Part shown: one piece after another, positions 1 through 64,000 of the stretch | Position numbering within the stretch: position 1 is the stretch's first letter | How the letters are laid out: every line of letters begins with the position of its first letter | NCBI GenBank assembly: GCA_963844535.1 | Contig: CAWJOP010000002.1 | Location: 668 to 64,667 of the forward strand | Origin: an uncultured Gammaproteobacteria bacterium | GTDB taxonomy: Bacteria > Pseudomonadota > Gammaproteobacteria > CAWJOP01 | Length of the DNA: 64,000 nucleotides | Direction: 5' to 3' | Notes under the pieces: model-generated | Databases searched by the model: none | The model's input: only the letters and a program-made list of their open reading frames with translations | What the model was told of the DNA's origin: nothing | Translations under genes and position numbers: made by a program

Positions 1-336
1 TCTTTTCGGATTCATCGAGACGAATTAAAACAGGGTGTAACACGAACCTCTGTACTTTCAAATGAAAAGATTCGAGGAATACGCTTTCAAATTAATGATA
101 ATACACTTAAGATTCTGGCAAGTAACGTAGTTCAAGAATATGCTGAAGAAGAACTTAACATAGAATATAAAAAAACAGACATGGAAATAGCATTTAATGC
201 TAATTATCTACTTGATGTATTAGCAGCTATTCGTTCAGAGTTTGTTGAGTTATGTTTTGCTTCAGCAGAACAAGCATTTTTAGTAAAAGATCCTGAACAG
301 CAAACATTTACTTACGTTTTAATGCCGATTTTATAG
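1..336 (+). CDS. dnaN: DNA polymerase III beta sliding clamp, C-terminal part; 5' end lies outside the window
   Basis: Frame 1 translates to ...IRFQINDNTLKILASNVVQEYAEEELNIEYKKTDMEIAFNANYLLDVLAAIRSEFVELCFASAEQAFLVKDPEQQTFTYVLMPIL*. This is typical of the DnaN C-terminal domain. It is followed by recF in the conserved dnaN-recF arrangement. Confidence 0.85.
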   Translation, partial: SFRIHRDELKQGVTRTSVLSNEKIRGIRFQINDNTLKILASNVVQEYAEEELNIEYKKTDMEIAFNANYLLDVLAAIRSEFVELCFASAEQAFLVKDPEQQTFTYVLMPIL

Positions 337-377
337 CCTGTATTATATTTAGTCTTATAAACTGTGCGTCTAAAAAA

Positions 378-509
378 GCCTGTTCAAAATCTCGCTAGGC
401 TGAGACAAAAACCGTGGATATCTAAGCACAGCATACATAGAAGTATATGAGCTGCGGAACGCAAGAAAATCACGGTTTTTGGCCAGTATAGTAGAGGTAT
501 TGAACAGGC
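378..509. repeat. MITE-like palindromic element, copy 1. Terminal inverted repeats are GCCTGTTCAAAATCTC / GAG(G/A)T(A/T)TTGAACAGGC, with an internal inverted repeat.
   Basis: ~85% identical to a second copy at 47272..47414. The ends are reverse complements of each other. An internal pair aaaaaccgtgg/cacggttttt lets it fold into a long hairpin. Confidence 0.6.
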
Positions 510-543
510 TTTAATCAACACCATAACCAATGAGTAGCGATAC

Positions 544-1626
544 ATGCTTGCATTTATTGAGGCAAAAGATTTTAGAAATTTTGCTCAATTTTCGATTGAG
601 CCATCGCCTCGGTTTAATATCATCTATGGGTTAAATGGTAGCGGCAAAAGTAGTGTCCTTGAAGCGGTTTATTTTTTAGCACTTGCTCGTTCTTTTCGAA
701 CACACTTAACTACCCATATCATTCAACACCAAAAAGCCTTAACTACAGTGTTTGGTACTATAAAAAATGATAGTAGTTTGAAGACCGCTGTGGGTATTCA
801 AAAAGCACGCAGTGGAGGAACAGAAATTCATATTAATGGAGAGCTTTCTAAAACTGCTATTTCTCTTGCTAAAATTTTACCCACAATTTTAATTAACCCT
901 GATAGCTATGAGTTAATTCATGGTGGACCTAATGCGCGGCGTCATTTTTTGAATTGGGGAACGTTCCACGTAGAACAATCTTTTATCTCAATATGGAGAA
1001 GTTTTCAGCGATGCTTAAAGCAAAGAAATACTGCTTTAAAAATGGAATTGCCTTTGAGAGAAGTACAGTTTTGGGATAATGAATTTGTCAATTTAAGTTT
1101 AGCATTAGATCAAATTTATTTGGGGTACGTCGAAAAACTAATTCCTGAAGTTCAAAGCATTATCGTTAGTTTAACTGATTTAGAGGGATTATCTTTGGAG
1201 TATTATTCTGGGTGGAGCCATCAGAATTCGCTGGAATACCTGTTAAAAAATAATAGCGCCAGAGAACAACAACAGCATTGTACATTGTTTGGACCGCATC
1301 GCGCAGATCTGAAAATAAATTTTAAAGGAGCTCCTGCACAAGAGATTCTTTCTCGTGGAGAGCAAAAATTATTGATTTTTGCTCTGCAACTGGCACAGGC
1401 AAAACTATTGAATAAAATGGTTGGTACGAAAGCCATTTATTTAATTGATGATATGGCGGCAGAATTAGACGCAAGCCATAGAAAAAAGATCGTTGATTTT
1501 CTTATTTCACTTGATGCGCAGGTATTTTTAACTTGTTTAGAACCAGAACAGTTATCTTTCGATATCCCATCAGAAGAGTTAAAGATGTTCTACGTGGAAC
1601 ATGGGGAATTTCAAATTAATATTTAG
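544..1626 (+). CDS. recF: DNA replication and repair protein RecF
   Basis: 360-aa ORF with the N-terminal Walker A motif GLNGSGKSSVLEA. It lies downstream of dnaN as expected. Confidence 0.9.
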   Translation: MLAFIEAKDFRNFAQFSIEPSPRFNIIYGLNGSGKSSVLEAVYFLALARSFRTHLTTHIIQHQKALTTVFGTIKNDSSLKTAVGIQKARSGGTEIHINGELSKTAISLAKILPTILINPDSYELIHGGPNARRHFLNWGTFHVEQSFISIWRSFQRCLKQRNTALKMELPLREVQFWDNEFVNLSLALDQIYLGYVEKLIPEVQSIIVSLTDLEGLSLEYYSGWSHQNSLEYLLKNNSAREQQQHCTLFGPHRADLKINFKGAPAQEILSRGEQKLLIFALQLAQAKLLNKMVGTKAIYLIDDMAAELDASHRKKIVDFLISLDAQVFLTCLEPEQLSFDIPSEELKMFYVEHGEFQINI

Positions 1627-2219
1627 GGATTAAGAGTTTCCACGTGGGTTAATTTGCCATTTTGAAAAATATAGCGTCCGCTCACATGTATGAAATATTC
1701 AATATTATCAGGGTGAATAACCCCCTCTTTTAAAACAATTAATTCGTTACCATGGCGGTCAACGGGAACTTTATTATTAAAAAATGGGCTAATATCATTT
1801 TCTGTAATGGTAAAGGCAATATAGGCATCATTTTCTTTGTTGGATTTGCTTCGAATTACTGCCTGAACATCCTCTTCGTTTTTATAAATAGGGCGAGTCA
1901 TGCTATGAGCAGCGAGAGAACTAATGACACTTTCCCATTGTCTTAAATTGCTTCCATCCGCAGAGTACACCAGAATAAAAACCAGCTGAGTTTTGGTAGA
2001 AATTTTCTTTTGCGCGTAACGATGAATTAGCGTGCCTTTTTCTTCAGCGGATTCAGCAGATACAGCAAGATTATTTTTTAAGCGTTCTCGAAACTCTCTA
2101 AGTTTTTTTCCGGCTGCTTGTAGAAAAAGAGTATCCTCCCAGTATCCTTTTTCGATGATTTTATCCAATAGTTCAATCAATTTTTTACTGAAAACAAAAT
2201 CATTGTTGGATAATGCCAT
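1623..2219 (-). CDS. icmQ: Dot/Icm type IVB secretion system protein IcmQ
   Basis: 198 aa. Motifs matching Legionella IcmQ: the N-terminal LIELLDKIIEKGYWEDTLFLQAAGKKL, then VFILVYSADGSNLRQWESV..RPIYKNEEDVQAVIRSK..NDAYIAFTI. It sits directly downstream of a small hypervariable gene, as icmR-icmQ does. Confidence 0.65.
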   Translation of the reverse strand: MALSNNDFVFSKKLIELLDKIIEKGYWEDTLFLQAAGKKLREFRERLKNNLAVSAESAEEKGTLIHRYAQKKISTKTQLVFILVYSADGSNLRQWESVISSLAAHSMTRPIYKNEEDVQAVIRSKSNKENDAYIAFTITENDISPFFNNKVPVDRHGNELIVLKEGVIHPDNIEYFIHVSGRYIFQNGKLTHVETLNP

Positions 2220-2237
2220 AGTAAAAAAGCCCTATGT

Positions 2238-2588
2238 TTAGGGGGAATATTTTTCTGGTAAAACGAGGTTGGTTGCTAAAAGTTCTTCTCTTAACTCAAG
2301 AGATCCTTTGGCCCCTTCTTTACTAAGCTCTAAGTCTACTTGCATGTGCTCGCGTTTAACAGAAAGGTTTTTTGCAGTACCGCTATTATAAAAGCCGCTC
2401 GCATTACTTGGCCCTGAGTTAACATCCGCGCTCAGAATTTTTTCCAAGCTACTGGCTATGTATTCAAATATCTTATGAGCTTCATTGATAGATTCTTCAG
2501 CCGTCATTTTTCCATCATCTGGCATCTTATCAGCTTCATTAATAGATTCTTCAGCCGTCACTTTTTTATGATCTGGACTACTAAACAT
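2238..2588 (-). CDS. Hypervariable IcmR-like protein (functional homologue of IcmR, FIR), predicted partner of IcmQ
   Basis: 116-aa acidic ORF immediately upstream of icmQ on the same strand. It carries an in-frame tandem repeat, KVTAEESINEAxK twice, matching a ~54-bp DNA repeat at ~2470-2575. It has no recognisable family, which fits the known hypervariability of the gene upstream of icmQ. Confidence 0.45.
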   Translation of the reverse strand: MFSSPDHKKVTAEESINEADKMPDDGKMTAEESINEAHKIFEYIASSLEKILSADVNSGPSNASGFYNSGTAKNLSVKREHMQVDLELSKEGAKGSLELREELLATNLVLPEKYSP

Positions 2589-2725
2589 AATTATCTTAAA
2601 CCTACCCTGATTTATCCTACAAAACCTACCAGATCACTCCTTTGAAATGGCTATATTTATATTTTAGTTCTTATTTGTTAATAATAACACTTAAATCTTA
2701 AGGCTTTATTAATTTTATCCCTTAT

Positions 2726-3586
2726 TTATAAATGGACTTTACCTTTAAATACAAACTCTGCTGGCCCTGTTAGCCATACTGGCATACCTTTACCGTTCCA
2801 TTCAACGTTTAATTTACCACCTTTCATTAAAACATCAACTTGGCTATCTACTAAGTTACGTAATTTACTAGCTACCACAGCTGCACATGCTGCGCTCCCA
2901 CATGCTAAGGTTTCACCGGCACCGCGCTCAAAGACTCGTAACAAGATAGTTTTGCGATCGAGTATTTTGGTAAATCCTACATTTGTTTGCTTGGGAAAGC
3001 GATGGTGTTTGGATAATAAAGATCCAATTTTCTGAATAGATAGTTTTTCAAAGGTTTTTACCCATAATATACAGTGTGGATTTCCAATTGATAGCGCGCA
3101 AATATTAAATTTTTTCTTAATGGAGTTTACCGATAAAGTATGCTCTACTTTTTCTTTTTTGGCAATAAATGGAATTTTATCCGGTGTTTGTTCAGGAATT
3201 CCCATATTTACCCGCACAAGATTACCTTTTAGGATATATGACTTAATTATGCCGTGGTGTGTTTCAAAAATTAACGTTTTTTTCGAAGTTAGCCCTGCTT
3301 CTTTGACAAAGCGCGCGATACACCGAGCGCCGTTTCCACACTGGGATACTTCGCTGCCGTCAGCGTTAAAAATCCGGTAGAAGAAATCTGTTTTGGGGCT
3401 TTTGGGTGGTTCAATAAGCAGAATTTGGTCAAAACCGATACCAAAATGTCGATCAGCCAGTTGCTGAATAGATTTAGGAGACAGGTTTATTTTTTGTTTT
3501 GTTCCATCAATAACAATAAAATCATTGCCAAGAGCTTGCATTTTTGCAAATGAAAAATTCTGTGATGAAGGTAGATTGTTTGTCAT
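2726..3586 (-). CDS. dapF: Diaminopimelate epimerase
   Basis: 286 aa with MQALGNDFIVIDG near the N-terminus and the catalytic cysteines CGNGARC and ACGSAA. Confidence 0.9.
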   Translation of the reverse strand: MTNNLPSSQNFSFAKMQALGNDFIVIDGTKQKINLSPKSIQQLADRHFGIGFDQILLIEPPKSPKTDFFYRIFNADGSEVSQCGNGARCIARFVKEAGLTSKKTLIFETHHGIIKSYILKGNLVRVNMGIPEQTPDKIPFIAKKEKVEHTLSVNSIKKKFNICALSIGNPHCILWVKTFEKLSIQKIGSLLSKHHRFPKQTNVGFTKILDRKTILLRVFERGAGETLACGSAACAAVVASKLRNLVDSQVDVLMKGGKLNVEWNGKGMPVWLTGPAEFVFKGKVHL

Positions 3587-3634
3587 ATTGAAGTATACGC
3601 TGTACTTAAAGCACGAATTATGGATTAAATTGAT

Positions 3635-3817
3635 TTAAAAAGTTTCCCAAATTTTATCAGCATTCTCTTGAGATATTGGTAAGTCCCGTAATTGGTTAAT
3701 CCGAGAATATTTTTTAATTTCTTCTTGCTGAGAAGAAGATTGTTTTGGGTATTGTCTATCAAAATCTTCTAAGAATTTGTCAATATTACTTTTAAAATTT
3801 TTGTTAAGTTTTTTCAT
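3635..3817 (-). CDS. Small hypothetical protein (60 aa)
   Basis: ORF only. Lys/Glu-rich. Sits between dapF and the EVE-domain gene. Confidence 0.25.
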   Translation of the reverse strand: MKKLNKNFKSNIDKFLEDFDRQYPKQSSSQQEEIKKYSRINQLRDLPISQENADKIWETF

Positions 3818-3823
3818 ATAAAA

Positions 3824-4279
3824 TTAACTCATTTGGATAATAGCGTTCCATTCAGCTTTTTGTAATGGGGTTATTGAAAGTCGATTACCCTTTCGTATAA
3901 GTAAAATATTCTTTAAGAGGGGATTTGTTTTTAGTTTTGCAAGGCTGATAACAGAATTAAATTTTTCTTTGAATGTGACGTCAACTCGATACCAACGCGG
4001 ATTTTCATGGGTACTTTTGGGGTCAAAATAGCGATGTTCAGGATCAAATGCTGCAGAATCTGGATAAGGATCGGTTGTTATTTTAATGATTCCAACGATG
4101 CCTGGTGTTTTGCAATTTGAATGATAAAAGAAAGCATAATCTCCGCACCGCATATTTCGGATGAAATTTCTAGCTTGATAATTTCGAACACCATCCCAAG
4201 GTTCAGTCTGCTTATTTTTTTTAGTTAGATCATCGATGCCAAATACGGAAGGCTCTGATTTCATAACCCAATAATTCAT
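3824..4279 (-). CDS. EVE (PUA-like) domain protein
   Basis: 151 aa. The N-terminus MNYWVMKSEPSVFGIDDL and its length are typical of standalone EVE-domain proteins. Its ATG overlaps the stop of the upstream SET gene (ATGA). Confidence 0.55.
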   Translation of the reverse strand: MNYWVMKSEPSVFGIDDLTKKNKQTEPWDGVRNYQARNFIRNMRCGDYAFFYHSNCKTPGIVGIIKITTDPYPDSAAFDPEHRYFDPKSTHENPRWYRVDVTFKEKFNSVISLAKLKTNPLLKNILLIRKGNRLSITPLQKAEWNAIIQMS

Positions 4280-4827
4280 GCCTTATGCTCCCATTTTTGA
4301 AATGAATGCTGTGAATGTTCAATATTTAGAATGCCAGAAGCTTTTTGCTGGTCTTGTGGAGTAGGGAAAAGCGCCATCTTAAAGACAAGAAACAATGTTA
4401 ATATAAATATTATTCGACCTAAACGATAAGAATTTTTGAATAAATAATTAGTAGTGGTTTTTGGTTTTATTCCTCGAATAGAGAGCCAGGCTGGGGAATA
4501 ATAAATGCTAATTTCATCCCCTTTATAAATAGGTTTTAATGCCTTAAATGTAATGAGTTGATTGTTTTTATCTCGGATCCATTCTGCATTTGGCAATTCG
4601 GCATGATTATAGAGACAGCCAAACCCTAATGGAATAGCGATAATATTGTCATTTTCCCACAGAAATATGTAATTTTTAAACTCATCTGGAACATCATTAT
4701 CTAGTAATAATACGGGACACTCTTCAATTGTCTCATCTTTCTTGAAATCTTTTGTTGCAAAAACTCCATATTTTGCAATCGTTGGACTACGAATTTCGAT
4801 AGCTGATTTAACCAGTCGATTTTTCAT
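4276..4827 (-). CDS. SET-domain protein (putative lysine methyltransferase) with a C-terminal transmembrane helix
   Basis: 183 aa. YGVFATKDFKKDETIEECPVLLL ... NHAELPNAEW ... GDEISIYY resemble the SET-domain GxG / NH / Y motifs. A hydrophobic segment IIFILTLFLVF lies near the C-terminus. Confidence 0.5.
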   Translation of the reverse strand: MKNRLVKSAIEIRSPTIAKYGVFATKDFKKDETIEECPVLLLDNDVPDEFKNYIFLWENDNIIAIPLGFGCLYNHAELPNAEWIRDKNNQLITFKALKPIYKGDEISIYYSPAWLSIRGIKPKTTTNYLFKNSYRLGRIIFILTLFLVFKMALFPTPQDQQKASGILNIEHSQHSFQKWEHKA

Positions 4828-4833
4828 AAAACA

Positions 4834-5106
4834 CTATTTTTCGATGATACTTTCCGGCAGCGTAATGTTGAGCGCAAGTGTAGCGCTATTTTCAGTTCGC
4901 TCAATATCAACCTTAACTTGATCTTTTTCAACAGGAATATATTTGGCAATAACATCCAATAATTCTTTTTGTAATAACGGTAAGTAGTCTGGGCCGTTTC
5001 TTCTTAATCGTTCATGTGAAACGATGATCTGAAGCCTTTCCTTTGCTAACGAAGCTGTTACTGATTTTTTTTGAAGAGTACGAATAAGATGATTCAACAT
5101 GTTCAT
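4834..5106 (-). CDS. minE: Cell division topological specificity factor MinE
   Basis: 90 aa. The start overlaps the minD stop. The conserved region [12 protein letters not shown] is present. Confidence 0.85.
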
Positions 5107-5936
5107 AAAGTAGCTTCCTCGCGGCTTTTGCTAGTGAATAAACGTTTTATAATTCCTTTCTTTTCCGTTTTTAAGAATCGGAATGGGATTTCTTCTTCAA
5201 GAAGACGCCCGACAGCATCTTTGTAAGCAAGACCGGCATCACTGGTTTCATCAAGAATAACTGGAATTCCAGCATTGGATGCTTTCAGCACAGCTTGTGA
5301 CTCGGGAATAACACCAATCAACGGGATGGCAAGAATTTCTTGGACGTCGCCAACGCTTAGCATATCTCCTCGATCAACTCGAATTGGAGAGTATCGAGTC
5401 AAGAGTAGGTGTTCTTTGACTGGAGGGAGATTATTTTCAGAGCGGGATGTCTTGCTTGCTAAAATTCCCAAAATTCGATCAGAGTCGCGAACAGACGAAA
5501 CTTCAGGGTTGGTAACTACAATAGCCTCATCCGCAAAGTACATAGCCATTAGCGCGCCTTTTTCAATACCTGCAGGAGAATCGCATATAATGTAATCATA
5601 TTCTTTTTTAAGCTCTTGGATAACTTGTTCTACACCTTCTAGTGTTAGTGCATCTTTATCGCGAGTTTGTGAAGCAGGTAAAATGTAAAGATTTTCAACA
5701 CGCTTATCTTTGATAAGTGCTTGATTTAGATTAGCTTCCTTATGAATTACATTAACAAAATCATATACAACTCGGCGTTCACATCCCATGATAAGGTCTA
5801 GGTTGCGAAGACCAACGTCAAAGTCAATAACGACTGTTTTAAGCTTGCGGCTTGCAAGCCCAGTTGCTATTGCTGCACTCGTGGTGGTTTTTCCTACACC
5901 ACCTTTTCCTGAGGTGACAACGACTACTTTGGCCAC
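5103..5936 (-). CDS. minD: Septum site-determining ATPase MinD
   Basis: 277 aa with the deviant Walker A motif [12 protein letters not shown]. Confidence 0.9.
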
Positions 5937-6070
5937 GGGTATTCTCCAAAAGTTAATATAAATTTAAGTTTAAGTTGATTAAATAACGGTTTTAGCAATC
6001 GAAATTACATAAACCCCGTATCTTACGGCAATACTAGCATTTTTAACAATAGTAAATAACTATTATTTGG

Positions 6071-7195
6071 CTAAATTTTAGGATTTTCGTGCTTGCCTGG
6101 CAAATTTTGTATAGCTTCTTTGTCTGCAACATATCCTAGAGTTCCGCGGCGAATTTGATCTAATTCCATTGCCTCAAATAATGCTTGAAGATTGTCTTCT
6201 CCCAATCCTTCGTTACCTTTTCGTTGAATAATTTCAAAAAATATTGGACCTAACATGGGCTGAGTGAAAACTTGTAGTAACAATTTAGATTTAGGTTGAG
6301 TTGTTCCATCAATCATGATGTGGTCTTTTTTTAGCCTTGCTAAGTCTTCATCGTGATTAGGTAGACGTTTTTCAACCATTTCATAATAGGTATCGGGCAC
6401 TTCTAAAAATGATACGTTTTGAGCAAGTAATTTTTCAGCAGTTTCATAAATATTTTCGCTTGTTAAAGCAATGTGCTGCACGCCTTCTCCGTGATATTCA
6501 CGTAAGAATTCTTCGATTTGTGATTTGTCATCCGAAGATTCATTAAGTGGAATTAGAATTTTTCCACAGGGACTGCTTATTGCTCGACTTTTTAAACCTG
6601 TCATTTTGCCGCTAATGTTGAAATAACGAATTTCATGGAAATTGAATAACTTTTGGTAAAAGGCAGTCCATTTGTCTATAGTCCCACGATGAATATTATG
6701 AGCAAGATGATCGATATAAATTAAACCAACATCATTGTCTTTAACGCTAATCTTCTCTTCTTGCCAAGGAAGAAAATCATACTCATATAGATGAGTAGCA
6801 TTTTCGTGGTCTACTAAATAGACTAGGCTTCCGCCGACCCCATAAATTGCAGGAATATTAAATCCTTCTTCATCACCGTAATAAGGTTTTGCTCCTAGTT
6901 TAATAGCTCTTTCAAAGGCGTAATTTGCGTCTTTTACCTTAAACCCCATGGCAAAAATAGATGTTCCATGTTGTTTTGCAGATTCAGTGGCTAAGCTGTT
7001 TTGCTCTTGGCTAATAAAAAAATTAATGTGGCCTTGTTGATAGAGAGTGACCTGTTTGGCACGATGTTTTGCTACGGCTCTGAAGCCTAATTTTTTAAGT
7101 TGTAAATATAATTTTTCTGGGGCTTTAGAAGCAAAAACAACAAAATCGAGACCATCAGTTCCCATTGGATTTTCGCGCGTTAGGTGTTCACTCAT
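6071..7195 (-). CDS. hppD: 4-hydroxyphenylpyruvate dioxygenase (legiolysin-like)
   Basis: HPPD-like sequence (MGTDGLDFVVFAS..., two VOC domains). I place the start at the internal ATG at 7195 (MSEHLTRENPMG...), which has an AAGGAA ribosome-binding site 8 nt upstream. The listed ORF extends 34 codons further upstream (to 7297) without support. Confidence 0.8.
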   Translation of the reverse strand: MSEHLTRENPMGTDGLDFVVFASKAPEKLYLQLKKLGFRAVAKHRAKQVTLYQQGHINFFISQEQNSLATESAKQHGTSIFAMGFKVKDANYAFERAIKLGAKPYYGDEEGFNIPAIYGVGGSLVYLVDHENATHLYEYDFLPWQEEKISVKDNDVGLIYIDHLAHNIHRGTIDKWTAFYQKLFNFHEIRYFNISGKMTGLKSRAISSPCGKILIPLNESSDDKSQIEEFLREYHGEGVQHIALTSENIYETAEKLLAQNVSFLEVPDTYYEMVEKRLPNHDEDLARLKKDHIMIDGTTQPKSKLLLQVFTQPMLGPIFFEIIQRKGNEGLGEDNLQALFEAMELDQIRRGTLGYVADKEAIQNLPGKHENPKI

Positions 7196-7333
7196 ATTAA
7201 AAATTCCTTGATTTAACTGTGTGTACTTAGAGAGTTTAGCGAAAATAATCGTTTTATTTAGAAAGTTTGGCCGAACGATTCTCTTTCGTTCGGCCAAAAA
7301 TTTTGCCCCATAGTTAAGCTAGGGACATAAGGC

Positions 7334-7705
7334 TTAGTTGCTAGTAGTAGAAGTAGCAGGCGCGGAAGATGACGCTGTGCTCATGGCAGACTGAGCGCTA
7401 GTGTCGGCAGGTGCTGGAGCACTTTGTTGTGTTGCACTATCAGTAGTACTGCCTGTTGCGGCAGCTGGAGCGGCAGCAGTTGCAGCTGTGTTAGCTGCTT
7501 GAGCGCTGTTTTGTGCAGCAGCGGCACTATTTTGAGCAGCCTGATCTGCTGACTGAGCAGTTTGAGCAGCTTGTTCTTGTGCTGGCTGTTCAGTAGTGGT
7601 GGTAGTAGTTTCGGTAGTAGTAGTTTCTTTGGATTGATTACCAGATTGGCAGCCAACCAAAGCGATTGTCATGATAGCTAACAGAAGTGCTTTTTTCATA
7701 GTCAA
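7334..7705 (-). CDS. Small lipoprotein with a low-complexity Thr/Ala/Gln-rich body
   Basis: Signal peptide plus lipobox MKKALLLAIMTIALVGC|QSG. The remainder is T/A/Q/S-rich and low in complexity. Confidence 0.45.
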   Translation of the reverse strand: MTMKKALLLAIMTIALVGCQSGNQSKETTTTETTTTTTEQPAQEQAAQTAQSADQAAQNSAAAAQNSAQAANTAATAAAPAAATGSTTDSATQQSAPAPADTSAQSAMSTASSSAPATSTTSN

Positions 7706-7715
7706 TTCCTATTTA

Positions 7716-7733
7716 ATTAACGTTAATTAACCT
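7716..7733. promoter_or_regulatory. Perfect 18-bp palindrome TTAATTAACGTTAATTAA just upstream of the lipoprotein gene start
   Basis: Seen directly in the sequence, 11 bp upstream of the ATG at 7705. Candidate operator or dimeric transcription-factor site. Confidence 0.35.
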
Positions 7734-7960
7734 AGGCTTCCTTGGCATACTTAACCAATTCACCTTTTAACAGGGCAAGATTAGCAAGTTTTTTAAAAAA
7801 ACGAAAGAATATTTTTGCTTATGTAGTAAGCATTAAAATTAATTGTCATTTTGTGGCTTTTATTTCGGGATCTAAATAGGGTTAAGTTCTATTAAGTTGT
7901 CTCGAACAAGATGCAATATGATAGTGGCGAAGAATGAAACTGCAGGAGGTCTAATAGAAT

Positions 7961-8809
7961 TTAGCTTAAGAGTTTTTGTAAGAGCCTGGCAACTCGATCA
8001 CGTAATTGACGACGGTCAATTACCATGTCAATTGCGCCATGCTCGAGTAGGAACTCACTGCGTTGAAACCCTTCAGGTAAGGTTTCGCGAACGGTTTGCT
8101 CAATCACGCGAGGACCAGCAAATCCAATTAAAGCTTTTGGCTCGGCGATAATGATATCTCCTAGCATAGCGAGGCTCGCTGAAACACCGCCCATAGTGGG
8201 ATCGGTTAATATAGAAATGTAAGGTAATCTTGCTTCGGAAAGTTTAGCTAGAGCTGCACTAGTTTTTGACATTTGCAATAATGAAATTAAGGCTTCCTGC
8301 ATTCGAGCACCACCGCTTGCAGCAAAACAAACTAGAGGAAGTTTACGATCCAAACAAAGATTAACGGCTCTTGCGAAGCGCTCTCCAACAGCTGCGCCCA
8401 TTGAACCCCCCATAAAACCAAACTCAAATGCGGTTACAACTAAAGGCATATTTTTTAATAGTCCTTGCATAACAATCAATGCTTCTTTTTCTCCAGTGGT
8501 TTTTTGAGCAATAGTTAAACGATCTTTATATTTTTTAAGATCCTTAAATTTCAGGTGATCAACTGCTTCTACATCGGCAGCTATTTCAACATCGGAGTCA
8601 GGATCTAAAAATTGTAATAAACGTTTGCGGGCTCCCATACGCATGTGATATTCACATTTAGGGCAAACCTCTAAATTGCGTTCTAATTCGGCGCGATAGA
8701 GAACTGCGTGGCAAGCATCGCAGCGCGTCCATAATCCTTCAGGAAATTTTTTTTTAGGATTGGTTATTGTATGGATGCGAGAAGGAAGTAACTTTTTAAA
8801 CCAGCTCAT
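7961..8809 (-). CDS. accD: Acetyl-CoA carboxylase carboxyltransferase subunit beta
   Basis: 282 aa. N-terminal zinc ribbon CDACHAVLY...[10 protein letters not shown]. Carboxyltransferase domain. Confidence 0.9.
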
Positions 8810-8850
8810 GTAGGTATCTCTCGTACAAAAATAAGTTAGGGAAGCAATTC

Positions 8851-9159
8851 TTAATCCGGCAAACTCTTAAAATCAGGGTTTTTCTTATATTCTGTTAAAA
8901 TATCTTCAACAATTTTATCAACGACACTTATTTTTTCTCGGTCAGTGATTATGCCATGCTCTTCTTTTAAAGTGTTTAATCGTTTTTCGACTAATTTAGT
9001 TACTGTTCCTGAAGGAAATAAAGTTGCTAGAATGCGCCTCGCTTCAATTGGGCCAATTCGCTTATATAGTTGATTTCGAATATTAGCATCTTCAACTGTA
9101 GTACTAAATGCCCATAACTCGATTGGACCGATAGTGCTAGTGAGTAATTGCGTATTCAT
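8851..9159 (-). CDS. Hypothetical protein, probably translationally coupled to icmB
   Basis: 102-aa soluble ORF. Its start overlaps the 3' end of icmB by 23 nt. No recognisable family. Confidence 0.35.
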
Positions 9160-25912: not shown

Positions 25913-28804
25913 CTAAGCATAATACCGTGTTTCTCCACTTGCATTTTCTATATTTTCAACACAACGTGTACAAATATCTGGATAGTTAGCTATTTGTCCA
26001 ACATCTGCTTTGCGATGCCAACAACGTATGCACTTGGGATTATTTGAGGGCAAAACTTCAATGTAAAAAGTTGTTTCGGTGGAATCTAATTCAAACGTTA
26101 CACGAGAGGCATTATTTTCGGGTGATCCAATAACAACATTTGCTTTTGAAGTAATAAAAATAAAACGAAGTTCATCATTTAAAGTATGTAGCAACTCAAA
26201 TAATAATGTTTTCTCAGGAAAATACAGCGTAACTTCCGCTTCTAGCGGAGCACCTAATTGTCCTTGATTGCGAAGATTTTCTATTTCTTTGTTCACTATT
26301 TCTCGGATGCGCATGAGAATTTGCCAATAAGCTAAGCAATTTGATGCGGGAGAAGTTTCTTTTAATAAATCATAAGCTTTGTTCAGGCGATCTTGTTCAA
26401 AGGAAAGCGATAAATTTTCATACCAAGTTAAGAGAAAAACAGATTCAGTGGTTTTTGCAGGTAAGTATTGCCAAATTTCTTCTGCTGTGAAACTTAAAAT
26501 AGGGGCCATCCATCTAACTAACATATGTAGAATGTGATACATGGCTGTCTGTGCTGATCTTCTCGCGATAGCGTCTTTTGCTACGGTGTACTGACGATCT
26601 TTAATGATATCTAGATAAAAGCTTCCCAGCTCAATAGCGCAGAAATTATGCAGTTGTTGGCAAACTAAATGGAACTGGTAATCATCATAGTTTTTTTGAA
26701 TATTGGTTTGTAAAGACAACGCACGAAGGATGGCCCAACGATCAAGCGATAATAATTGCTCAGGCATTAAGCTATGAATATTAGGATCAAAATCGTGCAA
26801 ATTTGCGAGTAAAAAACGAGCAGTGTTACGAATTCGTCGATAATTATCAGCATTGCGTTTTAGAATTTCATCGGAGACAGCTATTTCCCCGCGATAGTCC
26901 GTAGTGGCGACCCAAAAACGTAATATGTCAGCACCTAAACTATCAATAACTTTTTCGGGGGCAATCACATTGCCCAGCGATTTCGACATTTTGCGCCCTT
27001 CTGCATCAACCGTAAATCCATGCGTGAGCACTGAACGATAGGGAGCAGTTCCGTACATAGCGCTGGCTGTTAAAAGCGATGAATTAAACCAGCCGCGATG
27101 TTGATCCGATCCTTCTAAATAAAGATCGGCAGGATAATGTAGGTCAGGACGTGCTTTAAGCACTCCAGTGTGACTTACGCCAGAGTCAAACCAAACATCC
27201 AATGTATCAGATGATGGTTCATAATCATCCGCTTCTTTTCCTAGTAACGAGGGTTTATCAATTTGATACCAGGCCTCAATGCCATTTTTTTCGACTTGGT
27301 TAGCAACTTCTGCTAATAATTTTGGTGTTTCAGGATGTAATTCACCGGTTTCCTTATGCACAAAAAACGCCATGGGTACGCACCAATTACGTTGGCGTGA
27401 AATGCACCAATCGGGTCGTCCGTCGATCATGCCAAAAATACGCGTTTTACCCCAGTCGGGAATCCAATTGACTTGTGAAATAGCTTGTAAAGCAGTTTGT
27501 CTTAACCCATTTTGATCCATGCTAATAAACCATTGTGGAGTGGCTCTAAATATTAACGGCGTTTTATGGCGCCAGCAGTGCGGGTAGCTATGGGAGAAAG
27601 CCTCTGAGCGTAATAACATGCCGTGGGCGTTTAAAATTTCAATGATGTAATCATTGACTTGTACTACATGTTTTCCGCCAACTAATGGCGTGTCTGGTAT
27701 AAAAAGTCCTCGCGAGTTAACCGGATTGTTTAACGGTAAATCATAGCGAATAGCCACTAGATAATCGTCTAGACCGTGTGCCGGCGCTGTGTGCACAGCG
27801 CCAGTACCGGTTTCTACGGTGACATGCTCACCGAGCACAATGGGCACATTTCGATCATAAAAAGGATGTTTTAGTAAAATACCTGCTAATTTTTGCCCTG
27901 AAGTTTTGAGCAAAATGCTTTCTTTTTTAATCGCATAGCGTTGGATAGCATTGTCTAATAATTCTTCGGCAATCAGCAAACGTTCGGATCCTTGATCGGT
28001 CTCTACTTGAATCAGCGCGTAAGATAAATTGGGATTGAGTGAAACTGCTTGATTTGCCGGTAATGTCCAGGGAGTGGTTGTCCAGATAGGGATTGAAATG
28101 GGCCCTTCTCCTGCGTCAGAAAGATTTGCTTCAAACCGATCGAGAAAAGCTGTTTCATCTACGACACGAAAACGAACATCAATCGCTTTTGAGGTTTTGT
28201 TTTGATATTCCACCTCGGCTTCAGCTAATGCTGAACCACATTCAATACACCAATGCACCGGCTTAAAGCCTCGATGTAAATGGCCATTTTCTATGATTTT
28301 TTTTAACGATCGAATTATGTCGGCTTCATAAGAAAAATTCATCGTTAGATAAGGGTTATTCCATTCTCCGAATATTCCTAAACGGATAAAAGCTTCACGT
28401 TGAATCTCGACTTGGCTCTCAGCATAATCGCGACAGGCTTGGCGAAATTCTTTTGGAGAAACCGTTTTTTTCCCCAGTTTTTTTTCCACATTCAATTCAA
28501 TCGGCAGGCCGTGACAGTCCCAACCAGGAACAAAAGGCGCATCAAATCCGCTTAGCGATTTAGATTTAACTACGATGTCTTTCAGGATTCTATTAACTGC
28601 ATGGCCGATATGAATTTGTCCATTCGCGTAAAGCGGGCCATCATGCAAAATGAATTTTTTTGCACCTGCGCGTAATTTTCTCAGCTGCTGGTAAATTTTT
28701 TTCTCTTGCCAAAAAATTAATCGTTCAGGTTCTTGTTTTGGTAGATTTGCCTTCATCGGAAAATCAGTGTGCGGTAGGTTTAAGGTGTTTTTATAGTCAG
28801 TCAT
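25913..28804 (-). CDS. ileS: Isoleucine--tRNA ligase
   Basis: 963 aa. HIGH (GPLYANGQIHIGHA) and KMSKS motifs. C-terminal zinc-binding cysteines. Confidence 0.95.
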   Translation of the reverse strand: MTDYKNTLNLPHTDFPMKANLPKQEPERLIFWQEKKIYQQLRKLRAGAKKFILHDGPLYANGQIHIGHAVNRILKDIVVKSKSLSGFDAPFVPGWDCHGLPIELNVEKKLGKKTVSPKEFRQACRDYAESQVEIQREAFIRLGIFGEWNNPYLTMNFSYEADIIRSLKKIIENGHLHRGFKPVHWCIECGSALAEAEVEYQNKTSKAIDVRFRVVDETAFLDRFEANLSDAGEGPISIPIWTTTPWTLPANQAVSLNPNLSYALIQVETDQGSERLLIAEELLDNAIQRYAIKKESILLKTSGQKLAGILLKHPFYDRNVPIVLGEHVTVETGTGAVHTAPAHGLDDYLVAIRYDLPLNNPVNSRGLFIPDTPLVGGKHVVQVNDYIIEILNAHGMLLRSEAFSHSYPHCWRHKTPLIFRATPQWFISMDQNGLRQTALQAISQVNWIPDWGKTRIFGMIDGRPDWCISRQRNWCVPMAFFVHKETGELHPETPKLLAEVANQVEKNGIEAWYQIDKPSLLGKEADDYEPSSDTLDVWFDSGVSHTGVLKARPDLHYPADLYLEGSDQHRGWFNSSLLTASAMYGTAPYRSVLTHGFTVDAEGRKMSKSLGNVIAPEKVIDSLGADILRFWVATTDYRGEIAVSDEILKRNADNYRRIRNTARFLLANLHDFDPNIHSLMPEQLLSLDRWAILRALSLQTNIQKNYDDYQFHLVCQQLHNFCAIELGSFYLDIIKDRQYTVAKDAIARRSAQTAMYHILHMLVRWMAPILSFTAEEIWQYLPAKTTESVFLLTWYENLSLSFEQDRLNKAYDLLKETSPASNCLAYWQILMRIREIVNKEIENLRNQGQLGAPLEAEVTLYFPEKTLLFELLHTLNDELRFIFITSKANVVIGSPENNASRVTFELDSTETTFYIEVLPSNNPKCIRCWHRKADVGQIANYPDICTRCVENIENASGETRYYA

Positions 28805-29634
28805 AAGTTACATCTTAGTTGTTGAATTATAGGATGTGTATCTGGCATTACTTGATGCCACTTTAAAAAAGATTCCGCTGCTTGCTCAACTAACATACCG
28901 AGGCCATCACTGGTTGATTTAGCCTGTTTTTCTGTTGCCCAGGCTAAAAACACGGTGGGTGAAGCTTTATATACCATATCGTAACAGTACGCGTTTTTAG
29001 CGTCTACATATTGAATAGTGGTAGGTAGCTGTTGCCAGAGGCTTCCCGAAGTTGCATTAATGATCAGCTGATAGTTTAAAGTAAATGGTGGTGTGATAGA
29101 TTTAATTTCACAGGACTCTTCTGCAAAAATTTTTGCTAGCGTTTCAGCCTTTAATGAATCGCGATTTAAGATGTGAATGCAAGAGGGCTTTTCCTGAGCC
29201 AGAGCAAAAATCGCACCCCTTGCTGCTCCGCCAGCGCCTAAGACGAGTATATTTATATCTTTAATTGACCAGGCTAAATTGTTAGTTAAGTCCCGCACTA
29301 AACCAACACCATCTGTGTTGTCGCCTAACCAAGTTTCTTGATTGATAAATGTTAGCGTATTTACCGCACCTGATTGTGCTGCGCGTGTTGATAGGCCGTT
29401 TCTTTCTTGAATAATGTTAAATGCCCAAACTTTATAGGGCAGTGTAATATTTAGTCCACTGTAATCTTCATTGAATAATTGTGTCAGTGTTTGGATAAGA
29501 TGAATTTGCGTAGCGCAGTCGCGATTTAATGCTTCATAGGACAACTCGATGCCTGTTTGTTTAGCAAATTGTTGATGAATGAAAGGCGAAAGGCTTTGTG
29601 AAATGGGGTTACCGATCACGGCGTATTTTTTCAT
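28801..29634 (-). CDS. aroE: Shikimate dehydrogenase
   Basis: 277 aa. N-terminal YAVIGNPISQSLSPFIH and Rossmann motif GAGGAARG. Confidence 0.85.
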   Translation of the reverse strand: MKKYAVIGNPISQSLSPFIHQQFAKQTGIELSYEALNRDCATQIHLIQTLTQLFNEDYSGLNITLPYKVWAFNIIQERNGLSTRAAQSGAVNTLTFINQETWLGDNTDGVGLVRDLTNNLAWSIKDINILVLGAGGAARGAIFALAQEKPSCIHILNRDSLKAETLAKIFAEESCEIKSITPPFTLNYQLIINATSGSLWQQLPTTIQYVDAKNAYCYDMVYKASPTVFLAWATEKQAKSTSDGLGMLVEQAAESFLKWHQVMPDTHPIIQQLRCNL

Positions 29635-29657
29635 TTTACTTTAGAGGCTATTGATAT

Positions 29658-30794
29658 TTAAAAATAATCTTGATAATTCATCACGCGAATTCTTTTATCA
29701 TAAGGAAATTCTTTTCCTCGATATAACAAATAACCTTGATCTCCTTTTTCCATAAATTCTTCCAGAGCATTTACCATCATCGGCTTAAAGGTTTCGCCGC
29801 TTTTAATTTCGATTAATTCTTTGTGAGTTTTCCGATCAATAATCAAATCAACTTCAGCGCCGTGGCTGGTGCGAATATAAAATAATTCTGCGTGTGTTTT
29901 ACGATGCAATTCACGTTTTAGAACTTCACTCACAATATAATTCTCAAAGATACTACCAGTCATGGGGCCTTGTTCAAATAACCGTGTTGAATGAATGCCA
30001 GTTAGATAGGAAACTAATCCCGTGTCATAAAAATAAATTTTAGGACTTTTTATGATCCGTTTACCAAAATTTCTGTGATAGGGGGGTAAAAGAAAAACAA
30101 TGTAAGAAGCCTCTAAAATGGAAATCCAGCGTTTGATCGTTTTTACATCAACGCCTAAATCAGTTGCATATCGATTAAAATTTAATTGCTGTGCAGTATT
30201 TGCGGCAAGCAAAGAAATCAATTGGCGAAAATCCCTTTTATCACCAATTTGAGCGAGTGCACTCACATCTCTTGTAATGTAGGTTTCTAAATAGGATGAA
30301 AACCAATCCGACGCCAAATGATATTTTTTATTGATGAGTTCGGGATATCCTCCTTGATAAATAGATTCTTTGCGTAGTGATTTTGGAACTTCAGTAATTT
30401 CATAAGGTAGCAACGATAATAAGCCAATACGCCCTGCCAACGACTCAGTAATGCTTTTCATTAAAGTGAACTGCGCGGATCCGGTTAAAACGAACTTACC
30501 ATAGGTTTGTCGGTTTTTATCGACCGCCAGCTTGATATGGTTAAATAATTCAGGCGCTTTTTGCGCCTCGTCAAAGATAACTTTATCCGCATATAACCGC
30601 ATGAATCTTTCAGGATCATGATAAAAAAAATTGAGCAATTGGTAGTCATCGAAGCTTACATATTGATAATCTTTTAACAAATGTAAAAGTAGGGTAGATT
30701 TCCCTGATTGACGCGGGCCAGTCAAACCAACTACAGAGAAATTCTGTAAATATTCCTGAAGTTTGCTTTCTAGTTGGCGGTGATGGTAGCGCAT
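29658..30794 (-). CDS. AAA+ ATPase of the DUF4143-type family
   Basis: 378 aa. Walker A GLTGPRQSGKSTLL near the N-terminus. Overall architecture typical of the ATPase (AAA) plus DUF4143 family. Confidence 0.6.
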   Translation of the reverse strand: MRYHHRQLESKLQEYLQNFSVVGLTGPRQSGKSTLLLHLLKDYQYVSFDDYQLLNFFYHDPERFMRLYADKVIFDEAQKAPELFNHIKLAVDKNRQTYGKFVLTGSAQFTLMKSITESLAGRIGLLSLLPYEITEVPKSLRKESIYQGGYPELINKKYHLASDWFSSYLETYITRDVSALAQIGDKRDFRQLISLLAANTAQQLNFNRYATDLGVDVKTIKRWISILEASYIVFLLPPYHRNFGKRIIKSPKIYFYDTGLVSYLTGIHSTRLFEQGPMTGSIFENYIVSEVLKRELHRKTHAELFYIRTSHGAEVDLIIDRKTHKELIEIKSGETFKPMMVNALEEFMEKGDQGYLLYRGKEFPYDKRIRVMNYQDYF

Positions 30795-30798
30795 AGTT

Positions 30799-30833
30799 GT
30801 GTAAATATGGAATTGAATTCCATATTTACACAG
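30799..30833. promoter_or_regulatory. Perfect 35-bp palindrome (17+1+17) TGTGTAAATATGGAATT-G-AATTCCATATTTACACA, 4 bp upstream of the AAA+ ATPase start codon
   Basis: Seen directly. No U-tract follows on either strand, so it is not a canonical terminator. Its position fits an operator or a 5'-UTR hairpin. Confidence 0.4.
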
Positions 30834-30898
30834 ATATAGTTGATTTGCAAGCCTACTTTTCTAGGAATTTAGGCGTTTTGCAAATTTTGCTTTGCTAT

Positions 30899-30927
30899 CG
30901 ACGTGCCGCGACTTGTTCGCGGCATCC
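30899..30927. repeat. REP-like GC-rich palindrome CGACGTGCCGCGACTTGTTCGCGGCATCC
   Basis: Same family as the copies at 61258..61287 and 61386..61414 (inverted). Stem GCCGCGA/TCGCGGC. Lies between the ankyrin gene and the ATPase gene. Confidence 0.55.
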
Positions 30928-30976
30928 AGCCATCGATCTTGAATTAACAGCAAATCTCTATTTGTTAAATGGCAAA

Positions 30977-31789
30977 TCAATTATTTTGGGCTGTAAAAAT
31001 CGAATTATTAGCGCTTATTTCTAGTAATTTCTGCTGGATAACTTGGTCGTATGCTGTTTTTAATCGACCATCTTGTAAAGCAGCTATTTGTTCTGGGGTT
31101 AATTCATCTAACTTACTTGCTAGTTCTTTACCCTCGAAGATATTAATCAACAGATTTGCTAGCTGTGATTTTACCGATTTTTCATAGGGAAATGGTTCTT
31201 TGAAAAAGGTAATGTTGGCTTTTATTTGAGCTTTTAAGGGGGAGACAACTTTTTTATAAAAGAAAGAATTTAACTCTTTATCTATATCTGATCTGTATTT
31301 GTATAAATCGATAAGCGCACTTATTTTGTTAGGTTGTTTGCCCGCGTCTCCTTCGTAACATTGATTATAATATTTATCAGGATCAAATTTGGCTCCTGAT
31401 AAGAGTAGAAGTTTGGTAGCCTCAAAATTGCCATGGCGAATTGCCGCAGAAAGTGGCGTTTCAACATATTCTGGTCGGACTGATGGTATCCATTCCAAAA
31501 CGATTCTTTTATTACTAATAGTTTTTTTGATTTCTTCATCTTTTAACAAAAATTCGATTATTGCCGTTGAGCCTACTGCGGCGGCGAAATAAAGTAATGA
31601 AGAACCGGGGGTAATAAAATAACTATACTCTTCTGCAAGTGTTACTTGACTCAGCTTAAAGTTTTTATTTTTCGTCTTATAATCTTTTACCAATTGCTCA
31701 AATAAGTTGAGATTATTTTGCTCTATTGCATCAAATAATGATTGACCATTTGGCTTTATTAATGATTCATATAATTCTTTCTGATCCAT
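30977..31789 (-). CDS. Ankyrin-repeat protein (candidate Dot/Icm effector)
   Basis: 270 aa. At least two ANK-like repeats (SSLLYFAAAVGSTAIIEFLLKDEE; ETPLSAAIRHGNFEATKLLLLSGAKFDPD). No signal peptide. Confidence 0.55.
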   Translation of the reverse strand: MDQKELYESLIKPNGQSLFDAIEQNNLNLFEQLVKDYKTKNKNFKLSQVTLAEEYSYFITPGSSLLYFAAAVGSTAIIEFLLKDEEIKKTISNKRIVLEWIPSVRPEYVETPLSAAIRHGNFEATKLLLLSGAKFDPDKYYNQCYEGDAGKQPNKISALIDLYKYRSDIDKELNSFFYKKVVSPLKAQIKANITFFKEPFPYEKSVKSQLANLLINIFEGKELASKLDELTPEQIAALQDGRLKTAYDQVIQQKLLEISANNSIFTAQNN

Positions 31790-31984
31790 TTTAATACCTC
31801 ATAACAACATATGGATTTAATGTTCAGTAGAGTATCATGGTAATCTTAAGGATTTATTAAGGCGGGAAAAATTTTTAAAAATAAAGGACTACATCATTGA
31901 CATAGCAATAATTCTTAAATTCCTGTTGGCCAATAGGGTTTACACCTTTTTCCTATGAATAAAGTGCGTAAGATCACTTTTTCC

Positions 31985-32716
31985 CTAGGAATGTTCTTTT
32001 AGAAATTCATCGAGGAGCTGTTTTTCTGCTTCACTTAAATCGTGTAAAGCTAGTAAATCTGGTCTTCTAAGATAAGTTCTCCCTAACGCTTGTTTCAGTC
32101 GCCAACGTTCAATTGCTTTATGATCGCCACGTAACAGTACTTCAGGTACTTTCATGCCGTTTAATTCATCGGGACGGGTGTAGTGAGGGTAGTCTAAAAG
32201 TCCTGTGGTAAAAGATTCTTGCTTTGCGGAATCTTCGTCGCCCAGTGCTCCCGGCAATAAGCGGATGATGCTGTCTATGATTACCATTGCTGCTAACTCT
32301 CCTCCAGATAAAACGTAATCACCAATGGACCACTCTTCGTCTACTTCTGTTTCTATCACTCTTTCATCGATGCCTTCATAACGGCCAGCAATTAAAATTA
32401 GCTCGGGGTAGGTTGAGAAAGTGGCTAAGTGTTGTTGTGAAATTGTTTTACCTTGCGGGGATAAATAAAAAACTTTAGCCGCCGGACAAGTTTTTTTTGC
32501 TGCATTGATCGCAGAGGATAAAGGCGCGACTTTCATTAGCATGCCAGGGCCGCCGCCATAAGGTTTGTCATCAACAGTTCTATGCTTGTCGGTAGTAAAA
32601 TCGCGTGGGTTTATGCATTGTAGCGTTAATAAATTTCGTTCGATCGCCCTTTTGGGGATGCCATAATTTAAAGCAGCTAACATTTCTGGGAAAAGTGTAA
32701 TGACACTTATTTTCAT
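31985..32716 (-). CDS. trmD: tRNA (guanine37-N1)-methyltransferase
   Basis: Starts [12 protein letters not shown] at the ATG at 32716. The listed ORF has a 10-codon N-terminal extension. rimM-trmD operon context. Confidence 0.9.
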
Positions 32717-32727
32717 ATTAGATTCTC

Positions 32728-33228
32728 TTAAAAATCTTCTTCCCAATCGACAATGATCTGCTTGGTAATCAGATCAACTTTCTGAATGACTCGCTGTTGT
32801 AAATAAGGGATAAAATGGGTTTTTTCACCAACAACTACCAGCACATCATTAGCACCGGTTTCAAATAAGCGATCGACAACACCTAAAGAAACACCGTTGG
32901 AATTAATAACGGTAAGACCAATTAGTTGTGACCAATAGTATTTGCCATCAGGTAATTTTGGCAGCTGATCTTCGTGGATGCCTATTTTGATAGCATTATA
33001 TCGACGCACATCTTCCGGTGTATGACAATCTTCGAGCTGAACAATTACTTGGTTACCCAGCAAACGACTCGCTTTAATTGGTGCGGTTACCCAATGATGG
33101 TTCAAATAAAGCTGCCAGGGTAGATAATTGAGAATATTTTCTTTTGGCTCGGTGTTGGAGATAACTTTTATCCAGCCCTTAACTCCGTGCGAGCCGCCTA
33201 AATGTCCAATGGTGATAATAGATGACAC
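32728..33228 (-). CDS. rimM: 16S rRNA processing protein RimM (probable GTG start)
   Basis: Conserved [16 protein letters not shown] near the N-terminus. The listed ORF would overlap rpsP by 73 nt. The GTG at 33228 lies just after the rpsP stop. Confidence 0.7.
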
Positions 33229-33242
33229 AAAACTTGCGGAAT

Positions 33243-33485
33243 TTAAGCAGCCTTGGAAGCTTGTTTGATTAAGCGAGTGACTCGCTCGGAAGGTTGCGCG
33301 CCTTGAGAAAGCCAATAAGTCACGCGATCGCTATTGAGCTTTAATTCATCTACTTGAGAGGAAGGGTTGTAATACCCTAAACGTTCAATGCAGCGACCAT
33401 TACGCGCACGACGGCTGTCTGCCACAACGACATGATAAAACGGTCGCTTTTTAGCGCCACCACGAGCTAAACGAATTGTAACCAT
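33243..33485 (-). CDS. rpsP: 30S ribosomal protein S16
   Basis: 80 aa beginning [17 protein letters not shown]. Confidence 0.95.
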
Positions 33486-33595
33486 ATTTTTTACTCTTGA
33501 ATTGAAAAAAGCTTATTATATGCAACTTTATTAAGGTTGCAAGAAAAGCACCCAATTTTTATGGATTTAGGACTACTATTAGGGAATAAGCAGCC

Positions 33596-36500
33596 ATGTG
33601 GATTGTAAAGATTGCCCTTTCACGGCCCTACACTTTTATTGTTATGGCTCTTATGCTGTTTATTCTCGGGGTCCTATCCATTATCCGTATGCCGACCGAT
33701 ATTTTTCCGAATATTGGCATCCCAGTCGTTAGCGTAGTATGGACTTATACCGGTCTACCACCTGAGGAAATGGCAGATCGAATCACCAGCGTCTTCGAGC
33801 GAGCGGTGACCACGACGGTTAATGACATTGAGCATATTGAGTCAGAGTCATTGATTGGTGTAAGTGTAATTAAGCTATTTTTCCAACCAGGAGTTAATAT
33901 TGACATTGCATTGAGCCAAGTAACGGCTATTGCACAAACCATTCTGCGATTTTTACCTCCTGGAACTACACCACCTTTAGTGTTGAGCTACAATGCTTCT
34001 ACAGTGCCTCTTTTACAGATTATTTTATCGAGCACTACGTTACCTGAACAAACCCTCAATGATTTAGCGAATAATTTTATTCGTACCCAGCTTGCTACGG
34101 TGCAAGGTGCGGCCCTTCCTTTTGCTTATGGTGGGAAAACACGTCAAATTCAAGTCGATATTAATCCTCAGGCCATGCAAACCTATGGAGTATCTCCGCA
34201 AGCGGTCAATGCCGCAATTGATGCGCAAAATCTAATTTTACCAGCAGGCACAGAAAAAATTGGCTTGTATGAATATATTGTCAAGCTCAATAGTAGCCCT
34301 CTATTGGTAGAGGAATTAAATCAAATGCCGATTAAAACAAATTACGGCGGCGTGCTTTATATTCGTGATGTTGCTCATGTGCGAGATGGTTTTGCACCAC
34401 AAACTAATATTGTTCGGGTGGATGGTAAACGTGCGGTGATGATGTCTGTGCAAAAGACTGGCAATGCTTCAACATTGAGTATTGTTAATCGAGTTAAAGC
34501 GCTGCTACCAAAAATCAGAGAAAGTATGCCGGCAGGATTAAATCTAGCAATGTTTGCTGATCAATCTATATTTGTAACTGCGGCAATTAGCGGTGTGATT
34601 AGGGAAGGAGTGATTGCCGCTTTCCTAACTGGATTGATGATTTTGCTTTTTCTAGGTAGTTGGCGTAGTACTTTTATTATTACACTTTCAATTCCACTTT
34701 CTATGTTAGCGTCAATTATTGCGCTTTCTGCGTTAGGCCAGACCATTAACATCATGACATTGGGCGGATTAGCATTGGCGGTTGGTATTTTAGTAGATGA
34801 TGCCACTGTGGCGGTTGAAAATATCAATTGGAATCTAGATCAAGGCAAAGAAATAGAGCAAGCGATTTTAGATGGCGCACAACAAATTGCAATACCTGCT
34901 TTTGTTTCTACGTTATGTATTTGTATTGTTTTTATCCCGATGTTTTTCTTGGGTGGTGTTGCACAGTATTTATTTGTGCCACTTGCAGAAGCAGTTATCT
35001 TTGCTATGTTAGCTTCTTATTTTTTGTCACGTACCTTGGTTGCCACTTTAGCTAAATATTTGTTGTATAAAAAAAGTGATGCCGCTTTGCAAGCTGGTGC
35101 ACAGCATGCAGGTATGCATTTTCATCAGCTATTTACCCAACATTTTGAAAAATTACGTCAACGTTATCGTGAGTCATTATCGTCTGTATTGCAAAACACA
35201 AAAAATTTTATTATCTGTTTCATGGCCTTTTTATTGATTTCACTAGTATTATTGCTACCGTGGTTAGGTTCAGATTTTTTCCCTAATGTAGATGCAGGGC
35301 AAATTAAATTACATTTACGTGCGCCTACTGGTACACGAGTGGAAGAAACAGCGAGATTGTCAGATGAAATTGAGGCAGTAATTCGGCGCGTTATTCCACC
35401 ACGAGAAGTGGCGGGGATTGTAGATAACATTGGCTTGCCGGTAAGCGGTATTAATTTATCTTATAGTAATTCTGCAGCAGTTGGTCCTGAAGATGCTGAT
35501 ATTTTAATTTCACTAAAAGCTAGGCATCGTGCAACTGAAGATTATGTGCGCAAATTAAGACGTGAGTTAAAAAATAATTTTCCTGGCATGACATTTGCTT
35601 TTTTACCCGCTGATATTGTTAACCAAATTCTTAATTTTGGTTTGCCCTCACCGATCAATTTACAAGTTATCGGCTTAAAGCTTACCGAAAATCGTCAGTA
35701 CGCCAATATGCTATTAGAGCAGTTAAGGCATGTACCAGGCTTGGTCGATGTACGTACTCGGCAAGCATATAATTATCCACAATTGTCAGTAAATGTTGAT
35801 CGTAGTCTTGCGCGTGAATTAGGGTTTACACAACTTGATGTAGCCAACAATTTATTAATTTCACTTTCCGGTAGTTTTCAAACAACACCAACTTTTTGGC
35901 TCGATCCGAAAAATGGAGTTTCTTATCCGATTGTTACACAAACACCACAGTATGCGATGAATTCATTGCAAGCATTGCGTAACATACCGATCGCTAATTT
36001 GAATATGACTACAGCCCCACAAATTTTAGGAGCATTAGCGACAATTAAGCGTACTGGAGTGCCGGTAGTTGAATCACATTACAATGTTCAACCCGTTATC
36101 GATATTTTTGCGTCGGTGCAAGATCGTGATTTGGGTGCTGTTGCGCATGATATTAATAAGATCATCAGCCATACCAAAAACGCAGTACCAAAAGGATCCA
36201 GTGTTATTGCGCGCGGCCAAATGGAAACACAGCATCACGCTTTTCGGGGGTTATATGCAGGATTGGCATTTTCTATTTTATTGGTTTATTTGCTGATTGT
36301 GGTGAATTTTCAATCTTGGCTTGATCCTTTCATCATTATTACTGCACTGCCTGCGGCATTAACTGGTATTGTGTGGATGTTATTTTTAACGCACACCACG
36401 TTAAGCGTACCAGCATTAACCGGCGCTATTATGTGCATGGGAGTAGCAACAGCAAATAGTATTTTGGTGATTAGCTTTGCGCGTCAGCATATGGCAGAAG

Positions 36501-36763
36501 GGCATGATCCTATGACTGCAGCTATTGAGGCTGGCGTGACGCGTATGCGACCGGTGTTGATGACAGCGCTTGCGATGATTATCGGTATGTTGCCAATGGC
36601 GTTGGGTATGGGTGAAGGCGGTGAACAAAATGCGCCATTAGGCCGTGCAGTAATTGGCGGGTTATCGTTTGCAACGGTGGCCACGTTATTTTTTGTGCCA
36701 GCGGTTTTTTATACTATTCATCATCGCAAACAAAAATCAGCTCAAGGACAAACGCATGCTTAA
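33596..36763 (+). CDS. RND-family efflux transporter (AcrB/CzcA-like) inner-membrane subunit
   Basis: 1055 aa. 12 TM helices with two large periplasmic loops. N-terminus MWIVKIALSRPYTFIVMALMLFILG is typical of RND transporters. Confidence 0.85.
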   Translation: MWIVKIALSRPYTFIVMALMLFILGVLSIIRMPTDIFPNIGIPVVSVVWTYTGLPPEEMADRITSVFERAVTTTVNDIEHIESESLIGVSVIKLFFQPGVNIDIALSQVTAIAQTILRFLPPGTTPPLVLSYNASTVPLLQIILSSTTLPEQTLNDLANNFIRTQLATVQGAALPFAYGGKTRQIQVDINPQAMQTYGVSPQAVNAAIDAQNLILPAGTEKIGLYEYIVKLNSSPLLVEELNQMPIKTNYGGVLYIRDVAHVRDGFAPQTNIVRVDGKRAVMMSVQKTGNASTLSIVNRVKALLPKIRESMPAGLNLAMFADQSIFVTAAISGVIREGVIAAFLTGLMILLFLGSWRSTFIITLSIPLSMLASIIALSALGQTINIMTLGGLALAVGILVDDATVAVENINWNLDQGKEIEQAILDGAQQIAIPAFVSTLCICIVFIPMFFLGGVAQYLFVPLAEAVIFAMLASYFLSRTLVATLAKYLLYKKSDAALQAGAQHAGMHFHQLFTQHFEKLRQRYRESLSSVLQNTKNFIICFMAFLLISLVLLLPWLGSDFFPNVDAGQIKLHLRAPTGTRVEETARLSDEIEAVIRRVIPPREVAGIVDNIGLPVSGINLSYSNSAAVGPEDADILISLKARHRATEDYVRKLRRELKNNFPGMTFAFLPADIVNQILNFGLPSPINLQVIGLKLTENRQYANMLLEQLRHVPGLVDVRTRQAYNYPQLSVNVDRSLARELGFTQLDVANNLLISLSGSFQTTPTFWLDPKNGVSYPIVTQTPQYAMNSLQALRNIPIANLNMTTAPQILGALATIKRTGVPVVESHYNVQPVIDIFASVQDRDLGAVAHDINKIISHTKNAVPKGSSVIARGQMETQHHAFRGLYAGLAFSILLVYLLIVVNFQSWLDPFIIITALPAALTGIVWMLFLTHTTLSVPALTGAIMCMGVATANSILVISFARQHMAEGHDPMTAAIEAGVTRMRPVLMTALAMIIGMLPMALGMGEGGEQNAPLGRAVIGGLSFATVATLFFVPAVFYTIHHRKQKSAQGQTHA

Positions 36764-37949
36764 ACAAAAGTTTAATCATATTTTTAAGGAAATGCGCAGC
36801 AAAATTGAGTTCCAGCTTGAAGATCGGTTGCGCCGACGAAATTTTATTCTTGGTATTTTGTTAGCGATTGTCCTCATCATATTTTTTTCGCGTATATGGA
36901 CGGCAATTTTGCTGCATCGTGATACTGAAGTAGATGCTATTCCTGCTGTTGCTGCGATGACGGTAGCTCAAGGATCAGCGAAGGAAAAAATTGTTTTACC
37001 AGGCAATGTACAAGCTTGGCATGAAGCACCTATTTATGCACGTACGAATGGCTATATTAAAAAATGGTACGTTGATATTGGCAGTCGCGTTAAAGTAGGT
37101 GATTTGTTAGCGGAGATTGAAGCACCAGAATTGGATGCACAGTTACGCCAGGCAGAAGCAGATTTAACAACGGCACAAGCAAATGACAAATTGGCACAAT
37201 CAACAGCAAAACGTTGGTTGATTTTGGTAAAAACAGATTCTGTTTCCAAACAAGAAACAGATGAGAAAGTTAGTGCAGCGAAAGCCTCAACTGCGATAGT
37301 GGCTGCTGCACATGCAAATCGGGATAGATTACGTGAATTGGTAAGTTTTGAACATGTTATTGCTCCCTTTGCTGGGGTGATTACTTTGCGTGCTACAGAT
37401 ATTGGTGCGCTTATTGATGCGGGCAGTAGTCCTACTGCAAAACCTTTATTTCGTATTGCACAGGCTAATCCATTACGTATTTATGTAAAAGTACCACAAA
37501 ATTATGCGTTTACTATTAAACCGAATATGAAAGTTACATTGCATTTTGCCGAACATCCAGGCAAAAAATTTCCTGCTACTCTTTTGCAAACAGCAGATGC
37601 AATTGATCCTGTTACGCGAACTCTATTGACACAATTTGTTGCCAATAATGCCAATGATGAATTATTGCCAGGTGGTTACACCGAAGTACATTTTACTTTG
37701 CCGCTTTCTGCTCAAACAATTCGTTTGCCGGTTAATACTTTGTTATTTCGTAAGGAAGGATTACAGGTTGCTACTTTGACTAAAGACAATAAGATTCTGT
37801 TGAAATCTATTGCCATTAGTCGTGATTTTGGTAATGAGGTAGAAATTAATGCAGGGTTAAATCCAGGAGAAAGAGTGGTTTTAAATCCACCAGATTCGGC
37901 TTTTAATGGGGAGAAAGTGCGAGTAGTTACAGGGAAATCTCCTCTATGA
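36756..37949 (+). CDS. Efflux membrane-fusion (periplasmic adaptor) protein, HlyD-like
   Basis: Start at the ATG at 36756, with an AAGGA ribosome-binding site and an ATGCTTAA overlap with the RND stop. N-terminal TM helix. Coiled-coil and lipoyl/beta-barrel regions. The listed ORF start at 36654 would overlap the RND gene by 110 nt. Confidence 0.75.
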   Translation: MLKQKFNHIFKEMRSKIEFQLEDRLRRRNFILGILLAIVLIIFFSRIWTAILLHRDTEVDAIPAVAAMTVAQGSAKEKIVLPGNVQAWHEAPIYARTNGYIKKWYVDIGSRVKVGDLLAEIEAPELDAQLRQAEADLTTAQANDKLAQSTAKRWLILVKTDSVSKQETDEKVSAAKASTAIVAAAHANRDRLRELVSFEHVIAPFAGVITLRATDIGALIDAGSSPTAKPLFRIAQANPLRIYVKVPQNYAFTIKPNMKVTLHFAEHPGKKFPATLLQTADAIDPVTRTLLTQFVANNANDELLPGGYTEVHFTLPLSAQTIRLPVNTLLFRKEGLQVATLTKDNKILLKSIAISRDFGNEVEINAGLNPGERVVLNPPDSAFNGEKVRVVTGKSPL

Positions 37950-39400
37950 AAAAATTAATTGTGATAGAGATTTTTGCCCTGTTGTTAACTGCATGCTCAT
38001 TTGCTCCAAAATATCAGTGTCCTCCTCCTATGCCAATTCCTGCTCACTATAAAGAATATAAAGGATCAGAAAAGTGGGTGCTTGCTAAAGCTATGCCACC
38101 TAGCAAGCGATGTGAACCATGGTGGGAACTATTTGATGATCCGGTTTTAAATCAGCTCGAAGCAAAAGTGATATGTGCTAATCAAAATTTACAAGTAGCA
38201 TATGCACGTTACAAAGAAGCACGCGCAGCCGCAGACGTTGCACGAGCAGCTTATTATCCCCAATTGATAGGAGTAGGAAACGTTGATAGACAACAAGTTT
38301 CTCATAATGTTGCTAATCCACAGCCAGTAAATTTGTTTAATGATTTTTTAATAGGCGCTGATTTAAGTTATGAAGTTGATGTATGGGGCCGGGTGCGTAA
38401 TGCAGTTGCTGCTAGTGAAGAGCGGGCGCAAGCTAGTGCATTTGATCTTGCGGCAGTTGATTTAAGTTTGCATGCCGAACTTGCTAATGATTATTTTGCT
38501 TTACGCGGCGATGAATTGGCTCAGTGTGTGTTAGATGAAACGGTGATTGCCTATCAAAAAGCATGGTATTTAACTAAAAAGCGTCATGAAGGCGGTAGGG
38601 TGTCAGAAGCGGATGTCGACGAGGCAGAAACGCAACTTGAGAATGCTAAGACGCTAGCAACAGATATGCGGTTAAAACGTGCGCAACTTGAGCATGCAAT
38701 TTCCGTTTTGATTGGAGAAATTCCTGCTAATTTTGTTATGCCAAAAGCGCAATGTAGCATGGCATTGATCAAGCTTTCTCCCAATCTTCCTTCTACATTG
38801 TTAGAATGCCGGCCAGATATTGCAGCGGCAGAGCAGCGAGTAGAAGCAGCTAATGCTGATATTGGTGTGGCGCGAGCTGCGTTTTATCCCGATTTTAATT
38901 TGGTTGCAATCAGTGGTTTTGAAAGCGCTAAGATATCCAACTTAATTTCTAAACCCAGTTTATTTTGGTCTCTTGGGCCCGCTGTGGCATTAACTTTGAT
39001 CCAACCGACAGTTACCCAAGTATTGATAGATGGTGGAAGATTGCGAGGATTACTCAATCAAGCAACAGCCAGTTATCATGAGGCGGTGGCTACATATCGG
39101 CAAACAGTGCTGACTGCTTTTCAAGAAGTGGAAGATAATCTAGTTGCTGTTCGAAGGCTCAATCAGGAGAATGGCACACAAACTGCAGCAACTGCCGCAG
39201 CGAAGCGTGCTCTGATTCAAGCACAGTATCGCTATCGTGGTGGTGTCTCAACTTTTCTTGATGTAGTAGTAGTAGAAAATGCTGCGTTGCAAGCCGAGCT
39301 TGCATCGATTGATATTCGTACACGTCGCCAGCTTGCAAGCGTGCAGTTGATTAAGGCGTTGGGAGGTAGGGTGGAGTGTTGTTTTAGAATTTCAGAATAA
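37946..39400 (+). CDS. Outer-membrane efflux lipoprotein (NodT/TolC family)
   Basis: 484 aa. Lipobox LLTACS. Two repeated alpha-helical/beta-barrel halves. Start overlaps the membrane-fusion gene stop (ATGA). Confidence 0.8.
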   Translation: MKKLIVIEIFALLLTACSFAPKYQCPPPMPIPAHYKEYKGSEKWVLAKAMPPSKRCEPWWELFDDPVLNQLEAKVICANQNLQVAYARYKEARAAADVARAAYYPQLIGVGNVDRQQVSHNVANPQPVNLFNDFLIGADLSYEVDVWGRVRNAVAASEERAQASAFDLAAVDLSLHAELANDYFALRGDELAQCVLDETVIAYQKAWYLTKKRHEGGRVSEADVDEAETQLENAKTLATDMRLKRAQLEHAISVLIGEIPANFVMPKAQCSMALIKLSPNLPSTLLECRPDIAAAEQRVEAANADIGVARAAFYPDFNLVAISGFESAKISNLISKPSLFWSLGPAVALTLIQPTVTQVLIDGGRLRGLLNQATASYHEAVATYRQTVLTAFQEVEDNLVAVRRLNQENGTQTAATAAAKRALIQAQYRYRGGVSTFLDVVVVENAALQAELASIDIRTRRQLASVQLIKALGGRVECCFRISE

Positions 39401-39406
39401 TGAGAA

Positions 39407-40042
39407 TTAGTCTATAGGGCCAATGATTTTACGTTTTAATGCATTAATTTTCTCAAATATATCAGTAATGTCTTGCTCAAAGTTTTGAGTTTCAAAGGTA
39501 GAGGTATTATTCGCTTTGGCGCTAACTAAAGCTTGTTTTAATAATCCATAGGTTTTTGTTAAATCTTCAATTGTTTTTTCAATTAAATTTCTGTCATTCC
39601 TTATTTGTATTAGTCTCTTAGAAGCTAAACGAAGTTTTTCTATGTTCCACTTTCCCTTAATCGTTTTCCCCTTCCAGGAAAAATCAGTTTGATCGATATG
39701 CTTTTCAATTTTATCTCTACGAGGGTTTAAAATAACTTCACATGAAAATTTTTGAGTATAGGTTGGCCAATAGTCTCCTTTATAAGCATTACAATCTCTA
39801 CAAGCATAAAGTAGGTTAGAATATTTTGCTGCTAATTTTGGGAATTTGCTTTTAGGTTTATAATGATCAATGTGAAAGGATTTTGAACCGCCAAGCTCTG
39901 GTTCGCGTGTTCCGCAATATACGCATCTATGGAAAAACTCTTCCCTAAGTTTTGATTTATAAATTTTATAATGATTGTCGTTTTTCATTCTCTTTTGCTT
40001 CAATGGGAGAAATTTCTTGCTGTGTGCTTGTAGAAGTATCAA
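39407..40042 (-). CDS. HNH-family nuclease (N-terminal HNH; C-terminal helical region)
   Basis: HNH motif CVYCGTREPELGGSKSFHIDHYKPKS...LLYACRDCNAYKG. The 5' end overlaps the upstream gene by 23-77 nt depending on the start chosen. Third gene of the three-gene minus-strand cassette. Confidence 0.65.
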   Translation of the reverse strand: MILLQAHSKKFLPLKQKRMKNDNHYKIYKSKLREEFFHRCVYCGTREPELGGSKSFHIDHYKPKSKFPKLAAKYSNLLYACRDCNAYKGDYWPTYTQKFSCEVILNPRRDKIEKHIDQTDFSWKGKTIKGKWNIEKLRLASKRLIQIRNDRNLIEKTIEDLTKTYGLLKQALVSAKANNTSTFETQNFEQDITDIFEKINALKRKIIGPID

Positions 40043-40568
40043 ACTGCGGAGCTCTTGTAGGAGTATCGAGTTCTGTAGGATTAATAAACGGGGGCTCAGT
40101 GGTATTTTTTGATTCTGTTGGAAGATAATGCGAATACTTTTTTAACTTTGCTTGAGCAAACAAAACAATCTTATTGAGTTCGTTTTCTTCAATAAAATTT
40201 TCTTTTTCAAGTTGATAAAGTAATAAATCTAGCTTATCAAGCTCAATGTCAATTTTAGCGAGCTTTCTTTTGTAATAAGGCAGAAAATATTTTAAGGGAT
40301 TATCCAGGATTTTATTGCGTGCTTGAATCAAAGGTTTTTTAAGGTTCATTATGTTTTCTATAATTTGTTCCTGGTTTTTCTCAAGTGTAATTGCAATTGA
40401 TGAAGATTCTAAATCACTTTTAGTTTGTTTAAGTAATGTGTCGGATTTTGATATGCTTAAACTAAAATCGTTTAACACCGGCTTTATTTTAGCAATATGT
40501 TTATCGGGATTCTGAAGTATCAGTTCTTTCGAGAGAGTGGTAGAAGCAAAATTGATAGAACTGGTCAT
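39966..40568 (-). CDS. Hypothetical coiled-coil protein with a Pro/Thr-rich C-terminus
   Basis: 200-aa ORF. Its start overlaps the stop of the upstream gene by 1 nt (TAATG). Predicted helical or coiled coil (LDKLDLLLYQLEKENFIEENELNKI). Confidence 0.45.
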   Translation of the reverse strand: MTSSINFASTTLSKELILQNPDKHIAKIKPVLNDFSLSISKSDTLLKQTKSDLESSSIAITLEKNQEQIIENIMNLKKPLIQARNKILDNPLKYFLPYYKRKLAKIDIELDKLDLLLYQLEKENFIEENELNKIVLFAQAKLKKYSHYLPTESKNTTEPPFINPTELDTPTRAPQFDTSTSTQQEISPIEAKENEKRQSL

Positions 40569-41323
40569 TATTCAACCTCCATTAGGTAACGTAGTTTTTC
40601 AGTAATGATCGTTTCAAAAACACTACTAAGTATATTATGTGCCTGAGTTGCAAGAGAAAGTATTTTGTTTTGTACAGGGCTAATTTCTGTGGTTGTATAG
40701 CAGTCAATATCGAGGATAAATCTGTTACCTATTTCTCCTGGTTTTAAAGCATCTGTCATGAATTTGGTTCGTATTTCAAAATTTTGATCACATTGATTTT
40801 TATCGGTTTCTATTTCATTAAGTAGTGTTAAGTCAAGACCTTTTAAATTGGAAAGCGAGGAAGGGATTTGAAATCCTAAACAAAAATAGTCAGAGAGATT
40901 AATTTTTTCTTCAGGAATTAAAAAGCTATTAATATACCTGGTTGCTACTCGTGTAACGTTAGAAGGTTTTGCTAAGTCAATGTAGGCATTAATTGCAGCA
41001 TAAATTGTTTCACTAAAGTTTTCCCAAGAGGTATATCTTAAACAATTAGCAACTACTATCCCTGGCCCAACTTGCAGTAATTCAGTGCCATCTTCTTTGC
41101 AGGCTTGAATTGAAGGTGCTTGTATAGGGGGAGTATTGTGAGAAGCGCCTAAAAAAACAGAAATGTGTTTAATATCCTGTTTTTTTGGATATAGTTGTCT
41201 TACTTTCTCAAAAAATTGGCCAGGAATGGCTGAATCAAAACCTGCATAATCAAACTTTACTTCAAAAATTGCTTCTTGAATTGCAGGTTTTTTATACTTG
41301 CGCCTAATTGTTTTATTGTTCAT
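40568..41323 (-). CDS. Uncharacterised protein resembling the TIGR04255 family
   Basis: 251 aa. N-terminal YKKPAIQEAIFEVKFD and the internal ...TRYINSF motif recall the TIGR04255 consensus. This assignment is from memory and has not been searched. First gene of the cassette. Confidence 0.45.
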   Translation of the reverse strand: MNNKTIRRKYKKPAIQEAIFEVKFDYAGFDSAIPGQFFEKVRQLYPKKQDIKHISVFLGASHNTPPIQAPSIQACKEDGTELLQVGPGIVVANCLRYTSWENFSETIYAAINAYIDLAKPSNVTRVATRYINSFLIPEEKINLSDYFCLGFQIPSSLSNLKGLDLTLLNEIETDKNQCDQNFEIRTKFMTDALKPGEIGNRFILDIDCYTTTEISPVQNKILSLATQAHNILSSVFETIITEKLRYLMEVE

Positions 41324-41399
41324 AACAAATACCTAGGTTAATTTTAACAATGGTATATCATAGGCCAATACCGTATCAAATAGGTTATGATTTTTATCT

Positions 41400-42641
41400 A
41401 TGAAAATCTTTAAAAAATTTATTTCTCTTGAAGCTGCTGGTGGGTATTGTCTGTTTTTGGCAGCTGCGATTGCCATTTTATGGAGCAATTCGCCTGTTCA
41501 AGCAAGTTATGATGCGCTAATCAATGCAAATTTTATATTTAAGAGCAAGACTTTAAATTCAGTAGTGCCAATTTCTTTTGTTATTGATGAAGGATTGATG
41601 ACCTTATTTTTTTTTCTGGTCGGGCTTGAAATTAAGCGAGAATTGCTCATAGGAGAATTAAATAGCGTTAAAAGAGCCATGTTGCCCGCAATTGCGGCAT
41701 TAGGTGGTATGGTCATTCCAGCAATGATTTATGTTGGATTAAATTGGAATAATCCTGTAGGCCTTGGTGGCTGGGCAATTCCAACTGCTACCGATATTGC
41801 TTTTTCTTTAGCAGTATTATCATTATTAAAAAGTCGAATTCCCTTAAGTCTTAAAATATTTTTAACTGCACTAGCAATCTTTGATGATTTAGGCGCCATT
41901 TTAATTATTGCAATTTTTTACACGCAAAAAATTTCTTGGCTAGGGTTAGGACTAGCGTTTTTGGTTGAAATGATTTTGGTGTTACTTAATATTTTTCAAA
42001 TAGCTCTACCAATATTGTATTTTTTGTTAGGGGCTTTAATTTGGTGGCTATTATTAGTTTCAGGAATTCATCCAACTTTGGCTGGGGTATTAGTGGCATT
42101 AACAGTGCCGCTAAAAATTCAAAAAGCTCCTCGAGCTCGGCCACTCAATGATTTACAACGCGCCTTGCATCCTTGGGTAATTTTTTTATTATTGCCACTT
42201 TTTGCTTTTATTAATTCAGGGATATCGCTAAATAGTTTGTTTGGCACTTTATTTACTAACGTTTCGCTAGGAATTTTTTTTGGCCTTTTTCTCGGCAAAC
42301 AATTAGGCGTGATGAGTTTTTGTTGGGTTGCAGTACAAAGTAAATTAGCTGAATTGCCAGCGGGAATGAATTGGAGAAATCTTTATGGAATTAGTTTGTT
42401 ATGTGGGATTGGTTTTACCATGAGTTTTTTTATTGGCTTTTTATCTTTTGAAAACGGATTATTTGATTATCAAGCCTGTCTTCGATCAGGCATTTTGTTG
42501 GGATCTTTGTTATCGGGGATTTGTGGGTATGTTTGGTTGGTTTTTGTTTCGAAAAAAAATGTTGGCATTGATGGTTCCCAGGGCAAATTTGATCGTTTGC
42601 GAAAGCCGAAGCAGTCATTTGTTGAAGAATTAAACCTATAG
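41400..42641 (+). CDS. nhaA: Na+/H+ antiporter NhaA
   Basis: 413 aa. ~12 TM helices. Conserved ...AIPTATDIAFSLAVLSLL... and LTALAIFDDLGAILIIAIFYT regions (the catalytic Asp pair). Confidence 0.85.
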   Translation: MKIFKKFISLEAAGGYCLFLAAAIAILWSNSPVQASYDALINANFIFKSKTLNSVVPISFVIDEGLMTLFFFLVGLEIKRELLIGELNSVKRAMLPAIAALGGMVIPAMIYVGLNWNNPVGLGGWAIPTATDIAFSLAVLSLLKSRIPLSLKIFLTALAIFDDLGAILIIAIFYTQKISWLGLGLAFLVEMILVLLNIFQIALPILYFLLGALIWWLLLVSGIHPTLAGVLVALTVPLKIQKAPRARPLNDLQRALHPWVIFLLLPLFAFINSGISLNSLFGTLFTNVSLGIFFGLFLGKQLGVMSFCWVAVQSKLAELPAGMNWRNLYGISLLCGIGFTMSFFIGFLSFENGLFDYQACLRSGILLGSLLSGICGYVWLVFVSKKNVGIDGSQGKFDRLRKPKQSFVEELNL

Positions 42642-42827
42642 CGCTAACCCTTATTTAATTTGCTGTTGTTTGATAGCTTTATCGCTCTTGATCAAAAATT
42701 TCTTCAACAGTCTTAGCGGTGACTAATTCATCTCCCCAGGCGCATAGTTTTTTCTCATCTTGCTCCTCCTCTAATTGTTTAATGTTGTTAATATACCGAA
42801 TTTAGGGTCGCTTGAAAAATTCGTGGG

Positions 42828-43360
42828 TAAGTGTCATTCCCGAGAAGACGCACTAGTGTCCTGGGATGCTGTATAATAAGCAAACGGGCTGTTTTTCTGT
42901 AAAAAAATAAAAATATACATCCCCTCTCCCAGTCCGAAAGCATAAAAAAATCTTCAAACTTTATTCTGGGAGAGGGCCAGGGTGAGGGAGATCGAATAAA
43001 TTTTGCTATCTCTTCTCTAGTTCAGTTAAAACGATATCTAGTATTTCGTCCACATGAAAGACTAATCATTTCTTGTCGCTTAAATTTATAGCCCTTTAAT
43101 CTTCTATTTCTTAAAAAGTACCACAATTGAGTTTCTGCTTCAGTTGCTTTTTTCTTAGTACCTTCGCATGATTTATTGGTTGTACCATTTTGTGGTTTCC
43201 CCTCACCCTGGCCCTCTCCCAGAATAAAGTTTGAAGATTTTTTTATGCTTTCGGGCTGGGAGAGGGGATGTATATTTTTATTTTTTTACAGAAAAACAGC
43301 CCGTTTGCTTATTATACAGCATCCCAGGACACTAGTGCGTCTTCTCGGGAATGACACTTA
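42828..43360. repeat. 533-bp foldback element: two 161-bp inverted repeats (1 mismatch) flanking a 211-bp non-coding spacer
   Basis: 42828..42988 is the reverse complement of 43200..43360, differing at one base (cagTccg vs cagCccg). Each arm also holds its own hairpin (CCCCTCTCCCAG...CTGGGAGAGGG). No ORF longer than 60 aa lies inside. Confidence 0.7.
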
Positions 43361-43590
43361 AATTATGAGGAAGGGGAACTAACCCACAAATTCTTTAAAC
43401 GAACCGTAAATTTCTTCGCAAAGTTTTTTTGAGCATTAAGAGAATGATTAAAAACTTTATATTCCCCTGCATCCTCAAGCATCACTGAAATATTTTCTCG
43501 AGGGTTGCTTAAAGATGATATCTTAAACTTAATTTAGATAAATACTGATCTAATTACAGTATTGTATAAAAATTATAAACATTCGGCCTG

Positions 43591-43800
43591 TTAAATATCC
43601 TTAAATTGATTGATGTGTAAATCGCCTCCAGGAAGCCGTTCTTGGCTCATATGTTGTGCTTGCCTCAGTTCTTGCAGCGGCATTTCTTTTAGCATGTGTT
43701 GCGTTTTAGTCCTCGCCGTTTTTTGAGCGGGCTTAGGCATTTTTTGCCGTAATAGTTTAAAAGGGTTACTCATTAATAAGTTCCTCCTCTTGTAAAGCAT
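43591..43800 (-). CDS. Small ORF (69 aa), possibly a truncated XRE-type HTH fragment
   Basis: C-terminal PLQELRQAQHMSQERL resembles the start of an XRE/HigA-type helix-turn-helix, but the ORF is too short for a full domain. Confidence 0.2.
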   Translation of the reverse strand: MLYKRRNLLMSNPFKLLRQKMPKPAQKTARTKTQHMLKEMPLQELRQAQHMSQERLPGGDLHINQFKDI

Positions 43801-43828
43801 TTACATAATGAGAGGTGTCATATTACTA

Positions 43829-45706
43829 TCAATTTTTTAAATAGGTATAACTATCTAATCCCTGACATAGTTCCTGTAAATAACTCGAGCGTTCTTGTTC
43901 GGTTAACTTCGCTTGGGTTAATTGTAGTTGATAAGATTCAATAAGATTTTTGCTGTCAAAATGCACATGACGCAATACGTCAGTGATGGTTTCTCCCTGG
44001 GTTGGATGGTGAAGTACATATTGATTATTTTCAGTCATTTGAACATGAATAGCATGCGTATCGCCAAATAAGTTGTGGATGTCACCTAAAATTTCTTGAT
44101 AAGCGCCTACTAAAAATATGCCGATAAAATAAGGGTTTTGCTCATCGTCTTGAGGTAGTCGTAGGGAGTTATCAAGCCCTTCTTCGTCAACGTAATGATC
44201 AATTCGTCCATCTGAATCGCAGGTAAGATCTTGCAGTATGCCACGTTCAGTAAGTGGTTGATTTAACTTAGAAAGAGGCAAGATAGGAAAGATTTGTTTA
44301 ATTGCCCAAATGTCTGGTAACGATTGAAATAAAGAAAAATTGCCAAATAATTTGTTAGCTAATTTTTCATTCAATGAGTCTAATAATTCCCGTTCAGCAC
44401 GATGGGTTGCACTCAGCGATTTGCGCACTTTTATACAGGTTGCTAGGTAAATTTCTTCTGCTTTTGCGCGCTGTTCTAACGTAATAAGACCATGAACGTA
44501 CATAGTTTGGGCTTCGTTAAAAAAGTGATAGGCGTCGTGATAAATCTCAATAGCAGAGCGATTAGCTAAATGATTATAACTTTCAAAAAGATCATGAATA
44601 ATGCGTGGCTCGTTGGCCGTTGGTGCAGTAATTTCTTTAGTAAGCAAAAGACGTTCGTTTTCAATAATATTAGTGACGAGCACTGCATGGTGCGCGGTCA
44701 TGGCTCGCCCTGATTCGGTGATGATTTGTGGATGTGGTAGCTTTTCTGCCACACAGATTTCTTTAAGTGTATGAACAATATTGTGAGCGTATTCTTCAAT
44801 GCTATAGTTCATTGAGCAGCTGCTACGCGATCTAGTTCCTTCATAATCAATTCCTAAGCCGCCGCCAACATCAATACATTCAATTGGCGCGCCGAGCTGA
44901 CATAGTTCAGCATAGTAGCGCGCACACTCGCGCATGCCGCGCTGAATATCGCGGATATTGGCAATTTGTGAGCCAAGGTGAAAATGGATCAGTTTAAGAC
45001 AATCAAGATAATTAGCAGTTTTAAGTTGCAAAATGGCTGATAAAACTTGCATGGGCGATAACCCAAATTTTGATTTTTCTCCACCGGTGTTTTGCCATTT
45101 GCCTACACCAATCGATGCGAGCCTTACACGGATGCCTAGGATAGGTCTAATATTTAGCTTGGCTGATTCTTCGAGAATAATCTTTAATTCAGATAGTTTC
45201 TCAATAATAAGATAAACACGATGACCCAGTTTTTGTCCAATGAGTGCAAGACGAATATAGGTTCTATCTTTGTAACCATTACAGACAACAATAGATTCAC
45301 CTGGAGTTGAAAGCGCTAAGACCGCCATAAGTTCAGGCTTACTGCCTGCTTCAAGGCCAATGCGATGCTGGCCATGATGAAGTAGTTGTTCTACCACAGC
45401 GCGTTGCTGATTCACTTTAATTGGATAAACCGCTTTGTATCCGCCTTGATAAGCATTTTCTTTGATGGCCTTATCGAAAGCGTTGCATAGTAGGTTGAAC
45501 TTTTCATTTAAAATATCATTAAAACGAATGAGTACTGGTAGTGATAATCCTAGGGTTTGGATGGCTTGAATCAGCTCAATAAAATCGATGCCTGGTTGAT
45601 TTTGTTTTCGGTTAGGGTAAGCAGTAAGGTGGCCTTTTTGATTGATGGCAAAAAATCCATCGCTCCAATGTGCGATGTTATATAGATTTTTATTGGCCTT
45701 GAGCAT
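43829..45706 (-). CDS. speA: Biosynthetic arginine decarboxylase
   Basis: Starts MLKANKNLYNIAHWSDGFFAINQKGHLTAY at the ATG at 45706, with a GAGGAAA ribosome-binding site. The PLP-dependent fold-III decarboxylase domain is present. The listed ORF start at 45784 adds 26 unsupported codons. Confidence 0.85.
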   Translation of the reverse strand: MLKANKNLYNIAHWSDGFFAINQKGHLTAYPNRKQNQPGIDFIELIQAIQTLGLSLPVLIRFNDILNEKFNLLCNAFDKAIKENAYQGGYKAVYPIKVNQQRAVVEQLLHHGQHRIGLEAGSKPELMAVLALSTPGESIVVCNGYKDRTYIRLALIGQKLGHRVYLIIEKLSELKIILEESAKLNIRPILGIRVRLASIGVGKWQNTGGEKSKFGLSPMQVLSAILQLKTANYLDCLKLIHFHLGSQIANIRDIQRGMRECARYYAELCQLGAPIECIDVGGGLGIDYEGTRSRSSCSMNYSIEEYAHNIVHTLKEICVAEKLPHPQIITESGRAMTAHHAVLVTNIIENERLLLTKEITAPTANEPRIIHDLFESYNHLANRSAIEIYHDAYHFFNEAQTMYVHGLITLEQRAKAEEIYLATCIKVRKSLSATHRAERELLDSLNEKLANKLFGNFSLFQSLPDIWAIKQIFPILPLSKLNQPLTERGILQDLTCDSDGRIDHYVDEEGLDNSLRLPQDDEQNPYFIGIFLVGAYQEILGDIHNLFGDTHAIHVQMTENNQYVLHHPTQGETITDVLRHVHFDSKNLIESYQLQLTQAKLTEQERSSYLQELCQGLDSYTYLKN

Positions 45707-45768
45707 AGTGTTTCCTCTATTAGGGCGGCTATAATGGTGCATCTTTTTTTGAAAAGCAAATACTCTAT

Positions 45769-47292
45769 ATGCAAAAACACTCACTTAAAAGTTTACTGAA
45801 TTCTTGGATTGAAATCGAAACAAAATATGATGGCTTGATTAATCATTTATCAATGGATAGTCGACATATCCAGCCAGGCGATATCTTTTTTGCTTTAGAA
45901 GGAGGGCAAAAAGACGGTCGCATGTTTGTGCAGCAAGCTGTTGATAAGGGGGCTATAGCTGTTTTGTGTGAGAAAAAAGATCAGGCTGATAGAGCTTCGG
46001 TATTGATTAATATCAATGACAAAAAAATCCCGATGTTTTTTATTGAAAAACTTGAGGAAAAAATCGGTGAAATTGCCGCGAAATTTTATGATTACCCTGC
46101 TAAAAAACTCACGGTGATTGGCGTAACAGGAACCAATGGAAAAACTTCATGTACACAATGGATAGCGAAAGCATTAAATTATTTCAATATACCATGTGGC
46201 GTGATAGGGACATTAGGATATGGGCTCCCTGGCGATTTAAATAGCGCTGAATATACCACGCCGTTTGCTATTGATGTCCAAAGAATACTTGCTGATTTTT
46301 GTGCGAAAGGCGCTAAAGCAGTGGCTATGGAAGTTTCTTCACATGGATTGGTGCAGCATCGTGTTGCTGGGGTAGAATTTAGCTTGGCAACTTTTACTAA
46401 TTTAACCCACGATCACCTCGATTATCATGGCAGTTTAGCTAATTATGCAGCAGCGAAAAAGCAGTTATTTAATTGGCCTTCATTGCAGCAAAGCATTTTT
46501 AATTTAGATGATTTTTATGGACGACTCTGGTTTGTCGAGTATAAAAACCAAAAGCCTTGTTATGGTTATTCATTACAGCCTGATATATGCCAATTATTTT
46601 CTAAAGATTTTTTGGTTTATACACCGAGTTTTTCTTTTTCAGAAAAAAGTATTGAAGCAACGGTGGTTACTCCATGGGGCGAAGGACTGCTCAGTAGCCC
46701 TTTATTGGGCAAATTTAATTTAAGTAATTTGTTGGTGGTTTTAACTAATTTATGTCTTATGGGCGTTGCATTTACAGATGCGCTTTCAGTGATTCCGCTA
46801 TTAGATAGCTTGCCGGGGCGTATGCAAGTGATTAGTGATGAAGGAAAACCTACGGTGGTAATTGATTATTCACATACCCCAGATTCGCTTTTGCATGCAC
46901 TACAAAGTTTACGCGAACATTGCACTGGTAAGCTTTGGTGTGTATTTGGTTGTGGTGGCGATCGAGACAAAACCAAACGACCCATAATGGGAAAAATTGC
47001 TGAGCAACATGCAGATTATGTGATAATTACCGATGATAATCCTCGACACGAAAATCCAAAATCGATTGTTGCGGATATATTGTTAGGTCTTGCTATTGAT
47101 TCGGCGGTAGTTATTGAACACAATCGGCGTTTGGCAATATTGCATGCACTTACTAGCGCAAATGCTGGAGATATTGTATTGATTGCTGGCAAGGGACATG
47201 AGCGCTATCAACAAATTGGCGATGAAAAAATCCCCTTTAGTGATGCAGTTGAGGCACAATTGGTGCTTAAAGCCTGTTCAAAATCTCGCTAG
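45769..47292 (+). CDS. murE: UDP-N-acetylmuramoyl-L-alanyl-D-glutamate--2,6-diaminopimelate ligase
   Basis: 507 aa. P-loop GVTGTNGKTS. DNPR motif (TDDNPRHE). The last 7 codons and the stop lie inside MITE copy 2. Confidence 0.9.
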   Translation: MQKHSLKSLLNSWIEIETKYDGLINHLSMDSRHIQPGDIFFALEGGQKDGRMFVQQAVDKGAIAVLCEKKDQADRASVLININDKKIPMFFIEKLEEKIGEIAAKFYDYPAKKLTVIGVTGTNGKTSCTQWIAKALNYFNIPCGVIGTLGYGLPGDLNSAEYTTPFAIDVQRILADFCAKGAKAVAMEVSSHGLVQHRVAGVEFSLATFTNLTHDHLDYHGSLANYAAAKKQLFNWPSLQQSIFNLDDFYGRLWFVEYKNQKPCYGYSLQPDICQLFSKDFLVYTPSFSFSEKSIEATVVTPWGEGLLSSPLLGKFNLSNLLVVLTNLCLMGVAFTDALSVIPLLDSLPGRMQVISDEGKPTVVIDYSHTPDSLLHALQSLREHCTGKLWCVFGCGGDRDKTKRPIMGKIAEQHADYVIITDDNPRHENPKSIVADILLGLAIDSAVVIEHNRRLAILHALTSANAGDIVLIAGKGHERYQQIGDEKIPFSDAVEAQLVLKACSKSR

Positions 47293-47414
47293 ATTGAGTG
47301 AAAAAAGCTTGATTTTCGAGAATCGCAGCGCAGCATACACAATAGAGGTATGTGAGCAGCGAATCGCAGAAAATCAAACTTTTTTCGCCAAGATAGTAGA
47401 GATTTTGAACAGGC
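47272..47414. repeat. MITE-like palindromic element, copy 2, in the murE-murF junction
   Basis: Ends with GCCTGTTCAAAATCTCGCTAG ... GAGATTTTGAACAGGC. Related to copy 1 at 378..509. Supplies the murE C-terminus (…ACSKSR*). Confidence 0.6.
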
Positions 47415-47437
47415 TTTTAACGAACTAAGTATTAAGA

Positions 47438-48826
47438 GTGAATATCATGAATATTTCATTAAAGAAAATTTGTGCGTGGCTGAATGCGTCACAAAGTTTT
47501 GATGCTCCCTTGAGTAATGCAGTGAGCATTGACTCTCGTAGTTTAGAACCTGGGGCCCTGTTTATCGCTATTTCAGGCGAGCGTTTTGATGGCCATGATT
47601 TTATTTCGCAAGCAGAGGAAAAAGGCGCAGCTGCGGTGATTGCTAGCAGGCCAGTGCAAACTTCACTGCCAACTATCTATGTGGAAGATACGCGAGTTGC
47701 ATTAGGTGAAATTGCAAAAAAATGGCGGGAACAGTGGTCTTTGCCAGTAATTGGTGTTACAGGCAGCTGCGGTAAAACAACGACTAAAAGTATGATAGCC
47801 AGTATTTTACAGCAGCTAGGTCCAACAATTGCGACCATAGGTACGTTGAACAATGATATTGGGCTGCCATTAACCGTGCTGAAATTAACTGCAGAACATT
47901 GTTATGCAGTGTTTGAATTAGGCGCAAATCATTTAGGTGAAATTAGTTATTTAGCTAATATTGCGCGGCCAACAGTTTCATTAATTACCAATGCAGCAGG
48001 TGCTCATCTAGAAGGTTTTGGTAGTCTAGATAACGTTGCGAAAGCCAAAAGTGAAATTTACCAAGCACTTCCGTTAGACGGTGCGGCAGTTTTAAATATA
48101 GATGATAGTTATGCAGATTTTTGGCGAAAAGTCATCGGCGATCGAACCATCATCACATTTAGTGTAACCAATTATGATGCTGATGTTTATGCGCGGGATA
48201 TTAGGTTAGATGAAGAAGGGCGCGCACAATTTTTGTTAGTAACAAAAATAGGAGAAATTTTGATTCGTTTACCGCTGCTTGGTAAACATCATGTCGCTAA
48301 TGCACTGGCTGCTGTTGCTACTTGTTTTGCGATATCTTCTCAGAGCAAAAAACCGCAAGAAAATAGCGAGTTTTTAACAAATATTCAGATAGGATTGGAA
48401 TCATTATCGCCGATTAACAAACGATTGACGCTTAAAAAAGCATTAAGTGGTGCAAAAATTCTTGATGATTCTTATAATGCTAACCCATTATCACTGCATG
48501 CGGCGCTGCTAGTGTTGGCTCATTGCAAAGAGGAGAAAATACTAGTTTTAGGTGATATGGGAGAACTTGGCGAACAAGCGCTGGAGTGCCATAAAGATGT
48601 AGGTCGAAAGGCGCGAGAATTGGGAATTAATGCGCTTTATGCTGTCGGAAAATTAAGTCGTTTTGCGATTGAAACATTTGGTAGAAATGGCTATCACTTT
48701 GAAGACAAACAAAAACTTATTGCGGCAATTCGAGCGGTTTTAACCAATGATGTAGCCGTTTTAGTAAAAGGGTCACGCAGTGCAAAGATGGAAGAAGTCG
48801 TAGCTGCGTTGACGGAAACACAGTAG
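47438..48826 (+). CDS. murF: UDP-N-acetylmuramoyl-tripeptide--D-alanyl-D-alanine ligase
   Basis: 462 aa. P-loop GVTGSCGKTTTK. Follows murE. Confidence 0.9.
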   Translation: MNIMNISLKKICAWLNASQSFDAPLSNAVSIDSRSLEPGALFIAISGERFDGHDFISQAEEKGAAAVIASRPVQTSLPTIYVEDTRVALGEIAKKWREQWSLPVIGVTGSCGKTTTKSMIASILQQLGPTIATIGTLNNDIGLPLTVLKLTAEHCYAVFELGANHLGEISYLANIARPTVSLITNAAGAHLEGFGSLDNVAKAKSEIYQALPLDGAAVLNIDDSYADFWRKVIGDRTIITFSVTNYDADVYARDIRLDEEGRAQFLLVTKIGEILIRLPLLGKHHVANALAAVATCFAISSQSKKPQENSEFLTNIQIGLESLSPINKRLTLKKALSGAKILDDSYNANPLSLHAALLVLAHCKEEKILVLGDMGELGEQALECHKDVGRKARELGINALYAVGKLSRFAIETFGRNGYHFEDKQKLIAAIRAVLTNDVAVLVKGSRSAKMEEVVAALTETQ

Positions 48827-48880
48827 TCAGTATTTGTTGATTAATGCTGAAAAAATAGGGTTTTTTATTCTGGAAAATTT

Positions 48881-49963
48881 ATGTTATTTGAATTAACGCA
48901 ATATCTTAGTAATTATTTTCATGGGTTTCATGTTTTTCAATATCTAACTCTTCGCGCCATTCTTGCCAGTCTGACAGCATTGTTAATTGCGTTGTTATTT
49001 GGACCGTGCATGATTCGTTGGCTAATGCAATATCAGAAGGGTCAGCCAATTCGTGATGATGGTCCGCAAAGTCATTTGAGCAAAGCAGGTACGCCAACAA
49101 TGGGCGGAGCGCTAATTCTGATGGCAGTTATTTTGTCGACACTGTTATGGGCAAATTTAACGAATAAATATGTTTGGGTTGTGCTGGGTGTTACTGCTTC
49201 GTTTGCTGCAATTGGTTGGTATGATGATCACTTAAAACTGGTGATGCGAAACAGTAAAGGATTAGCAGCTAGATGGAAGTATTTGTGGCAATCCATTATT
49301 GCAATTGCGACTGGAATTTATCTTTATGCAACTGCAATTGTTCCAGCCGAAACACAACTTATTGTGCCATTTTTTAAATATGCAGTTGTTTCCTTGGGGC
49401 TTCTCTATATTGTGTTAACTTACCTCGTTATTGTGGGTACAAGTAATGCAGTTAATTTAACTGATGGTTTAGATGGGCTTGCTATTATGCCAACCGTGAT
49501 GGTGGGTGGGGCGCTTGGAATTTTTGCATATGTCGCTGGGAATATCTCATTTTCAAATTATCTCGCTATTCCCTATATTCCGGGCGCTGGGGAATTAGTG
49601 GTTTTTTGCGGTGCTTTAGTTGGCGCAGGTCTTGGATTTCTTTGGTTTAATACTTATCCAGCGCAGATATTTATGGGGGATATTGGCGCCCTCGGATTAG
49701 GTGCTGCACTGGGTGTTATTGCAGTGATTGTCAGACAAGAACTTGCATTTATGATTATGGGTGGAATTTTTGTGATGGAAACTTTGTCAGTTATTTTACA
49801 AGTAGCATCATTTAAATTAACGGGTAAACGAATTTTTAAAATGGCGCCATTACATCATCATTTTGAATTAAAAGGTTGGCCAGAGCCGCGAGTTATTGTG
49901 CGTTTTTGGATTATTACGGTAGTGCTGGTATTAACCGGGTTAGCTACCTTGAAACTGCGTTAA
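48881..49963 (+). CDS. mraY: Phospho-N-acetylmuramoyl-pentapeptide transferase
   Basis: 360 aa. 10 TM helices. Conserved [13 protein letters not shown] and the HHHFE motif. Confidence 0.9.
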
Positions 49964-50043
49964 AAAGAGAAAGCGTATTTTTAACTTTAAAAATGCAAGT
50001 TGCAATCGTCAAAATAATCTTTATAATTAATAATACTACTTCC

Positions 50044-50096
50044 CCTGCGGTTTCGTCCGCAGGCCACAACGCCCCTTTATGGGGCGTTTGTTTTTA
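50044..50096 (+). terminator. Tandem hairpins ending in a rho-independent terminator after mraY
   Basis: First hairpin CCTGCGG-tttcgt-CCGCAGG. Second hairpin AACGCCCC-ttta-TGGGGCGTT, followed by TGTTTTT. Confidence 0.65.
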
Positions 50097-50098
50097 AT

Positions 50099-50755
50099 AT
50101 GTCTCAGCATGATATGAAAAAGCGTACGATTATTTATGTCGATGGTTTTAATCTTTATTACGGTTCGCTAAGAAATTCGCCCTATAAATGGCTTGACTTA
50201 AAATCCTTATTTGAAAAATTATTGGGTCATTATCATTTAGTGAGCGAAATTAAATACTTTACTGCGAAAATATCACATCAGAAAGTTAATGATGAAGCTC
50301 CAAAACGGCAAAGTACTTATCTCTATGCCCTTCAAAAACATACGCCTGAGTTAAGCATTTATTATGGTCATTATTTGCAATCTAAAATTAAAGCAAAGTT
50401 GTGTAATCCACCACCAAAGTCATCATCGTATGTAGAAGTCTATAAGACAGAAGAAAAAGGTTCTGATGTAAATTTAGCCCTTCATATGCTAAATGATGCC
50501 TGGTTAGATAAGTATGATTCTGCAGTACTTGTTTCAAATGATAGTGATATTGCTGAGGCATTGCGGTTTATTATTCATGATCACCATAAAGAAATTGGCT
50601 TAATAGTACCTGGCCATGAAAAAGATCGAAGGGTATCAAAGGCACTAAAAAAATATGCGCATTTTATCAAACGTATACGCGCAGGTGTTTTAGCAGATTC
50701 TCAACTTCCTAATCCTATTTTGGGCACACAGCTTTATAAACCAAACACGTGGTAA
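50099..50755 (+). CDS. NYN-domain (LabA/YacP-like, PIN-fold) predicted ribonuclease
   Basis: 218 aa. MKKRTIIYVDGFNLYYG ... EKGSDVNLALHMLNDAW ... DSAVLVSNDSDIAEAL place the conserved acidic residues as in NYN domains. Inserted between mraY and murD. Confidence 0.65.
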   Translation: MSQHDMKKRTIIYVDGFNLYYGSLRNSPYKWLDLKSLFEKLLGHYHLVSEIKYFTAKISHQKVNDEAPKRQSTYLYALQKHTPELSIYYGHYLQSKIKAKLCNPPPKSSSYVEVYKTEEKGSDVNLALHMLNDAWLDKYDSAVLVSNDSDIAEALRFIIHDHHKEIGLIVPGHEKDRRVSKALKKYAHFIKRIRAGVLADSQLPNPILGTQLYKPNTW

Positions 50756-50760
50756 AAAGT

Positions 50761-51165
50761 TTAATTAAACCAGCTATCAAAAAACTTCCTTTCTGTTATA
50801 GTTACTGATTTTTTAGGTTCATTTTTTATAATAGCAGTACACAATTTACCAACTGTAGAATTTGTTGTGGGAAACTGCTGAGAGAGGTAAGGGGCACAGC
50901 TTTGTGTTGTAATCTTAGGAATGATAGAGTTATTTCCCATTGCCATTGAAAAAATTATTAACCCATTTAAGATAAAATAAGTTAGTTTTGATAAATATTT
51001 TAAGGAATAGTTTTCTACAATTATTAACGAAAATAAAAAACTAACGGTTAATGCTGACCATTTTTGTTGAATTGCAAAGTAGAACCAAAATGTATTAGCG
51101 ATACCCATCACTGTAATTCCTACCAGGTATGGTTGCCATACAGCTTTTGGGCTTATGATCTCCAT
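50761..51165 (-). CDS. Hypothetical small membrane protein (134 aa, 3-4 TM helices)
   Basis: ORF with hydrophobic segments. Convergent with the NYN gene. Confidence 0.3.
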   Translation of the reverse strand: MEIISPKAVWQPYLVGITVMGIANTFWFYFAIQQKWSALTVSFLFSLIIVENYSLKYLSKLTYFILNGLIIFSMAMGNNSIIPKITTQSCAPYLSQQFPTTNSTVGKLCTAIIKNEPKKSVTITERKFFDSWFN

Positions 51166-51294
51166 TTTTTAAATCCTTTATCTTTCTTGGAAATTTTTAT
51201 TCCATAATATACTATTAATTCTATGTGACATAGGATTATGTGATGAAATATTTTCCTGAATGTATTGCTCTGGACAGGGTGTTTATTAACCAAA

Positions 51295-52638
51295 ATGAAA
51301 CAAACCTCATCTCAAACTGTTATTATCGGCCTTGGCAAAACTGGCCTATCATGTGCGCATTTTTTGCACGCTCAGCAAGAACCTTTTATAGTGATTGATA
51401 ATCGGAATGATCCACCCGAGTTAGATCAGTTTAAACAAGTTTTTCCCAATGTACCGGTTTATTTAGGAGAGTTTGATCCAAAAGTTTTGCAAACAGCAAA
51501 ACAATTGATTGTTAGTCCAGGGATTTCTTTAAAAGAAAAAGCTATCGCGCAAGCAATTACGCAAGGAATTCCGGCCATTGGTGATATTGAACTTTTTGCG
51601 CGCCACGTAAAATCGCCAGTAATTGCAATTACTGGTTCAAATGCAAAAAGCACAGTGACTACTTTGGTTGGGCAATTATTGCAGAGTATAGGTTTAAAAG
51701 TTGCGGTGGGCGGCAATTTGGGAATTCCTGCGTTAGATCTATTACTAGATCATGCTCCTGATTATTTTGTTTTAGAGCTTTCCAGTTTTCAGTTAGAAGA
51801 AACATTTAGTTTAGCGCCGAAAGTTGCAACTATTCTGAATGTGTCTCCTGATCATATGGATCGTTATCAGACACTAGATGATTATATCGCTGCCAAACAA
51901 AGAGTGTACCATCAAAGTGGCCAGCAAGTGATTAATCGACAAGATCACAACACTCATCCGTGTCATGTTACCAATCTGATTTCTTTTGGATTGGATGCAC
52001 CTTGTGATAATCAATTTGGTTTGCGCGATGATCATGGAGAAACTATATTATGTTTGGGAAAAACCCCACTTTTATCAAGCAAAGAATTATTAATTAAGGG
52101 ACAACATAACTGGGCGAATGCCTTAGCGGCTTTAGCTATTTGTCATGCTATTGGCGTTTCAGTATTTGAATTGTTACCAGCATTGAAAAAATTTTCTGGA
52201 CTTTCGCATCGTTGTGAATTTGTTGCGGAGCACCAACAAGTTAGTTGGTACAATGATTCAAAAGGAACCAATGTTGGTGCAGCAGTTGCCGCACTTTTAG
52301 GCCTTGGTTCAGCGATTTCTGGCAAGTTAATTTGGATTGCTGGCGGTGTTGGTAAAAATGCGGATTTTAGCCCATTGAAAATGCCGGCAAAAAAATATGT
52401 TCGGACAGCCGTTCTAATAGGACAGGATGCGAAATTGATTGAAGAAACTTTACAAACTGATGTTGAAATTGTTCATGCAAATAGTTTAAAAGAAGCAGTA
52501 GAAGAGGCCGCTAAAGCAGCTAAACCGCATGATGCAGTGCTTTTATCTCCAGCTTGTGCTAGTTTTGATATGTTTAAAAATTTTGAACATCGTGGTGAAG
52601 CATTTAAGAACTTAGTACATTGTTTTAAACATGAATGA
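51295..52638 (+). CDS. murD: UDP-N-acetylmuramoylalanine--D-glutamate ligase
   Basis: Starts MKQTSSQTVIIGLGKTGLS at the ATG at 51295. Mur ligase P-loop ITGSNAKST. The listed ORF start at 51265 adds 10 codons. Confidence 0.9.
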   Translation: MKQTSSQTVIIGLGKTGLSCAHFLHAQQEPFIVIDNRNDPPELDQFKQVFPNVPVYLGEFDPKVLQTAKQLIVSPGISLKEKAIAQAITQGIPAIGDIELFARHVKSPVIAITGSNAKSTVTTLVGQLLQSIGLKVAVGGNLGIPALDLLLDHAPDYFVLELSSFQLEETFSLAPKVATILNVSPDHMDRYQTLDDYIAAKQRVYHQSGQQVINRQDHNTHPCHVTNLISFGLDAPCDNQFGLRDDHGETILCLGKTPLLSSKELLIKGQHNWANALAALAICHAIGVSVFELLPALKKFSGLSHRCEFVAEHQQVSWYNDSKGTNVGAAVAALLGLGSAISGKLIWIAGGVGKNADFSPLKMPAKKYVRTAVLIGQDAKLIEETLQTDVEIVHANSLKEAVEEAAKAAKPHDAVLLSPACASFDMFKNFEHRGEAFKNLVHCFKHE

Positions 52639-53857
52639 ATCTAACAATACATCGCAAAAATCTAGTACGCAGCCCGTTTTTTACGATCGCTATCTACTAT
52701 TAACTACACTAGGGTTAGTTACCATTGGGCTACTGATGTTAGCTTCAGCGTCTGTTTCAGTTAGCGATCATTTTTATCATAATCCTTTTCATTTTTTAAT
52801 TCGCCAAGTAAGTTTTCTATTATTAGGTTTGATATTAGCTGTGTTAGTTTTGAAACTCGATTTGAGTATTTGGCAGCGGTTTGGCGGCATATTGCTCATC
52901 ATGAGCATTCTTTTATTAATCGTGGTGCTAATTCCGGGAATTGGTCGGCAAATCAATGGCAGTATGCGTTGGATTGGCATCGGGCCTTTTGGCTTGCAAA
53001 TATCTGAGTTTGCCAAACTTGCGGTAATTATTTATATGGCAGGTTATTTAGTGCGCCATGAAAAATTGGTGCGAGAAAGTAATAGTGGATTTTTAAGGCC
53101 ACTTTTAGTCTTGGGAATTATTGGGCTTTTACTACTGAAAGAACCAGATTTTGGTGCAACCACTGTGATTCTTATCACTTCTCTTGGCATGATGTTTTTA
53201 GCAGGCGCCAGGTTGTGGCAGTTTTTAGTTTTATTTTTGTTAGTCACCATAAGCCTGTTTTTTTTAGCGATTTCTTCTCCTTATCGTTTATTACGACTTA
53301 CCACTTTTTTAAATCCTTGGGCTAATCCATTTGATAGTGGTTATCAATTGACGCAATCGTTAATTGCATTTGGTAGAGGTGGATGGTTTGGAGTGGGTTT
53401 AGGAGAAAGTATTCAAAAACTTTTTTACTTACCTGATGCACACACTGATTTTTTATTTGCAGTTACCGCTGAAGAGTTAGGATTAATTGGTGCAGTGGGA
53501 ATTATTTTTTTATTTATTCTACTCATTGGGCGCACTTTTAATATTGGCAGACAAGCTGAAAAACAAGGCCGACCTTTTGCTGCTTATTTAGCTTATGGCA
53601 TTGGTCTTTGGTTGTCCGTGCAATCCATGATCAACATGGGAGTTAATATAGGTCTTTTACCCACTAAAGGATTAACTTTGCCGCTGATGAGCTATGGTGG
53701 TAGTAGCATGATGATGACTTGCGTAGCAATTGCAATCTTATTTCGGATTGACTATGAGTCTCGCCTGTTAAAAACTGGCAGACGGCCATCGAATTTAACA
53801 CATCAAAGAATGTCGGTGAGGAAGGGAAGTTATCGTATGGGGAGATCGGAATTTTAA
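52631..53857 (+). CDS. ftsW: Peptidoglycan glycosyltransferase FtsW (SEDS family)
   Basis: 408 aa. 10 TM helices. SEDS motifs. Overlaps the murD stop. Confidence 0.85.
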   Translation: MNESNNTSQKSSTQPVFYDRYLLLTTLGLVTIGLLMLASASVSVSDHFYHNPFHFLIRQVSFLLLGLILAVLVLKLDLSIWQRFGGILLIMSILLLIVVLIPGIGRQINGSMRWIGIGPFGLQISEFAKLAVIIYMAGYLVRHEKLVRESNSGFLRPLLVLGIIGLLLLKEPDFGATTVILITSLGMMFLAGARLWQFLVLFLLVTISLFFLAISSPYRLLRLTTFLNPWANPFDSGYQLTQSLIAFGRGGWFGVGLGESIQKLFYLPDAHTDFLFAVTAEELGLIGAVGIIFLFILLIGRTFNIGRQAEKQGRPFAAYLAYGIGLWLSVQSMINMGVNIGLLPTKGLTLPLMSYGGSSMMMTCVAIAILFRIDYESRLLKTGRRPSNLTHQRMSVRKGSYRMGRSEF

Positions 53858-53861
53858 TAGA

Positions 53862-54521
53862 TTATTTTTTAAAAACCTCCACCCCGCTATTTTTCCCCAG
53901 CAACAAAATATCAGCAGTGCGTTTTGCAAAAAGGCCATGACAAACTACGCCGGTAATTTGGTTTAAGCGTTCTTCTAATTTTATCGGTTCTAAGATAGCG
54001 AGGTTATATACATCAAGAATAATGTTGCCGTTATCTGTTACGAAACCTTGTCGATACATCGGATCTCCACCTAACTTAATAATTTCTCTAGCAACTAAAC
54101 TGCGTGCCATAGGAATCACTTCAATAGGTAGTGGAAATTGCCCTAGTAAATCTACTTTCTTGGTTTGATCCGCGATACAAATAAATTTTTTCGCTGCTAC
54201 TGCTAAAATTTTTTCTCGAGTTAAAGCGCCACCGCCGCCTTTGATCATTTGTAGATCACTATTGATTTCATCGGCACCATCGATATAAATCGGCACACTG
54301 TTAACAACATTTAGATCAAACACGGAAAAACCATGAGATTTTAATTTTTCAGCAGTTGCATTGGAGCTGGCAACGCAACCTTCGATTAGATTTTTTTTGG
54401 TTGGCAAGGCATCGATTAAATAGTTGACTGTTGAACCAGTACCAATGCCAATGATCATCTCTTCTTTGATAAAATCTAATGCAGCCTGTGCTGCTTGTTG
54501 TTTTAATTGATCATTGTTCAT
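53862..54521 (-). CDS. rpiA: Ribose-5-phosphate isomerase A
   Basis: Starts [32 protein letters not shown] at the ATG at 54521. Contains the GGGG...T motif ([12 protein letters not shown]). Confidence 0.9.
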
Positions 54522-54540
54522 CTGTTTTCTCTGAATGATT

Positions 54541-55323
54541 TTATGAGGAGTTTTCTTTTTTGAATGATGCGCTTTTATTCCCTTTATCATCTGCTGTAGA
54601 TAACATTGGAGTTGGTGCAGCTTCTTTATCTGATAAACCCAGATTTTTACGAATCAAATAATTACGTCTTTGTAGGTAAGCGTCACGTTCAAAAACATAG
54701 GGATCAAAAGATTGTTCGATAACCGGGTCTAAATCTAATAATTGAGTACGAGCATCGATGAAATTTAGCCCTAATAACGCATTACGCAGTGCATCATCAG
54801 GAATGAATGGGTATATAGTCATTTCGTAATAAATAGGCCAGTTAATCGTATCGCGAATGGTGCTTGGTCCTAAAATTGGTAACACAAAATAATTTGAAGA
54901 TGTATACCCCCATCTACCAAGCGTTAAACCAAAATCTTGCGGATTTTTTTCTATACCTGCACAGGTAGCAATATCAATAAATCCACCAAGCCCTATCGTA
55001 CTATTAATCGCAAATCTAGCTAAGTCTCTTCCTGCTCGCGGAAAATTAGCCTGTAGTATGTCATTAATAACGGTAGGAATTTGGCTTAAATTACTGAAAA
55101 AATTATTAACGCCTTTGCGTAAAGGACTCGGCGTTACGTTTTTATAGAGAGTTGCTACCGGCTTAAAAATTAGTTGATCTAATTTTTTATTCATTTTATA
55201 GGCGTGTCGATTGTAATTTTCATAAGGGTCAATAGAATTAGGTTTTATTGGTTCATCTGCGAAAGCAGATTGCAATACCCCAGTTAAAATTAAGATGCCA
55301 ATCCATTTTTTATGCATAAACAA
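54541..55323 (-). CDS. mlaA: MlaA/VacJ-family outer-membrane lipoprotein
   Basis: 260 aa. Signal peptide. Conserved [18 protein letters not shown] and GLTLGRWGY regions. Confidence 0.8.
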
Positions 55324-55324
55324 A

Positions 55325-55780
55325 TTACCTTGTAAAAAATATAAAGAGTTGCAAAATTAAATTTGCATAAATTGCTGCTAGTACATCATCTAACATAATA
55401 CCCAAACCATTTTTAATGTTTTTATCAACCCAGCTAATTGGCCAAGGTTTTTGAATATCAAATAAACGAAAAACTAAAAATCCCAATAATATATTTAATC
55501 CGGAGAACGGAATGGCAAACATAGTAAGCCAAAATCCTACCATCTCGTCCCAAACAATGCTCGGGTGATCGTGCGTGACTAAAGATTTTGATGCTTCTTT
55601 GCATAGCCAAATGCCAATAGTAAAACTCAGTATTAAAAGAATTGCATAAAAGGTCAAGGGAAGCTTATGGATTAATAAATAAAAAGGAATGGCAACAAGT
55701 GTTCCCATTGTGCCAGGAGCAAATGGGATAAGACCAGCGCCAAAACCGGTGGCGAAAAAATTAATCAGTTTTTGTTTCAT
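55325..55780 (-). CDS. pgpA: Phosphatidylglycerophosphatase A
   Basis: 151 aa. The GFGAGL..PGTMGTL N-terminal motif is typical of PgpA. Confidence 0.85.
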   Translation of the reverse strand: MKQKLINFFATGFGAGLIPFAPGTMGTLVAIPFYLLIHKLPLTFYAILLILSFTIGIWLCKEASKSLVTHDHPSIVWDEMVGFWLTMFAIPFSGLNILLGFLVFRLFDIQKPWPISWVDKNIKNGLGIMLDDVLAAIYANLILQLFIFFTR

Positions 55781-55811
55781 AGAGTTAGTCTGTATGCGAC
55801 GATGTTTTAGC

Positions 55812-55933
55812 TTGTCATGCCAGCGCAGGCTGGCATCCAGAAATATTCAACATGGTTACTGGATTGCCGCGCACATCCTGTGCTCGCAATGACGGTCTTA
55901 CGAAGGAATATGCTGGATGCCAGCCTGCGCTGG
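55812..55933. repeat. 122-bp inverted-repeat element: 29-bp arms CTTGTCATGCCAGCGCAGGCTGGCATCCAG / CTGGATGCCAGCCTGCGCTGGCATGACAA around a structured ~63-bp core
   Basis: Arms are exact reverse complements. Each arm holds the palindrome GCCAGCGCAGGCTGGC. The core contains a GCACATCCTGTGC hairpin and a 20-mer also found at 13541..13560. Confidence 0.6.
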
Positions 55934-55970
55934 CATGACAAATTTAAAAAATTATCGTGTATAAATAAAT

Positions 55971-57407
55971 TTAGTTAAATAAATCTTTAATCATCGATTG
56001 CCCCTGCCAATTACGCATGAATCGTTCGTTATCTTTTTGTGCGCGCGATTTAAAATAAAAATTGGTTTGATAAAACTGCACAGCGTCTAAATCTATTAAC
56101 CAAACACCTTGTTGATTAATCAGAATATTGCTGGCTTTTAAGTCACCGTGATAAATTTTTTTCTTTACTAGATCGCGCAGAATGTTCATGATTTTTTGCG
56201 CTATTTTATAACCTTGAGTTAAATCAACATGATGAGGCTTAAAGTATTCGCTAGCTGTTACGCCAGGCATATATTCAGAAACAAAATAACAAACTCCACG
56301 AAATACTCCCCATCGATCTTCAATCATAGCAACTGGGTTGGGTGTGGGAATATCTCTCAATAACAGTCGGTGCGCGTTTTCCCAACATTTTTTCGCGCGG
56401 GTTTTGGTTAATAATCGCTTTAAGCGATGCCAAAAATTTTTGATATTATATCGTTTGACTAAAAATTGATGTTGAGAGATTCGTATAACCCCTACCGTAG
56501 TTGTCCAATCATGTTTGATGATTTGCATATTTGGGGACGAAAATAGATATTCAGGTGACTTAATTAAAGCTAAAAGCTCATCAGTTAAATATTTACGATT
56601 GCAAATCCAAAATCGCTCAGCAGTTTTCTCAGCAGCAAATTCAGCTGATGAATCAAATAATTTTTTACGAAAAATTTTTTCGAGTTTTTTTTGCCAATAG
56701 CTTTCTTGTTTATTGATATAATTTAATAATTTAGGCTCAAGCGCTAAGCCACGTAACTGAAAATACCAAGTAATAGCTTCGGTTTTTAATTTAGCTTCTA
56801 TTAAATTAGTCTGTGTAAAGAGTTTGGCTAATAAAGTTAAACTTTTTTTGATTGAAAGCGGTTTTTTTTGTAGACGAATGCTACCAGTATCAATATTGTA
56901 TAGCGTATTATTTGCTAATAAGAAGTTTTTTAAGCGTAAATCGGTTTGAATAATCCCTGTTTGGTGCTGTCTGGCAATTGTAGTGATTAATGGTCTTAAT
57001 AATGCTAGTCGCTCAAGTGAGAGGGTGGATGTTTGTAAGCAAGTGTTAAATTCAGTAGCTCCATTTAGCTGTTCAAATAAAATAATAAAAGCAGCGGATT
57101 TTTTTAAGTGTCCGGCGTAAACGACCACTGGGGTCTTGATACGTGCAGCTAATAATGCTTTTGTGCCACGTAGTTCTCGATTAAATTCAAGCCATCCACT
57201 TAGCGGAGCTAGGAAAATTTTCGCAAAAACAGGCTTTTGTTGCCAAAGGCCGGCAATAATCAAGCATCTTCCAGGAACAGCATGTAGGAGTTTTTGACAG
57301 CGTAGAAAACCGTTTTCAACAGAAAGGTCGAATGGAAATGGGTTTTCTAGCATGAGGTTTTTCCGAGCGCTGAACAAAGAAGTTAATAATTTGTTAATAT
57401 TACTCAT
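55971..57407 (-). CDS. Two-domain protein-kinase-like protein (Kdo/LPS-kinase or RIO-like fold): degenerate N-terminal copy plus a C-terminal copy with an intact catalytic loop
   Basis: The C-terminal half has YHGDLKASNILINQQGVWLIDLDAV (HGD catalytic loop, DLD metal-binding). The N-terminal half has the degenerate counterpart IQTDLRLKNFLLANNTLYNIDTGSI. Confidence 0.55.
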   Translation of the reverse strand: MSNINKLLTSLFSARKNLMLENPFPFDLSVENGFLRCQKLLHAVPGRCLIIAGLWQQKPVFAKIFLAPLSGWLEFNRELRGTKALLAARIKTPVVVYAGHLKKSAAFIILFEQLNGATEFNTCLQTSTLSLERLALLRPLITTIARQHQTGIIQTDLRLKNFLLANNTLYNIDTGSIRLQKKPLSIKKSLTLLAKLFTQTNLIEAKLKTEAITWYFQLRGLALEPKLLNYINKQESYWQKKLEKIFRKKLFDSSAEFAAEKTAERFWICNRKYLTDELLALIKSPEYLFSSPNMQIIKHDWTTTVGVIRISQHQFLVKRYNIKNFWHRLKRLLTKTRAKKCWENAHRLLLRDIPTPNPVAMIEDRWGVFRGVCYFVSEYMPGVTASEYFKPHHVDLTQGYKIAQKIMNILRDLVKKKIYHGDLKASNILINQQGVWLIDLDAVQFYQTNFYFKSRAQKDNERFMRNWQGQSMIKDLFN

Positions 57408-57487
57408 CTATACTCTATAAGTGAAGGCGCGATATACCTCGAGGTATGGGCGCGAAGTAAATGTATTTTGGTACAGGGGAACTATAA

Positions 57488-60400
57488 ATGGCTACAACTG
57501 GCGGATTTGGTAGATTAAATAAGACATTTAATGAAGCAGTATTAGGTGCTATTGGTTATAAACAGGAGGGAGAAAACTGGGTAATAAAGGATGCGGGCCA
57601 ATCAGCAGATAAATTAGCGCTGAGGGAAGAACTGAAAAGACAGAATACCCTTACTAATACACAAATAGACCAACTAGCAGACCAGGATAATAAAGCGCGC
57701 AAAGACATTATGGATTTGCTTAAAAAAGAGGTGCCTAGCGCGGGTGATATAGATAGACTTAAAGACCAGTTTGAAAATCATCATAAAGCACTTAAGGCGC
57801 AGCTTAACAATTTGCATGAACAACAGTATGAGCAATTTGAATTAGCGCTCGAAAACAGTGTTTTTTCTTTGAAGGAGCGCCGTGACTTTCTTATCCAAGT
57901 TAAGGGCGCCCAGCAAGCGCAACTTGTTGGGCTCGACAATCGTGCAAAATATGATCAACAACGACTAGACTCCCTTAATCTAGAGACAATGGCAGAGCAT
58001 CGCGATCAAAAGTTTTCTGCCTATGTGCTTAATCTTGCTCAAGAAAAAGAAGAAGCAATCGGTAAATACTATCGCCCTTCAATTTTTTCCACTTTAAAGC
58101 AACTCGCGGGGAAAGCGGGTCCGGGATACGATGAAGTAGGCGAAGTCGAGAGGGAGCGGGCCAGCGGCTTTTCCGCTGCAGAGGATTTGAAATGGGATAC
58201 AGACAAGCAGCAATGGCGAGCCAAAAAAGTCTGGGAAGAAGAACAAAAAAAACAAGCGACAACCGTTGGTGTCAGAAAAGGGGGTGAACGCGAGTGGGGA
58301 AAAGATTGGGTACCTCTTGAAGAAGATGCTGATTACTTGCTCAATAGAAAAGAGATCAAATTAACTGATTTACCTTCCGCGGGGATAATGAAACACATTG
58401 GGCCAGTAAAGCTTTTGGAAAAATTTACTCCTTTGCTCGACGAGCCTAGTTTAAAGATACAACTTGGTCAACGTGTTGACGAAAATAAGAAGAAAGGAAT
58501 TCCAGCCACAGATGACGCCATTCTTTGTTCGGTTGCACGCGCTACTAGCCCGGAACAAAAAATAGTAGTGATTCAAACGCTTATGCACACCGCAAGAGCC
58601 AAAGGTTGGTCTAGTGTTGAGATAGGCTATGACATACCAGAGAGTTTGCAGAACGAAGCTTATCTTGCTGCGCGCAGAGTGGGGTATAAAGACAAGGATA
58701 TTCTTGTTCGTGGCAAGCCTATGCTGGTTGATGATGAGCTTAAGGCAAAAGGAAACTCTGCTAGAGCTTTAATAGAAGATGCTTTTCCTCTACAAACACC
58801 TCAACCTGACTCTAATATAAACGCAGTTATTCTGAAATTGACAGGTACTATTCCCTATGATCTTAATTTAAATCCAACCAAATTCTTTACGCTAACGTCG
58901 GAACAGCAGAAGCAATTATTTCAAAAAGCCAATATAGATCAGCAAGCAACAATTATTGCCGATTGTGCATTTGATCAAAAGTTGCTCGATAAACCAGAGC
59001 GCGAAGAAAATTACATGAACTTTGTAATTCCACCTCAAGGGATAACTGATACACAGAAAGAAATATTATTTAAGCAATTGTTGGATGCGGTTGCAGTTGC
59101 AAACAAAAATCCTGATCGTGCTTTTGAGATATTTAATAATAAAGTTCCGGACCCTATTAAACAGGGGGTATTTGATAGGTTAGAGCCCGAAACCGCTGCT
59201 AAATTATTGATGCGATTGCCTTTAGCGCAAGCACGAACATTTTTTCATAATATTCACAAGCCAAATATGTCACCTGATAAGACAGTTGAGGCATTAAATA
59301 AGCAAATAAAGATATTGGAAGCTCCAGGGTTACCCAATGAAATGATCTACCATTTATATCGTGAAATTCCAAGAGATCTAAGAGAAAATGCATTAAAAAA
59401 TTTAGTAACAACCCCAAATGGTGTAGGGGTAGCCAGTGTGATTGTTGCGCAGTTGTTTCTTAATGGGAAGCCTGATTGGGCGATTCAACGGTTGCTGGAG
59501 ATGATAGAGAATCTACCGGATCCGCAAAAACGTAATGTTATTGATAAAGTGTATGAAGCTTTGCCGAAAGCCTCACGAGTAAGAGTTTGGAATAATATAA
59601 ACTTTGTTGATGCTCTTTTAAACTATGAAACAGAGCACCCTGGTTCAACCTCAGATATACGAGCTATGTATTTAGCAAGACATAGTTTAGTAGCAAGACA
59701 TAGTTTAGGTTTTCCAGGTCCAGAACAACTGAATAGCAGGGAAAAACAGAGTGATGCGAAAATTGCAGAACAGATTGATCTGCTTACAGACGCTCAGGCT
59801 GACCAGCAAAGAGCAGGCGCGGAATTTCTTTATAGTAGAGCAGGAGTGGATTCTACTGAAATTGCCGCCAAATTATTGCAGTCTGCTTCTGCTGTGCTAG
59901 CAAAGCAATTATTTACATTAGTTGGATATGCCAGGGAAAATAGCCCGCAAGATCAAGATCGAGTGCGACTCAATGGAATTGTAAATCACTTAGGCCCTAA
60001 TGTTGTCGGGAAAGTGTTAGTAGAGTGGCTTAATGTTCGTGAAGGTGTTGGTGGTGCAACTAGGGCAGCAGAACAGAACGCTAAGGCGGCAGCAGAGAAA
60101 CTCGTTGGGCTCTTATATCAACGAGAAAACTATGAACTTTTGGCCAATGTCTTACAAGTTTGCTTTAACCATGGAAAAATGCCAAGGTTGCCAGATGCGC
60201 TCATTAATCCTCAAGACCCTGCTGAAATCGGGGAATTGGTCAAGCTATTGTCTCATATAAAACAGCCGGAATTTACTAAAGGATTGTTGGGTCAAAAAGA
60301 TGGCCCATCGTTAGTTAATATTTTGCAGGCAATAACTAATCCGGAAGAAAAGATAAAAATATTTCAGCATTTGCCAACCGACCTAGACAACAACAAGCAA

Positions 60401-61162
60401 GAGGCAGTGTATAATGAATATTCAAAGAACTTCACTGATGATAATTTAAAACAGCAAAGAACGTTTTTTGCGTACCTTCCCCTAGATAAGCAACAAGCAT
60501 ATATTACTAACTACCTTGCTCAGATTATGCGAGCAAATGATCCTGTGAGAAGTCCTGCTGCTGCTGCAAATCAAGCCGTTGCTTGCCTAAATAATGCTTA
60601 CCTAACTGTAGAGCGACGCGGTGAATTAAGGAATGTGTTGAATAATACAGAATATCAATTAATTATTGATCGTGCCTCTAAACCTACTGCAGGGTTTTTG
60701 AAGGAGTATCTTGTGCGCACAATAGATGGAGGACCTTTAGATGCAAAGTTTCGAGATATTGTGGATTTAAGTAAACCGAAATTTCAGGGTGCACCTCAAA
60801 CACAACAAGAACGACAAGATTCGTATTTATATATTGTGGGAGAAGCGGTAGCAATGTTAAATTCAAATCAGCAGGTTTCCTTATTGGTTGGGCAAGCGCT
60901 AGCCATAGATCCGAGTGCAGCTGTAGCAGTACAGGCATCAGCGTTGGTACATTTGGTTAATAGCGGTAATCAGGATGGAGCAAAAAAATTGCTTGCAGAG
61001 ATAGTGAAGCCGACAAATGGAATAATAGCTCCGGCATTAGCAACTAAGATAACTGATCTAAGGGCAGGGTTATCTGAATCTGTAAGCAAAGCATTGCAGC
61101 AACTGATTGCAGCCCCCCCTGCGCCAGCAGCAGCACCACCAGCAGCACAAAATCAGGTATAA
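57488..61162 (+). CDS. Large hypothetical protein (1224 aa): coiled-coil-rich N-terminus and Pro/Ala-rich C-terminal tail (candidate secreted effector)
   Basis: No recognisable enzymatic motifs. The N-terminal ~250 aa are heptad-rich. An in-frame 18-bp tandem duplication at ~59684-59719 encodes ARHSLV-ARHSLG. The tail reads ...LIAAPPAPAAAPPAAQNQV. Confidence 0.5.
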   Translation: MATTGGFGRLNKTFNEAVLGAIGYKQEGENWVIKDAGQSADKLALREELKRQNTLTNTQIDQLADQDNKARKDIMDLLKKEVPSAGDIDRLKDQFENHHKALKAQLNNLHEQQYEQFELALENSVFSLKERRDFLIQVKGAQQAQLVGLDNRAKYDQQRLDSLNLETMAEHRDQKFSAYVLNLAQEKEEAIGKYYRPSIFSTLKQLAGKAGPGYDEVGEVERERASGFSAAEDLKWDTDKQQWRAKKVWEEEQKKQATTVGVRKGGEREWGKDWVPLEEDADYLLNRKEIKLTDLPSAGIMKHIGPVKLLEKFTPLLDEPSLKIQLGQRVDENKKKGIPATDDAILCSVARATSPEQKIVVIQTLMHTARAKGWSSVEIGYDIPESLQNEAYLAARRVGYKDKDILVRGKPMLVDDELKAKGNSARALIEDAFPLQTPQPDSNINAVILKLTGTIPYDLNLNPTKFFTLTSEQQKQLFQKANIDQQATIIADCAFDQKLLDKPEREENYMNFVIPPQGITDTQKEILFKQLLDAVAVANKNPDRAFEIFNNKVPDPIKQGVFDRLEPETAAKLLMRLPLAQARTFFHNIHKPNMSPDKTVEALNKQIKILEAPGLPNEMIYHLYREIPRDLRENALKNLVTTPNGVGVASVIVAQLFLNGKPDWAIQRLLEMIENLPDPQKRNVIDKVYEALPKASRVRVWNNINFVDALLNYETEHPGSTSDIRAMYLARHSLVARHSLGFPGPEQLNSREKQSDAKIAEQIDLLTDAQADQQRAGAEFLYSRAGVDSTEIAAKLLQSASAVLAKQLFTLVGYARENSPQDQDRVRLNGIVNHLGPNVVGKVLVEWLNVREGVGGATRAAEQNAKAAAEKLVGLLYQRENYELLANVLQVCFNHGKMPRLPDALINPQDPAEIGELVKLLSHIKQPEFTKGLLGQKDGPSLVNILQAITNPEEKIKIFQHLPTDLDNNKQEAVYNEYSKNFTDDNLKQQRTFFAYLPLDKQQAYITNYLAQIMRANDPVRSPAAAANQAVACLNNAYLTVERRGELRNVLNNTEYQLIIDRASKPTAGFLKEYLVRTIDGGPLDAKFRDIVDLSKPKFQGAPQTQQERQDSYLYIVGEAVAMLNSNQQVSLLVGQALAIDPSAAVAVQASALVHLVNSGNQDGAKKLLAEIVKPTNGIIAPALATKITDLRAGLSESVSKALQQLIAAPPAPAAAPPAAQNQV

Positions 61163-61173
61163 ACTGATCTTTG

Positions 61174-61287
61174 CCTACGTGCCGCACTACAATACCTGCG
61201 TGCTGCACTACGATGCCTACGTGCCACACTGCAATGCCTACGTGCCACACTGCAATGCCTACGTGCCGCGGCTTGTCCGCGGCATCC
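61174..61287. repeat. Four tandem 21-bp repeats (CCTACGTGCC(A/G)CACT(A/G)CAATG) running into a REP-like palindrome CCTACGTGCCGCGGCTTGTCCGCGGCATCC
   Basis: Units at 61174, 61195, 61216 and 61237. The palindrome is at 61258..61287. An inverted partner lies at 61386..61440. The array starts 12 bp after the stop of the 1224-aa gene and ~220 bp upstream of gyrB. Confidence 0.65.
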
Positions 61288-61385
61288 AATTGAAGGAAGC
61301 AGAATACACTCATAAATTGCGAAGCTAAATTCACAATGAGTGACTCGTATGAAGAGCTTCGCTGTTAATTCACGATTGATGACTA

Positions 61386-61414
61386 GATGCCGCGGACAAG
61401 CCGCGGCACGTAGG
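61386..61414. repeat. REP-like palindrome, inverted copy (GATGCCGCGGACAAGCCGCGGCACGTAGG)
   Basis: Reverse complement of the palindrome at 61258..61287. Followed by TATTGTAATGCGACGCATAGGCAGTG, which is the inverse of a 21-bp unit. Confidence 0.55.
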
Positions 61415-61502
61415 TATTGTAATGCGACGCATAGGCAGTGAGTCAACGAAAACTTCGCAAAATACAGTGCAATCAGTGTATAATATCTACTCATTAAATT
61501 AG

Positions 61503-63932
<2,430 letters not shown>

Positions 63933-64000
63933 CTTTGGACAGCCCTGATGAACCAAGCTACTTTTATTCAACAGTTGCTGATTTGGATCATTCCTCTTTT

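Follow-up and report, generated by a model that had tools for sequence, protein, structure and literature searches.

Several families of short palindromic elements have been described in bacteria. The Correia elements (CREE) of Neisseria duplicate a TA target upon insertion. Small IS5-family elements of the IS427/IS1031 subgroups have 'GAG' ends and create 2-4-bp or 3-bp TNA duplications. For some palindromic repeats, effects on RNA have been reported: Correia RNA hairpins are cleaved by RNase III, and ERIC elements alter mRNA stability in Yersinia and have been connected with RNase E (PMC10969869). Two MITE families are known from Coxiella burnetii, namely QMITE1 of approximately 400 bp with a 21-bp inverted repeat and QMITE2 of approximately 190 bp with 7-9-bp direct and 23-29-bp inverted repeats (PMC5896051).

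Here we characterize two palindromic repeats in a window of 64,000 nucleotides (the whole stretch of DNA that was analysed) from an uncultured gammaproteobacterium. One lies in the spacer between dnaN and recF and the other is fused to the 3' end of murE. Our data make it very probable that both are copies of a MITE whose mobility depended on an IS5-family DDE transposase acting in trans, one of the small two-ORF type (NF033580). The landing of copy 2 in the final murE codons is well supported, but as an event it is ordinary.

Two copies of different age

The copies, their ends and the neighbouring genes are as follows.

1..336, + strand: dnaN (3' part), next to copy 1 on its upstream side (the ortholog in contig L137 has DNA_pol3_beta domains)
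373..375, no strand: left flank of copy 1, AAA, the degenerate partner of the TAA at 512-514
376..511, + strand: copy 1, 136 nt, in the dnaN-recF spacer, the older copy
376..393, + strand: left terminal inverted repeat of copy 1, AAGCCTGTTCAAAATCTC
494..511, - strand: right terminal inverted repeat of copy 1, AAGCCTGTTCAATACCTC, with 2 mismatches to the left repeat
512..514, no strand: right flank of copy 1, TAA, a putative target-site duplication with the TNA pattern common to the family
544..1626, + strand: recF, the downstream neighbour, starting 32 nt past the last base of copy 1
45769..47292, + strand: murE, whose last 6 codons (ACSKSR) and TAG stop (47290-47292) are read from copy 2
47267..47269, no strand: left TTA of the target-site duplication of copy 2, from sequence
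47270..47416, + strand: copy 2, 147 nt, in the final murE codons, the younger copy
47270..47287, + strand: left terminal inverted repeat of copy 2, 0 mismatches to the motif
47399..47416, - strand: right terminal inverted repeat of copy 2, the perfect complement of the left repeat
47417..47419, no strand: right TTA of the target-site duplication of copy 2, from sequence and the empty site in contig L135
47420..47446, + strand: remnant of the former murE 3' end (ELSIKSE... codons), now untranslated spacer, aligning with L135 11501-11550
47447: ATG of murF, 154 nt past the new murE stop

An earlier note on this DNA had reported the two copies at these sites, and the sequence confirms both. It had set their boundaries at 378..509 and 47272..47414; the locations hold, but comparison with other family members places the true ends 2 nt further out on each side. 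The copies are 75% identical over 138-150 nt (blastn), and no third copy was found in the 64-kb window by blastn with a word size of 7. Both end in 18-nt terminal inverted repeats (AAGCCTGTTCAAAATCTC), which are perfect in copy 2 and carry 2 mismatches in copy 1. When up to 3 mismatches were allowed, GCCTGTTCAAWATCTC matched 7 times in the window compared with 1.4 ± 1.1 times in shuffles, and the best four matches were the four ends of copies 1 and 2. The first base is A at all four termini in the window and G in other family members, which suggests that the A-first ends of both window copies mark a local subfamily. On the + strand, each copy folds into a single long hairpin, with -54.1 kcal/mol (z = -7.8) for copy 1 and -72.7 kcal/mol (z = -13.5) for copy 2, both against dinucleotide shuffles. 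The terminal inverted repeats and the hairpin over the whole element, as previously noted, are thus borne out by sequence and folding. No reading frame is consistently open across family copies, and the element holds no transposase gene.

A comparison with close relatives indicates that copy 2 is a recent insertion. The 90% cluster of the window's MurE has a second member (P0121, 97% identical), which is carried by contig L135 from JGI metagenome 3300009787; this contig is collinear with the window at ~97.5% DNA identity. It is exactly without copy 2: blastn alignments stop at 47270 and restart at 47419, and the unmatched positions 47271-47418 comprise copy 2 and one TTA of the duplication. 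The empty site in L135 reads CTCAACG, compared with CTTA[MITE]TTAACG in the window (junctions ...CAATTGATGCTCAACGAACTAAGT... and ...CAATTGGTGCTTA[element]TTAACGAACTAAGT..., respectively), and the 3-bp duplication TTA/TTA brackets copy 2 in the window. Two further relatives with 70% MurE identity (L122 and L123) are also without copy 2; between murE and murF they have only 65 and 22 nt, respectively.

The insertion changed the end of MurE. In the window the protein ends in ...LVLKACSKSR* (...EAQLVLKACSKSR*), and ACSKSR and the stop lie inside the element, in agreement with the earlier proposal that copy 2 supplies the murE tail. In L135 the protein ends in ...LNELSIKSEQS*, and its stop codon TGA shares bases with the following ATG (ATGA). 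Copy 2 insertion swapped the ten MurE codons NELSIKSEQS for KACSKSR*. The murE remnant behind copy 2 differs by 1 nt from L135 (GAATATCATG vs GAACAATCATG), the window having since become short of 1 nt in the former murE end relative to L135. A pre-insertion murE end running 25 codons into murF was considered and rejected, as the relative's sequence gives NELSIKSEQS*. In an alignment of 13 MurE proteins conservation stops at ...EAQLxL, which places the rewritten tail in a variable part of the protein. The case is of interest in that a MITE remodelled an essential cell-wall operon: the C-terminal tail of MurE was rewritten, the stop/start overlap was lost and the lineage survived, showing the tolerance of the MurE tail and of murE-murF coupling.

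Two observations concern the assemblies around this site. In L135 (11551-11693), the sequence diverges totally from the window's murF after 7 codons (MNISLKK) of the gene past murE and up to the contig end, which could reflect a further insertion, variation in the population or chimerism of the assembly. The 4-kb Logan contig L121 (equivalent to window 43331-47337), assembled independently from the same organism, stops exactly where the copy 2 hairpin has its apex. This break is typical of graph assemblers at palindromes and calls for caution with copy counts in short-read assemblies.

Copy 1, in contrast, is an old insertion. Contig L137, also from JGI metagenome 3300009787 and with a RecF 98% identical to that of the window, has the same 207-nt dnaN-recF spacer with the orthologous copy 1, whereas the spacer measures 75 nt in the 70% relatives L138 and L139, where copy 1 is absent. 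The presence of copy 1 in a 98% relative and the absence of copy 2 from a 97% relative place the insertion of copy 1 before that of copy 2; the 2 inverted-repeat mismatches of copy 1, its imperfect AAA/TAA duplication and its weaker fold match this greater age. Between copy 1 and its L137 ortholog, 9 of 136 positions differ, compared with 49 of 3192 outside (odds ratio 4.5; Fisher p = 5e-4), and some of the changes break hairpin pairs. Copy 1 is decaying, and it diverges ~4-4.5 times faster than its flanks.

The gene past recF (1623-2219, - strand) is an ortholog of the IcmQ gene (Dot/Icm type IVB secretion) in L137 and L138. The position of this gene beside recF marks the host as a Legionellales-type bacterium.

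The window contains further repeats and islands. At 22137-22301 there is a 165-nt palindromic MITE-like element, possibly TA-flanked; its 26-nt inverted repeats (TAGGGCCTGTTTACATTTGATTTACC) are perfect, a further inverted repeat lies inside it, a solo end is located at 21549-21571, and its GCCTGTT motif resembles the inverted repeat of the IS5-type MITE copies. A third repeat family consists of a 144-nt palindromic element with 36-nt arms (TTTTAGCTTGTCATGCCAGCGCAGGCTGGCATCCAG; 55805-55948) and a related half-copy near 23146 (23135-23185). Positions 42828-43360 form a 533-nt palindrome with 174-nt arms (96% complementary), which in L135 (6503-7666) is replaced by other DNA with a 387-aa ORF that has no Pfam match. 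Tandem repeats of 21 nt (TGCCTACGTGCCRCACTRCAA) occupy 61172-61440, with an inverted copy ~100 nt away and a related 64-nt stretch 30 kb upstream (30896-30959). Diverged direct repeats of 50-100 nt at spacings of 111-237 nt (15298-16015) probably belong to a repeat protein on the - strand. Also absent from L135, where a tolC-like OEP joins nhaA directly, is a ~2-kb block of three genes on the - strand (39407-41323) that looks like a small accessory or defence island. It encodes proteins of 211, 200 and 251 aa, the first of which is Cys/His-rich (CxxC ... HIDH ... CxxC) and, from motifs judged by eye, a putative HNH-nuclease-like protein.

Family members and the shared terminal repeat

We scanned metagenomes with a family-specific 22-mer and obtained 10 contigs with G+C contents of 36-40%, 3 of them from the same metagenome as L135. 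In seven contigs the members are full-length (143-145 nt). They have the core in common (for example ...GATTTTCGAGCATCGTAGCGCAGCATAC-loop-TATGTGAGCAACGAAGCACAGAAAATC...), their inverted repeats begin with G and their flanks follow the TNA pattern; target duplications in the family read TAA, TTA or TCA. Internal-deletion derivatives of 57 and ~83 nt are found in two other contigs, and the remaining one contains a nested insert. Two extra copies on the same ~11-kb contigs came from a profile search; two copies each are present on the ~11-kb contigs L133 and L127. Altogether, metagenome contigs contain at least 10 further family copies. In viral contigs, two scans gave no match to the family-specific ends.

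The contexts of these copies include positions past rnr, ahead of rpsB and between cmk and rpsA, and many copies overlap a stop codon or lie 1-11 nt from one. This proximity is explained by the TNA target, which includes TAA and TGA. In contig L140 (901-1041), a 141-nt member together with its TCA duplication makes up 48 codons in frame within an MFS transporter gene and adds 48 residues, EPVQNLAMPSPKDLIFEHRSAAYEVCEQRSTDNQGFLARIVEILNRL and a duplicated S; this contig was the sole match of a search with concatenated element-encoded peptides, a search unsuited to counting copies. The TNA rule accounts for elements that seem 'fused' to gene ends, and the spurious tails and small ORFs that they bring along matter for annotation.

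The window has only two copies, both in operon spacers, as might be expected of ordinary conserved intergenic sequences, for example shared regulatory palindromes, that were never mobile. The earlier note had named such a pattern, two copies only that align as conserved spacer in relatives, as the one that would speak against its proposal of a MITE family. This pattern is ruled out. Relatives have exact empty sites and the target duplication is present, which refutes the explanation, and copies occur in unrelated contexts (past rnr, ahead of rpsB, in the cmk-rpsA spacer and in the MFS gene); we give it practically no chance. The assignment to a MITE family, in contrast, is upheld by the inverted repeats, the target duplications, the exact empty sites and the members elsewhere.

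The inverted repeat GAGCCTGTTCAAAATCTC with a 3-bp TNA duplication also ends many other MITEs in several phyla. We scanned one genome per species with the 17-mer AGCCTGTTCAAAATCTC, and at least 120 contig stretches matched. Among the matches listed, the exact 17-mer bounds repeated elements in spirochaete and Oscillospiraceae bins, Granulosicoccaceae, Vandammella and Brachymonas; further carriers among them are Pseudomonas, Chromobacterium, several Xanthomonadales, candidate-phyla bacteria, a Waddliaceae bin and a Coxiellaceae bin. The base ahead of the 17-mer is almost always G in these listed matches, with T-N-A before that. Pairing of the ends resulted in at least ~70 elements, 79-400 bp long, most of which have the same trinucleotide (TAA, TTA, TGA or TCA) to their left and right.

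The same ends are found on larger elements with a transposase gene. In L014 (Mycoavidus), a 1.3-kb element (5317-6617) has the same inverted repeat and a TAA duplication, and its two ORFs match DUF4096 and DDE_Tnp_1 (Pfam) as well as the NF033580 IS5 family transposase (NCBIfam transpos_IS5_3), a type which we take to be that of the IS427/IS1031 subgroups in ISfinder terms. L092 carries a related insertion sequence, the left end of which runs off the locus. Its right-end repeat AGATTTTGAACAGGCTC is closely similar to the family repeat, and the transposase stop is located inside it (...AAA AGA TTT TGA ACAGGCTC, followed by TTA). A stop codon inside the inverted repeat may help to explain why the repeat is so highly conserved. 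A relative of ~850 bp on a Xanthomonas plasmid, annotated as IS5 family transposase, has the ends GAACCTGTTCACGATCT and TAA on both sides. Related insertion sequences are probably present in ISfinder; a literature search by sequence did not find the inverted-repeat string printed in any open-access paper. In the 64-kb window, no IS5-type transposase was found. For specialists, the interest may lie in one exact 18-bp repeat that spirochaetes, firmicutes, proteobacteria, candidate-phyla bacteria and chlamydiae have in common on hairpin MITEs whose cores are unrelated.

Whole-length palindromy and a proposed RNA function

Alignment of 10 full-length copies yielded a consensus hairpin of 56 pairs, with 96% of cells paired. 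Changes on both sides were found in 16 of the 56 pairs, compared with 7.2 ± 1.6 in column shuffles (0 of 500 reached 16) and with only 2-5 pairs in slid controls. The arms thus stay complementary while the sequence changes. Forty unrelated MITEs were analysed as well; they have the same inverted repeat, their TNA duplications are perfect, and they too form hairpins beyond their repeats (median inner-arm complementarity 0.69; median z -5.6 against shuffles keeping the inverted repeats). Whole-length palindromy looks like a trait of the element class and not of a host regulator. Because of these 40 hairpin MITEs, the decay of copy 1 and the lack of copy 2 in L135, the hairpin is not evidence of a host function of the two window copies. 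We infer that the structure is kept in lineages that are still multiplying and that single insertions then decay. Transposition competence, tolerance at insertion or copying from arm to arm might be the reason. That the hairpin is functionally required, either for a cruciform- or hairpin-dependent step in mobilization by the DDE transposase or as a portable RNA processing or attenuation module, seems rather unlikely to us. If true, the former would be a step outside the textbook DDE mechanism, and the latter an RNA module tolerated or exploited by hosts in operons such as dnaN-recF and murE-murF.

The earlier note had derived a role as terminator, attenuator or small RNA from the essential genes next to both copies, and one may imagine that the host took over the elements as RNA regulators, for instance as a partial terminator or attenuator, a 3' stabilizer of the preceding mRNA or an RNase III site uncoupling the two genes. 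The compensatory changes that keep the hairpin would fit this, and there are precedents in the RNase III cleavage of Correia hairpins and the effect of ERIC on mRNA stability in Yersinia (PMC10969869). The inner stem is flanked by conserved A5 and T5 tracts in the 10-copy alignment, resembling a bidirectional terminator, yet this stem has interruptions and is long; it might act weakly like a terminator in both directions. Consensus scans found neither a sigma-70-like promoter nor an intrinsic terminator inside either copy, and Rfam 15 gave 0 matches in the window at gathering scores and, at E < 10, chance-level matches to hairpin microRNA-precursor models only. An efficient terminator ahead of murF and the cell-wall cluster would moreover be harmful. 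In 8 of 10 copies the + strand gives the better fold, and the consensus hairpin has 36 G.U cells compared with 9 A.C cells, but this excess is not proof of selection at the RNA level, since the structure was derived on the + strand and a transcription-linked C-to-T bias on the non-template strand would point the same way. With neighbours checked by Pfam, 7 of the 8 informative copies are oriented in the sense of the co-directional upstream gene and one, between cmk and rpsA, is antisense (p = 0.07); a bias of ~11:1 obtained before rested on unverified ORFs and was discarded, the ratio of 7:1 after the Pfam check not being significant. Against a host regulator stand also the 97% relative that is wholly without copy 2, the divergence of copy 1 at 4.5 times the rate of its flanks with some pair-breaking changes, and the unrelated MITEs with the same repeat in many phyla, which are palindromic as well. 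The position at gene ends is more simply explained by the TNA target, which includes the stops TAA and TGA. The regulatory role is therefore not supported as it was put forward, and we assign it a low probability.

A different mode of mobility was also considered. As the whole element is a hairpin, it could resemble the REP/BIME palindromes that are spread by RAYT proteins (IS200/IS605-like, Y1), or move by another hairpin-dependent single-strand mechanism; transversion pairs make up about half of the double changes, and copying from arm to arm would easily explain them. However, the 18-bp inverted repeats come with a 3-bp TNA duplication, which Y1 elements are not known to make, the same ends lie on either side of an IS5-family DDE transposase gene, and ~140 nt is far above the size of REP (a 20-40-nt imperfect palindrome with neither inverted repeats nor target duplication). 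This alternative is thus very improbable, and mobilization in trans by an IS5-family DDE transposase is the reading that we prefer.

Proposed mechanism and comparison with described elements

In the proposed mechanism, the transposase would recognize the 18-bp terminal inverted repeats (G/A)AGCCTGTTCAAAATCTC and insert the element at a TNA trinucleotide, which becomes duplicated. Copies would accumulate at or near stop codons, as TNA includes TAA and TGA and is frequent in AT-rich gene ends. Copy 1 would represent an old insertion in the dnaN-recF spacer that is now decaying. Copy 2 would be a recent hit on the murE tail, by which the ATGA stop/start overlap was broken and murF came to lie 154 nt from the new stop. 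Co-transcription with the operon would yield an extended hairpin in the RNA, whose consequences for processing or read-through, if any, would presumably be side effects.

The two copies have the properties of a prokaryotic MITE: they are 136 and 147 nt in size, with inverted repeats, target duplication and presence/absence polymorphism. They also have those of an IS5-derived element: their ends match those of an autonomous insertion sequence that encodes an IS5-family DDE transposase, and the target duplication is a TNA of 3 bp. Counting against the model are the absence of an IS5-type transposase from the 64-kb window, the imperfect duplication of copy 1 (AAA/TAA) and the A-first termini, and the covariation (16 double-change pairs) and the G.U excess would also fit selection on RNA structure.

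Among the described elements, Correia elements are similar in being MITEs of ~100-155 bp with inverted repeats that are located in operon spacers and are co-transcribed. They differ in that their inverted-repeat sequence is unrelated and that the Correia promoter and IHF features were not seen in the window copies. The ERIC/IRU repeats of enterobacteria share the palindromic structure (~127 bp) and the location at gene 3' ends; their sequence is different, and ERIC has no known link to a transposase or TNA duplication. The Rickettsia palindromic elements (RPE) are found in frame within genes, like the family member in the MFS gene of L140. In contrast to RPE, the window copies lie in a spacer and at the murE 3' end and are not in-frame inserts, and the inverted repeats and target duplications of this MITE family are clear and link it to an IS5-type transposase. 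Coxiella burnetii has QMITE1 and QMITE2, likewise MITEs in a Legionellales-type host, some overlapping gene 3' ends and some yielding small RNAs (PMC5896051). Identity of the window copies with either family was rejected on size, inverted repeat and direct-repeat length, and no sequence relation was seen.

The closest counterparts are the IS5-family insertion sequences of the two-ORF type and the MITEs derived from them. The window elements are unlike the insertion sequences in that they are without a transposase, measure 136-147 nt, form a hairpin over their full length and have A-first ends; with these insertion sequences and their derived MITEs they share the same repeat GAGCCTGTTCAAAATCTC and the same 3-bp TNA duplication.

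Follow-up and report, generated by a model that had tools for sequence, protein, structure and literature searches.

A mobile three-gene cassette coupling a TIGR04255-family protein to a PtuB-like HNH nuclease: a candidate defence module

A cassette of three tightly coupled minus-strand genes was located at positions 39407-41323 of a 64,000-nucleotide stretch of DNA from an uncultured gammaproteobacterium (the window). The cassette is conserved as a unit across phyla, which confirms the three-gene observation as real and beyond chance. The genes encode a TIGR04255-family protein (g1), a small helical protein (g2) and a PtuB-like HNH nuclease (g3). We consider that they probably form a self-contained, horizontally mobile defence module of the abortive-infection or toxin type, and attach a probability of roughly 0.55 to this reading of their function. 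A sequence-only reading of the window had suggested that the genes make up an undescribed defence or toxin system built on an HNH effector; this proposal was strengthened by the co-localisation of the genes in other genomes, the absence of housekeeping matches, an empty site in genome L035 and carriage on mobile or variable islands.

Layout of the cassette

All three genes lie on the minus strand. g1 (40568-41323) encodes an acidic protein of 251 aa (pI 5.75), the proposed regulator or sensor. g2 (39966-40568) encodes a family-less protein of 200 aa, the proposed adaptor, and g3 (39407-39988) encodes a basic protein of 193 aa (pI 9.5), the proposed effector or toxin. The g1 stop and the g2 start overlap as TAATG. 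An upstream TTG gives an alternative g3 frame of 39407-40042, with the ATG at 39988 favoured by ortholog N-termini; the overlap with g2 is 23 nt from the ATG or 77 nt from the TTG. The cassette is flanked by an RND efflux operon (ACR_tran, MFP, OEP) and by nhaA. The three open reading frames, both overlaps and the efflux and nhaA flanks had been described in the sequence-only reading, and all were recovered at the positions given here.

The region upstream of g1 (41324-41399, minus strand) is 76 nt long and carries two sigma-70-like sites (41379-41350 and 41368-41341). It is regarded as a putative promoter of the cassette by its position, since the number of such sites did not exceed shuffle expectation; a promoter and terminator scan at the cassette gave nothing above that expectation.

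The cassette as an insertion

When genome L035 was compared with the window by blastn, homology extended to window position 39377 and resumed at 41400. The flanks were ~97.7% identical, the OEP stop overlapped the nhaA start at the empty site, and none of the three genes was found anywhere in L035. Positions 39378-41399 (no strand assigned) therefore constitute a clean indel of 2,022 bp, containing the whole cassette and the 76-nt upstream region. The GC content of the insert is 31-34%, against 40-44% in the efflux operon. Together with the island and element carriage described below, the empty site and the low GC identify the cassette as horizontally acquired and mobile. No terminal repeats or target duplication were found at the insert borders, and no integrase or transposase near the indel in the window. 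No tRNA lies near the insert and no Rfam family reached threshold in the window, so a tRNA-targeted island or retron was excluded.

Conservation and genomic context

The order g1-g2-g3 was kept in 15 of 17 assessable loci, a small sample (n = 17) of independent loci in which several come from related Legionellaceae. Intact order was recorded for the window, L001-L007, L010, L011-13, L027, L028 and L036-38, with hosts comprising Legionella, Fluoribacter, Chlamydiae, a Bdellovibrionales MAG and other MAGs. Co-localisation in other genomes had been set as a check on the original proposal, and the cassette passed it. g1 and g2 overlapped by 1-16 nt in every locus measured (12/12). The genes are strictly co-inherited: pairwise identities of the three correlated with r of 0.84-0.90 (Mantel p about 2e-4). 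The charge difference between the outer proteins was also general, with a median pI of 5.6 for g1 and 9.3 for g3. Both decayed loci lacked the HNH gene, L025 through an internal deletion and L014 by retaining g1 alone, and no HNH gene without g1 was seen among the loci examined; this is a toxin-like asymmetry.

Insertion sites differed in every genome. In L. pneumophila a P4-like satellite island (integrase/primase/AAA_25/terminase-small) carries the trio, and in L. qingyii the trio borders the F-type tra genes of a conjugative element. In F. dumoffii it sits beside a resolvase in a strain-variable island, other genes of which matched PADLOC PDC-S15, PDC-S19 and PDC-S31. Another strain arrangement of this island (L011) carries a dGTPase-like HD protein with a PADLOC match, and there the trio adjoins the toxin-antitoxin (TA) genes TumE/HVO_A0114. 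In L037 the trio lies near ParE/YafQ and IS elements. No defence island surrounds the cassette in the window or in the two Chlamydiae loci, where it neighbours ordinary chromosomal genes. Support for a link to defence islands is anecdotal, consisting of the F. dumoffii flanks and of distant relatives of g1 found by VapBC/Cas6, AbiJ and a ubiquitin-like system.

The alternative that survives best is an addiction module of toxin-antitoxin type, with the HNH protein as toxin and g1/g2 as a labile antidote, which would stabilise carrier elements or regions and not exclude phages. The satellite-like island and the ICE edge suit this reading, as do the TA genes adjoining the trio in L011 and L037, the pairing of an acidic g1 with a basic g3, the loss of the nuclease first in decayed loci and the tight translational coupling. 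There is, however, nothing to stabilise in the window, L033, L034, L036 and L038, where the cassette stands alone as an insert in the chromosome, and three components with a highly conserved first gene of 250 aa would be unusual for a simple antitoxin. Multi-component TA and abortive-infection modules are likewise small, translationally coupled and mobile, pair a basic nuclease with an acidic partner and lose the nuclease in decayed copies, but searches of Pfam, NCBIfam and PADLOC placed no component of the trio among known toxin or antitoxin families. We judge the addiction reading to be rather unlikely; it excludes a defence role only in part, since many TA-like modules are actually defence systems.

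The first gene

The sequence-only reading had described g1 as TIGR04255-like. The NCBIfam model bore this out at 133 bits (E 1.6e-38) against a cutoff of 30, with residues 9-247 aligned to profile positions 1-250 of 252, which makes g1 a full-length member. TIGR04255 is named in NCBIfam as a 'sporadically distributed protein' with no described function, and has been annotated by NCBI across bacteria, archaea and phages for more than 10 years without a role. No mention was found in the literature searched for TIGR04255, IPR026349 and CHP04255, and a paper on the TBP superfamily does not mention the family. Within TIGR04255, g1 falls in a subclade of ~76 clusters that is clearly set apart, scoring at least 210 bits to their own profile against at most 63 bits for other members. 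No g1 relatives were found in 2.9 million viral contigs.

For the predicted fold, a TBP-domain/helix-grip protein was defined by two S1-H1-S2-S5-H2 repeats arranged as a saddle with a basic concave DNA-binding sheet, and a guanido (phosphagen/McsB) kinase or glutamine-synthetase (GS)-fold ligase by the catalytic fold, ATP-binding arginines and a catalytic Glu/Cys. The modelled g1 was ambiguous between a TBP-like and a guanido-kinase/GS-like fold and pointed to no clear sensing mechanism. A fold search of BFVD matched unnamed proteins and giant-virus TBP-like proteins only. The second of these folds allows g1 to be read as an enzyme, a minimal GS/guanido-kinase fold aided by g2 (as McsA aids McsB) that would phosphorylate or ligate a target, or make a signal, and so control the HNH protein. 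We regard an enzymatic g1 as improbable, more so than an addiction module.

The second gene

g2 gave no match in Pfam, NCBIfam, PADLOC or PHROGs, and a word-indexed search returned only g2 itself. A search of 1.84 billion proteins yielded only 60 representatives of its family, a size similar to that of the g1 subclade. The AF2 prediction was helical, with a hairpin at residues 66-123 (pLDDT ~97) and a C-terminal tail at pLDDT 54-61; a profile search of the PDB gave GCN4-type coiled-coil noise only. The tail (residues 151-200; 39969-40118, minus strand) is P/T/E-rich, and its coding region runs into the start of g3. It is lineage-specific, being absent from 26 of 26 aligned homologues; homologues are 133-167 aa long and all lack it. 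The earlier description of g2 as a coiled-coil protein with a P/T-rich tail therefore stands in part: the protein is predicted to be helical and the tail is present, but the coiled-coil matches were weak and the tail is unique to this genome.

The nuclease and its relation to known systems

An HNH motif had been noted in the terminal gene, and g3 indeed matched Pfam HNH (PF01844) at 32.5 bits (9.3e-8) against a gathering score of 21.4. The motif reads C22-x2-C25 ... H39-I-D41-H42 ... N58 ... C63-x2-C66-N67 ... K70 and spans residues 22-70 (39779-39925, minus strand). Across 12 orthologs C22, C25, H42, N58, C63, C66, N67 and K70 were invariant, D41 was nearly so (D or E) and H39 varied. [quoted passage not shown]

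The closest known relatives of g3 are PtuB proteins. The best match to PADLOC PtuB1 had an E of 2.3e-23 over residues 10-161, and a profile search of the PDB returned PtuB chains only, from Septu and type I-A retrons, with similarity limited to the HNH core and the retron I-A chains as best matches. Scores lay below the curated cutoffs (NCBIfam PtuB 39.8 bits against 150; TIGR02646 38.1 against 52.15), so g3 is best placed, by sequence, in a PtuB-like branch and not as a curated PtuB member. A match to the PADLOC candidate PDC-M01B (E about 1e-11, about residues 5-80) covered mainly the HNH core, and no protein matched its partner PDC-M01A in PADLOC, which leaves the trio outside PDC-M01. The possibility that genes 1 and 3 belong to housekeeping families was checked and not borne out: g1 matched only the function-less TIGR04255, and g3 matched defence-type PtuB HNH profiles.

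The likeness to Septu extends to a signature, H-I-(D/E)-H-(Y/F)-x-P-x-x-K-F-P-x-L...N-L, common to g3 and the solved PtuB structures, and to the operon itself, which is small, mobile and tightly coupled and has g3 at its end. PMC12819146 and published abstracts describe PtuB as an HNH nuclease dependent on its partner PtuA, with DNA nicked by PtuAB and tRNA-Tyr depleted by Ec78 PtuAB; by analogy, g3 would presumably depend on its own partners. Those partners differ: they are a TIGR04255 protein and a helical protein of 135-165 aa, neither with an NTPase motif, and no ABC/AAA_15/AAA_21 ATPase was present in or adjoining the cassette in 15 of 15 intact loci. g1 and g2 matched no PtuA or ATPase family in Pfam, NCBIfam or PADLOC, and the nearest ATPase in the window (AAA_14/DUF4143, 29658-30794) is of another type and ~8.6 kb away. 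Type I-A retrons (Ec78/Eco7: RT, ncRNA/msDNA, PtuA and PtuB) employ the same nuclease branch, and the idea in common is a PtuB effector re-wired to different upstream sensors. The trio differs in lacking PtuA and in an upstream region of 76 nt with no room for an ncRNA, and no reverse transcriptase ORF was found in or beside the cassette. Because the trio is accompanied by neither a PtuA ATPase nor a reverse transcriptase nor a known RNA, it is not Septu and not a retron. The earlier statement that it could not be matched to Septu thus held for the whole system but not for the nuclease. g1 and g2 matched no known or candidate defence model in PADLOC v2, and nothing on the trio was found in literature on Legionella defence and HNH proteins or in a domain-centric discovery paper.

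Free-standing phage HNH genes are often homing endonucleases, and g3 had HNH matches in PHROGs. A selfish homing-type cassette, in which the HNH protein cuts an empty target site to promote its own insertion and g1 and g2 serve as accessory mobility factors, would suit a clean 2-kb indel with no nearby integrase or transposase. It is nevertheless very unlikely: the insertion site differs in each genome, the junctions lack target duplication and terminal repeats, g3 lies in the PtuB branch outside known homing families, and two conserved partners are atypical of homing endonuclease genes. Least credible of all is a housekeeping role in DNA repair or recombination, or a set of mis-called functionless genes, which the housekeeping flanks in the window might suggest but which is opposed by several observations: the trio occurs sporadically across phyla, is missing from a near-identical genome, has low GC and is carried on mobile elements, and its three ORFs are conserved as proteins with motifs intact.

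Proposed mode of action

As a defence module, the trio would act through g3, a PtuB-type HNH (beta-beta-alpha-Me) nuclease that would damage nucleic acid once unleashed, perhaps by DNA nicking or tRNA loss as for PtuB. The acidic g1 and the helical hairpin protein g2, probably made together with g3 from one translationally coupled transcript, would occupy the place of the PtuA ATPase in Septu. The basic g3 would be held inactive in a complex with them, to be released or activated when g1 senses an invader cue, which could be a ligand or a protein from a phage or conjugative element. Most hosts of the trio are bacteria that live inside protists. Few phages of such bacteria are known, so the natural targets may lie among plasmids or ICEs and not among phages.

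With the trio, the TIGR04255 family acquires a functional context for the first time. If the defence reading is confirmed, this would be the family's first function and a new, ATPase-free defence system in which two new control proteins govern a known effector (PtuB-type HNH); the Septu nuclease would have been re-wired at least three times, to PtuA, to retrons and to TIGR04255 with g2. A defence-type module would also be circulating among Legionellales and Chlamydiae that live inside protists, groups in which little is known of the immune repertoire or of the invaders (ICEs, satellites, rare phages). At only 2 kb and with a natural empty-site control, the module is easy to test.

TIGR04255 proteins beyond the trio

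Coupling to g2 and a PtuB-like HNH protein is confined to the g1 subclade, whereas distant TIGR04255 members lead operons with unrelated partners. These distant genes are also first in short overlapping operons, with neighbours that include VapBC with a methylase and Cas6, AbiJ, and a multiubiquitin/ThiF/DUF6527 system. A universal g1 and g2 core across TIGR04255 operons was considered and dropped, because hhalign found no relation of g2 to the distant second genes (probability <1%). TIGR04255 proteins, near and distant, had no match in PADLOC, and partner genes of the distant members belonged to no Pfam or NCBIfam family.

We tentatively suggest, at well under even odds, that TIGR04255 proteins as a whole might be widespread, unrecognised sensors or regulators of the response to invaders, with a compact TBP/GS-like alpha-beta fold lacking an NTPase, heading short operons with interchangeable effectors. 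Here such a protein would replace PtuA as controller of PtuB, giving ATP-independent gating of a Septu-type effector. A P2-like Ralstonia phage carries one distant TIGR04255 gene at its end, and the partners of this gene gave weak matches to PDC-M32A/B, the sole hits for partners in the distant operons.

Layout and insertion of the cassette

The trio g1-g2-g3 is a mobile, co-inherited operon whose last gene encodes an intact PtuB-like HNH nuclease. All three ORFs are on the minus strand, arranged head to tail at 39407-41323: g1 (40568-41323, 251 aa), g2 (39966-40568, 200 aa) and g3 (39407-39988 and 193 aa if begun at the ATG, extending to 40042 if begun at a TTG further upstream). On one side stands OEP, which closes an RND efflux operon, and on the other nhaA. 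TAATG is common to the g1 stop and the g2 start, and g2 overlaps g3 by 23 nt from the ATG or 77 nt from the TTG; the ATG is favoured by the N-termini of orthologs. ORFs, overlaps and flanks were as described in the sequence-only reading.

A relative of the nhaA protein, at least 90% identical, was located on a 25-kb JGI contig (L035) whose identity to the window is ∼97.7% to either side of the trio. On L035 the OEP stop overlaps the nhaA start, and no g1, g2 or g3 was found. Homology stops at window position 39377 and restarts at 41400; the indel is therefore 2,022 bp, and contains the three genes and 76 nt upstream, nothing else. The trio is an accessory insert. GC content of the insert is 31-34% against 40-44% in the efflux operon, but nhaA itself has only ∼35%. 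No repeats, tRNA, integrase or transposase were found at the insert borders.

Conservation in other genomes

The g1 relatives belong to a subclade of ∼76 clusters with sharp limits. Same-order intact trios were obtained from the window and from loci L001-L007, L010, L011-L013, L027, L028, L036, L037 and L038. Hosts were Legionella qingyii, L. lytica, L. pneumophila, Fluoribacter dumoffii and Gammaproteobacteria MAGs, together with a Bdellovibrionales MAG, Chlamydiae and Waddliaceae MAGs and unassigned metagenome or read-assembly contigs. Co-localisation of the three homologues was found with order kept in 15 of 17 assessable loci, the other two being decayed; L026, which ends 377 nt past g2, was left out of the count. 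The genes form a unit: in each of the 12 loci measured, g1 and g2 share 1-16 nt, and the pairwise-identity matrices of g1, g2 and g3 correlate with r of 0.84-0.90 (Mantel p ∼2e-4). The fastest evolving is g2, with a mean identity of 28% versus 44% for g1 and 42% for g3.

In decayed L014 g1 stands alone. In decayed L025, which is metagenomic, g1 and g2 are intact and the HNH gene has an internal deletion (L025 7196-7440), so that a stop follows the first 52 codons and the last ∼25 codons persist beyond it as a remnant; L025 is a natural effector-dead copy. The nuclease, never g1, is lost in decayed copies, which fits a toxic effector. A pure addiction module is a rival explanation here, and one compatible with defence.

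Trios of Legionellaceae, Chlamydiae (Waddliaceae) and the Bdellovibrionales MAG (L001-L007, L010-L013, L033, L034) had g1 identities of 39-60%. Their hosts are largely bacteria living inside, or preying within, protist-rich habitats, hinting at cross-phylum exchange in this niche.

Genomic context varied. The L. pneumophila island carrying the trio has a P4/PICI-like satellite layout, with an integrase, a Toprim primase, an AAA_25 protein, a small-terminase-like gene and HTH regulators. In L. qingyii the trio comes after an S24-family repressor and borders on F-type tra genes. In F. dumoffii it adjoins a resolvase in a strain-variable region, with neighbours matching the PADLOC candidate systems PDC-S19 (E 4e-70), PDC-S15 (2e-19) and PDC-S31 (2e-14) or, in the other arrangement, including a TumE/HVO_A0114 pair and a dGTPase-like HD protein. 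To the left of the trio (4500-9900), L011 and L012/L013 differ, with HD/dGTPase-like plus TumE/HVO_A0114 versus PDC-S31-like plus PDC-S19-like genes; the trio and adjacent resolvase do not change between strains, a pattern resembling a defence hotspot. In L037 the trio has IS elements, ParE/YafQ and an AAA_14/DUF4143 gene in its vicinity, and ordinary chromosomal genes surround it in the window, the two Chlamydiae loci, L036 and L038.

The three proteins

The suggestion that g1 was TIGR04255-like was borne out: as a full-length family member it scores 133 bits against a cutoff of 30 in NCBIfam, where (June 2026) it is still named by family alone. It gave no significant Pfam match, no PADLOC match and only a weak PHROG match. 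An AF2 model from an 86-sequence alignment (pLDDT 92.5) predicted a curved antiparallel sheet with long helices behind and two-fold pseudo-symmetry. TBP ranked top among meaningful Foldseek matches (probability 0.96-0.98, TM 0.3-0.4). The modelled fold is ambiguous, TBP-like or GS/guanido-kinase-like, classes with a common topology. TBP-like DNA binding is argued against because g1 is consistently acidic (median pI 5.6). Alternatively, g1 could be a GS/guanido-kinase-like enzyme with g2 as its McsA-like activator.

No family was found for g2 in Pfam, NCBIfam, PADLOC or PHROG, and exhaustive phmmer against 1.84 billion representatives gave only 60 relatives, the full-length ones being ∼130-170 aa. 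AF2 predicted a confident helical hairpin (residues 66-123, pLDDT ∼97) with floppy ends. The P/T-rich tail noted earlier is present (P/T/E-rich, 50 residues, 151-200; 39969-40118, minus strand; predicted disordered) but is confined to this genome and missing in all homologues. A read-through into g3, specific to this lineage and probably due to a lost stop codon, is the apparent origin of the tail, which accounts for the unusual g2-g3 overlap in the window. Elsewhere g2 ends between 31 nt before the g3 start and a 1-nt overlap in 10 of 11 loci; in L007 the overlap is also 23 nt.

The g3 protein passes Pfam HNH, and PADLOC PtuB1 profiles align to its residues 10-161 (E 2.3e-23); its scores fall below the NCBIfam cutoffs for both PtuB and TIGR02646. 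Searched against the PDB, a 12-ortholog profile matched PtuB chains only (Septu 8ee7; retron I-A 9l7p, 9nnb, 9vh1, 9kjx), the match being confined to the HNH core. C22, C25, H42, N58, C63, C66, N67 and K70 are invariant in the 12 orthologs and D41 is nearly so (D or E); from these residues the nuclease therefore looks active. It is strongly basic (median pI 9.3).

Comparison with known systems and proposed mechanism

Candidate systems of this kind are now found in large numbers. PADLOC v2 known and candidate systems gave no match for g1, g2 or any TIGR04255 protein tested. Septu was rejected, PtuA having no counterpart in the trio. A type I-A retron, whose PtuB nuclease resembles g3, was likewise rejected, with no RT, no ncRNA and no Rfam match. 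According to PMC12819146 and published abstracts, PtuB is the nuclease of Septu and type I-A retrons and needs PtuA, and the PtuAB complex nicks DNA; loss or cleavage of tRNA-Tyr in cells is reported for retron Ec78/Eco7, and cleavage of the tRNA-Tyr variable loop for Septu.

The trio is best read as a probable defence module that joins a PtuB-like effector to new partners, neither of them an ATPase. In such a module g1 and g2 would take over PtuA's part in holding and triggering the nuclease, with g2 serving as a helical adaptor and acidic g1 neutralising or sensing; activation by an invader would lead to nucleic-acid damage and growth arrest. A homing cassette is less likely, given how insertion sites vary and the affiliation of g3 to PtuB. 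The earlier proposal of an undescribed candidate defence or toxin cassette holds up, strengthened by the comparative evidence, with defence as a candidate, unproven function.

TIGR04255 beyond this subclade

More remote members of the family (22-27% identity) likewise stand first in short operons, often with overlapping genes, and their partners carry no annotation; no relation of the second genes to g2 was found. On this basis the family looks like a conserved first component with varied partners, in a small sample, and may be a general sensor class. No mention of TIGR04255 was found in the literature searched. Distant genes lie by VapBC, a methylase and cas6 on a Thermus plasmid, by a recombinase and AbiJ on a Methylocystis plasmid, and by a multiubiquitin/ThiF/DUF6527 system on a Rhizobium plasmid. 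In the P2-like Ralstonia phage YO139_2 one lies near the genome end (L021 194-2061; 34.5-36.4 kb of the record), and the two small genes behind it weakly match the PADLOC candidates PDC-M32A and PDC-M32B, suggesting that the family also rides in phage hotspots.

Nearby strain differences

A second strain-specific difference from L035 lies directly downstream of nhaA, 1.5 kb from the cassette. It is a pair of inverted repeats of 174 nt (42828-43001 and 43187-43360; 96% complementary, 185 nt apart), and may be a MITE-like or palindromic element. The matching place in L035 (11280-12443) is occupied by a gene for 387 aa that matches DUF4351 weakly. A solitary AAA_14/DUF4143 ATPase gene (29658-30794, minus strand) separates the shikimate dehydrogenase and ankyrin-repeat genes, which adjoin in L035 with just a 45-aa ORF in between. 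It appears to be a further accessory insert consisting of one gene, of a type also seen near the trio in L037.

Follow-up and report, generated by a model that had tools for sequence, protein, structure and literature searches.

Motifs of the BoxC/PIT/TMECO type (PIT stands for potential intrastrand triplex) have been known since the 1990s and are tied to genome instability. They are strikingly conserved across bacteria, yet where they came from, how they spread and what they do are unexplained (Hoyne et al., 2000; Holder et al., 2015, PMC4666352). The TMECO consensus consists of a C-stem, CCCTCNCCC, a loop of 3–6 nt, a G-stem, GGGNGAGGG, a 3-nt linker and a second G-stem, GGGNGAGGG, and Holder et al. 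showed that a triplex forms in vitro, in isolated single strands only (PMC4666352). The same study, which is the most detailed of the motif, reported 3,610 copies across 262 proteobacterial genomes and hundreds in Microcystis, inverted motif pairs in E. coli, an association with local rearrangement, and no consistent flanking gene (PMC4666352).

Other described systems have a bearing on the locus that we report here. In REP/RAYT (REPIN) systems, which occur in Gammaproteobacteria only, two inverted, GTAG-headed hairpin repeats flank a small gene for an HUH Y1 (IS200/IS605-like) transposase (PMC2817692, PMC3333891). Vsr-like (EDxHD, I-Bth0305I) homing endonucleases (PMC3424549) are encoded by small, selfish-looking genes that insert with loss or replacement of resident DNA. 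MITEs and other foldbacks, such as Correia, ERIC and Nezha, are small intergenic elements with long terminal inverted repeats, strong hairpin potential and no intact ORF. The element described below, a foldback between nhaA and speA, shares features with each of these. We consider that it is probably (we would say about 0.6) a dead copy of a cassette, made up of a DUF559 nuclease gene and its repeats, that is analogous to RAYT/REP, the mechanism being one that we infer. Our literature searches found no published link between the triplex motif and DUF559/YcjD.

The foldback and its arms

The window, by which we mean the whole 64,000-nt stretch of DNA that was analysed, carries the foldback at 42828–43360, between nhaA (41400–42641, + strand) and speA (43829–45784, − strand), which is where the original prediction had placed it. 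Its two 161-nt arms, at 42828–42988 and 43200–43360, are reverse complements with the single mismatch that had been predicted (42933(T)/43255(C); 99.4% identity), and a repeat search extended them to 174 nt at 96% identity (42828–43001/43187–43360). A 41-nt probe from the arm was found at two places only in the window (shuffle expectation 0.00), and neither arm nor motif had any copy in these 64 kb beyond the two arms. In folding computations, which considered Watson-Crick pairing only, the 533 nt formed as single-stranded DNA one long hairpin with a dG of −211.9 kcal/mol, against −46.7 ± 4.3 kcal/mol for shuffles (z = −38), and an arm alone also folded better than its shuffles (z = −2.7). A scan of the arms for promoters and terminators gave no convincing signal, and an arm-encoded ORF had no homologue in a database search.

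Each arm had been predicted to contain its own 12-bp stem, and the stem is present, CCCCTCTCCCAG...CTGGGAGAGGG, at 42921–42976 (+) and 43212–43267 (−), but it has 12 bp on one strand only; on the strand with C as the next base it has 11 bp. The stem is part of a larger pattern, since the inner ends of both arms read CCCCTCTCCC ... GGGAGAGGG-CCA-GGGTGAGGG, in which a C-stem (CCCTCTCCC), a G-stem, a 3-nt linker and a second G-stem follow one another as in the BoxC/PIT/TMECO consensus, with a CCA linker that is type-B-like. One of these motifs (CCCCTCTCCCAG-N32-CTGGGAGAGGG-CCA-GGGTGAGGG; 43200–43267, −) faces the start of the gene remnant described below and the other (42921–42988, +), at the inner end of the downstream arm, faces its stop codon. 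They differ from the published motif in the loop between C-stem and first G-stem, which is ~32–36 nt rather than 3–6 nt, and in that the motif makes up only the inner third of the 161-nt arm. The long-loop form is common to the intact loci L001 and L002 and to L. pneumophila, where it lies upstream of a DUF559 gene, and on this comparison we take the inner arm end to be a long-loop variant of the BoxC/PIT/TMECO triplex motif. A G-quadruplex reading of GGGAGAGGGCCAGGGTGAGGG was set aside, the published evidence being for a triplex. The outer ~93 nt of the arm are lineage-specific and contain a dRS3-like GTCATTCCCGAGAAGACGC module and a TATAAT hexamer.

A gene remnant in the spacer

The 211-bp spacer is AT-rich as predicted (32% GC; arms 42%, window 39%), although the prediction that it is non-coding stands only in the sense that it holds no intact ORF. 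Pfam, tblastn and nucleotide alignment to L001 all point to a pseudogene of a DUF559 (Vsr-like PD-(D/E)XK) endonuclease on its minus strand, at 43006–43188, with an ATG at 43188–43186 and a TAG stop at 43008–43006. The Pfam match (PF04480) has an E-value of 2.3e-8 and a score of 34.3 bits (gathering score 20.6) over model positions 10–42 of 109. Intact homologues P0001–P0008 (76–94% identity) match both ends of the spacer, and with tblastn P0008 matched it across two frames, through residues 1–25, 12–43 (94% identity) and 97–112 (88%); an alignment of the element's centre to DUF559 genes that tolerated frameshifts held as well. Two lesions account for this pattern: a 1-nt deletion in a poly-A run near 43153, which shifts the frame, and an internal deletion of 155 nt, between ~43057 and 43050, which removes residues 44–96 and with them the D..E.D..H catalytic core, so that the complete domain (IVDF...ELDGGQH...RFWN) is absent from the window copy. 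With its catalytic core deleted and its frame shifted the gene is thus a pseudogene, and we read the spacer, from these alignments, as a DUF559 endonuclease pseudogene that retains both gene ends, with start and stop junctions to the arms exactly as in intact cassettes. In contrast, the arms are recent or homogenised, as shown by an identity of 99.4% on either side of a ruined gene, in agreement with the earlier suggestion of a very recent origin or gene conversion.

P0008 is homologous to N. gonorrhoeae 3HRL (E = 7e-28), and the NCBIfam YcjD equivalog model gave a match with an E-value of 4e-30. We know of no DUF559 protein with an established biochemical activity, and of no solved relative other than 3HRL, which is without an assigned function. 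A full-length search with P0008 found no relatives closer than those already found, and a scan of a genome collection with P0002 returned two distant Rhizobium loci only. Intact paralogues (P0008) are probably present in the source genome.

The insertion site

A syntenic relative, L018, whose flanks are 97–98% identical to those of the window, has at the site of the foldback an intact gene of 387 aa, both ends of which flank the foldback in the window; L018 contains no arm sequence, and no motif pair at the corresponding site. The encoded protein has weak Pfam matches of the DUF4351 and YhgA/Transposase_31 kind. From nhaA onward the two sequences correspond at 41400–42780 of the window and 8001–9381 of L018 (blastn, 97.5%), and then 42762–42801 of the window corresponds to 9603–9642 of L018, which, with junction alignment and Pfam, identifies 42642–42801 (−) as the 3′ remnant of the disrupted gene. 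Its 5′ remnant and upstream region lie on the other side, at 43406–43579 (−; L018 10331–10504, 93.7%), where a 40-aa ORF at 43363–43485 (−) matches the N-terminus of the 387-aa protein. The flanks of the foldback read ...TTCGTGGG | arm ... arm | AATTATGA. No target-site duplication is present at these junctions, and the comparison with L018 shows a target deletion instead; a TA duplication was rejected because the TA belongs to the palindrome. No clean pair of empty and filled sites was found, the window junctions being blurred by the deletion. Because the gene is intact at the syntenic site in L018, we conclude from this alignment that the foldback is a derived insertion with a loss of ~0.6–0.7 kb of target: between nhaA and speA, a cassette landed in the resident gene of 387 aa, and the 1-nt frameshift and the 155-nt deletion afterwards destroyed the cassette's own gene. 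The 69-aa ORF nearby, described earlier as HTH-like, had no family match.

Arms and motifs around intact DUF559 genes

If the foldback is a ruined copy, what does an intact one look like? Intact homologues of 112–118 aa are bracketed by arms of the same kind. Read on the strand of the gene, the window element has an upstream arm (43200–43360, −) and an inverted copy of it downstream (42828–42988, +), and this arrangement is common to the intact cassettes L001, L002/L003 and L022. L001 has inverted repeats at 2936–3010/3372–3446 (96%) and 2740–2823/3511–3594 (93%), L002 and L003, which come from two independent samples, have arms of 122 nt, and L022 has arms of 136 nt that are ~99% identical. 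The arms of the window are homologous to those around the intact L001 gene (77–87% identity), and in general the outer ~90–250 nt of the arm are specific to each cassette lineage. Full-length related elements encode the DUF559 protein only and no transposase, in keeping with the prediction that the foldback is no transposase-bearing IS. The cassette so defined, on sequence comparison, is a DUF559 gene of 112–118 aa with long inverted repeats whose inner triplex-type motifs face the gene.

Flanking inverted repeats scored above every shuffle at 19 of 24 metagenomic loci and at 10 of the 12 loci from named plasmids or chromosomes (Neisseria, Azospirillum, Sinorhizobium, two Deinococcus, Sphingomonas, three cyanobacteria and Qipengyuania). 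A score of at least 30 was reached by 28 of the 36 DUF559 loci, the other eight falling below it, versus 2 of 178 control intervals, related loci within these test sets not all being independent. The motif itself has a density of 4.0/kb within 200 bp of the gene versus 0.06/kb elsewhere in the same loci (~70-fold), keeps a short, fixed distance to the start and to the stop, and has its G-rich side on the sense strand when upstream of the gene and on the antisense strand when downstream. Triplex-type motifs also lie alongside the DUF559 gene of N. gonorrhoeae (L047) and beside E. coli ycjD, genes that encode homologous proteins and are intact, whereas the window copy has lost its catalytic core; at E. 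coli ycjD the motifs are on the 3′ side only, and at the DUF559 gene of L. pneumophila the motif is upstream only.

Support that the cassette appears to relocate can be found in pairs of loci in which homology is confined to arms and gene and the flanks are unrelated: L021 and L023 (91% over 538 bp), L026 and L027/28/30/31 (458 bp), L035 and L036, and the window and L001. E. coli ycjD is itself located “in place of eefRABCD”, that is, where resident DNA was replaced (PMC12817139).

The motif is far more widely dispersed than the cassette. E. coli genomes have a median of 17 motif places, and TMECO no. 9 is 168 bp from ycjD; phylogroup confounds the link that E. coli shows between ycjD and the number of motifs. 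The motif-poor strain CD306 has a single motif, between zntA and tusA, with no DUF559 gene adjoining. The Sinorhizobium arm is dispersed in its inner 45 nt, at 24 places in one replicon, but at its full 114 nt it is found at the cassette only. A scan of viral contigs for the tight motif gave 10 matches, none of which adjoined a DUF559 gene, and the tight motif is therefore generic rather than cassette-specific.

Discussion

Our preferred explanation is that the nuclease gene and its repeats form a selfish unit with a mode of action like that of RAYT/REP. The DUF559 nuclease, probably acting as a dimer, would recognise the two inward-facing triplex/hairpin motifs, and the unit would be copied to new sites by break and repair, either homing-like or by illegitimate recombination, rather than by DDE transposition. 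Copying of this kind would account for both the deletion of resident DNA and the absent duplication. The motifs that stand alone in genomes, and the inverted motif pairs with no gene between them, would then be products, footprints or targets of the cassette. The window copy would be a non-autonomous relic, inert on its own but still a strong hairpin or cruciform and a substrate for recombination, and it might yet be acted on by intact paralogues that the same genome appears to have. That this dead relic has a function is unlikely.

The analogy with REP/RAYT extends to several features: two inverted hairpin repeats flank a small gene for a nuclease, the repeat is also dispersed in the genome in tens of copies (E. 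coli, Sinorhizobium), the repeat variant tracks the gene lineage and a repeat lies very near the stop codon. Nonetheless the element, as we interpret the analogy, would work like the REP/RAYT family without being a member of it. The DUF559 protein is a Vsr-like PD-(D/E)XK enzyme, where REP/RAYT has an HUH Y1 transposase, a triplex motif of three blocks (C/G/G) takes the place of a GTAG-headed REP, the cassettes occur in Proteobacteria, Cyanobacteria and Deinococcota, and they have extra private outer arms with which they appear to relocate. Relative to the published BoxC/PIT/TMECO motif, which is without an associated gene, the difference is that here the motif brackets a DUF559 gene.

Did the motifs come first, as an independent repeat family that is either the host's own or selfish? 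A free-standing, homing-type DUF559 gene might enter the short spacer of an inverted motif pair, so that half-sites flank it, and the nuclease would then neither make nor spread the repeats. We regard this as unlikely, although several observations favour it: DUF559 belongs to the same nuclease superfamily clade as the Vsr-like homing endonuclease I-Bth0305I (PMC3424549), half-sites would indeed flank the gene if the target were palindromic, and E. coli K-12 has five inverted TMECO pairs of which four are inward-facing and gene-less, with spacers of 16–27 nt (Table 1, PMC4666352), in the orientation seen around DUF559 genes. Moreover, E. coli strains without ycjD still carry motif copies at conserved loci, and the cassette ends of L023 and L040 are nested within a further motif hairpin. 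However, the outer 90–160 nt of the arms, beyond the motif, travel with the gene into different contexts (window versus L001; L021 versus L023), and the outer arm that is private to the cassette in Sinorhizobium is not predicted by simple homing into motif pairs. The pre-insertion allele in L018 has no motif pair at the site, no cognate uninterrupted target was found for the DUF559 cassette, and the cassette lies outside any intron, intein or phage.

Alternatively, the downstream arm could have arisen at the locus itself, when template switching duplicated the gene's upstream region in inverted form, or the arms could be regulatory or insulating structures of an ordinary chromosomal gene, for example through pairing of its 5′ and 3′ UTRs or through a G-rich structure with control over a toxic nuclease. 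Arms that are almost identical, an outer arm that is private to its locus in Sinorhizobium and the fixed spacing of the motif from start and stop would all suit this reading, and PIT elements, which showed no promoter or terminator activity, were left with other possible roles (PMC4666352). We nevertheless judge it improbable, because the whole unit is absent from a relative with 97–98% identity and interrupts a gene that is intact there, because homologous 160-nt arms flank the intact L001 gene in a different context, and because regulation does not explain tens of gene-less motif copies per genome.

The original prediction had proposed a non-autonomous foldback transposon, and the part of it that survives is that the element is a defective derivative of a larger unit. 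That this is a classical MITE or foldback transposon mobilised by a DDE transposase in trans, with the DUF559 fragment as a passenger or coincidental capture, is in our view very doubtful. The element does resemble MITEs in the features listed at the outset, its inverted repeat starts and ends with TA, and the DUF559 gene of L. pneumophila adjoins a Tn5-like transposase inside a repeated segment (PMC12308824). Yet the TA forms part of the palindrome rather than a target-site duplication, the element is single-copy in the 64 kb, and no parental IS or related transposase with shared ends was found. What is left at its centre comes from an endonuclease gene rather than a transposase gene, and is not an arbitrary fragment, given its exact start and stop junctions, and such arms are found at 28 of 36 DUF559 genes.

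That the foldback is a hairpin chimera of the assembly, a programmed invertible switch or the gene of a structured RNA, all of them ideas raised earlier, is scarcely credible: a short-read contig with an identical nhaA does stop ~14 nt into the arm, but such a break is expected of a real repeat, and the asymmetric centre is homologous to a real gene and has the orientation expected of it, with the same architecture in many independent assemblies; a switch would have as its cargo a dead gene, with no recombinase among its neighbours (nhaA, speA, gene remnants and the 69-aa ORF); and, despite the better-than-shuffled fold of the arm, an Rfam scan of 41000–45000 found nothing at E ≤ 1, and stems that do not vary between homologues lend no covariation support to an RNA.

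For the dead-cassette explanation, a larger question is whether the DUF559/YcjD endonucleases are the missing partners of BoxC/PIT/TMECO, and would thus constitute a second phylum-spanning nuclease-repeat system, comparable to RAYT/REP but based on a PD-(D/E)XK nuclease and a C/G/G motif of three blocks. We advance this tentatively, at somewhat less than even odds. If true, the foldback, with its arms intact and its gene half deleted, would be an intermediate caught in the act, and would illustrate a route from cassette to gene-less inverted motif pair to solitary motif. That DUF559/YcjD, an equally widespread family of unknown function, is habitually bracketed by inverted copies of the motif provides a testable hypothesis for both orphans, to which E. 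coli ycjD and purified protein offer a direct route. At the level of annotation, the cassette accounts for a class of long intergenic foldbacks, for the spurious “GEGxGEG / WERG” N-termini that are often called on DUF559 ORFs and for the tendency of DUF559 genes to lie on very short contigs.

Structure of the foldback and identity of its spacer

The foldback is flanked by nhaA (41400-42641, + strand) and speA (43829-45784, − strand), and its arms are exactly as originally described: 42828-42988 is the reverse complement of 43200-43360 with a single mismatch (T at 42933 versus C at 43255), and a repeat finder lengthens them to 174 nt at 96%. Each arm also has the stem of its own that had been claimed for it, 11-12 bp long (CCCCTCTCCCAG...CTGGGAGAGGG) and closing a 32-nt AT-rich loop. 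Both the G-rich motif and a 41-nt probe from the arm are confined to the two arms within the 64-kb window (shuffle expectation 0.00), and the single-stranded 533 nt folds into one hairpin (dG -212 kcal/mol, z = -38). The observation itself is therefore confirmed, while its interpretation holds in part and fails in part.

One part that fails is the claim of a non-coding spacer, because the minus strand of these 211 bp is a wrecked DUF559 gene. Its translation in two frames reads MVQPINHAKVLRKK, then ATEAETQLWYFLRNRRLKGYKFKRQEMIS, then HVDEILDIVLTELEKR and a stop; the middle piece matches Pfam DUF559 (PF04480; 34.3 bits, E = 2.3e-8), and full-length homologues (P0001-P0008; 112-124 aa, 76-94% identical) match the spacer at its two ends. 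When the spacer is aligned at the nucleotide level with an intact DUF559 gene, the minus strand shows the start codon ATG at 43188-43186; near 43153 one nucleotide has gone from a poly-A run, and between about 43057 and 43050 a stretch of 155 nt is missing, before the stop TAG at 43008-43006. Residues 44-96, including the conserved IVDF...ELDGGQH...RFWN core, were lost by the 155-nt deletion. The foldback is a DUF559 pseudogene in family-typical inverted arms, and as such is a dead relic without likely function of its own. DUF559 is included in the Vsr / I-Bth0305I clade of PD-(D/E)XK nucleases (PMC3424549); its sole solved relative is 3HRL (E = 7e-28), a structural-genomics "endonuclease-like protein" without assigned function.

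Intact cassettes and the triplex motif

An ENA metagenome locus, L001, has an intact 118-aa gene adjoining relA/spoT that is bracketed by inverted repeats at 2936-3010/3372-3446 (96%) and 2740-2823/3511-3594 (93%), with outer ends at 2723-2746/3589-3612, and in two further intact loci from independent sequencing runs (L002 and L003) the arms comprise 122 + 37 nt. Arm homology between the window and L001 extends over about 160 nt (77-87%); the genomic surroundings of the two are unrelated. Common to the aligned cassettes is an inner module, CCCCTCTCCCAG-N~32-CTGGGAGAGGG-N-CAGGGTGAGGGGAAACCAC(AA)AATG upstream and CCCTCACCCTG-N-CCCTCTCCCAG-N~32-CTGGGAGAGGGG after the stop, whereas the outer arm sequence varies between cassette lineages. 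The outer arms hold ATTCCC-N8-type modules (window 42831-42850 and 43338-43357, GTCATTCCCGAGAAGACGC; L001 2747-2823, GTCATTCCCGCGAAGGCG and TCCCCGCGAAGGCGGGGA), and the arms are therefore mosaics of small palindromic modules, a likeness to BIMEs and NIMEs. The ATTCCC-N8-type modules resemble Neisseria dRS3 and the widespread "RFRGND"-type palindromic repeats.

The inner module matches the BoxC/PIT/TMECO intrastrand-triplex motif, CCCTCNCCC-N3-6-GGGNGAGGG-N3-GGGNGAGGG, although the first loop in the window is 32-36 nt instead of the published N3-6; the long-loop form is also found directly upstream of the Legionella pneumophila DUF559 gene. Variants of the motif (GGGAGAGGATTAAGGTGAGGG; CCTCCCCTCATATGAGGGGAGGCAGGGTGGGG; and those of Rhizobium, Deinococcus and cyanobacteria) go with the lineage of the gene or with the host. 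The motif has 3,610 copies in 262 proteobacterial genomes and 23 in E. coli MG1655, with inverted pairs at five of the sites; triplex formation was demonstrated in vitro for isolated single strands, and the motif is linked with locally elevated rearrangement (PMC4666352). That paper does not mention ycjD, DUF559 or an endonuclease, and we found no later paper linking the triplex motif with DUF559. At the L. pneumophila locus, the long-loop motif is separated from a Tn5-like transposase gene by a ~62-bp unit (…CCAAATAG[GA][CT]GAGGGAATGATTAATTAAACTATATCTT…; L059 2140-2290) that is present in three to four tandem copies.

Association of DUF559 genes with inverted repeats

At each DUF559 locus, the 350 nt upstream of the gene were aligned with the reverse-complemented downstream flank. 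Nineteen of 24 metagenomic loci (37-85% protein identity) scored above all 30 shuffles, with arms of 20-288 nt, as did 10 of 12 named plasmid or chromosome loci, one per genus except for two Deinococcus species, above every shuffle; some of the tested loci are not independent, since several represent one locus sampled in related genomes. Positive among the named loci were those of N. gonorrhoeae, Azospirillum, S. meliloti (114-nt arms), both Deinococcus, Sphingomonas, Pseudanabaena, Picosynechococcus, Synechocystis and Qipengyuania. Among 178 arbitrary 330-bp control intervals from the window and long loci, 5.6% exceeded their own shuffles, and a score of at least 30 was reached by 2 of them (1.1%, maximum 40) versus 28 of all 36 DUF559 loci (maximum 260). 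Merging related loci into about 20 + 12 groups still leaves a very large difference from the controls. The density of a loose motif pattern is 4.0/kb at distances of up to 200 bp from the gene and 0.06/kb in the rest of the same loci. Upstream of the gene its G-rich strand is the sense strand in 19 of 27 loci; downstream it is the antisense strand in 16 of 27. DUF559 genes are thus generally associated, in an oriented fashion, with triplex-type motifs.

The two control intervals scoring at least 30 lie at about 650-1700 of the window and about 750-1800 of L039 (scores 35 and 40). Translation of the motif has given several annotated DUF559 ORFs a spurious N-terminal extension (e.g., MAVRVRVRG, FWERVKVRE). 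For most of the 120 best DUF559 homologues the longest contig measures only 0.5-3 kb, which fits a systematic breaking of metagenome assemblies by the flanking repeats.

Insertion and apparent mobility

L018, a JGI contig syntenic with the window (flanks 97-98% identical), has between nhaA and speA an intact 387-aa gene whose product gives weak DUF4351 and YhgA/Transposase_31-like matches. Remnants of this gene are present in the window at 42642-42801 (one end of the gene) and 43406-43579 (including a 40-aa ORF matching its N-terminus), and the intervening 42802-43405, made up of the foldback and flanks of 26 bp and 45 bp that align poorly, takes the place of ~690 bp of L018. The arm sequence was not found in L018, and comparison of the two sequences revealed no target-site duplication at the foldback. 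The foldback is a derived insertion accompanied by deletion.

Cassette pairs are alike only over arms and gene, their flanks being unrelated: L021 matches L023, L024, L040 and L037 at about 90% over about 540 bp, L026 matches L027, L028, L030 and L031 over 458 bp and L035 matches L036 over 489 bp, and the similarity of the window to L001, L002 and L004 is likewise limited to arms and gene. Cluster look-up appears to place several DUF559 paralogues on large contigs, with P0002 and P0007 on one of 220 kb. P0008 is recorded on a contig of 322,265 bp, a length shared with the contig bearing NhaA and MurE of the window, and so may be a paralogue in the same genome. In L. pneumophila, three copies of a transposase + DUF559 segment are recombination hotspots (PMC12308824). 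In two cases, the window and E. coli, resident DNA is missing and nothing is duplicated where the cassette is present, which suggests break-and-repair rather than DDE transposition.

Solitary and tandem elements also occur. In L004 a second cassette (771-958; motif and degenerate gene start) begins 128 nt past the downstream motif of the first gene and is cut off by the contig end. L031 has a solitary 45-bp copy of its cassette's left end (429-472) ~1.8 kb upstream of the cassette and, relative to L027, an extra 645 bp (1571-2216) between shared flank and cassette.

E. coli and Sinorhizobium

In E. coli K-12, ycjD (1,351,407-1,351,760) is followed 3′ by a degenerate hairpin overlapping its stop, a ~50-nt duplicate of the ycjD 3′ end and TMECO no. 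9 (1,351,239-1,351,204), the whole region being 1,351,204-1,351,424 (L045 7205-7425); the duplicate looks like what a repair event or a second, since decayed cassette would leave behind. Within phylogroups A, B1 and C, ycjD lies between fabI and sapF "in place of eefRABCD" (PMC12817139), and we found the gene in 3,378 of 5,426 complete genomes, which have a median of 17 motif places (range 1-31). In a 60-genome sample, genomes keeping the ycjD-adjacent copy have 13-29 motif places, and those missing it often 1-8, some 12-22, a suggestive relationship that is confounded by phylogeny. The single motif copy of a motif-poor strain lies between zntA and tusA, with no adjoining DUF559 gene.

The Sinorhizobium motif, which makes up the inner 45 nt of the arm, occurs at 24 places in one 3.7-Mb replicon and was seen in nine genera, whereas the full 114-nt arm is found only in the four cassette-carrying records. 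The motif is dispersed and the outer arm is not: the cassette alone carries the outer arm, and the inner motif is a member of a genome-wide family.

Partner or target?

Is the motif a partner of the nuclease or only its target? We give a probability of 0.4 to DUF559 proteins being functional partners of BoxC/PIT/TMECO repeats. In the mechanism that seems most likely, the nuclease would recognize triplex motifs and the cassette would be a selfish unit analogous to RAYT/REP (defined in PMC2817692), to which it is alike in uniting a nuclease with flanking repeats. Gene-less inverted motif pairs would then be decay products or targets of the cassette, and the window copy would stand half-way along the decay path, its arms perfect but for one mismatch and half of its gene deleted. 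The strongest competitor is a model of pure homing, with the motifs as nothing but targets; this is supported by E. coli motif pairs that face inward across 16-27-nt spacers and weakened by the private outer arms, which move together with the gene. A classical MITE and an in-place duplication or regulatory structure are less likely, as are the non-autonomous foldback transposon, invertible switch and structured RNA gene of the original prediction, all of which we rate below a nuclease-repeat cassette. The assembly artefact it also raised is less likely too, and we rejected a chimera because this would not explain an asymmetric gene remnant with family-typical junctions; an independent short-read contig with identical NhaA breaks off ~14 nt inside the left arm, where a genuine repeat would be expected to end it. 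The value of the relic is as a pointer to an apparently undescribed association of a widespread orphan nuclease family with a widespread orphan repeat.

Further variation at the nhaA-speA locus

The disrupted gene (L018 9280-10443), of which the window keeps two remnants, is itself nuclease/transposase-like and has a GISQ-repeat region. Window 43580-43806 is unalignable to L018, where 10505-10602 is shorter and unrelated, and is therefore a third indel at this locus. It contains the 69-aa ORF 43591-43800 (− strand), which has no match in Pfam, NCBIfam or PADLOC and whose ends resemble an XRE-type antitoxin with an internal deletion. On the other side of nhaA, a three-gene block at 39407-41323 (− strand) encodes a PtuB-like HNH endonuclease (PADLOC PtuB, E = 2.5e-23; no PtuA ATPase partner), a 200-aa protein that matched no family, and a member of the TIGR04255 family (E = 1.6e-38). 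The block is wholly absent from L018, where an efflux OMP gene abuts nhaA, and is probably a small variable defence-type island.

Follow-up and report, generated by a model that had tools for sequence, protein, structure and literature searches.

What does the double hairpin that follows mraY belong to, and how did it come to lie, together with two further genes, between mraY and murD? Both genes are carried on the window, a stretch of 64,000 nucleotides from an uncultured gammaproteobacterium. A sequence-only reading of this DNA had assigned the hairpins to mraY as a strong terminator, and had noted a same-strand NYN-domain nuclease gene and a convergent membrane-protein gene before murD. We resolved the region into the following features.

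48881 to 49963, plus strand: mraY (Pfam Glycos_transf_4 and MraY_sig1), with its TAA stop codon at 49961-49963; the last gene before the insertion.
49965 to 51294, no strand: insertion, defined by blastn against two relatives (L089 and L090), the junction sequence, a repeat search, an independent assembly (L227) and a dip in GC content.
49999 to 50758, plus strand: portable cassette of 760 bp that comprises promoter, small RNA and NYN ORF, defined by homology to locus L081.
50000 to 50027, plus strand: sigma-70-like promoter, TTGCAA and TATAAT with a 16-nt spacer (10 of 12 matches in the scan).
50035 to 50096, plus strand: conserved small RNA of about 62 nt, defined by a covariance-model match of 72 bits, its fold and covariation.
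50099 to 50755, plus strand: HEC-09-family gene for an NYN-domain nuclease (PF01936; PADLOC HEC-09, E = 1.1e-44; phrog_7929; AF2 model).
50761 to 51165, minus strand: membrane-protein gene (134 aa) whose family is uncharacterised, with distant homologues and conserved motifs.
51166 to 51294, no strand: AT-rich spacer of 129 bp, with divergent promoter-like sites in a promoter scan.
51295 to 52638, plus strand: murD (MurD-like_N, Mur_ligase_M and Mur_ligase_C), which resumes at the ancestral ATG at 51295.

Within the insert, only the cassette showed homology to other loci. It is 78% identical to positions 7888-8645 of an ICE-like (integrative conjugative element) locus, L081, and this homology begins at the -35 box and ends 3 nt beyond the NYN stop codon, with nothing further on either side. 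The promoter scan predicted a transcription start at approximately 50035, and a TTGACA/TATAAT pair was seen by eye 5' of the RNA in most homologous loci. The predicted transcript opens with a 5' tail (ACUACUUCC) and continues into hairpin P1, in which 50044-50050 pair with 50057-50063 around a UUUCGU loop. Hairpin P2 is an intrinsic terminator (50066-50091) with one bulged U, scored by the terminator scan at 8 pairs (6 of them GC), and is followed by the U tract TTTGTTTTT. The folded RNA has a free energy of -29.3 kcal/mol (z = -6.3). We considered the CCCC near the 5' end as an antiterminator and dropped the idea, because these residues pair with a conserved GGG at the base of P1. The NYN ORF begins 3-18 nt after the terminator (50066-50096). 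As the sequence-only reading had it, the ORF encodes 218 aa from 50099; the start that is shared with homologues is 50114, which is probably the true one and gives a protein of 213 aa.

Several analyses indicated that the two hairpins are maintained as RNA structure. When the covariance model was run against 1.04 Mb of control DNA, the single match was the window's own RNA. In an alignment fitted to the model, 17 of the 18 pairs vary on both sides, and 96.3% of paired cells can pair compared to 39-54% in slid controls. RNAalifold recovered the same helices from a plain MAFFT alignment, with compensatory changes at 14 of 17 pairs. This structure had no counterpart among known families: the whole window gave no match at gathering score in Rfam (release 15), and at E values up to 10 there was nothing on the RNA strand of the insert. 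A single sub-threshold match came from another NYN-linked RNA, that of locus L118, which hit BjrC68 (RF02353), an sRNA of Bradyrhizobiaceae whose function is unknown, with 26.9 bits (E = 0.001) against a gathering score of 39. BjrC68 resembles the NYN-linked RNAs in its two hairpins, U tail and 5' ACUAC, but differs in the sequence of P1, and neither the window RNA nor the RNAs of ten other loci matched RF02353 at E values up to 10. Tandem Repeats Finder detected no tandem repeats in 49800-51400, and the RNA is present there as a single copy. A literature search on NYN or DUF88 proteins with an RNA antitoxin, a noncoding RNA or a type III toxin-antitoxin system returned nothing relevant. The small RNA is thus absent from Rfam and from the literature searched, and would constitute a structured family new to Rfam.

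We then examined how closely the RNA is linked to the NYN gene. Among homologous loci, which were chosen for having NYN, the RNA adjoins the gene in 130 of the 139 that could be assessed. Model R1 placed it beside NYN in 122 of 143 classified loci, and model R2, with filters off, added 8 more. The RNA lies upstream on the same strand in 116 of these copies, downstream and convergent in 9, and upstream and divergent in 5. We read 13 of the 14 convergent or divergent copies by eye, and each has its own promoter, whose TTGACA/TATAAT-like boxes lie about 7 nt upstream of where the RNA begins; these loci include Actinomycetota plasmids and a mycobacteriophage. Two tandem RNA copies are found in one locus (L173), and a weaker, truncated second copy in another (L223). 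Locus L122 and 11 viral contigs, the latter sampled with one narrow pattern scan, carry a copy of the RNA but no NYN gene within the stretch retrieved. The RNA-NYN pair occurs in named organisms of six phyla, with carriers that include Leptospira, Paenarthrobacter, a Mycobacterium prophage, Phaeobacter, Granulicella and Thermus, and also on E. coli and Klebsiella plasmids of 3.4-4.5 kb. These results show that RNA and NYN gene travel together, in at least six bacterial phyla, on plasmids, prophages and islands. Co-occurrence that does not depend on orientation, together with compensatory changes that keep the RNA structure, indicates that RNA and nuclease form a conserved two-component module.

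The protein component has the features expected of a nuclease. Its PF01936 match covers residues 9-190 and scores 39.3 bits against a cut-off of 24.2, and the HEC-09 profile is matched over its full length (positions 2-202 of 203). The protein contains the motifs YVDGFN, EKGSDV and SNDSD, and residues D10, D118, D143 and D145 are invariant among 30 homologues. The AF2 model (pLDDT 91) adopts a PIN-like alpha/beta fold, and the best Foldseek matches were 2qip (E = 4e-8) and the MARF1 NYN structures 5yaa and 6fdl. Given the fold and the invariant Asp residues, the protein is predicted to be nuclease-competent. Bacterial NYN proteins of the LabA/VPA0982 type and the NYN domain of MARF1 share the fold and PF01936 with it, but they are 13-18% identical to the window protein and lack its additional C-terminal region.

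The gene also differs from the LabA type in moving among mobile elements, rather than being chromosomal housekeeping. Its homologues are found in the ICE-like locus, in a P4-integrase island beside PemK/MazE, beside HigBA-like genes, and on plasmids, tiny plasmids and prophages, some of them beside integrases or type IV secretion genes. We conclude that the NYN gene is accessory and tied to mobile elements and defence contexts. The sequence-only reading had noted that NYN nucleases occur in toxin-like or defence contexts and in RNA processing; the possibility it had raised against itself, that this is the housekeeping LabA-like protein of the lineage, does not agree with these locations.

The family has been described before. 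HEC-09 is Hma-embedded candidate 9 (PADLOC PDLC04163), a single-gene candidate that is reported to share three catalytic Asp residues with MARF1 and for which no RNA is mentioned; in E. coli, the tested member, from Pseudomonas amygdali, did not protect against phage (Payne et al., bioRxiv 10.1101/2024.01.29.577857). The window protein is 37% identical to that member over the 133 residues available. The two belong to the same family of single NYN domains of about 205-215 aa in defence or mobile-element contexts, but the gene here has a conserved small-RNA partner where Payne et al. describe none. No Hma system was identified beside the window gene, which is flanked by mraY and murD, and because the tested HEC-09 member gave no defence, "defence system" stays a label. 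HEC-09 has no demonstrated activity. A conserved RNA partner could alter how these genes are cloned and annotated.

On balance, we favor the view that the sigma-70-like promoter, the RNA with its terminator and the NYN gene make up a module of RNA and nuclease that serves either as a type III-like toxin-antitoxin system or in abortive infection. The RNA is probably a discrete trans-acting partner, and most likely the cognate partner of the nuclease. That it acts specifically as a type III-like antitoxin is an analogy that we draw more tentatively. In the common layout, the terminator would pass only a minority of transcripts on to the nuclease ORF; because so few would reach it, the RNA would be in excess over the nuclease message. 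It probably also binds the nuclease and holds it back in trans, such that the RNase would be released if the element were lost or if a phage shut off host transcription. Several features of the family resemble those of toxin-antitoxin systems, namely the tiny plasmids, the PemK/MazE or HigBA-like neighbours, the tandem copies and the NYN-free copies of the RNA.

The comparison with known systems supports this placement in part. Classical type III antitoxins consist of tandem repeats that are processed by a toxin of the ToxN/AbiQ fold. The module shares with type III systems (ToxIN, CptIN, TenpIN and also AvcID) a layout of promoter, structured RNA, intrinsic terminator and promoterless ribonuclease ORF. 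An adjacent conserved noncoding RNA, a terminator between RNA and ORF and the lack of a separate toxin promoter are thus all found here. Both kinds of system reside on plasmids, prophages and islands; RNA copies in tandem or without a nuclease gene are occasional here. In contrast to type III systems, the putative toxin has an NYN/PIN-like fold rather than that of ToxN/AbiQ, CptN or TenpN, the RNA is normally single-copy with no repeat array, and it may be convergent or divergent to NYN. VapBC and other PIN-domain type II modules also combine a PIN-like metal-dependent RNase with a small mobile module, but here there is no protein antitoxin gene and the conserved neighbour is an RNA. AbiF, which is also related, is described in a preprint as a system with RNA-based regulation. 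If the RNA does restrain the nuclease, then type III-like biology reaches the PIN/NYN superfamily and RNAs that are not repeats. It is possible, though doubtful at this stage, that the pairs represent a widespread and hitherto unrecognised kind of RNA-protein module for toxin-antitoxin function or abortive infection, found on plasmids, ICEs and prophages. They would then add a fourth family to the type III-like systems, one whose toxin is PIN-like and whose RNA antitoxin is not repetitive, and phage RNA copies that lack NYN would serve as decoy antitoxins and disarm the nuclease. This might also bear on why HEC-09 has neither an assigned partner nor a demonstrated activity.

We considered whether the two-hairpin element could instead be a cis-acting 5' leader or attenuator and nothing else, keeping NYN silent until a signal, such as an antiterminator, the NYN protein or a phage factor, permits read-through. 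The common layout suits such a function equally well. In the 116 same-strand copies, which lie directly upstream, the model ends a median of 6 nt before NYN starts, so NYN transcription must cross the terminator and a second promoter would not fit in between. The window's own terminator is also canonical. However, 14 loci, including those on Actinomycetota plasmids and in the mycobacteriophage, have the RNA in a convergent or divergent position, under its own promoter in the 13 that were read. RNA copies without a nearby NYN gene argue in the same direction. Moreover, the RNA folded with its downstream sequence shows no alternative antiterminator pairing, and termination is not universal because the U tract is weak in several subfamilies (CUGCAUUUC, CUGCUAUAGG). 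We regard a purely cis-acting leader as unlikely.

A second alternative grants the RNA a role in trans, but as a cofactor, guide or dedicated substrate of NYN rather than as its inhibitor; the two might form a target-recognising ribonucleoprotein, or NYN might mature a regulatory sRNA for the mobile element to use. Linkage in any orientation and a promoter of its own would suit such an RNA, and the NYN-free copies could act alone. Conserved unpaired nucleotides, which lie in the 5' tail (A and C), in the loop (UUCG) and at the bulged U, suggest specific recognition. Yet the single-stranded 5' tail is about 8 nt long and largely invariant, and for this reason cannot encode variable targets. An addiction module accounts better for the order of promoter, RNA, terminator and nuclease and for the occurrence on plasmids and in toxin-antitoxin islands. 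We therefore judge a cofactor, guide or substrate role to be quite improbable and retain the toxin-antitoxin or abortive-infection reading of the RNA-NYN pair.

The question with which we began, whether the hairpins belong to mraY, was answered by comparison with uninterrupted relatives. On the alternative reading, the terminator is mraY's own and NYN is a protein toxin with a protein as its immunity partner, either the convergent membrane protein or another. The terminator does lie 100-130 nt past the mraY stop codon, where it would halt mraY transcripts, and the two inserted genes adjoin each other. But in the uninterrupted relatives no hairpins follow mraY, which 5 nt separate from murD, and the hairpins accompany NYN into unrelated loci. 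The double hairpin and terminator recognised in the sequence-only reading are therefore real, but they are part of the RNA that arrived with NYN and not of mraY. For annotation more generally, a hairpin and terminator just 3' of a gene may belong to the next, mobile unit.

The membrane protein fares no better as a partner. We rejected it in that role because it lies outside the shared cassette and tblastn found it absent from the other NYN loci searched; the search for a cognate partner led to the RNA as the likely one instead. Together with the hairpin-free junctions of the relatives, this largely refutes the combination of an mraY terminator with a protein partner, which we consider very improbable. 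The convergent ORF is nevertheless a genuine gene, as had been proposed, with 320 distant homologues. Judged by eye, about three segments in its N-terminal part are hydrophobic, and an RxFFxxWF motif lies near the C-terminus. The protein matched no Pfam, PADLOC or NCBIfam family. The one homologue whose surroundings were inspected lies on a 2-kb contig, which was uninformative. The insert is thus made up of two independent units, the RNA-NYN cassette and an unrelated membrane-protein gene with a promoter region of its own.

The same relatives define the insertion. L089 and L090, obtained through exact look-up of the MraY protein, encode an MraY identical to that of the window; in a scan of genome contigs with MraY, the relatives among the matches listed had 75% identity or less. 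Their DNA is 98.6% identical up to window position 49964 and 96.2-96.5% identical from 51295 onward, with the alignment to L089 resuming exactly at the murD ATG. Because both relatives have the junction mraY-TAA-ACTTT-ATG-murD, with just ACTTT between the genes, window 49965-51294 is a strain-specific insertion of 1,330 bp, which replaced the CTTT of the ancestral junction. The intergenic gap is 1,331 bp in the window compared to 5 bp in these relatives, which also lack the NYN gene at this position. The interruption of mraY-murD inferred in the sequence-only reading is borne out by this empty site.

The insert is horizontally acquired DNA that lies precisely between the stop codon of mraY and the start codon of murD, and we are highly confident of the insertion and the RNA-NYN module taken jointly. 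The converse, that the arrangement is ancestral and was deleted from the relatives or that the contig is chimeric, might draw on the lack of a target-site duplication or recombinase to mark the event, but is hardly credible given that the independent Logan assembly L227 spans both junctions at 99.86% identity, that mraY and murD are less than 200 bp apart in about 60 other gammaproteobacterial loci, that GC is 0.30-0.35 within the insert and 0.38-0.42 in the flanks, and that the nearest cassette homologue sits in an ICE-like locus.

How the DNA entered left few traces. We searched the insert ends for target-site duplications, terminal inverted repeats and direct repeats and found none that was convincing; the ORFs of the insert include no transposase or integrase, and a scan of the window for a tRNA or tmRNA gene as integration target found none. 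None of the inverted repeats, duplication, recombinase gene and attC site that mark IS elements, transposons and integrons was thus convincingly identified in the insert. An attC site or integron cassette was rejected on anatomy, as each hairpin is a helix of its own and the pair comes with a promoter and a U tract. By eye, positions 49975-50000 (GCGTATTTTTAACTTTAAAAATGCAAG) faintly resemble the ancestral junction GCGTTAAACTTTATGAAAC, which may be chance.

Finally, we considered the consequences for the dcw genes. Transcripts of murE-murF-mraY would meet a strong terminator, and murD-ftsW, without the 5-nt coupling to mraY, would rely either on transcripts that pass the terminator or on a promoter within the new spacer. 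This spacer had been put at 130 bp of AT-rich DNA, very close to the 129 bp found here; the mechanical ORF list starts murD at a TTG at 51265, upstream of the ATG. A plus-strand site with a TG extension, GTGACA-16-AATATT (51225-51252), is a candidate promoter for murD, and a minus-strand site, ATGTCA-16-TATTAT (51231 to 51204), is a candidate promoter for the membrane-protein gene, each identified by consensus match only. Thus, murD-ftsW may be uncoupled from murE-murF-mraY. The window presents a natural case in which a normally translationally coupled essential pair, mraY-murD, tolerates a terminator-bearing mobile cassette, and continuity of the dcw operon is dispensable in this lineage.

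The sequence-only reading had framed this uncoupling as a release from mraZ-driven control. That point is moot, as mraZ, rsmH, ftsL and ftsI are not upstream, where speA lies on the other strand. Its description of the cluster as fragmented was accurate: the dcw fragment consists of murE-murF-mraY-murD-ftsW and nothing more, with minus-strand speA in place of the ftsI side upstream of murE and minus-strand rpiA after ftsW. The canonical layout, with mraZ-rsmH-ftsL-ftsI upstream and murG-murC-ddl-ftsQAZ downstream, does not occur in the window. The break at which rpiA follows ftsW is also present in the uninterrupted relative L089, and this downstream break is a trait of the lineage that is unrelated to the insertion.

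A 1,330-bp insertion with exact boundaries separates mraY from murD. The order previously read from the sequence (mraY, terminator, NYN gene, convergent membrane-protein gene, murD) was borne out by the ORF map, the sequence, Pfam and a terminator scan:

48881-49963, plus strand: mraY (ORF map; Pfam MraY)
49964-50098: non-coding stretch (ORF map and sequence)
50099-50755, plus strand: NYN ORF, 218 aa (ORF map; Pfam NYN 39.3 bits, cut-off 24.2)
50761-51165, minus strand: membrane-protein ORF, 134 aa (ORF map)
51166-51294: AT-rich spacer, 129 bases (ORF map and sequence)
51295-52638, plus strand: murD (ORF map; Pfam MurD)
52631-53857, plus strand: ftsW (ORF map; NCBIfam)

NCBIfam also supported murF and placed minus-strand speA upstream of murE, with rpiA, mlaA and pgpA, all on the minus strand, after ftsW. 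The mechanical speA ORF, read on the minus strand from GTG 45784, and the start of murE (45769) overlap at 45769-45784; the speA NCBIfam match begins about 26 codons into that ORF, and a short divergent promoter region is probably left between speA and murE-murF-mraY.

An exact-protein look-up found the identical MraY protein encoded on two metagenome contigs from close relatives (L089 and L090), where murD lies 5 nt downstream of mraY with the junction TAA-ACTTT-ATG. In blastn, the window matches these contigs with 98.6% identity as far as 49964 and, starting at 51295, with 96.2-96.5%; therefore, window 49965-51294 replaces four bases. An independent Logan assembly (L227, run ERR10755945) is 99.86% identical to window 49852-52046, indicating that binning did not create the junctions. 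The gap is below 200 bp in about 60 other gammaproteobacterial loci, among the matches listed with both genes found. The insert has a GC content of 0.30-0.35, compared with 0.38-0.42 for its flanks. We looked in the insert for a target-site duplication, terminal inverted repeats and a recombinase gene, and in the window for a tRNA gene as integration site, and found none.

The inserted nuclease belongs to a large and mobile family. It matches the PADLOC HEC-09 model over its full length (E = 1.1e-44) and also phrog_7929. HEC-09 was described by Payne et al. (bioRxiv 10.1101/2024.01.29.577857) as a "Hma-embedded candidate"; it consists of a single NYN protein that has MARF1-like catalytic aspartates, and its representative did not protect against the phages tested. 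The one tested, from Pseudomonas amygdali, shares 37% identity with the window protein across the 133 available residues. The AF2 model of the window protein (pLDDT 91) has VPA0982 (2qip) and MARF1 NYN domains as its best fold matches, D10, D118, D143 and D145 are invariant across 30 homologues, and the NYN active site is intact. A protein search scored about 8,000 relatives, and tblastn located the protein on 453 plasmids, including enterobacterial plasmids of 3.4-4.6 kb, and in a Mycobacterium abscessus prophage.

Genomic settings of close NYN homologues, with identity to the window protein
L081, 82%: flanked by cI/Cro/DnaC-like genes and a VirB type IV secretion operon; ICE-like
L. pneumophila copy, 59%: P4-type integrase on one side, PemK/MazE on the other
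L087, 61%: adjoins a Bro-N gene
L088, 63%: adjoins a HigBA-like pair

The gene had been read as an insertion, with a housekeeping LabA of the lineage as the alternative. That alternative is excluded; homologues reside on plasmids, in a prophage, in an ICE-like locus and in islands. The longest NYN ORF begins at an ATG (50099) directly abutting the terminator U tract, and homologues and the 213-aa database call (P0001) start at MKKRT, window 50114. In the database, some homologues have starts placed too far upstream, so that the RNA is "translated"; one such N-terminus ends in ...AFVF.

The terminator scan identified AACGCCCC-TTTAT-GGGGCGTT followed by TGTTTTT at 50068-50088, and 50035-50096 folds as an RNA of two hairpins (-29.3 kcal/mol, z = -6.3). 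In four unrelated loci, the DNA that precedes NYN shows one shared arrangement, with compensatory changes in both stems: a -10 TATAAT, a spacer of about 7 nt, ACUAC(U)UCCCC, hairpin 1, a short linker, GC-rich hairpin 2 (P2), a U tract and the NYN start codon. Homology between the window and L081 starts at the -35 box (49999) and ends at 50758, 3 nt past the NYN stop codon (blastn); judged by this alignment, the portable unit is a 760-bp segment of promoter, RNA and NYN ORF. The sequence-only reading saw a strong terminator after mraY. The double hairpin and terminator are present, but they recur before NYN in unrelated loci and belong to the cassette, as a conserved small RNA with its own promoter. 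The observation stands and its interpretation survives in part, with these elements reassigned from mraY to a putative RNA partner of the HEC-09 NYN protein.

Across 82 sequences, base pairing was found in 96.3% of cells, compared with 39-54% when partners were slid, and 17 of 18 pairs had changes on both sides in this alignment, which was fitted to the covariance model. RNAalifold on a plain MAFFT alignment recovered these helices too, and 14 of the 17 pairs were compensatory. Among unpaired positions, conservation extends to one A and one C of the 5' tail, the loop of hairpin 1 (UUCG type), a bulged U and the U tract; the G-C pair at the base of P2 is also conserved. The predicted structure is well supported by this covariation. 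No Rfam 15 family matches the window RNA at threshold. BjrC68 (RF02353), a described sRNA of unassigned function, may be a member of the same class; a single NYN-linked locus scores, L118 at 109-180, and does so below threshold (26.9 bits vs a gathering score of 39). No paper linking NYN or DUF88 proteins with an RNA partner came up in full-text searches, and the small RNA is apparently undescribed.

This structured RNA, with its own promoter, is tightly linked to NYN in any orientation. We sampled 80 metagenomic and 52 viral loci encoding NYN homologues, down to about 35% identity, using a covariance model built from 20 leaders and a second model run without filters. Together, the models placed the RNA beside NYN in 130 of 139 assessable loci:

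Upstream, same strand: 116 loci (median distance between model end and start codon, 6 nt)
Immediately downstream, convergent: 9 loci
Upstream, divergent: 5 loci

Most loci that lack the RNA encode homologues of at most 35% identity. Each of the 13 copies that we read in convergent or divergent position has a TTGACA/TATAAT-like promoter about 7 nt before the RNA 5' end. Run on 1.04 Mb of control DNA, the model gave a single hit, the copy in the window itself. The pair occurs in named organisms of six phyla, with examples in Leptospira (Spirochaetota), Paenarthrobacter and a Mycobacterium prophage (Actinomycetota, both convergent), Granulicella (Acidobacteriota), Thermus (Deinococcota; divergent, weak score), and Alphaproteobacteria and Gammaproteobacteria. 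Longer homologues among Pseudomonas plasmid matches (H4, H20-H23 and H25; for example L245 1471-2433) are labeled "nicB / 6-hydroxy-3-succinoylpyridine 3-monooxygenase" in databases, apparently a misannotation passed on from record to record; L245, the one examined, showed no RNA motif beside NYN.

Some loci carry additional or solitary copies. L173 has two full tandem copies upstream of NYN (3248-3310 and 3316-3379; 41.0 and 67.9 bits), and in L223, the 3.4-kb plasmid pKMi006_5 of E. coli, a clear copy is immediately preceded by a weaker, truncated one (291-333, 340-402); this is reminiscent of the repeat arrays of type III antitoxins. Full copies with no NYN gene in the fetched stretch occur in L122 (1095-1159) and in 11 viral contigs (L229-L239, 7 of them distinct) from one narrow pattern scan. 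The L229 copy (5023-5066, minus strand) follows an apparent HigB/HigA pair in our own ORF translation, and the L235 copy is followed by what resembles the beginning of a tRNA gene. NYN could be cut off in L231, which is short, and in L235, where the copy lies near the locus end. NYN-less copies may serve phages as decoy antitoxins, be remnants, or point to RNA partners other than NYN.

We infer that the RNA is a functional partner of the nuclease. The common layout leaves no room for a second promoter, so NYN would be transcribed only by read-through of the RNA's terminator. In ToxIN-type systems, such read-through sets the RNA:toxin ratio, and the window module resembles them in its terminator layout. 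Our leading, though tentative, reading is that an RNA antitoxin restrains the NYN RNase; tiny plasmids and toxin-antitoxin-rich islands as carriers fit an addiction or abortive-infection role. A purely cis-acting attenuator seems unlikely: convergent and divergent layouts, NYN-less copies (L122 and the viral contigs) and tandem copies (L173, more weakly L223) favour an RNA that acts in trans, not a simple leader. That the RNA is a cofactor, guide or substrate of NYN we consider more doubtful still. The proposed antitoxin RNA differs from those of type III systems in not being a repeat array, and the toxin lacks a ToxN-type fold; because these two features define type III, we describe the module as working like that class, not as a member of it. 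The small RNA offers a lead to an RNA component of HEC-09, a catalogued but unexplained candidate defence gene, and is worth experimental follow-up.

The membrane-protein ORF is a real gene with 320 distant homologues, which by eye have about three hydrophobic segments in the N-terminal part and an RxFFxxWF motif in the C-terminal part; it matched no curated family. We rejected it as the NYN partner because the other NYN loci searched lack it and because it lies outside the cassette common to the window and L081, and we treat it as separate cargo. A promoter scan found promoter-like sites facing both directions in the 129-bp spacer.

The 5-nt spacing that couples mraY and murD in relatives is lost in the window. 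Transcripts of mraY would run into the strong terminator, and murD-ftsW would then have to be transcribed by read-through, or else from a promoter within the new spacer, where the scan gave a candidate (GTGACA-16-AATATT, 51225-51252). The proposed release from mraZ-driven control is narrowed to a possible separation of murD-ftsW from murE-murF-mraY, as no mraZ-ftsI segment lies upstream in the window. The cluster is broken as described, but the ftsW-rpiA break also occurs in the uninterrupted relative L089, so fragmentation is a lineage trait independent of the insertion. By itself, the dcw anomaly is a modest curiosity.

L089 also carries a palindromic element of about 100 bp (GTCATTGCGAGG...CGCAATGAC) at approximately 1395-1485 in its murF-mraY spacer. 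The window spacer (48827-48880) is without it, indicating that small mobile palindromes are polymorphic in this lineage. A palindromic MITE/REP-like element lies at window 55805-55948 between pgpA and a Kdo-kinase-like gene; the two 36-nt arms, separated by 72 nt, show 92% complementarity, and the element aligns to L089 in both orientations.
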